DNA from: a virus
Reading direction: 5' to 3' (one strand)
IMG/VR virus record: IMGVR_UViG_3300045988_014780
Span: 1-43,322 of that record
Length of the DNA stretch: 43,322 bases
A program made the position numbers and the translations under genes. A model generated the notes under the pieces. That model saw only the letters and a list, made by a program, of their open reading frames with translations, was not told the DNA's origin and made no database searches. Position 1 is the stretch's first letter. Every line of letters starts with the position of its first letter. Below, piece by piece: positions 1-43,322 of this stretch.

Positions 1-99
1 AACCTGATGACCGCCCGATTCAGCGACCAGAGCGACAAAGATTTTTACCGGGCACAGAGCCGGTTTACGGGGCGGTTGGTGGAGTTCGCCAAAAAAAAC
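1..99. repeat. Terminal assembly overlap: bases 1-99 are identical to 43224-43322 (circular genome, unique length 43,223 bp)
   Basis: Read directly: the same 99 nt (aacctgatgaccgcccgattcagcgacc...ttcgccaaaaaaaac) is present at both ends and lies inside one continuous ORF. Confidence 0.95.
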
Positions 100-396
100 G
101 AGGTGCACGTGCATCTTGTGGCACACCCCCGGAAGGGCGACAGCGACAAAAAGAAGCTGCTGACCGCGGACGACATCGGCGGGTCGGCGGACATCACAAA
201 CCGGGCGGACAACGCCTTTTCTCTGGAACGGATGGAAGAAAAGGACATCGCGGCCTATGGCTATGACGCCGGGCTGAGCATCCTGAAGAACCGGTCCTAT
301 GGCTCAACGGCAAATATCCAACTGGTCTACGACGCGAGGTGCCGCCGGTACAAAAAGAAGGGAGAAAGCGATGGAGTCTACGGCTGGGAACGCTGA
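1..396 (+). CDS. Replicative helicase, C-terminal part (continuation of 42324-43223 across the circular junction)
   Basis: Frame is continuous with the ORF running off the 3' end. Motifs FLVDNLM (Walker B-like) and HVHLVAHPRK are typical of DnaB / T7-gp4-type phage helicases. Stop TGA at 394-396. Confidence 0.8.
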   Translation, partial: NLMTARFSDQSDKDFYRAQSRFTGRLVEFAKKNEVHVHLVAHPRKGDSDKKKLLTADDIGGSADITNRADNAFSLERMEEKDIAAYGYDAGLSILKNRSYGSTANIQLVYDARCRRYKKKGESDGVYGWER

Positions 397-496
397 CTGG
401 ACCGCTTATGAGCGGGAGAAGAAAAAGCTCCAGGGATTGCCGCCGGACGAATACGAGGCAGCCCTGAAAGAGCTGGCAAGGAGGATGGGAATTTGA
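371..496 (+). CDS. Hypothetical small protein (41 aa)
   Basis: Internal ATG at 371 within listed ORF 299-496. Overlaps the helicase stop and is coupled to the next gene (TTG 493 overlaps TGA). Confidence 0.3.
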   Translation: MESTAGNADWTAYEREKKKLQGLPPDEYEAALKELARRMGI

Positions 497-873
497 TTTT
501 TGAAATTCCGTATCCGTCCACCAAAAGGGGAAAAGCGGCCTGGAACAAGCGGTTTGGCCTGAATGCGTATTATGCCGGGAAACATTGGTCACAGCGGAAG
601 CGGGACGCAGAAGAACTCCACTCTCTGGCGCTGTGGTCCATGAAAAAGGCGCATATCCGAAAACAGTTCGTCAAAGGTCCTGTCGAAGTCATTTTCCGCT
701 GGAACGACGGCCTGGACGTGGACAATCACGCCGCCATGGGCAAGGCGTTTGTGGACGCCATGAAAGGCTACTTACTGCCGGACGACAACCGGGAATGGGT
801 GCGGAAAGTTTCTCATGAATTTTGGGAAAACGAGAGTATACAGGTGGAGGTAAGGCCCTATGGGCGAACTTGA
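493..873 (+). CDS. RusA-like Holliday-junction resolvase (putative)
   Basis: 126 aa. LDVDNHAAMGKAFVDAMKGYLLPDDN matches the RusA D-x-D-N...K..D....DD catalytic pattern, and the size is typical. Confidence 0.55.
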   Translation: MIFEIPYPSTKRGKAAWNKRFGLNAYYAGKHWSQRKRDAEELHSLALWSMKKAHIRKQFVKGPVEVIFRWNDGLDVDNHAAMGKAFVDAMKGYLLPDDNREWVRKVSHEFWENESIQVEVRPYGRT

Positions 874-1114
874 ACAATATCTGGTCCCCATCCGGCGGTA
901 TTCGGCCAACCCCTGCATGGATTGCTGCTGTCCGATCAGCCAGTGTCCATGGCTGCGTGAGGAAAAGCCAGTACCGGGCTGGACGGCCAAGAAACAGACG
1001 TTCATTGTTGGGAGAGATCAATACGGCGTAAAGCATTGGGTGACTACATACGCCATCGAGCGCTGCCCGCTGGAACAAGGTAAAGGGAAGAAGGAAGAGC
1101 AGTGGAGGAAATAA
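860..1114 (+). CDS. Hypothetical Cys-rich protein
   Basis: 84-aa ORF with ATG 860 overlapping the upstream stop. Same strand as the operon. Contains a CMDCCCPISQCPW cluster. Confidence 0.45.
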   Translation: MGELEQYLVPIRRYSANPCMDCCCPISQCPWLREEKPVPGWTAKKQTFIVGRDQYGVKHWVTTYAIERCPLEQGKGKKEEQWRK

Positions 1115-2178
1115 CGCTTTTTCAGGAGAAAAAAATCAGTGAGATCAAGCTAGATATCTATGGTGTACCTGATTTATCTAACTGGCCGCAGATTTTTGAA
1201 ATCCAAAACACAGCACAGAAATGCTACTACACTATAAAGCAGCACGAGAAGGTCATGTGCTCGGTTTCTGGGGGCTATGACAGCGATATTGTTCTGGACT
1301 TGGTCATTCGGTGTGGAGGCCGGGCTAAAACAACATTTGTGTTTAACGACACAGGTCTGGAATATGACGCTACGAAAGAGCATTTGATGCGCCTCAAAGA
1401 GCGTTATGGCATCCAGATCAAGCGACTTTTTCCCCAAAAGGCAATCCCGAGTTGTTGCCGAGATTATGGGGTTCCGTTCTGGTCCAAGTATGTGTCCAGC
1501 ATGATTTATCGGCTCCAGAAACACGGGTTCCAATGGGAGGATAAGCCGCTGGAAGTGTTGCTCGACAGATATCCTGGATGCCGCTCAGCGCTCAGGTGGT
1601 GGTGCAATGATTTCAAGACAGCTAACGGGAGAGAATCTAGGTTTAACATTGCGTATGTCAAAGGTCTGAAGGAGTTTATCCGGCAGAACCCACCAGATTT
1701 TAGGATTTCAGCCAAGTGCTGCGAGTATTCAAAAAAGGTGCCCGCACACAAGGAACTTTTAATTGGAGATTACGACCTTAACATCACTGGTATCCGCAAA
1801 AAAGAGGGTGGAACACGGAGCAGCGCCTATAAATCGTGTTATGACGAGATTTTTTGTGGCCCCGACAACTACCGTCCAGTCTTTTGGTGGGGAGATGCGG
1901 AAAAAGAGGCATATCGGAAATGGGCCGGAATCATCAGGTCAGACTGCTACGAATTGTGGGGTATGAAGCGTACAGGTTGTGCTGGCTGCCCGTTTGGAAA
2001 AGATTTTGAACAGGAGATTGATCTTGTCCATGAGTTTGAACCCAAGCGGTATAGAGCAATGGAGGCTGTCTTCGGGCAGTCATACGAGTACACAAGGCAG
2101 TTTTTAGCCTATAGGGAACAGATGAAAAGCCTGCAAAGAGATGCCAATCAAATAAGGCTGGAGGGATTTTATGAATGA
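1102..2178 (+). CDS. PAPS reductase family / PP-loop ATP-pyrophosphatase-like enzyme
   Basis: 358 aa. PP-loop motif CSVSGGYDSD near the N-terminus and C-terminal RTGCAGCPFG cysteine pair. Visibly lower GC than neighbouring genes. Confidence 0.8.
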   Translation: MEEITLFQEKKISEIKLDIYGVPDLSNWPQIFEIQNTAQKCYYTIKQHEKVMCSVSGGYDSDIVLDLVIRCGGRAKTTFVFNDTGLEYDATKEHLMRLKERYGIQIKRLFPQKAIPSCCRDYGVPFWSKYVSSMIYRLQKHGFQWEDKPLEVLLDRYPGCRSALRWWCNDFKTANGRESRFNIAYVKGLKEFIRQNPPDFRISAKCCEYSKKVPAHKELLIGDYDLNITGIRKKEGGTRSSAYKSCYDEIFCGPDNYRPVFWWGDAEKEAYRKWAGIIRSDCYELWGMKRTGCAGCPFGKDFEQEIDLVHEFEPKRYRAMEAVFGQSYEYTRQFLAYREQMKSLQRDANQIRLEGFYE

Positions 2179-2234
2179 TGTCAAGCGCGCCCTGCTGGGC
2201 GACCGCGCGATTCTGAGCACGGAGGAGACAAACG

Positions 2235-2429
2235 ATGCTTGAACTGAAACAATGCCCAAACTGCGGCGGTTTTCCAAGGCTACACAAAAAAAGAAACAAA
2301 GTTTTCTACGAGTACGATGGAGACTGCTGGACGAGGACGCGTGCCTATCACGAAGAAGCAGTCGCCGCCAGAGAATGGAACACTTTGAAAAAATCGGAGA
2401 AAACAGAGATGCTGGAGGGGATGGAATGA
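2235..2429 (+). CDS. Lar-family restriction-alleviation-like zinc-ribbon protein (copy 1, divergent)
   Basis: 64 aa. LKQCPNCGG ... EEAVAAREWN resembles the Lar CPxCG ... A..AWN pattern. ATG overlaps the preceding mini-ORF stop. Confidence 0.45.
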   Translation: MLELKQCPNCGGFPRLHKKRNKVFYEYDGDCWTRTRAYHEEAVAAREWNTLKKSEKTEMLEGME

Positions 2430-2728
2430 ACCTCGGAGAGTATTTTGGCATTGGAGAACCAGCTTTGCAAGTCAGAACAGACGAGGATGGAAACACCGTG
2501 GCCTCTGCAACGATACAGGCGGTTGTCCTCTGGAAAGAAGATATCAAAAACTACATCATGGACGAGATCATCAAGATGTGCAAGGAGCACGGAATTACGG
2601 ACCTGTATGTGCTGAACCGGGATTTCATCCTGTCGGCCATCAGGGAGAAGATGGAAAGGAGGCCCATCCATGAACATGACGCAGGAAGAAGTAACCAAGC
2701 GTCTGAAAGCGCTAAAGGCCAGATGTGA
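2426..2728 (+). CDS. Hypothetical protein
   Basis: ATGA start/stop overlap with the upstream gene (ATG 2426); 100 aa. Confidence 0.5.
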   Translation: MNLGEYFGIGEPALQVRTDEDGNTVASATIQAVVLWKEDIKNYIMDEIIKMCKEHGITDLYVLNRDFILSAIREKMERRPIHEHDAGRSNQASESAKGQM

Positions 2729-3029
2729 GCGTCTGATCGTGTCCAGTAGCGCAGGGAACCCGGAGGAATGGAGGAAGGATGCAGAGGCCATCGACATGGC
2801 AATCACCGCCCTCCGCCCCGTCAGCCGGGAGCAGGTGGAGAAGGTGTGGAGGGGTGAGTGGAATTATAGCCATACAACCGAAACAGACCACTTTGCTGTT
2901 GTTAAATGCTCAAAGTGTGGGCACGAAGCGTTTGCGATAGCCCTTTATGTGAAAGATGAAAATTTCTGTCCCCACTGCGGCGCTCCCATGACGGACGAGG
3001 CTGTGCAGATGGTAATGGAGAGATTATAA
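2670..3029 (+). CDS. Hypothetical zinc-ribbon protein
   Basis: 119 aa. RBS GGAAAGGAGG lies 7 nt upstream of ATG 2670. CSKCG...CPHCG pair present. Confidence 0.55.
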   Translation: MNMTQEEVTKRLKALKARCERLIVSSSAGNPEEWRKDAEAIDMAITALRPVSREQVEKVWRGEWNYSHTTETDHFAVVKCSKCGHEAFAIALYVKDENFCPHCGAPMTDEAVQMVMERL

Positions 3030-3045
3030 CTGGAGGCGGTGAACG

Positions 3046-3237
3046 ATGCGTAAAGGGTTAATTCTTATCATTGGCTTGATTGTTGGCTACGCAATAAGTT
3101 GGGCATTTACAGTCGGAATTATCAAGCTCATCACAATGTGCTTTTCCATCGAGTTTTCTTTGTCCGTTGCCACTGGGATATGGTTGGTCCTGTGGCTGCT
3201 GAAATTGGTTTTTCATAAGTCGAAAGGGAGGCGCTGA
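3046..3237 (+). CDS. Small membrane protein (two predicted TM helices)
   Basis: 63 aa with hydrophobic stretches LILIIGLIVGYAISWAF and VATGIWLVLWLLKLVF. Preceded by the conserved GGAGGCGGTGAACGATG junction. Confidence 0.6.
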   Translation: MRKGLILIIGLIVGYAISWAFTVGIIKLITMCFSIEFSLSVATGIWLVLWLLKLVFHKSKGRR

Positions 3238-3240
3238 ACG

Positions 3241-3483
3241 ATGCGGATTGAGCGCAAGCGCTATGTGGTCATGCGGAAAAACAGAACAGAGGTTTGGTGC
3301 GGTCTAGCAAAGAATTTTAGTTTTCGCCCCATATCGGAAATAAAAGACGTTTCCGTCAAGACCTATCGTTCTGAGGCGCAGGCTAGAAGCGGATGTTCTT
3401 CGTGGGACAAAGACTTTGAAGTTGTTCCGGTAATCGAGATGATTGCGACTGAGGAGGCGCTGAAAAATGGCAAGGGCGATTGA
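3241..3483 (+). CDS. Hypothetical protein
   Basis: 80 aa, preceded by the conserved junction GGAGGCGCTGAACGATG. Confidence 0.55.
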   Translation: MRIERKRYVVMRKNRTEVWCGLAKNFSFRPISEIKDVSVKTYRSEAQARSGCSSWDKDFEVVPVIEMIATEEALKNGKGD

Positions 3484-3802
3484 CGGAGACGCACTTAAAA
3501 GATGGTGCGAAAAGATAATTGACCAAGCGTGCCATCCAGCAACCGTGCAGATCGGGGAGGTATTTCTGGACAAGGTGCGCTCTATGCCCACCCTCACCCC
3601 GTCGAACAAGCCGCTGACGCTGGAGGAACTGCGGGAGATGGGAGGACAACCGTATTGGCATGTTGGGTTACGGGAAGAAAGCCCCCCGCCACATTGGAAT
3701 ATCCTTGATCCGTTTTATGCAAAGCATATCGAGGATTACAGATACGGCGAGAACTGGCTCGCCTACCGCCGCCCGCCGGAGGGAGAGGAGGATTGGAAAT
3801 GA
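3467..3802 (+). CDS. Hypothetical protein with LTLEELREM...WLAYRRPPEGEED C-terminal module
   Basis: 111 aa. C-terminal module is shared with the next gene at both the protein and nucleotide level. Confidence 0.6.
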   Translation: MARAIDGDALKRWCEKIIDQACHPATVQIGEVFLDKVRSMPTLTPSNKPLTLEELREMGGQPYWHVGLREESPPPHWNILDPFYAKHIEDYRYGENWLAYRRPPEGEEDWK

Positions 3803-4350
3803 AAGTACCAGCGGAATTTGAAGAGGTTTTCCAAGGCGTGGAACTGACGGACAAAGAGGTCCGGTTTCTGGGGTGGATTATCGGCTGGGATAACTGGACG
3901 ATACAGAACATGCGAACGGTGCTACAGAAGGTCCGGGCCGCAGGGGACGGCGGCACCCTCCCCCAGCCCAGCAACGAGCCTCCGCCCTGCTACCGGCCAG
4001 ACGGAGATGGTTGTGCCTATCAGTGTTATGACGGCGATGACGAACCCATCGACAAATGCAAGGAGTGCCCGCTGTGTTACTCCGATAAGCAGCGACACAA
4101 GCCCAGCAACGAGCCGCTGACGCTGGAGGAACTGCGGGAGATGGACGGGGAGCCGGTGTGGTGTAAATGGCTACTCCCGGAAGATAGAGCCATTGAGCAG
4201 GGAAAGTGGTTTATCGTTATCTCCGGAGACGAGGCAGGGCTGGAGATAAAGAGGCCGGCCGAATACGGGTGTCATTTTTGCAAAATTGATGATTACGGCA
4301 AGACGTGGCTCGCCTACCGCCGCCCGCCGGAGGGAGAGGAGGACGCATGA
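3799..4350 (+). CDS. Hypothetical protein, paralogous C-terminal module
   Basis: ATGA overlap at 3799-3802. Contains SNEPLTLEELREMDGEPVW and WLAYRRPPEGEED. Confidence 0.6.
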   Translation: MKVPAEFEEVFQGVELTDKEVRFLGWIIGWDNWTIQNMRTVLQKVRAAGDGGTLPQPSNEPPPCYRPDGDGCAYQCYDGDDEPIDKCKECPLCYSDKQRHKPSNEPLTLEELREMDGEPVWCKWLLPEDRAIEQGKWFIVISGDEAGLEIKRPAEYGCHFCKIDDYGKTWLAYRRPPEGEEDA

Positions 4351-4589
4351 AACCGACTTGTATTACTTGCAAAGCTGATTGCCATAACGCCGGGACAACC
4401 TCCAGAATTGTGGATTGCTCACAGTACAAACCGGGGCGAATTTTGACCAATGCAGACCGGATCAGGGCCATGAGCGACGAGGAACTGTCGGATTGGGCCA
4501 TTAACAAAGCTCCGAGCATAGGTAAGCGTTACACAGATAGCAGACTATGGTTGCTGAACTGGCTCCAGCAGCCAGCGGAGGAGGATTGA
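4347..4589 (+). CDS. Hypothetical protein
   Basis: ATGA overlap at 4347; 80 aa. Contains CITCKADC and the motif NADRIRAMSDEELSDWA. Confidence 0.55.
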   Translation: MKPTCITCKADCHNAGTTSRIVDCSQYKPGRILTNADRIRAMSDEELSDWAINKAPSIGKRYTDSRLWLLNWLQQPAEED

Positions 4590-5071
4590 TGATGGACAGA
4601 GAGAAGCTGATTGAACGGCTGAAGCATGAGCATCACGGGTACAGCACTGTAGAAAATGATCCAGAGACAGCCTTTCACGATCTTGTGGATTGTCTGACCC
4701 ACATCTCCACGCTCCAGGCCGAAAACGAGAAGCTGCGGGGCGAAGTGGAAGGAATGCGGTCTAATTGGTATAAAGCCGGTGAGGGAGTAAAGAAGCTGCG
4801 GGCCAAGCTTGAGCAGGCCAGGGCAGAGATCACCCGTCTGAAACACTACGAGGACAAGTGCCACGACTGCCCTATCGTTTGCGCCAAAACGGAAATCATC
4901 AAGGCGCACGAGGAACTGGAAGCGGTGCAAGCTGAACTGGAACGGGTAAAACAGGAAAGGGATGCGGCGATAGACTGTATCTACAAAATTGAGGATGACC
5001 TTGACCGAGGAAATGACAATGACTGGGCCAGAGAGCATATTTCGGAATGGGAGAGCCAGAAGGAGGACTGA
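4589..5071 (+). CDS. Coiled-coil protein, unknown function
   Basis: ATG 4589 overlaps the upstream TGA. Heptad-like K/E/L-rich sequence (LQAENEKLRGEVEGM, ELEAVQAELERVKQERD). Confidence 0.6.
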   Translation: MMDREKLIERLKHEHHGYSTVENDPETAFHDLVDCLTHISTLQAENEKLRGEVEGMRSNWYKAGEGVKKLRAKLEQARAEITRLKHYEDKCHDCPIVCAKTEIIKAHEELEAVQAELERVKQERDAAIDCIYKIEDDLDRGNDNDWAREHISEWESQKED

Positions 5072-5073
5072 CA

Positions 5074-5235
5074 TTGAAATACAAAGTATCATTTAGCGGG
5101 TTTGCTTATGTTGAGGCGGATTCTCCGGAAGAGGCAGAGGAAAAAGCTATGTACGAGGATGATGCTGTTTATGAGGAAAAAAAGTGTGAGTCCGTAGAAG
5201 AAGTAGACGAGTTTGCGGTGAGTTTGGAGGATTGA
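5074..5235 (+). CDS. Small acidic protein
   Basis: TTG 5074 lies after RBS AGGAGGA (5061-5067). 53 aa and very acidic. The start is uncertain (listed ORF begins at 5047). Confidence 0.4.
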   Translation: MKYKVSFSGFAYVEADSPEEAEEKAMYEDDAVYEEKKCESVEEVDEFAVSLED

Positions 5236-5236
5236 C

Positions 5237-5722
5237 ATGGAACGGCTGAGTGACTTTGCTGCTGATATTATCAATGATCTGTATGAAAACTCTGATTGGT
5301 ACGGCGACTACTCTTTGATAGAAGCTGCCATTAACCGCCTCGCAGCCTACGAGGAGACGGGCCTGGAGCCGGAGGCAGTAGAGCACCTGAAACTTGCAAG
5401 CATGGGCAAGGCTATTGCAGAAATCAAAGAGTTTGATGGTGTCCCCATTGACCGCCTCCGCGAACTGGCCCAGGCGGACAGAGATGGGAAACTCCCAAAG
5501 TACACCATAGGCGATACAGTTTATGACCGTTTTGGAGACGCCTGGGAGGTCAGAACGGAAGAACTCCATCTACTTGACGGAAATCCAAACTGGATATACA
5601 GATGTGGCCATGCGGGGACGGATGATTACTGCGCTCTGTGGGAATTTAAGATTCTGTCCCGCGAGGAAGCCGAGGCCGCGCTAAGGAGGGAGCAGGATGA
5701 AAAAGGAGGAGGCTCAGAATGA
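5237..5722 (+). CDS. Hypothetical protein
   Basis: 161-aa ORF immediately following the previous stop. Confidence 0.6.
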   Translation: MERLSDFAADIINDLYENSDWYGDYSLIEAAINRLAAYEETGLEPEAVEHLKLASMGKAIAEIKEFDGVPIDRLRELAQADRDGKLPKYTIGDTVYDRFGDAWEVRTEELHLLDGNPNWIYRCGHAGTDDYCALWEFKILSREEAEAALRREQDEKGGGSE

Positions 5723-5798
5723 TATTTTTCGCTGGCCTGGATTTCTTTCTGGCGGCACTGAATGTTTATTTCGGTCTAAAAGAGAAAGGAGGCCGAGC

Positions 5799-6251
5799 AT
5801 GATAAACACCCATCCGACCCGGTGTAATATCTGCGGAGGGCCTGTCACTTATGGCTCTAATGCCCGTGTCTATGGCCGGGAGTACGGAAGTGGTTATTGC
5901 TATCTCTGTGAGCGGTGCGGGGCCTATGTGGGGACGCATAAGCCACGCCCACGGGAAGCGCTTGGGCTGCTGGCTGATGAGCCCATGAGGACCGGAAAGA
6001 AGATGTGCCACGCTCTCTTTGATCCACTCTGGCAGGGGAAGCCAAAGGCCCGCAAGAAGAGGAATGACCTCTACCGCTGGTTGGCTCATGAGATGGAGAT
6101 ACCCGTTGAAGATTGCCACTTCGGATACTTTGACATAGACCAGCTCCGGCGGGCGTACATCATACTACGCAACGTACAGGACAAGCAAATGCGGTATGAC
6201 AACTGTGGGAAAATATACTTTGAGGAGGCCGCCCATGTACGGAATAACTGA
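5799..6251 (+). CDS. Zinc-finger protein (DUF3268-like)
   Basis: RBS AAAGGAGG precedes ATG 5799. CNICGG...CYLCERCGAYVGTH...ALFDPLW...YRWLA resembles the DUF3268 zinc-ribbon family of phages. Confidence 0.5.
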   Translation: MINTHPTRCNICGGPVTYGSNARVYGREYGSGYCYLCERCGAYVGTHKPRPREALGLLADEPMRTGKKMCHALFDPLWQGKPKARKKRNDLYRWLAHEMEIPVEDCHFGYFDIDQLRRAYIILRNVQDKQMRYDNCGKIYFEEAAHVRNN

Positions 6252-6426
6252 CAAGAAAATTGCCCATGTCATCAGAGATGACAAAAATAATGGATTGTGC
6301 GGATTCTGGACAACCATCTGTGGGAAATGGATTCATCCAATATCCGTGTCCGATGAGTTGCCAGAAGGAGTCAGAATGTGCAAGCTGTGCTCCAAGAAGG
6401 AGGCCGACCATGAAGTTTCGGAGTAA
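6235..6426 (+). CDS. Hypothetical small protein
   Basis: RBS GAGGAGG precedes ATG 6235; 63 aa. Confidence 0.45.
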   Translation: MYGITDKKIAHVIRDDKNNGLCGFWTTICGKWIHPISVSDELPEGVRMCKLCSKKEADHEVSE

Positions 6427-7123
6427 GACGGGGGAAGTCGCATTTACCATTGACCAGGCATTAGAGCGGTTTTGCGATAGTAAAAAAGATTGCGACTATT
6501 GCGAACTTCGGGAACCCGTACAGCAATACAAAGGGACAAAGAGACCATGCCATGAATACGCAAGAGCCAACCCCCACGAAGCCGCCCGCCTGATGCGCTA
6601 CGAGGTGGTGGAGGATACATCTGAGGATGGTTACTTGTCAGAAGAAGAGTGCAAGGCCTACCGGGATATGCTTAACCAGAATGGAAAACCGATGGGAATT
6701 AACATCAGCGATTTGATGAAGGAGGCCAACATGGACAAGCCAAGAATTTGTGAGGTGCTGGGGGTTGAAATGGGAGAAAAATTTACCATTGCGGATACTG
6801 ACTATTGGATTGAAAAGAATGGAGCAATATTTTCAGATGGAAACCAAAGAGATTTGATAGGAGTTAGTCTTATCTGTAATGCCATCAACCACCCTGACCG
6901 CATCATCCGCAAGCCCCGCTGGACGGAGCAGGAGGTGGAGGATGCTAAGTACACAAAGCGTATTCTGGGAGTTGATGTGGTAAGCAGAAATGAATATGGC
7001 GGCGGATTAGTTGCCAGTCGGAGCGATGTGGGTGTTTCTATCGTAGTAAACCGAGAGTTGTTCCCCTCCCTCCGCCCCGGCGAAACCGTCACCCTTGACG
7101 AGATTATCGGAGGCGCGGAATGA
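6410..7123 (+). CDS. Hypothetical protein
   Basis: RBS AGGAGG precedes ATG 6410 (listed ORF starts at 6260); 237 aa. Confidence 0.6.
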   Translation: MKFRSKTGEVAFTIDQALERFCDSKKDCDYCELREPVQQYKGTKRPCHEYARANPHEAARLMRYEVVEDTSEDGYLSEEECKAYRDMLNQNGKPMGINISDLMKEANMDKPRICEVLGVEMGEKFTIADTDYWIEKNGAIFSDGNQRDLIGVSLICNAINHPDRIIRKPRWTEQEVEDAKYTKRILGVDVVSRNEYGGGLVASRSDVGVSIVVNRELFPSLRPGETVTLDEIIGGAE

Positions 7124-7428
7124 CCAGAGAAGAATATGAAAAGAAAATTGCGGCATTGGAACCGCTCGATGAGGAGAGGCGAAAAAGCGTGACGTGTGCG
7201 CTCCTTGGACATAGCCATATTACCACAGGTTGCTTCGGGTATGTCTACTGTGCACGGTGTGGAGAACAAATTGGGGATGTTCTGGGCGGCTGTTTCTATG
7301 ATCCGCTGGAAGTTCGTGTAGGTCATAATTGCCCAACTTGCAGAGCTAACTATGAGAAGCTTGGATGGGAAGATAAGATTCTGACTCCTGACCCGTTTTC
7401 GGATGAGAACAGCGGAGGTGCGGAATGA
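7120..7428 (+). CDS. Hypothetical Cys-rich protein
   Basis: ATGA overlap at 7120; 102 aa. Contains CARCG...CPTC. Confidence 0.6.
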
Positions 7429-7808
7429 AAAGTGAGATGAGGGCTTTATTGGGAATTTCGCAGCGAGAAGATAACCAGCAGGCCAAAGCCGACGCGGGGA
7501 CTCTCTCAAAGAATGGGATGATCTCTACCAACAAGGAAGGTGGGCAGCAACACCACAGACCCTATCGCTCTGAATGGCTCCCGCCCCGTGCCCTTTTGGC
7601 GGTATCACATGTGCGCTGGGAATCCGAGGCGGTGCATGGCTACAGTGAGGAAAACTACAAACTCATTTCAGCAAAGGAGCATGTTGGGCGGGCGATAACG
7701 CATCTTCTGGCATGGCTGGCAGGCGACACCTCAAACGACCATATGTCGCACGCTGCCACGCGGGTATTGTTCGCCCTGGAAATGGAGGAGGAAAGCAAAA
7801 ATGGATAG
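7425..7808 (+). CDS. DUF5664-like protein (dATP/dGTP diphosphohydrolase N-terminal-like), tentative
   Basis: ATGA overlap at 7425. [12 protein letters not shown]...EENYKL...[34 protein letters not shown] resembles that family pattern. Confidence 0.4.
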
Positions 7809-8262
7809 AGAAATCCTTTTCAAAGCCAAGCGGCTGGACAATCGCGAATGGGTGGAAGGGTATTATATAGGCCCAATAGGCGTACTTGATGTACATGAAA
7901 TTTGTGATATTCATGATATTACAGGGCCGCGTGTTGAAGTTGATCCCTCCACGGTCTGCCAGTACACCAACATCGACATACGGCGGGAAGCGTGGCCGTC
8001 ATCCGAAGTACACAAGATTTTTACTGGCGACTGCTTGGGCGAATGGGGCGAGGATGAGGACGGTAACGAGTGCGTCTGTATCCTCGGTATTGTAACCTAT
8101 TGGGAAAGTGAAGGGCGCTATGTATTGGCAGACGAGGATGGATCGTGCAACGACTGGACGCTGGAGGATGAGGCACAACCGGAGAATTGGCCCAATCTCA
8201 TACACTGCGGCTCCATCCACGACGGGGAGGGAGGACGGCATGAGGGGGCAGAGCATGACTGA
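7801..8262 (+). CDS. YopX family protein
   Basis: [20 protein letters not shown] ... [12 protein letters not shown] ... IFTGD ... CGSIHDGE matches YopX hallmarks. Confidence 0.65.
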
Positions 8263-8431
8263 AACCGAAGTGATCTCTATTGATCGTCACGGCCAGCGGA
8301 AGGAGTATCCGTCGATCAAATCTGCCGCAGAGGATGTTGGTGTTCGCCCCTGCCGGATTTCTACCGCCTGCGTTACCGCCCACCGCTGCGCGGGACGGTA
8401 TTGGATCAAGAAGGAGGATATGGATGGGTGA
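8240..8431 (+). CDS. Small protein with NUMOD1/IENR-like DNA-binding motif (tentative)
   Basis: RBS GGGAGGGAGGA precedes ATG 8240 (alternative ATG at 8255). YPSIKSAAEDVGVRPCRISTAC...GRYW resembles the NUMOD1 HTH. Confidence 0.4.
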   Translation: MRGQSMTETEVISIDRHGQRKEYPSIKSAAEDVGVRPCRISTACVTAHRCAGRYWIKKEDMDG

Positions 8432-8654
8432 GTTCCCGGAAAGGCTGAGAAAGTTGCGGGAGTCCATGCGGCCAGTTCGGAGTATGACAGTTACATCACA
8501 ACTGATGGGGTTGCATCCGGATATGTTGAGAAGATATGAGCGAGGAGAAGTAGAGCCGTCTATGGACGCCCTATATAAAATCGCGGATTATTATGGGGTC
8601 AGTACGGACTATCTGCTTGGGAGAACAAACTTCCCATTTGTACATAGGGTGTAA
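8424..8654 (+). CDS. XRE-family HTH transcriptional regulator
   Basis: 76 aa. FPERLRKLRE...LMGLHPDMLRRYERGEVEPSMDALYKIADYYGVSTDYLLGR is a canonical HTH_3 domain. Confidence 0.75.
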   Translation: MGEFPERLRKLRESMRPVRSMTVTSQLMGLHPDMLRRYERGEVEPSMDALYKIADYYGVSTDYLLGRTNFPFVHRV

Positions 8655-8729
8655 TCTTTCATCATCACAAAAAACCCGGGCAGTGGTTCCCACAAAAGTG
8701 GGAATTAAAAGCGAAGACTATGCGAGAAT

Positions 8730-8769
8730 GGAGCATGAGGGAGTGACTTCCCCATGCTCCTTCTTTTTC
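8730..8769 (+). terminator. Rho-independent terminator closing the early operon
   Basis: GGAGCATG-A-GGGA / TCCC-CATGCTCC stem (8730-8760) followed by TTCTTTTTCC. Confidence 0.6.
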
Positions 8770-9043
8770 CTCCCCTTTCGGGCTGTGACCAACCACGGCC
8801 CAAAGGGCAACCCACTCCCCCGGCGGGGTATCTAGTAAGCAGATATTAAAAACGGAAAAGAGAGCCTCTCTTGTACGTTTCCTGCCGGGGGACTCCCTTC
8901 AAATATGCCGCACGAGCGCATCAGCCCACATATCAGGGCCGGAGGGTCGCGCCCTCCATGCGGCACCATAGGGCGTGCCCGTCTCGCTGAAATGATGGGA
9001 GGGTCGGGTACGGGGAATTTTTGATTGAGGTGGTGAGTCCATT

Positions 9044-9391
9044 GTGGCAAAAGGTAAGTATCAACGGTGGTTGGAGCCAGATGGGCTCTTGCTGCTGGAG
9101 GGCTGGGCCCGGGATGGGCTGACAGACGAGCAAATCGCCGGGAATATCGGGATTACAGCGACTACGCTCTATGAATGGAAAAACAGATTTCCTGAGATTT
9201 CTGAGGCCCTAAAAAAGGGCAAAGAAGTTGTTGATTACCAAGTCGAAAATGCACTTCTGGCATCTGCATTGGATGGTAACACCACGGCGCAGATATTTTG
9301 GCTGAAGAACCGAAGACCGGATAGGTGGAGGGAGAAGCCCACCGAAAACAAAAGCGAGGATACAGAGGTCAGGGTGATTATTGATGTCTGA
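9044..9391 (+). CDS. terS: Terminase small subunit
   Basis: 115 aa with GTG start. HTH LTDEQIAGNIGITATTLYEWKNRFPE and ...AQIFWLKNRRPDRW are typical of Firmicute phage terS. Lies directly upstream of terL. Confidence 0.75.
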   Translation: MAKGKYQRWLEPDGLLLLEGWARDGLTDEQIAGNIGITATTLYEWKNRFPEISEALKKGKEVVDYQVENALLASALDGNTTAQIFWLKNRRPDRWREKPTENKSEDTEVRVIIDV

Positions 9392-10622
9392 GGTGCGGCT
9401 TTCTTCTGTTCTTGGCCCCGCATTTCATCTGCTTGCCCGTGATGTATTCCAACACGGACACACTCACTATGACTTATCCGGCGGGCGTGGTTCGCTCAAA
9501 TCCTCCGCAGTGTCGCTGATTGTGCCGCCGCTGCTGATCCATAACCCAGGCACTCACGCCCTAGTGCTCCGCAAGGTGGCAAACACCATCCGGGACAGCG
9601 TGTACGCTCAATATCTATGGGCAATCGGAGAACTGGGTATGGCGGCATATTGGGACGCAAAGGTCCAGCCCATGGAACTAATTTATAGACCGACAGGGCA
9701 AAAAATCATGTTTAGGGGCGCAGATGACCCCATGAAGATAAAATCTATCAAGGTGCCTTTCGGATATATTGCTGTGACCCACTTTGAAGAAAAGGATCAG
9801 TTTGCTGGCAGAGCAGAGATACGAACGATCCTACAATCCACCATGCGCGGCGGGTCGAAGTTCTGGAATTTTGAGAGTTACAACCCGCCCATCAGCCGGG
9901 ACAACTGGGCCAACAAGGACAGTCTGGAGGAAAGAGCAGACCGGCTGTGTCACAAGAGTACATACCTGGAAGCCCCTCCGGAGTGGTTGGGGGCACAGTT
10001 CCTGGCGGAAGCCGAGCATCTGAAAGCTACGGATGAGCGGGCGTACCGTCACGAATACTTAGGCGAGGCTGTTGGGACCGGCGGGAATGTGTTTGAGAAT
10101 CTGGAACTGCGGGAAATCACAGACGAAGAGTTTGCTTCCTTTGACCGCATCTATCAGGGCGTGGACTGGGGCTGGTTCCCTGACCCGTTTGCCTTTATTC
10201 GGCTTCACTATGACCGGGCTAGGGAGACAATATACCTAATGGACGAGATATACCAAAATAAGTTAACCAACGAGGCAAGTGGGAAGCTGATTCTTTCCAA
10301 AGGGTACAAGGATGCTTACATTATTTGCGACAGCGCAGAGCCTAAATCATCAGCAGACTATCGGGCGATGGGCCTTCCGGCCAAAGAAGCAATTAAGGGG
10401 CCTGGAAGTGTGGAATATGGCATGAAGTGGCTCCAGCGGCGAAAGATTGTTATTGACCGCCGGAGGACGCCAAACGCTTATAACGAGTTTGTTAACTACG
10501 AGTATGAGCGTAATAAGGATGGAGAGATCATCAGCGGTTATCCCGACGAGAACAACCACCTTATTGACGCCACAAGATACGCTCTCGAGCGCGTATTTAG
10601 GAGAATGGGGGTGACTGCTTGA
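9384..10622 (+). CDS. terL: Terminase large subunit (PBSX/XtmB-type, headful)
   Basis: About 412 aa. Walker A-like SGGRGSLKSS and a nuclease half with DxxxD-type acidic motifs. Synteny is terS-terL-portal. Confidence 0.9.
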   Translation: MSEVRLSSVLGPAFHLLARDVFQHGHTHYDLSGGRGSLKSSAVSLIVPPLLIHNPGTHALVLRKVANTIRDSVYAQYLWAIGELGMAAYWDAKVQPMELIYRPTGQKIMFRGADDPMKIKSIKVPFGYIAVTHFEEKDQFAGRAEIRTILQSTMRGGSKFWNFESYNPPISRDNWANKDSLEERADRLCHKSTYLEAPPEWLGAQFLAEAEHLKATDERAYRHEYLGEAVGTGGNVFENLELREITDEEFASFDRIYQGVDWGWFPDPFAFIRLHYDRARETIYLMDEIYQNKLTNEASGKLILSKGYKDAYIICDSAEPKSSADYRAMGLPAKEAIKGPGSVEYGMKWLQRRKIVIDRRRTPNAYNEFVNYEYERNKDGEIISGYPDENNHLIDATRYALERVFRRMGVTA

Positions 10623-12040
10623 ACATAAACGAGAAGCTGAAAGAACTGGGCTTTGCCACTATCAGCGAGGACTTTTACCGCAAGGTGCAGGAGTGGAAAA
10701 GCTGGTATGTGGGAGATGTCAAGGGCTTCCATCAGTACAGGGTCCGAAACGGAACGGGCATGGTCCGATGCAAGCGGTACACCCTCAACATGGGCAAGAA
10801 AATCCCGGAGGACTGGGCGAATCTGCTCATGAATGAGCGGGTTGAAATCACTCTGGATGGCACGAAAGAACAAGAATTTATTGACCGAGTTCTGAAGGAG
10901 AACAACTTTCGCGTGCGCTCCAACGAGATGCAGGAAATGGCCTTCGCTCTTGGCACGGTGGCTTTTATCCCCCGCGTGGTGGGCATGGGGGTCACTAAGG
11001 CGGGGCCGATTCCAGGCAGCGCAACCGATATCATCATTGACTATGTAACGGTAGAGCATATCTGGCCCCTGTCATGGCAGAATGGCGTTATTACTGAATG
11101 TGCCTTTGACAGCATCGTCAACGTAAACGGGGACGATTACTGCTATCTGCAAATTCACCGGAAGGTCGACGGCCTGTACAACATTGAGAACCGGCTGTAT
11201 ACATATCGGAACCAGAACGTGGATACTGAGGTACAGCTGACCTCCGTGCAGGGATTTGAGCGGGTGCCGCCTGTGGTTCATACGGGCTCTGACCGGCGGC
11301 AATTTGTCATTGACCGGCCTAATATTGCAAACAACTTCGATTACTCCATTCCGCTCGGGATTTCGGTCTACGCCAACGCCATCGACAGCATGAAGGGCGT
11401 TGATATTGCTTTTGACAGCTACGTCAATGAGTTTGTGCTCGGGAAAAAGCGGGTGATGGTCAAGCCAGCAGCAACAAAAGACCTTGAAGGAGAACCGTTT
11501 TTTGACCCTGACGACCTGGCCTATTATGTCCTACCGGAGGATATAAGCGATGGCTCTGTTATTACTCCCATTGATATGAAGTTGAGAACTGCGGAGCACA
11601 GCGAGGGTATTCAGACGCAACTCAATTTACTTTCCAGTAAGTGCGGCTTTGGCGAAAACTATTACCGCTTCGATCAGGGCAGCATTACTACGGCCACCCA
11701 GGTCATCAGCGAAAACAGCACCATGTTCCGTACCATCAAGAAGCATGAAATCATTCTGGAGAGCGCCATCAAGGAACTGTGCCGGATCATTCTCCACCTC
11801 GGCAACACTGCCATGGGGGCCGGGCTAAGTGAGGACGCAGAAGTCACCATTGATTTCGATGATAGTATCATCGAGGACAAGACAACAGAGCGCAATAATG
11901 ACCGCCAAGACCTTGCGGCGGGCATCATGAATGACTGGGAATACCGTATGAAATGGTACAACGAGGACGAGGCCACGGCAAAGAAGATGCTGCCGAAGAT
12001 GGAGGAAATGACCACGGAGTCACAACAGGAGATTGAGTAA
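10619..12040 (+). CDS. Portal protein (SPP1 gp6-like)
   Basis: 473 aa, immediately after terL with TTG/TGA overlap. N-terminal ...YRKVQEWKSWYVGDVKGFHQY... is typical of this portal family. Confidence 0.9.
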   Translation: MNINEKLKELGFATISEDFYRKVQEWKSWYVGDVKGFHQYRVRNGTGMVRCKRYTLNMGKKIPEDWANLLMNERVEITLDGTKEQEFIDRVLKENNFRVRSNEMQEMAFALGTVAFIPRVVGMGVTKAGPIPGSATDIIIDYVTVEHIWPLSWQNGVITECAFDSIVNVNGDDYCYLQIHRKVDGLYNIENRLYTYRNQNVDTEVQLTSVQGFERVPPVVHTGSDRRQFVIDRPNIANNFDYSIPLGISVYANAIDSMKGVDIAFDSYVNEFVLGKKRVMVKPAATKDLEGEPFFDPDDLAYYVLPEDISDGSVITPIDMKLRTAEHSEGIQTQLNLLSSKCGFGENYYRFDQGSITTATQVISENSTMFRTIKKHEIILESAIKELCRIILHLGNTAMGAGLSEDAEVTIDFDDSIIEDKTTERNNDRQDLAAGIMNDWEYRMKWYNEDEATAKKMLPKMEEMTTESQQEIE

Positions 12041-12041
12041 A

Positions 12042-12242
12042 ATGGTATGGGTTAATGTAAAAGATAGGCTTCCGAAAGAAGGCCAAGAGGTCATTGCCGT
12101 AGTTACGATATTTCGAGGTGGACTGAAGGAAAAGACTAAAGCTGTTTGTACAAGATTTGAAAATGGTCGATTCATGTTTTTTGCTTTGGATGAATGTTAT
12201 TTTGTAAGTTGTTGGATGCCGCTGCCGGATATCCCTGAATAA
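12042..12242 (+). CDS. DUF551-like small protein (moron between portal and head-morphogenesis genes)
   Basis: MVWVNVKDRLPKEGQEV ... SCWMPLPDIPE matches the DUF551 W..V.D.LP ... W.PLP pattern. AT-rich relative to its neighbours. Confidence 0.5.
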   Translation: MVWVNVKDRLPKEGQEVIAVVTIFRGGLKEKTKAVCTRFENGRFMFFALDECYFVSCWMPLPDIPE

Positions 12243-12243
12243 A

Positions 12244-13431
12244 ATGCAGAAATACCCATTTACACCTGAAGTTCTTGACGCCCTCCCAGAAGAACTTGCA
12301 GAGTTATACCGAAACCTAGAGAATACTCTTTTGGAGGAAATTTGCTCCCGCCTGAAAGTGGCTGGAGAACTAAATGAAGTAACGGTGTTGGACATCCAAG
12401 CACTCCGGTCTCACGGTATCAGCCAACAGGAGATTGAACAAGCAATCAAAAGAACGACCAATATCGGCGAGAAAGAGTTGAATAAGCTATTTGACGATGT
12501 TGTAGAGCGGAACCAGCAGTATTATACTAGCCTGATTGATATATCAGATGTAACAGCGCCAAAAACACTGCTGAGCGTCGAAGATACCTATGCCATTTAT
12601 GAGCAGACTCGCAAAACGTTCCGAAATATTACTCAATCAATGGCTTTCCTGCTCGACAATGGCCGAACGATGCTCCGGCCTGCAAGTGCTTACCAATGGG
12701 CGCTTGATAATGCCGTGTTGCAGATACAAAGTGGAGCAATCAGCTACAATCAGGCAATTAGCGGTGCTGTGAAGCAGCTTGCAGACAGCGGCATCAAGAC
12801 GGCAGAATACAAAAGCGGCCACATGGACCAGATCGACGTTGCGGTCCGCCGTGCTATTATGACTGGTATCAATCAGCTTTGCCAACAGTATTCGGAGCAA
12901 GGCATGGATTATTTGGAAACTGATCTGGTTGAGGTCTCTGCTCATATCGGGGCGCGGAACACCGGAACTGGGCCGGAAAATCACGAGAGCTGGCAAGGGA
13001 AGATTTACCGATGGAGCGCAAAACCGAAGCAATCCAGCGGGAGATATCCTGATTTTATCGCTTCTACGGGTTATGGTACCGGACCTGGTCTAGGCGGATG
13101 GAACTGCCGCCACCACTTTTATCCGTTTGTTGAGGGTGTCATGGAGCCGACCTATTCAAGCTCTGATCTGAGCGCCATGAAGGGGAAAAATCGGGAGATA
13201 TCTTTTGAAGGCAGGCAGTACGATGGATATACGGCCACTCAAAAGCAACGCCAAATAGAGCGCACCGTCCGAAAGCTAAAGCGGGAACAAACCGCATATA
13301 AGGCCGCTGGACTGGAAGAAGATTACCAAGCTGTAACGGCTCGTATCCGGCGGCTGAACAAGGAATACAAAGTATTCAGCGAGGCGGCGGGGCTGCCGTT
13401 GCAGCGGGAGAGGATGAAGACAGAATATTGA
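12244..13431 (+). CDS. Head morphogenesis / minor capsid protein (SPP1 gp7, Mu F-like)
   Basis: 395 aa, follows the portal. GGWNCRHHFYPF motif is typical of the Phage_Mu_F domain. Confidence 0.85.
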   Translation: MQKYPFTPEVLDALPEELAELYRNLENTLLEEICSRLKVAGELNEVTVLDIQALRSHGISQQEIEQAIKRTTNIGEKELNKLFDDVVERNQQYYTSLIDISDVTAPKTLLSVEDTYAIYEQTRKTFRNITQSMAFLLDNGRTMLRPASAYQWALDNAVLQIQSGAISYNQAISGAVKQLADSGIKTAEYKSGHMDQIDVAVRRAIMTGINQLCQQYSEQGMDYLETDLVEVSAHIGARNTGTGPENHESWQGKIYRWSAKPKQSSGRYPDFIASTGYGTGPGLGGWNCRHHFYPFVEGVMEPTYSSSDLSAMKGKNREISFEGRQYDGYTATQKQRQIERTVRKLKREQTAYKAAGLEEDYQAVTARIRRLNKEYKVFSEAAGLPLQRERMKTEY

Positions 13432-13565
13432 TGGATGAAAAAGCGTGGGCCATCATCAAGTCCATACTTGACCGTGGAAATGATGCTATTATTCGAAAAA
13501 AGGAAAGCGGATTCCTCATCTTGGAGGAGAAAAAGAAAACCGTATATCGTTCCTCTGACCGATAG
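13431..13565 (+). CDS. Small hypothetical protein (44 aa, below the ORF-track cut-off)
   Basis: My own translation: MDEKAWAIIKSILDRGNDAIIRKKESGFLILEEKKKTVYRSSDR. ATG overlaps the upstream TGA and a terminator-like hairpin follows. Confidence 0.4.
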   Translation: MDEKAWAIIKSILDRGNDAIIRKKESGFLILEEKKKTVYRSSDR

Positions 13566-13628
13566 GGGCCAGAGAAGGACCGTTGGGGTCAACTGCTTAC
13601 AAATCGTAGGCGGTTGGCCCCTTTTTTG
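13565..13628 (+). terminator. Putative terminator (long-loop hairpin plus T-run)
   Basis: GGGGCCA (13565-13571) pairs with TGGCCCC (13615-21), followed by TTTTTTGTTTG. Confidence 0.4.
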
Positions 13629-13722
13629 TTTGTCAGAGAAGACGTAAAAACCCAAGCGGCAGAGAAGCCGAAAATCCCAAATATAAGACAGAGAAGTCTA
13701 TAAAACCCAAAGGAGAAGCATT

Positions 13723-14202
13723 ATGGCGAACATTGATACGAGTACCATCGAAGGATTTGACGGCATGACTGCCGACGAAAAGGTCACGGCACTGTTGGGC
13801 CTGCAAATCCCCGACCCTGTTGACCTGTCTGGATATGTAAAAAAGGATGTCTTTGATGCAAAGGCGACGGAGGCGGCATCGCTCGCAAAACAGTTGAAGA
13901 CCAAAACGACGGAGGCCGAAACTGCTGCCGGTACGCTTTCCACTACGCAGGCGGAGTTGGAGGCGCTCAAAAGAAGCTATTACGTTGCCTCCAAGGGCCT
14001 GACCGGGGACGAGGCGGAGTTTATCGCCTTCAAGGCCGGGAAGATGGTGAGCGATAAAGTCACCTTTGAGCAGGCCGTAGACGAGCTGACCGCTGACCGC
14101 AAGAAAACGACATTTGACTGGACCGCTCCTGTGGGCGGCGGGAAGCCAAAAACAGGAGAAAACGATGTAATGAACGCCCTGATTCGGGGCGCACTCAAGT
14201 AA
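13723..14202 (+). CDS. Scaffolding protein
   Basis: 159 aa, acidic and Ala/Lys/Glu-rich helical protein directly upstream of the major capsid gene. Confidence 0.7.
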   Translation: MANIDTSTIEGFDGMTADEKVTALLGLQIPDPVDLSGYVKKDVFDAKATEAASLAKQLKTKTTEAETAAGTLSTTQAELEALKRSYYVASKGLTGDEAEFIAFKAGKMVSDKVTFEQAVDELTADRKKTTFDWTAPVGGGKPKTGENDVMNALIRGALK

Positions 14203-14217
14203 GAAAGGAGCCTATCA

Positions 14218-15465
14218 ATGGCCGATATTATCGACAGAAGCAAACTTTCCGGGCTTATTCCTGAGCCTGTAACCCGTGAGATCATTCAGGGCGCGGTGAC
14301 GGAGTCCGCCGTGTTGCGGATGGCTCGTCGACTGCCCAACATGACCAGCAAGACGCAGACGCTCAATGTGCTGGACGCCCTGCCCACCGCCTACTTTGTA
14401 AACGGCGAGGCAGCTACCGGCGCGTCCGACTCCAAGGCGTCTCTGAAAAAGACCACCAACATGGCGTGGGACAAGAAGAAAATCTACGCCGAGGAGATTG
14501 CCGTTATCGTCCCTATTCCCGAAGCCGTGCTGGACGACAGCGACTACGACATCTGGGGCGAGGTACGGCCCCGCCTTGAGGAGGCATTTGGCAAGGTTAT
14601 CGATGCGGCTATCCTGTACGGGACTAACAAGCCTACTTCCTGGCGTGATGGTCTTGTTCCCTCCGCTGAAACCGCCGGTGCTGTTGTCCCTGCTACTGCT
14701 GATATTTTCGCAGACATCATGGGCGAAGGCGGCGTGATTGCGAAGGTGGAGGAGAGCGGTTATATCCCCAACGGTGTGATGGCCGCTATCCAGATGCGTG
14801 CCAAGTTGCGTGGCTTAGTGGACAAGAACGGCCAGCCCATTTTTAAGACCGACATGCAGGGCGATACCCGGTATGCGCTGGACGGCATGAGTATGTACTT
14901 CCCCGTTAACGGTGCGTATAACCCCGCTGAGTCCCTTGCCATCGTGGGCGACTGGAGTCAGCTGGTCTACGCCATCCGGCAGGACATGACATTCAAAATC
15001 TTCGACACTGGCGTTATTCAAGATCCAGCTTCCGGAGAGATTGTATATAACCTCCTTCAAAACGACATGGTGGCCCTCCGCGCCGTCATGCGGCTGGGCT
15101 GGGAGATTCCCAATCCCATCAACGCTTACAACGTCGAGGATAGTCATGCCTTCCCCTTCGCTGTGTACGCTGAGGCCACCGGTACCATCAGCGACGTGAG
15201 CATTACCCCGGCATCTCCCTCTATTGCCAAGGGGGCCGGACAGCAGTTTTCCGCTACTGTGACTGGTACTGGCGGCCCGTACAGCACCGCCGTTGACTGG
15301 AGCGTGACCGGCACCTCCGCCCTGAAGGCGGGCACCAAGATCAGCGCCTCCGGTTATCTGACCACTGACGCAACGGAGACAAATAGCTCCCTGACCGTGA
15401 CCGCCAAGAGCAAGCAGGACACCGGAAAGACCAAGACCGCCACTGTCACTCTGACGGGGGGTTAA
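14218..15465 (+). CDS. Major capsid protein (HK97 fold) with C-terminal Ig-like (Big_2-type) domain
   Basis: 415 aa. Capsid-family pattern ...AWDKKKIYAEEIAVIVPIPEAVLDDSDYDIWGEV.... The last ~95 aa (ITPASPSIAKGAGQQFSATVTG...VTAKS...ATVTLTGG) look like Big_2. Confidence 0.9.
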   Translation: MADIIDRSKLSGLIPEPVTREIIQGAVTESAVLRMARRLPNMTSKTQTLNVLDALPTAYFVNGEAATGASDSKASLKKTTNMAWDKKKIYAEEIAVIVPIPEAVLDDSDYDIWGEVRPRLEEAFGKVIDAAILYGTNKPTSWRDGLVPSAETAGAVVPATADIFADIMGEGGVIAKVEESGYIPNGVMAAIQMRAKLRGLVDKNGQPIFKTDMQGDTRYALDGMSMYFPVNGAYNPAESLAIVGDWSQLVYAIRQDMTFKIFDTGVIQDPASGEIVYNLLQNDMVALRAVMRLGWEIPNPINAYNVEDSHAFPFAVYAEATGTISDVSITPASPSIAKGAGQQFSATVTGTGGPYSTAVDWSVTGTSALKAGTKISASGYLTTDATETNSSLTVTAKSKQDTGKTKTATVTLTGG

Positions 15466-15541
15466 TTGAGGCCGCTGTAATGTCCGCATCAACGGTCTCT
15501 AAACCACGCAAGCGGACCACAAAGAGCTAGGAGGGCTCCTG

Positions 15542-15997
15542 ATGGCTTACGCAGATTATCAGTATTACAAAAATACATACCTGGGCACCGCCATTCAGGA
15601 GACCGACTTCCCGCGCCTCGCCTTGCGTGCAAGCAGCTTTTTGGACTATTACACGCAGGGCCGGGCGGGCCAAAATCAGGACGTGAACGCCGTGAAGATG
15701 GCCTGCTGTGCCGTTGCAGAGCAGTACCAGAGTATCGACCTTGCCCGGCAAGCGGCTCTGCATGCCCTCCAAAACTCCGCAAACGCTGGAGAGGCTGGGG
15801 AGCTGCAAAGCCAGAGCGTTGGAAGCTGGTCCAAGACATACCGGAGCGGAGGCGAGAGCGCACAGCAGGCCACGACAGCGGCACAGGCAGCACAAGCCTC
15901 TCTTGCGTCTGTTGCAGCGCAGTATTTGTCCAGTACGGGCCTCCTGTATCGTGGAAGGGGGTGTGGCTGTGTTCCCCCATGTTGTGACGCTCTATAA
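15542..15997 (+). CDS. Head-tail connector (gp6/gp15-like), by position
   Basis: 151 aa, first gene after the capsid gene. N-terminal YADYQYYKNTYLG...DFPRLALRASSFLDYYT is typical of connector proteins. Confidence 0.5.
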   Translation: MAYADYQYYKNTYLGTAIQETDFPRLALRASSFLDYYTQGRAGQNQDVNAVKMACCAVAEQYQSIDLARQAALHALQNSANAGEAGELQSQSVGSWSKTYRSGGESAQQATTAAQAAQASLASVAAQYLSSTGLLYRGRGCGCVPPCCDAL

Positions 15998-16412
15998 CGT
16001 GGTGACAGAAGAGGACCCTAGCACTTTTGAGGAAACAACTACAAATCATATTACCATTCTGCGAGGAGTTCTGCTGGATGCTGTCAAGGCCAAAAACGTT
16101 AACGAAAGCGGTTTGGTTGGAGCGGATGCAGTCAACCTCTATATTCCGACCAGCGTTGAAGCCGTAGACGGGGTGACTGGTGAGCCAAAGCAGTATGTAG
16201 GGCCTATTGAATTTTGGCGGGCAGAGGACAAGAGCGGGCTTTGGACGCTTTCCACTGGAGAAAACACCTTCTTTGTAAAAGGAGAAGCCGTTCACCCTAA
16301 TTGGTCTGCTCAGAAGATCGATGCCGCATACGATGATGTCTACAATGTCAACACTGTGGATTTCAAGGACTTCGGCGGAGAGATGTCGCACTGGGAAGTT
16401 GGTGGGAACTGA
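15963..16412 (+). CDS. Head-closure / head-tail joining protein, by position
   Basis: GTG 15963 lies after GGAAGGGGG (listed ORF starts far upstream at 15708); 149 aa. Confidence 0.45.
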   Translation: MAVFPHVVTLYNVVTEEDPSTFEETTTNHITILRGVLLDAVKAKNVNESGLVGADAVNLYIPTSVEAVDGVTGEPKQYVGPIEFWRAEDKSGLWTLSTGENTFFVKGEAVHPNWSAQKIDAAYDDVYNVNTVDFKDFGGEMSHWEVGGN

Positions 16413-16828
16413 TGTTTAGCTTTGATGTCAGCTCCAATATTGTTCCAACTGTGACGGGAAATTTAGAAGCTGCAAGCGAAAAGGCCGTTTATGCGATGGC
16501 TGTCCAAGCGCAAAAGGATACATCTCCATACGTTCCGGCCTTAACAGGCGACCTTGACCGGAGAACAAAAGTTGAAGAGTCAAAAATCATTTATCCCGGT
16601 CCACAATCTCGCTATTTGTACTACGGGAAATTGATGATAGACCCGGCAACAGGCAGCAGCTACGCATCTTATGGAGCAACAAAAGTTCTCACTGATAAAG
16701 ACTTGGTTTTCAACAAAGCTATGCACTCGCAGGCGCAATCACATTGGTTTGAGGCGAGCAAAGCGGAAAACAATGGCAAATGGGAACGAGTATTTGGAAA
16801 GGCGGTGAAGCGATATCTTCGAGGATAA
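16412..16828 (+). CDS. Head-tail joining protein (HK97 gp10-like / minor capsid family)
   Basis: 138 aa. DTSPYVPALTGDL...YPGPQSRYLYYG pattern and synteny. Confidence 0.5.
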   Translation: MFSFDVSSNIVPTVTGNLEAASEKAVYAMAVQAQKDTSPYVPALTGDLDRRTKVEESKIIYPGPQSRYLYYGKLMIDPATGSSYASYGATKVLTDKDLVFNKAMHSQAQSHWFEASKAENNGKWERVFGKAVKRYLRG

Positions 16829-16841
16829 AAAGCAGAAAATT

Positions 16842-17285
16842 TTGGCATCTTCGGAGGAAGTTGACCGCATTTCTCGCTCTATGCTGGTGTGGGCCAATAC
16901 TTTTCCGGACAAGCCTGTGACAGTTATCAAGTACGAGTTTTTGGACATCGATGATGCCGCCGGAGATGATGCGGCCATGGCTCTGTCTACTATCCAAGGA
17001 ACGTACATCACCCAGCGATATATCATCGGCGGGTATCAGGCGGAATACCAATTCAAGATCATCTACCGGATTAAACCGGGGAGCAGCAACGACAAGCGGC
17101 TCCAAGCAGACGAAATGCTGAACCATTTTGGGGACTGGGCAAGGACCCAACACCCCGATTTGGGAGATGGCATCAACGCTTTGAAAGTCGAGCCGACCAC
17201 ACAATCCTCTAAGTTCGCGGCTTATAAAGACGGCTATGAGGACTATCAAATTTTAATGAGACTGGCCTATGAGGTCAATGTCTGA
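16842..17285 (+). CDS. Tail-completion / neck protein, by position
   Basis: 147 aa, TTG start, directly upstream of the major tail gene. Confidence 0.45.
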   Translation: MASSEEVDRISRSMLVWANTFPDKPVTVIKYEFLDIDDAAGDDAAMALSTIQGTYITQRYIIGGYQAEYQFKIIYRIKPGSSNDKRLQADEMLNHFGDWARTQHPDLGDGINALKVEPTTQSSKFAAYKDGYEDYQILMRLAYEVNV

Positions 17286-17290
17286 AAGGA

Positions 17291-17827
17291 GTGAGCACTT
17301 TGGCAGATTTGGAGTTTAACACCACAGAAGGGCGCACGATTGCCCGTGAATTGCTGATTGCATATCTGAATACTGGCACGCCCGAGGAACCTGTATGGTC
17401 CGCCATTGGAAAGCGCGTTGAGGAGTCCGACGAGGAAATGGACTGGTCCGAGGAGTCTATCAAGGACATTTTTGGGAACACCTGGACCACACTCACAAAA
17501 CCAGTCATCACCCAGAGCTTCGATCCTGTTCCTCTGGATGCAGGGGACGTAGCGGCGGTGAAACTGTGGAATTTGGCAATCAAGGACCAGGACGCACAGG
17601 CTCTGGCAAATCAAGATATGCTGATCGGCCACTACTACGCAACATCTGGCGAGTCCAATTTTGCGGAGCGGTACAGCGGCGCATCCGTGTCTGTAACCAG
17701 AATTGGTGGCGCCGGCGGCGGAAACCTGGAAATTTCCTGCGACATTACATACGGCGGCACCAGAACGCTTGGGACCATCACCAATACCACAGGGACTGTA
17801 ACCTTTAAAGCAGACGGAGCGGCCTAA
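17291..17827 (+). CDS. Major tail protein
   Basis: 178 aa. GTG lies after AAAGGAG. Sits before the chaperone pair and tape measure, and is followed by a strong hairpin. Confidence 0.7.
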   Translation: MSTLADLEFNTTEGRTIARELLIAYLNTGTPEEPVWSAIGKRVEESDEEMDWSEESIKDIFGNTWTTLTKPVITQSFDPVPLDAGDVAAVKLWNLAIKDQDAQALANQDMLIGHYYATSGESNFAERYSGASVSVTRIGGAGGGNLEISCDITYGGTRTLGTITNTTGTVTFKADGAA

Positions 17828-17837
17828 AGACAAAGAA

Positions 17838-17876
17838 GGGCACAGTACAAAGGAATAGTGCTGTGCCCCCTTTTGG
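17838..17876 (+). terminator. Hairpin/terminator after the major tail gene (probably leaky)
   Basis: GGGCACAG ... CTGTGCCC stem followed by CCTTTTGG. Confidence 0.55.
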
Positions 17877-17883
17877 AGGAATT

Positions 17884-18303
17884 ATGCAGAAGATCACATT
17901 TGATACCGGCATTAAAACATACCAGATCAATGACAGCGGCGTTTTACGGTTTAATCCGTCTGACCCAAATCTGTACAAGCGGTTCAAGGACCTGCGTGTG
18001 GAAATTGAGCAAATCCAAAAGGATTATAGCGAACGTTCAAAATCCGCAGAGACCGGAGAGGATGCCATTGATCTGCTGGCCGAGTATGACGCCCGAGTAA
18101 AAAAGTCTCTCTCCCATGTGTTCGGCGAGGAAAACGACTTTGACAGCATCTTAAGCGGCGCAAATGTAATGGCTGTTGCCAGTAACGGGGAGTTGGTCAT
18201 TACCAATTTCTTGGATGCCATGGTCCCCGTCGTTGAAGACGGCGTTAAGACCTATGCAAAGATGGAGGCTCAGAAAGCCGTGCAGGAGGCAAAGAATAAA
18301 TGA
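17884..18303 (+). CDS. Tail assembly chaperone (putative)
   Basis: ATG 17884 lies after GGAGGA; 139 aa. Sits between the major tail and tape measure genes. Confidence 0.55.
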   Translation: MQKITFDTGIKTYQINDSGVLRFNPSDPNLYKRFKDLRVEIEQIQKDYSERSKSAETGEDAIDLLAEYDARVKKSLSHVFGEENDFDSILSGANVMAVASNGELVITNFLDAMVPVVEDGVKTYAKMEAQKAVQEAKNK

Positions 18304-18848
18304 GATGGACGCTCCCGGTTAATCTTGAAGTTGGCGGAAAAGAATATGCAATCAATGCCGATTACCGGGACATCCTGAACATTATTTCTAGGCTCAACGG
18401 CAACGAAAACGAGCTTGTAAAGGTCTATGTGTGCTTGGCCCTGTTCTACCCCCAATTTGAAGAAATGCCGGAAAGCGATTATCAAGAAGCGATTGAAAAG
18501 CTGCTTTGGTTTATCGCCTGCGGAGAAGAACAGGAGGATAAAAAACGGCCAAAACTGATCGACTGGGAGCAGGACTACCAAATGATCGCCGCCGACATTA
18601 TCAAGGTGGCCGGGCATGATGTCAGATCGGACTCTTTCTGTCATTGGTGGACCTTTGTTTCTTACTTTATGGGCATTGGGGAAGGGCAGCTTTCCGCCGT
18701 TGTTTCCATCCGTGACAAGCTCCGGAAACACAAAAAACTCGAAAAGTGGGAAAAGGAATTTTACAACCAGAACCGTTCAAAAGTTGATCTAAAGCGGCAT
18801 TACACGGAAGAAGAGGACGAACTTCTGAAAAAACTGCTAGGGAGGTGA
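18300..18848 (+). CDS. Bacteriophage Gp15-family protein (tail assembly)
   Basis: 182 aa. LEVGGKEYAINADYRDILNIISRLN... resembles the Phage_Gp15 family. ATGA overlap with the previous gene. Confidence 0.55.
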   Translation: MRWTLPVNLEVGGKEYAINADYRDILNIISRLNGNENELVKVYVCLALFYPQFEEMPESDYQEAIEKLLWFIACGEEQEDKKRPKLIDWEQDYQMIAADIIKVAGHDVRSDSFCHWWTFVSYFMGIGEGQLSAVVSIRDKLRKHKKLEKWEKEFYNQNRSKVDLKRHYTEEEDELLKKLLGR

Positions 18849-18852
18849 GAAC

Positions 18853-21282
18853 ATGGCGGCAGCAGATGGCTCTATTATCATTGATGTTCGAGCAAACACA
18901 CAACAGGCGACAAGTGCGTTGACAAAGCTGGCAAAGTTGGCTGCAACGGCCTTTGCTGTTGATAAAATTATCGACTTTTCCAAACAGGCTATCCAGCTTG
19001 GAAGCGATGTTGCGGAAGTCCAGAACGTTGTCGACGTGGCCTTTGGCGATATGTCCAGCGCTGTTGACGAGTTTGCCCAAAACGCCATCACCAACTTCGG
19101 TATGAGCGAGCTTGCGGCCAAGCGGACGGCCTCTACATATATGGCAATGGCAAGCAATATGGGCTTGTCGCAAGCAGAGGCGGCAGAGATGTCCTTGACA
19201 CTCACCGGCCTTACAGGTGATGTGGCGTCTTTTTATAACATCTCTCAGGAGCTGGCGGACATTAAGCTGAAATCCGTCTTTACAGGTGAAACGGAAACAT
19301 TAAAAGACCTGGGCATCGTTATGACCCAGGCCAACCTAGAAGCGTTTGCGCTGTCTCAGGGCATCACCAAAAGTATTTCTGCTATGTCTCAGGCGGAGCT
19401 GGTGACTCTGCGCTATAACTTCGTTCTGGATCAGCTGTCTTTGGCCTCTGGCGACTTTATCCGGACGCAAGACAGCTGGGCAAATCAGACACGCATTCTC
19501 TCTATGCAATGGCAGCAGTTCATGTCTATTATTGGCGAGGCGCTAATTCAGGTGCTTTTGCCAGTGGTGCAGACTCTGAACCGGATTGTGTCCGCGCTAA
19601 TCGACATGGCGAACGCTTTTAATGCAGCCATCACGGCTATTTTTGGCGGCGCCAATACGGAAATCACGCAGACGCAAGATAATGTGGGTGGCGTATCTTC
19701 TGGAATTGGAGATGCTGTTGACAACCAGAACGCTTTGACCGATGCCACAAAAGAGACTAACAAGGAGCAGAAAAAGAGCATTGCTTCGTTTGATGAAATC
19801 AACAAACTGACCGGAAATTCTGCAAGCGGCTCCGGCGGTGGAACGGGAGGAGCAGCTGGCGGCGGACTTTCCAAAATTGAGACCATTACCTCTGATGACA
19901 TCGTGGAGAGCGCGGCGGAGAGTAAAATCCTAAAGCTGATAGACCGCCTTAAAGACGCATTTAGCCCCCTGGAAGACTCCTTCAAAAAATCGTTTGCCTA
20001 TGTTTCTGAGGGAGTAGAAAAGCTGGCTGACGTTTTCCGCGATATGTGGAATGACATCAAGTCTCTTGGACCGCCTCTATATGATTGGTTCAACAATGAG
20101 TTTATGGACTTCTTGAACCAGTTTATTCTTACGGCTGGGAATGTTGTCGGAGGGCTTCTGGACTCTGCAGCAATGGTGCTTTCCGACATTTGGAACATCG
20201 TAATTTTCCCCACGCTGACAAAGTGGGCTGTTGATATTCTTCCTCTGCTGACTAACATTGCAACGCAGGTTTTGAGTGTGGGAGATGTGCTTTTTGAAAG
20301 TGTCAAGGCCGTGTTTGACATGATTTGGCAAGATGTGATTGCCCCGGCCATGCAGATCATTCAAGATATTTGGAGTGACTGCTGGGACAGCATTATCGAC
20401 TTTTGGAATACGTGGGGCGCACCCATTTTCGACCAGATCAAGGCCGCAATTAGTAACACAACGTCTGTTTTTGTGAATATCTGGAACACGATCTTGAAGC
20501 CGGTTTTGACTACTCTGGGCAATACCTTTACAGAGCTTTGGACTTTGCATTTGAAGCCGTTACTTGACAACTTCCTAAACTTTGTAGGGACGTTGATTGA
20601 AGGGGCGCTTCGTATCTATAACGAGTTTATCTTACCCTTAGTTGATTGGTTTGTGAACACCTTTGGACCTCCAATTTCTGAGGCGTTTCAGGCCGTTATT
20701 GATATTTTTGGACGAGTCGTTGGAGCGATCGCGGACGGTGTAAGCCAAATCCTGGAATGGCTGACAAGCGTTATTGGATTTGTCGTTAATGTTTTTACAA
20801 TCGACTGGAATGAAGCATGGGACGGTATTTCAGAGGCGTTTTCTAATATTTGGGACGGATTTGTGCAGACAATCAAGGACGCGCTCAATATTGGAATTTC
20901 CCTTGTGAACAAGTTTATTGACTGGATTAACGAGCATCTGGTTATTAGGATTCCGAAAGTCACGATTCCTTTCCTGGGAACGTTTGGCGGTCAGGAAATC
21001 CGCCCCTTTACAATCCCGAATATACCGTATCTTGCGCAAGGAGCAGTTATTCCGCCTAACCGGGAGTTCTTGGCGGTGCTGGGAGATCAGAAGCAGGGGA
21101 CGAACATTGAGGCACCGCTGTCCACGATTGAAAAAGCTTTAGAAAATGTGATGAATCGACGAGGGTATGGCGGCCAGCAAACAGTGATCCTCCAGCTTGA
21201 CCGTGAGCAGCTTGGCAAAGTGGTCTATGAACTCAATAAAGCCGAGACACGGCGCATAGGGGTAAATCTGGCGGGGGTGTGA
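18853..21282 (+). CDS. Tail tape measure protein
   Basis: 809 aa. TP901-type core (AAKRTASTYMAMASNMGLS...LTGDVASFYN...VFTGETETLKDLGIVMT) and a Gly-rich stretch GSGGGTGGAAGGG. Long W/F-periodic helical C-terminal half. Confidence 0.9.
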   Translation: MAAADGSIIIDVRANTQQATSALTKLAKLAATAFAVDKIIDFSKQAIQLGSDVAEVQNVVDVAFGDMSSAVDEFAQNAITNFGMSELAAKRTASTYMAMASNMGLSQAEAAEMSLTLTGLTGDVASFYNISQELADIKLKSVFTGETETLKDLGIVMTQANLEAFALSQGITKSISAMSQAELVTLRYNFVLDQLSLASGDFIRTQDSWANQTRILSMQWQQFMSIIGEALIQVLLPVVQTLNRIVSALIDMANAFNAAITAIFGGANTEITQTQDNVGGVSSGIGDAVDNQNALTDATKETNKEQKKSIASFDEINKLTGNSASGSGGGTGGAAGGGLSKIETITSDDIVESAAESKILKLIDRLKDAFSPLEDSFKKSFAYVSEGVEKLADVFRDMWNDIKSLGPPLYDWFNNEFMDFLNQFILTAGNVVGGLLDSAAMVLSDIWNIVIFPTLTKWAVDILPLLTNIATQVLSVGDVLFESVKAVFDMIWQDVIAPAMQIIQDIWSDCWDSIIDFWNTWGAPIFDQIKAAISNTTSVFVNIWNTILKPVLTTLGNTFTELWTLHLKPLLDNFLNFVGTLIEGALRIYNEFILPLVDWFVNTFGPPISEAFQAVIDIFGRVVGAIADGVSQILEWLTSVIGFVVNVFTIDWNEAWDGISEAFSNIWDGFVQTIKDALNIGISLVNKFIDWINEHLVIRIPKVTIPFLGTFGGQEIRPFTIPNIPYLAQGAVIPPNREFLAVLGDQKQGTNIEAPLSTIEKALENVMNRRGYGGQQTVILQLDREQLGKVVYELNKAETRRIGVNLAGV

Positions 21283-21283
21283 C

Positions 21284-21682
21284 ATGAGCTACATCAAACT
21301 GAATGGAAAAGAGTTTGACGCGGATGTTGCCATTTCCGCATACAACCGAAATTTCAACGTTTTGGACGGAGAGAATGCGGGCCGTGTAATGACTGGCCGC
21401 ATGGTGCGGGACATCATCGGAACGTATATCGGCCACCAGCTGACAGTGTTTCGCCGGGGCGACAACTACCAGGGCCTTGACGAGTTCTGGGACTACTTGG
21501 TGGAACATTCTGTTGATGATTCTGTACAGTTGGAAGCTGCTGATGGGCAAACCACGATCTCGTATGAAGCCTATTACACCAGCGCCTCGCAGGACATGGA
21601 GAAGGTGGAAAACGGTATCAACTATTGGGGCGAAATCGAAGTCAGTTTTGTCCCTATGGAAGCGCAGGTGACGCCGTCTTGA
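21284..21682 (+). CDS. Tail protein downstream of the tape measure (distal-tail-like by position)
   Basis: 132 aa. Call is from synteny only. Confidence 0.35.
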   Translation: MSYIKLNGKEFDADVAISAYNRNFNVLDGENAGRVMTGRMVRDIIGTYIGHQLTVFRRGDNYQGLDEFWDYLVEHSVDDSVQLEAADGQTTISYEAYYTSASQDMEKVENGINYWGEIEVSFVPMEAQVTPS

Positions 21683-23139
21683 GTGTTACGACTGTACTTT
21701 ACAAGGACATAGCGCCGGGAGCGGACGAGGACGCTTCCGTCTCCACTTCGGAGGCGATGCCCTTTTCTGCGCCATCAAAACTCCCGTTCGGTATCACGCC
21801 GGAACCGACCATTACCTGTGAGCCGAACCACTGGGGATTGGCTGGGGACTATGTCACTGTGGACACACAGGAGGTTGCATTCTGGTCTGTGGAAACGAGC
21901 GGAGATGACTGTAATTTTACAAACAAACCAGTCATCACGCTTGAGATGGACCAGCAGTATTCCTCCGTCGGCATTACATTGGCGTTTGATACGGCATCCG
22001 GTGACTATTGCCCATCAGTCAATATCAAGTGGTACCAGGGGGAATCTCTCAAGGCGGACGTGAACTTCACGCCCAATGCAGCAACGTATTTCTGCAATCG
22101 GAAAGTGCAGAGCTATGACAAAGTGGTCATTACCCTGGGCAGCACGAATCTTCCCAACCGACGGGCGAAACTGGAACATATTATTTTCGGCGTCTACCGC
22201 TATTTCGGGATGTCTGAACTGCGGTCCGCTTCCATCATCAACGAAATGAGCCTGATTTCCACGGAAATGCCCATCTCTACAATGAACTGGACGTTAGACA
22301 GCCGGGAAGACGTGGACTTTATGTTCCAGCTGAAGCAGCCTGTAGAGGTCAGGAACGACGATAAACTGATCGGCGTGTACTACATCGACAGCCACACCAG
22401 ACAGGCGCAGAACCTGTACACAATCGACTGTCAAGACGCTTTTGGAGTGCTGGATGGCAGCCCCTTCCCTGGAGGCGTGTACAACGAAAAATCAGCGAAA
22501 TCTCTATTGGAAGAGATCGTGAATGGACAGTTTTTCGTCGAGTATGACTCGGACGTAGAGGACACGGCTTTGACAGGGGTTATTACATCCGGAACTATCC
22601 GGACGGCTATACAGCAGGTGTTATTTGCGTGGGGCGTGTGCGCGTCAACTGATGGGCGGGACGGCATCCGAGTATTTAATTTGCCGGGGACTCCTGACGC
22701 CATCACAGAGGATTACACGTTTACTGGAGTCACCGTGGACACCAGCGCGCTTGTGACAGAGGTTAGAGTGACCGCCCATGTATATACTCAGGCCGAGAAC
22801 GGAGGCGTGGAGATCAACGGTGTCAAATACGACGATGCCAAAACAGTTTACACCATTACTAATCCGGATGTAATTGCCACTGATAAGCAAAATGTTATTG
22901 AGGTCGCAGATGCCACTCTCGTTTCGCCGGATATCGGGCAAGCAACAGCACAGAGGGTCTATGACTACTATGCGAAACGGATTACCACCAATGCGAAGAT
23001 CGTTTGGACAGGAGAGCTATTAGGGGATTGCGTGACGCTTCCCACCGCATGGGGGGCCACGAATGCCGGGAATCTCCGCCGCATGGAAGTCAAGTTGTCA
23101 AATACCGTTGTGGCGACTGTGGCATCCCTTGGAGGCTAG
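21679..23139 (+). CDS. Tail / baseplate-hub-like protein, by position
   Basis: TTG 21679 overlaps the upstream TGA (listed ORF starts at 21625); about 486 aa. Confidence 0.45.
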   Translation: MSVTTVLYKDIAPGADEDASVSTSEAMPFSAPSKLPFGITPEPTITCEPNHWGLAGDYVTVDTQEVAFWSVETSGDDCNFTNKPVITLEMDQQYSSVGITLAFDTASGDYCPSVNIKWYQGESLKADVNFTPNAATYFCNRKVQSYDKVVITLGSTNLPNRRAKLEHIIFGVYRYFGMSELRSASIINEMSLISTEMPISTMNWTLDSREDVDFMFQLKQPVEVRNDDKLIGVYYIDSHTRQAQNLYTIDCQDAFGVLDGSPFPGGVYNEKSAKSLLEEIVNGQFFVEYDSDVEDTALTGVITSGTIRTAIQQVLFAWGVCASTDGRDGIRVFNLPGTPDAITEDYTFTGVTVDTSALVTEVRVTAHVYTQAENGGVEINGVKYDDAKTVYTITNPDVIATDKQNVIEVADATLVSPDIGQATAQRVYDYYAKRITTNAKIVWTGELLGDCVTLPTAWGATNAGNLRRMEVKLSNTVVATVASLGG

Positions 23140-23140
23140 T

Positions 23141-23644
23141 ATGAGTATTATCGACACGTTGATAACAGACCGAACACAATCCGACGTGACCCGCTGGCGC
23201 ACCCTGCATGATAGGGGCTGGGGCGGAATGACAGAGGGCGAAAAAGCGGAATGGTCTGCCGGAGTGAAAGGAGCTTACAACGCAACGGACCTGAATAGAG
23301 TTGGAGAAGCGATTGAATATATCGCTGATTTGTTCGGCGGGTTTGGCTTTCCTATGGCGATTACTCCTAAGACTGACTGGGCCATCAAGGATATTCCGAC
23401 TAGCCAGGATTTAGAGGACTATCTTTCCAACGTGGCGGCAATGCGCTTCATGATGTCCAATATTCCCGTTTATCCCTCCGATTGGCAGGCTCCGCCGGAA
23501 ACCCCTGAAACCATGCAACATCTCACCTATGAGCAGGCAAATGACATCGAGCGGATATTGACCGATATCAACGATTTGCTGGTATGGGTCAGCAACAATC
23601 TTCTGTGGTTGTTCGCTGGTGACGTTTACGCTGGCGAATGGTAA
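23141..23644 (+). CDS. Tail-fibre-associated protein
   Basis: ATG 23141 lies after GGAGG; 167 aa. TDRTQSDV.RW..L...GW..MT..EK.EW...KGAYNATDLNRV pattern is seen upstream of fibres in Clostridia phages. Confidence 0.4.
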   Translation: MSIIDTLITDRTQSDVTRWRTLHDRGWGGMTEGEKAEWSAGVKGAYNATDLNRVGEAIEYIADLFGGFGFPMAITPKTDWAIKDIPTSQDLEDYLSNVAAMRFMMSNIPVYPSDWQAPPETPETMQHLTYEQANDIERILTDINDLLVWVSNNLLWLFAGDVYAGEW

Positions 23645-23653
23645 GGAGGCAAC

Positions 23654-23914
23654 ATGCAAGACAGAATCCCTACTTATCCGGGGCGGGTTAAACTTACTCC
23701 TGTCTCCGGTCAAGAGAATACATACGACCTTGTAAGGGCAGACGAGCCGTCACAGGTTGGAACGCCCCTCAGCACGGCTACGCTGTTTAAGCCGGAGACG
23801 GAAGCAGTATTTTTTGGGAACACGGCAAACCGCACTGTTAACGACGCCTTATATCTGATCGGAACCACCTTTACGGCGGCTGAAATCCAAGTAACCTACA
23901 ACGGAGGTGCTTAA
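23654..23914 (+). CDS. Tail-fibre-associated small protein
   Basis: 86 aa. RIPTYPGRVKLTPVSG...Y.L.RADEP...GTPL motif. Confidence 0.4.
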   Translation: MQDRIPTYPGRVKLTPVSGQENTYDLVRADEPSQVGTPLSTATLFKPETEAVFFGNTANRTVNDALYLIGTTFTAAEIQVTYNGGA

Positions 23915-25762
23915 ATGACACAGCAGTTAGGACAGGTGGCCGTCGGCACACTGGTAAAGCTCAATGAGAATGGTTCCCCGGTGGAATTCTATGTGGCGAA
24001 GCATGATTACGAGAGCGGTTTAAACGGCACCGGGCGGACGCTGTTAGTGCGGAAGGAATGCTATGATAATCGGGTGTGGAATAACGTTCAGGTAAATACA
24101 TACGCCTCTAGCGCACTTGATAGCTGGCTCAACAGCGATTACAAGAATCTTCTGGACTCTGATTTTCTGACGGTAATTGGGACCACAAAATTTCAATATA
24201 CCATTGGTTACGGAGATAAAACATTAAGCACATTAGAACGAGCGATTTTTCAACTTTCCAGAACAGAGCTTGGATTTACGCTCCCGGCTGATGCAAATTT
24301 TGAGGGAAATATTCTTCCTATCGCATCGATTTTGCAAAAAGCTTTTTTGAACGGGGAAACGAATTCGCAATGGACTCGAACACCAAATACATCTTATCTC
24401 ACAGCTGCCTTTTTTGTATATGCAGGTGGAAATTCTGCTTCGACTGGCGTTACTGGAGAAGCTGGCAGCCGCCCCGCTTTTACCGTCCCTTCCACATTGA
24501 GCGTAATTGACGATGGAACACTCTCTCTGGCGTCTGCTCCTCCACATGCGATAACTGTCCCTGTTCAAGCTATGCAGGGCAACCAGCTTGCAGTCTCCTG
24601 GCCTGCTGTGGACGGCGCTGACGGCTACATTCTGGAGCGCAAAGCAAACACGGATGCTGACTGGGTGCAGGTGTATTCTGGAGCTGATTTGACTTTTTCT
24701 GAAACTGCCGGGACCTGGGAATCGGTTCAGTATCGGGTAAAGTCTGGCGCCAATGGAAAATATGGCGAATATACAATCAGTTCCCTTGTTGATGTAGTTC
24801 CTGTCTCCATTCTGGTAATTTCCGGGTCCGACGGCAGCTTGGGCACTCTCACAAATGATGTGCAGTATGTGGTGTCCTCCAGCGGAACCAGTGCTTTGAC
24901 GGTTACGGAATCTGCTGGACGAACTACCCGAACGTTCACGGCCACCAACGGCGCCACAATCAGAATTCCCGTGATTGAGCTGCCCACGGGCACGGGCACT
25001 ATCAAGATCACGGCATCCACCAATCCCGGCAGCGGTGTGGTGACGGTGACGCGCAACTGGACGTACACCAAGACGGCGCCGACGTTTGCGAATGCGGGGA
25101 GCACGGCGCAGCTGCAACAGAATGGGAAGAACATTTTCCCGCTGACGCTGTTGGAGTGTGTACGCGGGGCAGAAAGTCTGGAGCCCAGCAGGTTTGGGCT
25201 TGGAAGCCCAAATCCGCGTAACATTGATGATGCAAATAATGCGACGGAATCCGGATGGTATTATCTTGATTCTGGTACACTCAATAGCCCGGAGAACGCA
25301 GAAGCTAGCAATGTGATGTTAGTGCTTGCTCGGAACAGTAATCCCCAAACAGTCCAAGTGCTATTTAATGTAACGGAGCTAGCATTTGAACTTCGGCGCG
25401 TTTGTACAAACGGGACATGGAGCCCTTGGGAGTGGATCAATCCCCCCACTCTGTTGGGCGTCGAGTACCGCACCGTGGAGCGGTACAACGGCAAGCCTGT
25501 GTATGCCAAAGCGGTGAGTCTCGGTCTGATAGAAAATCATACTTCTAAAAGTGTGGAGCATGGTATATCTAATTTTGAGTCATGCGTTGAATGCAGCGGA
25601 TTTAGTGGCCCTATAAATCTTGTCGGGAGCGGTGGTGTTGATTCAATATATGCAACAACTTCTCGTGTTGGGATTGATACAAATGGAAGTTTTAGTAGTG
25701 CAGCAACATCATCTAAATTAAATACTGTTGCGATTATCAAGTACACCAAAACCACAGATTAA
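23915..25762 (+). CDS. Tail fibre / receptor-binding protein with FN3-like domain
   Basis: 615 aa. N-terminal DUF6273-like segment (...SALDSWLNSDY...IFQLSRTELGF...QWTRTP). FN3-like LAVSWPAVDGADGYILERKANTDADWVQVY. AT-rich C-terminal tip. Confidence 0.65.
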   Translation: MTQQLGQVAVGTLVKLNENGSPVEFYVAKHDYESGLNGTGRTLLVRKECYDNRVWNNVQVNTYASSALDSWLNSDYKNLLDSDFLTVIGTTKFQYTIGYGDKTLSTLERAIFQLSRTELGFTLPADANFEGNILPIASILQKAFLNGETNSQWTRTPNTSYLTAAFFVYAGGNSASTGVTGEAGSRPAFTVPSTLSVIDDGTLSLASAPPHAITVPVQAMQGNQLAVSWPAVDGADGYILERKANTDADWVQVYSGADLTFSETAGTWESVQYRVKSGANGKYGEYTISSLVDVVPVSILVISGSDGSLGTLTNDVQYVVSSSGTSALTVTESAGRTTRTFTATNGATIRIPVIELPTGTGTIKITASTNPGSGVVTVTRNWTYTKTAPTFANAGSTAQLQQNGKNIFPLTLLECVRGAESLEPSRFGLGSPNPRNIDDANNATESGWYYLDSGTLNSPENAEASNVMLVLARNSNPQTVQVLFNVTELAFELRRVCTNGTWSPWEWINPPTLLGVEYRTVERYNGKPVYAKAVSLGLIENHTSKSVEHGISNFESCVECSGFSGPINLVGSGGVDSIYATTSRVGIDTNGSFSSAATSSKLNTVAIIKYTKTTD

Positions 25763-25771
25763 GGAGGCACC

Positions 25772-26041
25772 ATGAAGATCATCAAATACCAGCTGGCGAC
25801 AGAAGTCAACCACGGCACCCCCGAGGAACCGGACATCGAGACGGTGCTCTCCGGTGTTACGATGCCCTACACAGATGCAAATTACGCCATCGCCCAGGCG
25901 GAGGCGTATCAAGGGCAGATTACCGTGGAGGACGATGGGCAGCCGGAGCCGGAACCGGGAGCCGAGGACATTACCCTTGATATGCTGGCAGACCATGAGG
26001 AACGCCTGTGTATGCTGGAACTCACCACAACCACTGTATGA
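25772..26041 (+). CDS. Hypothetical acidic protein
   Basis: 89-aa ORF after GGAGG. Confidence 0.5.
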   Translation: MKIIKYQLATEVNHGTPEEPDIETVLSGVTMPYTDANYAIAQAEAYQGQITVEDDGQPEPEPGAEDITLDMLADHEERLCMLELTTTTV

Positions 26042-26059
26042 CAAGAAAGGAGCAGGACC

Positions 26060-26215
26060 ATGACAACTGTATACAATCTTTGCAAACTGCTGATTGACCG
26101 GGGGCGGACCGAGGGCCTCCTGGAAAAGATGGACGTGTATCTTGCCGCCGACAGGCTGACCCCGGAGGAATACAGCACCCTCAGCAAGATGATGACTGCG
26201 GAGGCGGCAGAGTAA
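26060..26215 (+). CDS. XkdX-like small protein (51 aa, below the ORF-track cut-off)
   Basis: My own translation: MTTVYNLCKLLIDRGRTEGLLEKMDVYLAADRLTPEEYSTLSKMMTAEAAE. The ...LTPEEY..L pattern and the position before the lysis genes fit XkdX. Confidence 0.4.
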   Translation: MTTVYNLCKLLIDRGRTEGLLEKMDVYLAADRLTPEEYSTLSKMMTAEAAE

Positions 26216-26225
26216 GGAGGTCCTA

Positions 26226-26555
26226 ATGGCTGACGAGAAGTGTATTCTGGACCCGCAGAGGGACTGTCTGGGACTCCAGAAAGCCAACATGCTGGAAAAG
26301 CAGATGTCGGAATGGCGGGGGGCATCCCGCAGCACTCACAAAGAACTCTTTGACCGGATGCGGGAACTGGAAAAGGCGGAGGCCGCCCGGAATGAGCAGT
26401 ACGACAACATCATGGAGAAACTGGACAGGCTGATCGCATGGCAAGAGGCCGAGCAGGCCAAGCCGAAAAAGCGGTGGGAAGCTATCGTGGACAAGTCCGT
26501 GTGGGCGGTTCTGGCGGCGGTAATTGCCTTTGTCCTGGCTCGTATTGGATTATAA
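26226..26555 (+). CDS. XhlA-like membrane protein (coiled coil plus C-terminal TM)
   Basis: 109 aa. C-terminal TM WAVLAAVIAFVLARIGL. Sits upstream of the holin and endolysin. Confidence 0.45.
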   Translation: MADEKCILDPQRDCLGLQKANMLEKQMSEWRGASRSTHKELFDRMRELEKAEAARNEQYDNIMEKLDRLIAWQEAEQAKPKKRWEAIVDKSVWAVLAAVIAFVLARIGL

Positions 26556-26700
26556 GGAAGCGACGCCCCCGAAGGAGCGCCGCAGTGTGCCCCGATATGG
26601 AAAAAAGCAAAACCACATCAATAAGGAGGAGGGGCACACTTGCATCTTACATCATTAGAAACCGGCGGTCAAGCCGGATATTTGAAAGGAGCTACCAATC

Positions 26701-27018
26701 ATGAACAAGACCATCAACAACATCATCGATGACTTCAAGAGCGGCAAGATCACTGCGGAGGAGGCAAATAAGCTTCTGGACGAGGTCAACGCCGGATTCT
26801 CCCTCAATCCTGAAAAGAACCCTAGTGGTGGATGGACTGAGGCAGAGATGGCGGAGGGCTTCCGTCCTGGTGAGGCAAAGGATCCTCTGCCGGACAAGGT
26901 GGATATGAGCCGAAATCATGCGCTTGCCGGACAAGTGGTTCGCCAGAATACCAAGCGCGGAAAGTTTGATGTGACCTATGACGCGGACGGCTATGCTGTC
27001 AAGGCTATTCGAGTGTAA
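26701..27018 (+). CDS. Hypothetical protein inside the lysis cassette
   Basis: 105 aa. RBS AAAGGAG precedes ATG 26701. Confidence 0.5.
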   Translation: MNKTINNIIDDFKSGKITAEEANKLLDEVNAGFSLNPEKNPSGGWTEAEMAEGFRPGEAKDPLPDKVDMSRNHALAGQVVRQNTKRGKFDVTYDADGYAVKAIRV

Positions 27019-27032
27019 TCGGGAGGTCTGAT

Positions 27033-27308
27033 ATGGACATTTCCTCTCTTGGCATTACCGGCGTGGCGGCTATCACTGTTATCTGCCTGCTGGCCGGGCA
27101 GGTCGTCAAGGCGTCCGGCCTGGACAACAAGTTTATTCCTATCATCTGCGGCGTCTGCGGCGCTGTGCTGGGCATTGTCGGCATGTTCATCGTGCCTGAC
27201 TTTCCGGCCACGGACTACATCACCGCGGCGGCTGTGGGCATTGTGAGCGGTCTGGCTGCAACCGGAGCAAACCAGGTAATCAAGCAGCTGGGAAGTGACA
27301 GTAAATGA
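27033..27308 (+). CDS. Holin
   Basis: 91 aa with three hydrophobic segments. Immediately upstream of, and overlapping, the endolysin gene. Confidence 0.75.
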   Translation: MDISSLGITGVAAITVICLLAGQVVKASGLDNKFIPIICGVCGAVLGIVGMFIVPDFPATDYITAAAVGIVSGLAATGANQVIKQLGSDSK

Positions 27309-34311: not shown

Positions 34312-34689
34312 TTATACATAGTACGGATTTGGCTTCATTAAAATTGCAATCAAATCAATAATGCACCCGATCAATAATAAGCCACCAGTAAAGATATAAA
34401 TGACGCCCATTAATATTTTCCCTTCATAGAATTTATGAGCGCCAAAAACTCCAAGGAAAAGGCAGAGGACGAAAGCTACCCATTTGTTTTTTTCTTTCCC
34501 TCGGTTCTCCATTTTGACATCAACAGTATTTGTGTTGGTATTTGTATTATTTATCACAACGGGCTGCTGATTTGCCTTTAAATCTTCAACTTGCTTCCCG
34601 CAAATCGGGCATACGATGCAATCTTTATCTATCTGTTGGCCGCAATGCTTACAAAACTTTTTCCCAGGTTGTAAAATCTCATTTTCCAT
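34312..34689 (-). CDS. Zinc-ribbon + TM2-domain membrane protein
   Basis: ATG 34689 lies after GGAGGGG. CKHCG...CPICG ribbon, TN-repeat linker, then TM2-like WVAFVLCLFLGVFGAHKFYEGK...GGLLLIGCIIDLIAIL. Confidence 0.75.
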   Translation of the reverse strand: MENEILQPGKKFCKHCGQQIDKDCIVCPICGKQVEDLKANQQPVVINNTNTNTNTVDVKMENRGKEKNKWVAFVLCLFLGVFGAHKFYEGKILMGVIYIFTGGLLLIGCIIDLIAILMKPNPYYV

Positions 34690-34709
34690 TTTATCCCCTC
34701 CGTATTCAA

Positions 34710-35042
34710 CTATTTTCCAATCCATTCAGGGTCAACAACACCCAACACTTTTCCTAGACCCTGAACGTTATCACTCATTGGAACTGGTTCAATAGACGGG
34801 TTTAGTGAAATCAGGCAGTCTTTTCCGCGCTTTTTCACATGCGGTTTCCCATCAATTAGGAAAAGTCCGATTTCTCCTTCAAACACATCTGGCTGTTTCT
34901 GTATCATCAGACGGTCCCCATCTTTATAAGGGGGAACCAAATCAGGCCCGATATGGACTAAAAAATCTACTCTTGCTGTTTCTTTGCACATCTTTATTTT
35001 GGTTGGGCGGGACGGTGATGCAAAATATTCTTCTCTTGTCAT
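34710..35042 (-). CDS. Stand-alone LexA/CI-type S24 peptidase-like domain, nucleophile Ser replaced (no HTH)
   Basis: 110 aa. GPDLVPPYKDGD aligns position for position with the canonical GDSMEPTIKDGD (Ser to Asp). The HVKKR segment keeps the Lys. Confidence 0.6.
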   Translation of the reverse strand: MTREEYFASPSRPTKIKMCKETARVDFLVHIGPDLVPPYKDGDRLMIQKQPDVFEGEIGLFLIDGKPHVKKRGKDCLISLNPSIEPVPMSDNVQGLGKVLGVVDPEWIGK

Positions 35043-35125
35043 TTAAATATCCCTCTTTCAGTATTAGACCACAAGATGTAGGTCAACACCAAAATATGGA
35101 AAAATATATTGGCGTTTTTCTCTAA

Positions 35126-35154
35126 TTGATTCTAAGAATAAGAGATGCTATACT
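35126..35154 (+). promoter_or_regulatory. Sigma-70-like promoter for the ImmA-like gene
   Basis: TTGATT - 17 nt - TATACT. The -10 overlaps a TATACTAA half-site that resembles the operator motif at 36.2 kb. Confidence 0.45.
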
Positions 35155-35196
35155 AACAGTCACTAAAACAAATGTTCGATATTGGGAGAATACAAA

Positions 35197-35814
35197 ATGA
35201 CTGCATGGGATGTCTTACTCAAATGTGGAATTTGTGAATTGCCAGTTGATTTGAGAAAGGTTTGCAAAGGACTTGGAATTGGCCTTTTTTCATACAGTCA
35301 GGGGTATTCTATTATCCAAAAACTTGGGTTAGTTCATCATACCATTGGAGCCGATGGCTTTTTGTTCCAAACAGATGGCGTATCAATTGCCTTTTATAAC
35401 CAACAACAACCGTTAACACGACGGAATTTCACGATTGCACATGAAATCGGGCACTTTGCTCTGGGCCATGCGTGCATAGAAGGCGCAGTCAGGCGCGAAC
35501 CGGGAAACAAAAACGATCCCGAAGAAAAGGAGGCAAATCTTTTCAGTTCTATGTTATTGGCGCCTACTTGCGTCTTGCGCGGGATGAAGGTTGATAGCGC
35601 CTATTCTATTGAGAATTTATGTGCAATCAGTTATCAGGCAGCAAATATTAGTTGGGATAAGCTACAACGGCTTTGCGCCCTAGATGATACATACATGGCC
35701 GAACGTGGATATTCTTACTTTTTTAGATCGTCAACCGAGTGGAAAGTCTACAAGCAGTTTGAGCCATTTATTAGAAATCATCTAGCGAACCATCAAATAT
35801 CTCTTCGTCGTTGA
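35197..35814 (+). CDS. ImmA/IrrE-family metallopeptidase (anti-repressor protease)
   Basis: About 205 aa. HEIGH zinc motif within RRNFTIAHEIGHFALGH, plus EKEANLFSSMLLAP, typical of the ImmA/IrrE family. Confidence 0.85.
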   Translation: MTAWDVLLKCGICELPVDLRKVCKGLGIGLFSYSQGYSIIQKLGLVHHTIGADGFLFQTDGVSIAFYNQQQPLTRRNFTIAHEIGHFALGHACIEGAVRREPGNKNDPEEKEANLFSSMLLAPTCVLRGMKVDSAYSIENLCAISYQAANISWDKLQRLCALDDTYMAERGYSYFFRSSTEWKVYKQFEPFIRNHLANHQISLRR

Positions 35815-36169
35815 CAAATGGCATAACATCAATGACTTTTCTGAGTGCGTCCATTTGATCTTTTGTATAAGTCCGTTTAACTTTCTTTCCATCTCGCCCA
35901 ATAATAATGGCTTCTTCGAGCTCGTCTCCAGATGTGGAGGCGGGCTTTTCTTTTTGCGCACTTTCTGACTGCCCAACTAATTCTTCAAAACTCATTTTTA
36001 GGGCAGAAGCAGCCGCCATGAGTTTTCGCTTGCTTGGCTGAAAGGTACCCGTATTCCACTGCGAATATGTCGCAGAAGATATTCCGGACTTTTCATAAAA
36101 CTCTTTTTTAGAGATCCCGAGTTCTATTCTTCGCATTTCTATTTTCTTTAGAATTTTAGAAACGTCCAT
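35771..36169 (-). CDS. XRE-family HTH lysogeny repressor (ImmR/CI-like, no S24 domain)
   Basis: 132 aa. RRIELGISKKEFYEKSGISSATYSQWNTG HTH. Divergent from the cro-like gene, and its 3' end overlaps the ImmA-like gene by 44 nt. Confidence 0.8.
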   Translation of the reverse strand: MDVSKILKKIEMRRIELGISKKEFYEKSGISSATYSQWNTGTFQPSKRKLMAAASALKMSFEELVGQSESAQKEKPASTSGDELEEAIIIGRDGKKVKRTYTKDQMDALRKVIDVMPFVNDEEIFDGSLDDF

Positions 36170-36198
36170 AAAGCACCTCTAATTTTGTGCAAAACATA

Positions 36199-36378
36199 AA
36201 AAACGAGAAAAAACTAAGTATAAGCTTGACTTTGCATTAAAACGAGTATATACTAAGTTTAGCTTCAAAGGGCAATAAAAAACCAAGCCCACAATTTAGC
36301 GGACCTTCTAATTTATTATATTAGCTGGTACTTCTATATTAAGTTAAGTCTGCTAAATTGTCAAGTAAAACTTAGTAT
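36199..36378. promoter_or_regulatory. Genetic switch region: three ATACTAAGTTT-type operator repeats
   Basis: AAAACGAG-n-ACTAAGTATAAGCTT (36199-36227), AAAACGAG-n-ACTAAGTTTAGCTT (36239-36265) and inverted AAACTTAGTAT (36368-36378), all between the divergent repressor and cro-like genes. Confidence 0.5.
36226..36254 (+). promoter_or_regulatory. Early rightward promoter (PR-like)
   Basis: TTGACT - 17 nt - TATACT. The -10 is embedded in operator repeat 2. Confidence 0.5.
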
Positions 36379-36394
36379 TTGGGGGGTGAAATTA

Positions 36395-36589
36395 GTGGGT
36401 TTTAGAAGCGCCAGAATTCAAGCAGGTTTATCTGTGGCACAAGTGATGAAAATTTTGTCTGTTTCGGATGCAGCCGTATACCAGTGGGAAACGGGGGAAA
36501 CAACTCCAAACGCAAAAAGGCTTCCGGAAATTGCAAAACTCTACGGTGTAACTGTAGACGAGCTTCTTTCAGATCAGGGAGAAGGGTGA
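36395..36589 (+). CDS. Cro-like XRE HTH protein
   Basis: GTG 36395 lies after GGGGGG (listed start 36386). ARIQAGLSVAQVMKILSVSDAAVYQWETGETTPNAKRLPEIAKLYGVTVDELL is an HTH_3 domain. Confidence 0.75.
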   Translation: MGFRSARIQAGLSVAQVMKILSVSDAAVYQWETGETTPNAKRLPEIAKLYGVTVDELLSDQGEG

Positions 36590-36604
36590 GGGGAGGTGAG
36601 AGGA

Positions 36605-36829
36605 ATGGACGCTACAAAGTACCTGAAAGAAAAAGAAAGACTGTCCCAGGCGCTAAACGGACAGGAAAACCTTGACGGCGCGGTAACTGCCATTACCGAC
36701 GCGCTGAAAAAGTACAACCTGAACATGATGCCTGGAACAGCCTTTGATGTGATGTGCTTTACCTTAGAGACGATTCATTTGGGCAAATACGACGCCCCAG
36801 TGCGGCCGCCCTTTTGCGGCTTGGGCTAA
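36605..36829 (+). CDS. Hypothetical protein
   Basis: ATG 36605 lies after GGGGAGGTGAGAGGA; 74 aa. Confidence 0.5.
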   Translation: MDATKYLKEKERLSQALNGQENLDGAVTAITDALKKYNLNMMPGTAFDVMCFTLETIHLGKYDAPVRPPFCGLG

Positions 36830-37071
36830 TCAGCCAGATCAGCAATAGATAACGATATTGCTCGCATTTCTGGCTCGTTTATCCCTCTAGCGTTTTTTAG
36901 GACTTCGGTATTCCAGTCTCCAAAGTCACACATGATTTTCTCAAGTTTTGTGTATGCCTCTTGGGTCATAGCAGTTTTACATTTTGGACAAGTGTATGAG
37001 TGCTTTCCGTCTTGAAACTCAACCCTAGAAACGCAGCCACATTTACACGAGATAGTCGCTTGAACAAACAT
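36826..37071 (-). CDS. Reverse-oriented zinc-ribbon protein (81 aa)
   Basis: ATG 37071 lies after GAAAGGGGGTG. CKCGC...CPKC present. It is the only - strand gene inside the + strand early operon, and it is AT-richer. Confidence 0.55.
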   Translation of the reverse strand: MFVQATISCKCGCVSRVEFQDGKHSYTCPKCKTAMTQEAYTKLEKIMCDFGDWNTEVLKNARGINEPEMRAISLSIADLAD

Positions 37072-37242
37072 ATTTTCACCCCCTTTCTCTCCCCATCCTA
37101 TCACATTCAGGGAGAAAGGACAATAAAGATGCCCCCGCCAGTGGCGGAAACACTGACGAGGGCTGCGGAGACCTATTGAACCAGCCAACAGGCCCGCGAG
37201 GTTATTATACACGCCTCCGGGTCAAATGACAAGGAGGTTTTT

Positions 37243-37506
37243 ATGAACGAAAAAGACAGCATTCAAGCCCTTGAAAGGCAGGCAAGGAACACCAATCGTC
37301 TTATGGACAATCTCTGTCTCGCCTGGAAGGGCCGCACATGGGAGGAGGCCCACATGAAATACTCATTTGAAGATTATCGCAAGGCATTGGAAGGTGCTGG
37401 CCCCAAGTTGAAGGAGCTGATTCTGGACCGGGCGGCACATGATCCTGGCATCGGTTTGATGGAACTGAAAGAGCTGGTGTCCTGTGCATACCCGGAAGAT
37501 GTGTAA
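37243..37506 (+). CDS. Hypothetical protein
   Basis: 87 aa. RBS AAGGAGG precedes ATG 37243. Confidence 0.55.
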   Translation: MNEKDSIQALERQARNTNRLMDNLCLAWKGRTWEEAHMKYSFEDYRKALEGAGPKLKELILDRAAHDPGIGLMELKELVSCAYPEDV

Positions 37507-37542
37507 AAAATCCCGCCTGACCGTTACCAGCAGTCAGACGGG
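37504..37542 (-). terminator. Hairpin with its T-tract on the - strand only
   Basis: The - strand reads CCCGTCTGAC-loop-GTCAGGCGGG followed by ATTTTTTAC. On the + strand no T-run follows the hairpin. Confidence 0.4.
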
Positions 37543-37619
37543 CAAGGATTGAGCAACCACGAACAATCCCTTTGGATACAGTATATCGCCTCCAGAGGGG
37601 AGAAATCAAGGAGGAAATC

Positions 37620-37871
37620 ATGGCGCGAACAAAACTAAGCAGGTTTTCTGTTCCCCCATGTGAACAGAGAGCGAGGATTCTTCGCTCTGCTGGAGGACGT
37701 ATGGGGTATACCGATCGGGACCTGGGAGAATTGGCTGGAATGACCCAATCTAATATCTCCATGAAACTAAGCGGAAAGCGCAAATGGTGGCTGGATGATA
37801 TTAGCGCCTTAGATAAGGTTTTGTCACTGACTGATGACGAAATAATCCGATTTGTGCGCGCAGGGAGGTAA
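37620..37871 (+). CDS. Small HTH-like protein (tentative)
   Basis: RBS AAGGAGG precedes ATG 37620. GYTDRDLGELAGMTQSNISMKLSGKR looks like an HTH. Confidence 0.45.
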   Translation: MARTKLSRFSVPPCEQRARILRSAGGRMGYTDRDLGELAGMTQSNISMKLSGKRKWWLDDISALDKVLSLTDDEIIRFVRAGR

Positions 37872-37873
37872 AA

Positions 37874-37963
37874 ATGAGTACATACATTTTTGCTCTAATC
37901 GGCATTTTTACGGCTACGTCATGGTTCATGCGCTTCCTTTCCTGGATGGAGGGAGAGCGGTGA
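37874..37963 (+). CDS. Mini membrane peptide (29 aa)
   Basis: My own translation: MSTYIFALIGIFTATSWFMRFLSWMEGER. RBS GGGAGG lies 5 nt upstream, and there is a GTGA overlap with the next ORF. Confidence 0.35.
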   Translation: MSTYIFALIGIFTATSWFMRFLSWMEGER

Positions 37964-38134
37964 AAGTCGGAGACAAGCTGTGCCTGGAACCCACCATCCC
38001 CCACCAGCGCCTTTGTGACCGCAAGGACAGGCCCGCATCCCTGCCGGGTGGTCTCCATCAACGAACGGCACCATCATTTCACCGTGGAGTTCGATTTCCC
38101 AAGGAGGAATAACGCATGGACAAACAAGAGTTGA
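37960..38134 (+). pseudogene. Small gene apparently split by a +1 frame change at a C5 run (37998-38002)
   Basis: Frame 1 gives VKVGDKLCLEPTIP... and frame 2 gives ...[43 protein letters not shown]. Each half looks protein-like only in its own frame. Confidence 0.3.
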
Positions 38135-38826
38135 AAAATATTTTGGACAAGCACCTTAAATGGCTACGAGGCGAAAATGGCGGAAAACGGGCCGACCTGT
38201 CCAGGGCCAACCTGTCCGAGGCCGACCTGTCCAGGGCCGACCTGTCCAGGGCCAACCTGTTCGGGGCCAACCTGTTCGGGGCCAACCTGTCCGAGGCCGA
38301 CCTGTCCGAGGCCAACCTGTTCGGGGCCAACCTGTTCGGGGCCAACCTGTCCGAGGCCGACCTGTCCAGGGCCAACCTGTCCAGGGCCAACCTGTCCGAG
38401 GCCGACCTGTCCAGGGCCAACCTGTTCGGGGCCAACCTGTCCGAGGCCAACTACATTGAAAAGGCAAAAAATTTATTTTATCCCATTGCCTGCCCGGAAA
38501 TCGGCGCTTTTGTCGGCTGGAAAAAGGCAAGGGTCAAAACCGGCGGTCATGAGTGCATTGTAAAGCTGGGAATTACCGAAGATGCCGTGCGCAGTTCCGC
38601 AGCAGGCCGGAAGTGCCGCTGCTCAAAGGCAACCGTTTTGGAGATTCAGGATTTAGAGGGGAATGTATTGGAGCAGGTCGCCGTCAGTGATAGAGATGAG
38701 AACTTCCATTACATTCCCGGAACTGTGGTCTCCGTTTCGGATTTCGACGAAAACCGCTGGAACGAGTGCAGCACGGGCATCCATTTCTATATCACCCGTG
38801 AGGAAGCGGTGAGGCATATCTTATGA
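38116..38826 (+). CDS. Pentapeptide-repeat protein with a ~125-aa C-terminal globular domain
   Basis: 236 aa with 17 consecutive A(D/N)L(S/F)x units ([15 protein letters not shown]...). RBS AAGGAGGAA precedes ATG 38116. Confidence 0.9.
38191..38445 (+). repeat. Coding tandem array: 17 x 15-bp units drawn from five near-identical variants, with a 60-bp higher-order repeat
   Basis: Units gccgacctgtccagg, gccaacctgtccgag, gccaacctgttcggg, gccgacctgtccgag and gccaacctgtccagg. 38251-38310 and 38311-38370 differ only at 2 positions within the last 4 nt (cgag vs cagg). Confidence 0.95.
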
Positions 38827-39413
38827 AAAAGCTGACCCGCGAAGAGCGGCGGCGCCGGAGCCAGAGGCGGTTGCAGCTGATTACATATCTCCTGTTTCTG
38901 ATCTTGCTGCTGGCGTGGCTGGGAAGCTACCTGATTATGACGGTGGAGGCGGAACTGCCCGCTATGCACAAGCCGGAGCCCGCCACGCGGGACGGCAGCC
39001 TACCCGGCGACGATACCCCGGCCACCACTTGCTGTTATCTGACAGCAGAAAAGATCGAGGAAAACGAGAATGAGCTTATAGAAGCTGCTTTGCTGGCCCG
39101 GTCTCACAGACTGGAAGATGTGACCATCACCTTTTATTGCTGTGAAGGGCGGCCTCATATCTGCGGAACTGGGACAGGCATCACAGCGAGCGGAAGGCGT
39201 GTAACGCCCTATGTGAGCTGCGCCGTGGACCCTGATATCATCCCTCTGGGCAGCACCATCATGATCGAGTACAACGGCGAGATGGTTTATCTGAGAGCCG
39301 ATGATACCGGCCCGGCAGTCAGAGGGGACCATATTGACATTGCCGTCAAGGGGCACTCAGAAGCTTTATCCCTGGGCGTCCAGACGGCAGACATTTGGTG
39401 GTGCGAAGAATGA
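38823..39413 (+). CDS. Membrane-anchored 3D-domain (MltA/RlpA-like DPBB) cell-wall hydrolase
   Basis: 196 aa. N-terminal [52 protein letters not shown]...[20 protein letters not shown] matches the 3D domain. Confidence 0.8.
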
Positions 39414-39604
39414 ACGCACATGCGAAACGCCCAAGAGGCGAGTTAGGTCCCTGCCCAAGATGCGGCCTGTATTCCGGCCAGCGATTGGCAATCGAGGGCA
39501 ACCCGGATATGTTCCTGGTGGCCTGCGACGCCTGCGGATGGCGAACTCGGAAATTTACTGATATAAATCACGCGGTGAGAGCTTGGAATGAAGGGAGAAC
39601 ATGA
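39410..39604 (+). CDS. Lar-family restriction-alleviation-like protein (copy 2)
   Basis: ATGA overlap at 39410. GPCPRCG...VACDACGW...INHAVRAWNEG fits the Lar pattern CPxCG...CxxCG...A..AWN. Confidence 0.6.
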   Translation: MNAHAKRPRGELGPCPRCGLYSGQRLAIEGNPDMFLVACDACGWRTRKFTDINHAVRAWNEGRT

Positions 39605-39605
39605 C

Positions 39606-40091
39606 ATGACACTTTACGAGATCGATAAGGCCATTACTGATCTGGCAGACCCGGAGACTGGAGAGATCACCGACTTTGAGGCGCTGGACAATCTCCAAAT
39701 GGCGCGGGACCAGAAGATCGAGAACATCGCCTGTTACTACAAGAACTTGGTTTCCGATGCGGAAGCCATCAAGGCGGAGAAGGAGGCCCTGGCGGAGCGG
39801 CAGAAAGTGGCAGAGAACAAGGCGGCGCGGCTCAAGGAGTATCTCTCTTACGCGCTACACGGGGAGAAGTTCTCCACGCCGAAATGCGCGGTGACGTTCC
39901 GAAAGACCACTTCCGTAAATGTGGACAACCCTTCCGCCGCCATCGAGTGGGCGGAGCTGAACGGGCATAAGGAGTGCATCCGGTACAAAGCCCCGGAAAT
40001 CAGCAAGAGCGAGCTGGGCAAGGTCCTAAAGGCTGGGCAGGAAGTGCCTGGGGCTGTCTTGGTTGAAGGGATTTCTGTGGGGGTGAAGTGA
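39606..40091 (+). CDS. Siphovirus Gp157-family protein
   Basis: 161 aa. MTLYEIDKAITDL...ALDNLQMARDQKIENIACYYKNL..AEAIKAEKEAL..R is the typical Gp157 N-terminus. Precedes the annealase gene. Confidence 0.7.
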   Translation: MTLYEIDKAITDLADPETGEITDFEALDNLQMARDQKIENIACYYKNLVSDAEAIKAEKEALAERQKVAENKAARLKEYLSYALHGEKFSTPKCAVTFRKTTSVNVDNPSAAIEWAELNGHKECIRYKAPEISKSELGKVLKAGQEVPGAVLVEGISVGVK

Positions 40092-40696
40092 TGAACCTTG
40101 ACATTTACAACAATGTCCGGGCCGTCCCCGCAGAGGCCAAGAAGGAGATCAGAGGTGGGCGGCTGAACGGAAAGACCGATATCAACCCTATGTGGCGCAT
40201 CAAGAAGCTGACGGAACAATTCGGCCCATGCGGCATTGGCTGGAAATACACCATTGACCGGGAGTGGCTGGAGACCGGGGCCAACGGGGAAATCTCCGCA
40301 TTCATGGACATCTCACTGTACTACAAATACAACGGCGAGTGGTCCGAGGCAGTTCCCGGTACCGGCGGCAGCGCCTTTATCACAAAAGAGAAGATCGGTC
40401 TGTACACCTCTGACGAGTGCTACAAGATGGCCTTGACGGATGCCCTCTCCGTGGCTTGCAAGGCCCTTGGGATCGCCGCTGACGTGTACTGGGACAAGGA
40501 CAAGACGAAGTATGACAAGACCGATATTGCGGCGAAAGTCGATGTCACCACATGCGAGAAATGCGGGAAGGTCTTGGAAGCGTACAAGGACTCCAAAGGC
40601 GTCACGGTGTCGATCATGAAGCACGTGAACGCCAGCATGGAGAAGTTCGGGCACGTCTACTGCCTGGACTGTATTAAGGAGATGAACCATGATTGA
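40091..40696 (+). CDS. Rad52/Sak-like single-strand annealing protein with C-terminal zinc ribbon
   Basis: 201 aa. DINPMWRIKKLTEQFGPCGIGW...WSEAVPGTGGS...CYKMALTDALSVACKALGIAADVY fits the Rad52/22 pattern. CEKCG...CLDC at the end. Confidence 0.55.
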   Translation: MNLDIYNNVRAVPAEAKKEIRGGRLNGKTDINPMWRIKKLTEQFGPCGIGWKYTIDREWLETGANGEISAFMDISLYYKYNGEWSEAVPGTGGSAFITKEKIGLYTSDECYKMALTDALSVACKALGIAADVYWDKDKTKYDKTDIAAKVDVTTCEKCGKVLEAYKDSKGVTVSIMKHVNASMEKFGHVYCLDCIKEMNHD

Positions 40697-41027
40697 TTTG
40701 ATCTCCGAGATCGGTCAGAAAAGCAAGCTGTTGGACGCCGCCGTGCAGGAGCTTGGGAAGCGCGGACGCTCCTATGCCCAGTCTGAACAGGAATACCGGA
40801 TCGCCCTGGCAAAGAGAATTTTGGATGAACGGTCCAAAGGTACGCCGGTAACGATCATCTCCGACATCTGCCGTGGAGATCGGGAGATCGCAAAGCTGCG
40901 GTTTGAACGGGACTGCGCAGAGGTCGTTTATAAATCCGCCCTTGAAGCAATCAATGCCATGAAGCTGCAGCTCCGAATGCTGGATGCACAGGTGGAAAGG
41001 GAGTGGGGACATGCGGGCAGAGACTAA
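40689..41027 (+). CDS. Hypothetical helical protein
   Basis: 112-aa ORF overlapping its neighbours. Confidence 0.55.
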   Translation: MIDLISEIGQKSKLLDAAVQELGKRGRSYAQSEQEYRIALAKRILDERSKGTPVTIISDICRGDREIAKLRFERDCAEVVYKSALEAINAMKLQLRMLDAQVEREWGHAGRD

Positions 41028-41352
41028 GGCAACATCTATTCCTCCGGAAGTCAAGAAAGCCGTGTACATCCGGGACAATGGCTTCTGTGTGCTGTGCGGC
41101 TCTCCATATGGTGATCCGGTGGCCCATGTGGTCCGCCGGAGCCAGGGAGGAAAGGGGATCGAGAGAAATATCGTGACCCTCTGCCCGGCCTGTCACAGAG
41201 CCTATGACGAGGGCACGAACATCCAGAGGCTAGGACGAGGCACCACCAGAGAAAGCCTGTACTGCTATCTGGTGGCGTATCTGAAAGGGTTTTACCCGGA
41301 CTGGAACCGGGAGGATATGATCTATCACAAAGGAGTCGAAAATGCTGAATAA
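41011..41352 (+). CDS. HNH endonuclease
   Basis: ATG 41011. CVLCGSP...AHVVRRSQGG...NIVTLCPACHRAYD gives the HNH zinc-finger arrangement. Confidence 0.7.
   Translation: MRAETKATSIPPEVKKAVYIRDNGFCVLCGSPYGDPVAHVVRRSQGGKGIERNIVTLCPACHRAYDEGTNIQRLGRGTTRESLYCYLVAYLKGFYPDWNREDMIYHKGVENAE

Positions 41353-43322: not shown

Follow-up and report, generated by a model that had tools for sequence, protein, structure and literature searches.

The 43,322-nucleotide virus record IMGVR_UViG_3300045988_014780, analysed here over its whole length (the window), contains a gene in which 17 nearly identical 15-bp units encode 17 consecutive pentapeptides. The locus raises the question of what kind of protein the gene encodes and why its repeats are so homogeneous in the DNA. 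The genes for Qnr, MfpA, AlbG and McbG are degenerate at the DNA level and have a fixed length. The results presented here favor an early gene of a temperate Oscillospiraceae siphophage that encodes three modules, one of them a variable-number array. The product would be a host-directed accessory protein with a C-terminal DUF5758 domain as its working end, and not a mimic of the Qnr/MfpA kind. We give this reading about an even chance of being correct.

The gene and its predicted protein

The gene is complete and lies on the plus strand at 38116..38826, where it encodes 236 amino acids and a stop codon, with Pfam matches to both Pentapeptide and DUF5758. A Shine-Dalgarno-like AGGAGG, read from the sequence, is located at 38102..38107 (+), 8 nt 5' of the ATG. 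The 236-aa product is identical to protein P0001, which is recorded on two contigs (JGI and ENA sources). The first 25 residues (38116..38190, +) form an N-terminal cap with an AF2-predicted helix at residues 3-18. The cap has a constant length in close homologues, and its motif ELxxILxxHxxWL...GxRA is conserved family-wide.

The pentapeptide array follows at 38191..38445 (+), in which 17 x 15 bp encode 17 pentapeptides of the form A-(D/N)-L-(S/F)-(R/E/G), corresponding to ~4.25 coils of right-handed beta-helix. A first-pass annotation of the DNA had recognized a pentapeptide-repeat protein. This assignment is upheld by the match to Pfam PF00805 (95.9 bits versus a cut-off of 20.2, E 9.3e-28), by an AF2 model (pLDDT 95) with one strand per five residues from 27 to 107, and by Foldseek, which matched the model to the pentapeptide beta-helices of Np275, HetL, MfpA and Qnr with a probability of 1.00. 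The array is predicted with high confidence to fold as a right-handed quadrilateral pentapeptide beta-helix with four pentapeptides per coil.

The remaining 126 residues and the stop codon (38446..38826, +) comprise a cap/linker helix at residues 112-121 and a beta-rich domain at ~123-231. This C-terminal region of ~125 aa had been called uncharacterised; it instead belongs to a catalogued family, Pfam PF19062 (DUF5758), with 115.2 bits versus a cut-off of 26.9 (E 1.6e-33, profile positions 2-105 of 105). The DUF5758 domain alone was modeled by AF2 with a pLDDT of 90 and a pTM of 0.83. The linker between the beta-helix and DUF5758 is the lower-confidence part of the model.

Homogeneity of the repeat units

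Tandem Repeats Finder detected a period of 15 at 38189-38451 of the window, with 17.5 copies and a score of 365. Cutting the array from 38191 in the frame of the ORF at 38116-38826 gave 17 units and five distinct 15-mers: GCCGACCTGTCCAGG (ADLSR), GCCAACCTGTCCGAG (ANLSE) and GCCAACCTGTTCGGG (ANLFG) occur five times each, and GCCGACCTGTCCGAG (ADLSE) and GCCAACCTGTCCAGG (ANLSR) once each. None of the differences among the window's units is synonymous, and all are confined to nt 4 (G/A) and nt 11-15. The first-pass annotation had described the array in these terms, and had also reported a 60-bp higher-order repeat and four long spurious ORFs across the array, all of which were recovered. The two copies of the higher-order repeat (38251..38370, +) each hold four units, equal to one helix coil, and the sole difference between 38251-38310 and 38311-38370 is GAG versus AGG in the last unit. 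The spurious ORFs are listed at 38079-38450 (-), 38156-38530 (-), 38160-38459 (+) and 38177-38563 (+). The pattern GCCRACCTGTYCRRG has 17 matches, every one within the array, against 0.00 expected from 100 shuffles, and the unit core GCC[AG]ACCTGT[CT]C has 0 occurrences outside the array on both strands of the window.

Homogeneity extends to relatives of the gene. In 38 loci, 427 units yielded 19 different 15-mers; all 427 encode Ala by GCC and Leu by CTG, leaving TCC/TCT as the single synonymous variant. In the C-terminal domain of the same 38 loci, third positions differ pairwise by 6%, and 19 codon columns vary only synonymously. The array's own synonymous sites are nearly frozen over 427 units, which argues for concerted evolution, one of the two explanations (with recent expansion) that had been offered for the unusual homogeneity.

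The unit variants are single-nucleotide neighbours of a master unit, ANLSG, in which the inward Ala and Leu are invariant and the three outward positions vary. Variation falls at nt 4 (A/G), nt 11 (C/T), nt 13 (G/A) and nt 14 (G/A). In the 38 loci, 4 of the 6 possible exposed non-synonymous transitions occur versus 1 of 6 synonymous ones, counts that are too small for significance. These values are suggestive of positive selection on exposed residues, but relaxed constraint combined with a high indel rate could account for the variation. A diversity-generating retroelement target was also considered and was rejected, as the variation is not adenine-specific and neither strand of the window contains a template copy.

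The array behaves like a variable-number tandem repeat within a coding sequence. Entire units of 15 bp would be gained, lost and reshuffled through replication slippage or unequal recombination, and codons would stay homogeneous because of this turnover. Homogeneity is likely tied to instability, in that the degenerate repeats of Cluster E mycobacteriophages go with a fixed gene length.

Variation in repeat number

In nearly all of the 120 best homologues the N-terminus spans 25 aa and the C-terminus 126 aa; total lengths range from 201 to 296 aa, almost all in 5-aa steps. The arrays of close homologues contain about 10-29 units in which only outward-facing residues vary. Members of the window's 90%-identity cluster are 176-236 aa long, and the flanks are identical at 151 of 151 residues in 10 of the 14 listed members. 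Between proteins whose 151 flanking residues all agree, the differences are clean blocks of 1-6 units. For example, two NCBI assemblies of Dysosmobacter welbionis, both with Mb-scale contigs, have identical flanks and 27 versus 21 units, separated by one six-unit block. Loci that match the window at 99.1-99.6% identity over the 2 kb downstream have 7-26 units in a different order. Indels almost always comprise whole, frame-preserving units; the frame is shifted in two assemblies (L039 and L064).

The first-pass annotation had predicted changes in steps of 5 or 20 residues. Relatives that share identical flanks do differ in five-residue steps, but 20-residue steps are not favored: the unit number modulo 4 falls in all four classes (32/38/17/28 among 115 homologues) and block indels comprise 1-6 units. 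Repeat number in relatives with otherwise identical ends varies at least from 17 to 27, and possibly from 5 to 31. Short-read metagenome assemblies, which resolve the array poorly, contribute much of this spread. About 14 of ~40 close IMG/VR and GTDB loci are on contigs that end inside the array, and short alleles in which just the terminal units remain resemble the expected result of assembly collapse. Short-read assembly inflates part of the apparent copy-number variation. The array breaks or collapses short-read gut-phage assemblies, so repeat numbers in metagenome catalogues are not to be trusted as given. A search of GenBank phages (INPHARED) for near-identical DNA gave no match.

A copy-number-variable pentapeptide gene has already been described in P22-like phages (orf232/pipB3). 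Orf-232 of Salmonella phages ST64T/L, named "PipB3" in the P22-like prophage phiSPU1, is the product of an early-operon gene and has the same N-cap motif as the window's protein, followed by a near-perfect array. BLASTP aligned the two with 43% identity over 127 aa (E 4e-22), covering the N-cap and array. Phages L and ST64T are >99.9% identical and differ in orf232 by one 15-bp unit, and strains of Salmonella Pullorum have 7-27 pentapeptides in pipB3. However, the C-terminus of Orf-232 bears no relation to DUF5758 (hhalign probability 0.6% against the DUF5758 profile). PipB3 was proposed by its authors to be a type III effector of a Gram-negative host, a role that is not transferable to the window's protein because its host is a Firmicute. 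Besides the reports on orf232/pipB3, a literature search for phage pentapeptide proteins found passing annotations only.

The DUF5758 family and genomic position

Pentapeptide units precede DUF5758 in 142 of 150 representatives (50% identity), and at least 3446 clusters (50% identity) have the combined architecture. Stand-alone DUF5758 proteins of 131-149 aa also occur. The family spans phages of Firmicutes, actinobacteria, proteobacteria and cyanobacteria, and the C-terminal fold is also present in giant viruses. Mimivirus L812 and L87 and MORN-/RING-containing proteins of Klosneuvirus, Hyperionvirus and Harvfovirus have a DUF5758-like fold (Foldseek E down to 1.4e-8, TM up to 0.78), usually C-terminal behind a repeat scaffold or as a short stand-alone protein. 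Unlike the window's protein, they have scaffolds that are mostly MORN, RING or HEAT, and eukaryotic hosts; sequence identity is 14-33%.

Invariant C, K, R, S, R, Y, G and H columns of DUF5758 are common to 119 relatives, and the basic, Cys/His-containing motifs GWKK, KRSSAxxRKCR and ECxxGIHF are conserved. A universal four-ligand zinc site composed of C126/C167/C218/H223 is unlikely, because C126 is replaced in proteobacterial-type members. The DUF5758 profile had no match among PDB sequences at E <= 1, and the best PDB fold for the domain model had an E of 0.73 and a TM < 0.25, giving no usable neighbour. No paper naming DUF5758 or PF19062 was found in a literature search, and none of the annotated homologues assigns a function to a DUF5758 protein.

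The repeat gene is one of a set of rightward early genes that begins with a Cro-like HTH gene at 36386..36589 (+; Pfam HTH_3, E 1.3e-11). A divergent HTH_3 repressor-like gene at 35771..36169 (-) and an integrase at 32059-33084 lie on the lysogeny side of the switch. Homologues of the repeat gene are located right after the repressor/cro switch in the window, in a D. welbionis prophage, in Cluster E mycobacteriophages and in a Rhizobium phage. Cjw1 gp59 and its Cluster E (Kostyavirus) orthologues, annotated "pentapeptide repeat protein", contain pentapeptides followed by DUF5758, like the window's protein. The C-terminal domains are 43-45% identical, and gp59 is likewise encoded by the third gene of an early operon adjoining the immunity repressor. 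Unlike those of the window, the Cluster E repeats are degenerate in both DNA and protein, the N-terminal region is longer and different, and the gene is 846 nt in five of six phages examined, without copy-number variation. Both Cjw1 gp59 of Cluster E and its analogue in P22-like phages, orf232, belong to genetically tractable systems, so that DUF5758 function is directly testable there.

Downstream, the start of a membrane-anchored 3D-domain gene (38823..39413, +; Pfam 3D, E 1.9e-9), which encodes an N-terminal transmembrane segment, overlaps the stop of the repeat gene (ATGA). In almost every close locus with a long enough contig, and also in L066, a 3D-domain gene lies 3' of the repeat gene. 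It is absent from all distant loci, and was rejected as an obligatory partner; the distant loci contain no constant partner gene. The first-pass annotation had the repeat gene followed by a Lar-like gene. A Lar-like zinc-ribbon gene is present at 39395..39604 (+; PHROG 599, E 6.6e-6), but it is not adjacent, as the 3D-domain gene intervenes. Its Pfam match is below threshold (25.3 bits versus a cut-off of 28.6), and the gene is absent from the loci of most relatives. The early operon also contains a Gam-like gene, and an origin-like repeat is present at 41996-42060 in the DUF6291 gene. PADLOC models (E <= 0.01) returned no family for the whole protein, its C-terminal domain or the 3D-domain neighbour.

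Possible roles of the protein

The host of the phage is a gut bacterium, probably of the Dysosmobacter/Oscillibacter type within the Oscillospiraceae. The protein combines a capping helix at the N-terminus with a near-perfect pentapeptide beta-helix and the conserved DUF5758 domain, and would be an immediately-early, cytoplasmic, host-directed accessory protein in takeover or counter-defence. Its genomic position and accessory-gene neighbourhood are what suggest counter-defence; early expression and a cytoplasmic host target are likewise inferred. DUF5758 may act as the working end through GWKK, KRSSAxxRKCR and ECxxGIHF, and the beta-helix may provide rigid support with a length and surface that vary and a geometry that need not be exact. 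Should the variation prove genuine and functional, the gene would be a contingency-type phage locus, in which the dimensions and surface chemistry of an early gene's product shift while the rest of the protein stays unchanged.

It is possible, but unlikely, that the beta-helix, tolerated and mutationally unstable, does no more than serve as a linker or solubility tag ahead of DUF5758, with inconsequential variation in number and surface arising from slippage and assembly error. The range of unit numbers has no favored value and no clear whole-coil preference, every variant is one nucleotide from a single master unit, DUF5758 can occur alone, and about a third of the close loci are broken inside the array, all of which fit a neutral spacer. 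Exposed residues also lack lag-4 periodicity among the 115 homologues, indicating that no helix face is conserved; with all modulo 4 classes filled, a face-specific surface pattern or whole-coil preference was rejected. However, the order of N-cap, pentapeptides and DUF5758 is kept by 142 of the 150 representatives, which come from phages that infect three or more bacterial phyla, and giant viruses join other repeat scaffolds to the DUF5758-like fold. Moreover, the degenerate arrays of Cluster E are held at a fixed length, which argues for purifying selection on the folded helix.

A bolder and rather improbable reading is that the array provides the phage with a hypervariable surface for recognition or evasion, in which turnover of 15-bp units re-tiles the exposed faces and alters solenoid length. 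DUF5758 would then be a previously unrecognised effector fold carried on interchangeable scaffolds and common to phages of several phyla and giant viruses. If so, an immediate-early effector tracks or escapes fast-evolving host immune proteins, and the array is a tandem-repeat counterpart of diversity-generating retroelements or repeat-based immune receptors.

The protein had been labelled DNA-mimic-type, which implies a Qnr/MfpA/AlbG-like mimic with gyrase as its target, or a decoy for restriction endonucleases and other DNA-binding defence enzymes. Neither the label nor the target was borne out, and we consider this role doubtful. The protein shares with Qnr, MfpA, AlbG and McbG a right-handed quadrilateral beta-helix of A(D/N)LXX repeats, and Foldseek recovers the fold of MfpA, Qnr and AlbG. 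The window's array is mildly acidic (net charge -6), the early operon holds the Lar-like and Gam-like genes, and orf232 of P22-like phages directly follows the anti-restriction gene ral. However, the NCBIfam models score far below their cut-offs (Qnr, 35.7 bits versus 240; MfpA, 26.5 versus 360; Qnr subfamilies, 23-34 versus 425-500). Net charge of the array ranges from -13 to +5 over 115 homologues, with a mean of -3.1 or -0.16 per unit, and length varies several-fold. A C-terminal dimerisation helix is typical of Qnr/MfpA, and some Qnr proteins have loops (PMC10886550). In contrast, the array of the window's protein is uninterrupted, without protruding loops or a conserved anionic surface, and its coil is predicted to end in a cap helix and a 110-aa globular domain, DUF5758, rather than a dimerising helix. 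The closest Foldseek matches are not gyrase-protecting proteins but Np275/Np276 of Nostoc and the synthetic consensus "Beta1" solenoids (PDB 2j8i, 2j8k, 4ycq). The array is 57% identical to the designed consensus repeat and is essentially a consensus pentapeptide solenoid, although these proteins are solenoids alone, without DUF5758 or a phage context. The window's protein is a fast-evolving accessory protein that is not proven to be a DNA mimic.

Finally, phage origins can sit within genes, such as lambda O, and the 17 direct repeats, open in all reading frames and rich in GGCC (18 in the array versus 5.2 per kb elsewhere), could serve as iterons or protein-binding sites for replication, packaging or recombination with the coding frame secondary, but this is very improbable: the variation obeys protein logic, with invariant Ala and Leu codons, changing exposed residues and whole-unit indels that keep the frame, distant orthologues retain the pentapeptide protein though their DNA repeats are fully degenerate, and the repeat in the DUF6291 gene is the more plausible origin.

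Results

The only strong tandem repeat of the window lies at 38189-38451 (period 15, 17.5 copies, score 365). Cut in the frame of ORF 38116-38826 (+), the array at 38191-38445 consists of 17 units of five distinct 15-mers, as the first-pass annotation had described. The units encode ADLSR, ANLSE and ANLFG (five each) and ADLSE and ANLSR (one each). Alanine is always GCC and leucine always CTG, Asn and Asp are AAC and GAC, and units differ from one another only at nucleotide 4 and nucleotides 11-15. Searching for the degenerate pattern GCCRACCTGTYCRRG gives 17 matches, compared with 0.00 expected in shuffled sequence, and no copy of the unit core was found outside the array on either strand of the window. 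The 60-bp higher-order repeat also reported earlier (38251-38310 versus 38311-38370) is exactly four units, or one coil, and the ORF listing contains the four spurious ORFs said to cross the array, all frames being stop-free there. The sequence AGGAGG is found 8 nt 5' of the repeat-gene ATG. Within the 265 bp of 38186-38450, GGCC occurs 18 times, versus 5.2 per kb in the remaining window, because unit junctions (..G followed by GCC) create it, and CCWGG has 6 sites there. A HaeIII-type restriction enzyme would find closely packed targets in the array. At 29646-29686, between structural or lysis genes, AACCATTTTTA is tandemly repeated 3.7 times in a short AT-rich stretch.

Profile matches place the encoded protein in the Pentapeptide family (Pfam; residues ~26-113, E 9e-28) and in DUF5758 (PF19062; residues 123-231, E 1.6e-33, 115 bits against a cut-off of 26.9). 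The C-terminal domain, previously called uncharacterised, is therefore a catalogued Pfam family, though one of unknown function; no paper in the literature library searched mentions DUF5758 or PF19062. An AlphaFold2 model of the whole protein, built on an alignment of 120 sequences (mean pLDDT 95), predicts a three-module anatomy: an N-terminal helix (residues 3-18), a pentapeptide beta-helix with one strand per five residues (27-107), as the earlier reading of the array anticipated, and, after a short helix in the least confident stretch (112-121, block pLDDT 72), a beta-rich C-terminal domain closing with helix 228-233. Foldseek matched the whole model to pentapeptide beta-helices only, led by Nostoc Np275/276 and a designed consensus solenoid (57% identity), with MfpA, Qnr and AlbG ranked lower. 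Modelled by itself (pLDDT 90, pTM 0.83), the C-terminal domain had no fold neighbour in the PDB (best E 0.73), and a PDB profile search likewise gave none. Predicted viral structures yielded many matches (E down to 1e-8, TM up to 0.78) from Mimivirus, Klosneuvirus, Hyperionvirus, Harvfovirus, Pithovirus and phages; in these the DUF5758-like fold is usually C-terminal behind MORN, RING, HEAT or pentapeptide repeats, and in some it forms a short protein by itself. Residues C126, F132, K136, R159, S161, R168, Y199, G221 and H223 of DUF5758 are invariant, and C167, E217 and C218 nearly so.

A protein search returned 6333 hits, of which the best 120, with overall identities of 71-88%, were used to study repeat behaviour. 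Nearly all of these have a 25-aa N-terminus and a 126-aa C-terminus, and their lengths (201, 211, 221 ... 296 aa) almost always differ by multiples of 5 aa; the 115 cleanly parsed proteins contain 10-29 units. The unit alphabet is A-(D/N)-L-(S/F/Y/P)-(G/R/E/W). Residues 1 and 3 of a pentapeptide face inward and residues 2, 4 and 5 outward (PMC10886550), so exposed positions alone vary. The commonest unit is ANLSG (GCC AAC CTG TCC GGG), and every variant is one nucleotide step away. The 427 units of 38 loci comprise only 19 distinct 15-mers; GCC and CTG are present in 427/427, and TCC/TCT is the sole synonymous polymorphism. In the adjoining C-terminal domain of the same loci, pairwise third-position difference is 6%, 19 codon columns vary purely synonymously, and codon usage is mixed (GCA, GCT, AAT, TTA and TTT are all present). 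The frozen array codons therefore reflect homogenisation through repeated duplication and deletion rather than codon bias, in agreement with the earlier proposal of concerted evolution or recent expansion. Exposed non-synonymous transitions are common (four of six possible, versus one of six synonymous), an excess that is not significant; it is suggestive of diversifying selection on exposed residues, which is inseparable from relaxed constraint with these data.

Protein pairs with identical flanks (151/151 residues outside the array) differ by clean blocks of 1-6 units and occasional single-residue changes. Two NCBI assemblies of Dysosmobacter welbionis (2.5- and 3.6-Mb contigs), identical in the flanks, have 27 and 21 units, separated by one 6-unit block and one G/E change. 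Members of the window's 90%-identity cluster are 176-236 aa long with 5-17 units; 10 of the 14 members listed have flanks identical to the window, and one of these also has 17 units, in a different order. Loci 99.1-99.6% identical to the window over the downstream 2 kb have 7, 11, 17, 22, 26 and 26 units. Approximately 14 of about 40 close IMG/VR and GTDB loci are contigs ending inside the array; short-read assemblers therefore handle it poorly, and short alleles with terminal units only look like repeat collapse. Support for variation in unit number thus rests mainly on long-contig assemblies, equal-length reordered arrays and published cases from an analogous gene: phages L and ST64T, >99.9% identical, differ there by a 15-bp unit indel, and Salmonella Pullorum strains have 7-27 pentapeptides (PMC6449608). 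Length was earlier expected to change in 5- or 20-residue steps. The 5-residue step holds, as indels involve single units as well as blocks. A 20-residue preference does not: unit number modulo 4 is distributed 32/38/17/28 among the 115 homologues and their arrays lack lag-4 autocorrelation, so whole-coil steps are not favoured, nor is any helix face conserved.

Assemblies in gut phage catalogues break systematically at the array. IMG/VR and GTDB contigs with an edge in it (L001, L008, L010, L015, L016, L019, L024-L028, L030, L033, L034 and L061) are often cut exactly at a unit boundary, with 4-8 units kept. In two relatives, L039 (5887-6381) and L064, the frame of the assembled array is shifted, giving PTCPG... 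or ARTSA... repeats, and the DUF5758 frame resumes after it; L064 also includes a stretch of Ns. Either these are pseudogenes created by a frameshift or the assemblies are wrong.

When the C-terminal domain was used as query in an exhaustive search, at least 3446 clusters at 50% identity were recovered, and among the 150 best of these, 142 have three or more pentapeptide units N-terminal to DUF5758. Across the family, some arrays are ordinary degenerate ones, and others, like that of the window, draw on only a few unit types. The domain occurs in GenBank phages, including 152 of Mycobacterium, 2 of Synechococcus, one each named for Rhizobium, Ralstonia and Thiohalocapsa, and one from human faeces. 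The six mycobacteriophage genomes compared, all Cluster E (Cjw1-like, Kostyavirus), encode orthologues with repeats that, unlike the window array, are degenerate in both DNA and protein. Five have a gene of 846 nt and the sixth has one of 840 nt, a difference located in the C-terminal domain. Degenerate arrays are thus stable and homogeneous arrays labile, a contrast predicted by slippage or unequal recombination.

The window is approximately an entire temperate siphophage, with an integrase (32059-33084, -), an HTH_3 repressor-like gene (35771-36169, -), a divergent cro-like gene (36386-36589, +) and a second HTH gene among the rightward early genes (37572-37871). The repeat-gene stop overlaps (ATGA) the start of a transmembrane 3D-domain gene (38823-39413), followed by a Lar-like zinc ribbon scoring under the Pfam threshold, a Gam-like Sipho_Gp157 gene and a gene of a PHROG annotated exonuclease. 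The repeat gene lies a few small ORFs past the immunity switch, as in a D. welbionis prophage. In Cluster E a repressor and two tiny genes precede the orthologue, gp59; in a Rhizobium phage, repressor C and three small genes do. Early-operon position is conserved across phyla. The surroundings of other family members are early and DNA-metabolism accessory genes, none of which is a constant partner, and only in the close family is the 3D-domain gene a neighbour. Between otherwise 99%-identical phages no segment diverges more than the 3D-domain gene (85-92% nucleotide identity, versus >99% for the downstream 2 kb); a divergence hot spot therefore spans the 3D and repeat genes.

Discussion

Pentapeptide repeat proteins, DUF5758 and variable-number pentapeptide genes of P22-like prophages are already on record. 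New here are the joining of a near-perfect, copy-number-variable array to DUF5758, the scale of variation among gut phages with identical flanks, the contrast between labile arrays and stable degenerate orthologues, and a C-terminal fold that lacks a solved relative yet is shared with giant viruses. The comparisons show gain and loss of whole units, with homogenised codons and with changes confined to exposed residues, and we consider this account and the anatomy very probably correct.

The protein would be made straight after the lytic switch and may target a cytoplasmic host component. DUF5758 would form a conserved basic Cys/His-containing surface and be the likely functional head. The beta-helix would serve as a rigid platform, and its precise length and surface may either not matter or be undergoing diversification. 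An early host-directed effector with a functional helix is a tentative proposal; the overall statement, joining it to the anatomy and repeat evolution, has about an even chance of being right.

Interaction with some DNA-binding protein remains compatible with the results. The "DNA-mimic-type" label of the first-pass annotation, however, is weakened as a claim of a Qnr/MfpA-type mimic. The NCBIfam Qnr and MfpA models score 35.7 bits (cut-off 240) and 26.5 bits (cut-off 360). Array net charge is -6 in the window and ranges from -13 to +5 in the 115 close homologues (mean -0.16 per unit), which share no helix face. In contrast to Qnr and MfpA, array length is several-fold variable; the array is uninterrupted, without the loops of some Qnr proteins; and the modelled protein ends in a globular domain, whereas Qnr and MfpA typically end in a dimerising helix (PMC10886550). 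A DNA-level role of the repeats is unlikely, as variation obeys protein logic and conservation in distant orthologues extends to the protein and not to the DNA repeat. The data exclude a diversity-generating retroelement, since variable sites are not adenine-specific and the window has no template copy.

Several minor observations concern relatives and neighbouring genes. P0121 (289 aa), the representative nearest to the window's C-terminal domain, begins with a region resembling, by eye, a SpoIID/LytB-type sporulation protein, followed by three pentapeptide units and DUF5758; a chimera assembled through the repeat is the probable explanation, although the fusion could be genuine. In ST64T orf-232 (L071, 3087-3785), the annotated start adds a 48-residue leader ahead of the conserved N-cap motif. 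The window protein's first residues align with an ATG inside orf-232 (MNSADLSKILEEH...), so translation of orf-232 probably begins downstream of the annotated position. Within ORF 41747-42370, a DUF6291 gene, adjacent tandem repeats at 41996-42060 (AAAACCCAAA, 4.3 copies; AAACCG, 4.2 copies) could be origin iterons within a replication-initiator-like gene; in the related D. welbionis prophage the DUF6291 gene is directly 5' of a DnaB-type helicase gene. Finally, a 128-aa ORF at 36826-37212 (-), opposed to the early genes and weakly matching zinc-ribbon/YdjO-like proteins, has a near-consensus promoter-like site (37232-37204, 11/12 matches) and terminator-like hairpins; it resembles a moron that has been inserted into the early region.
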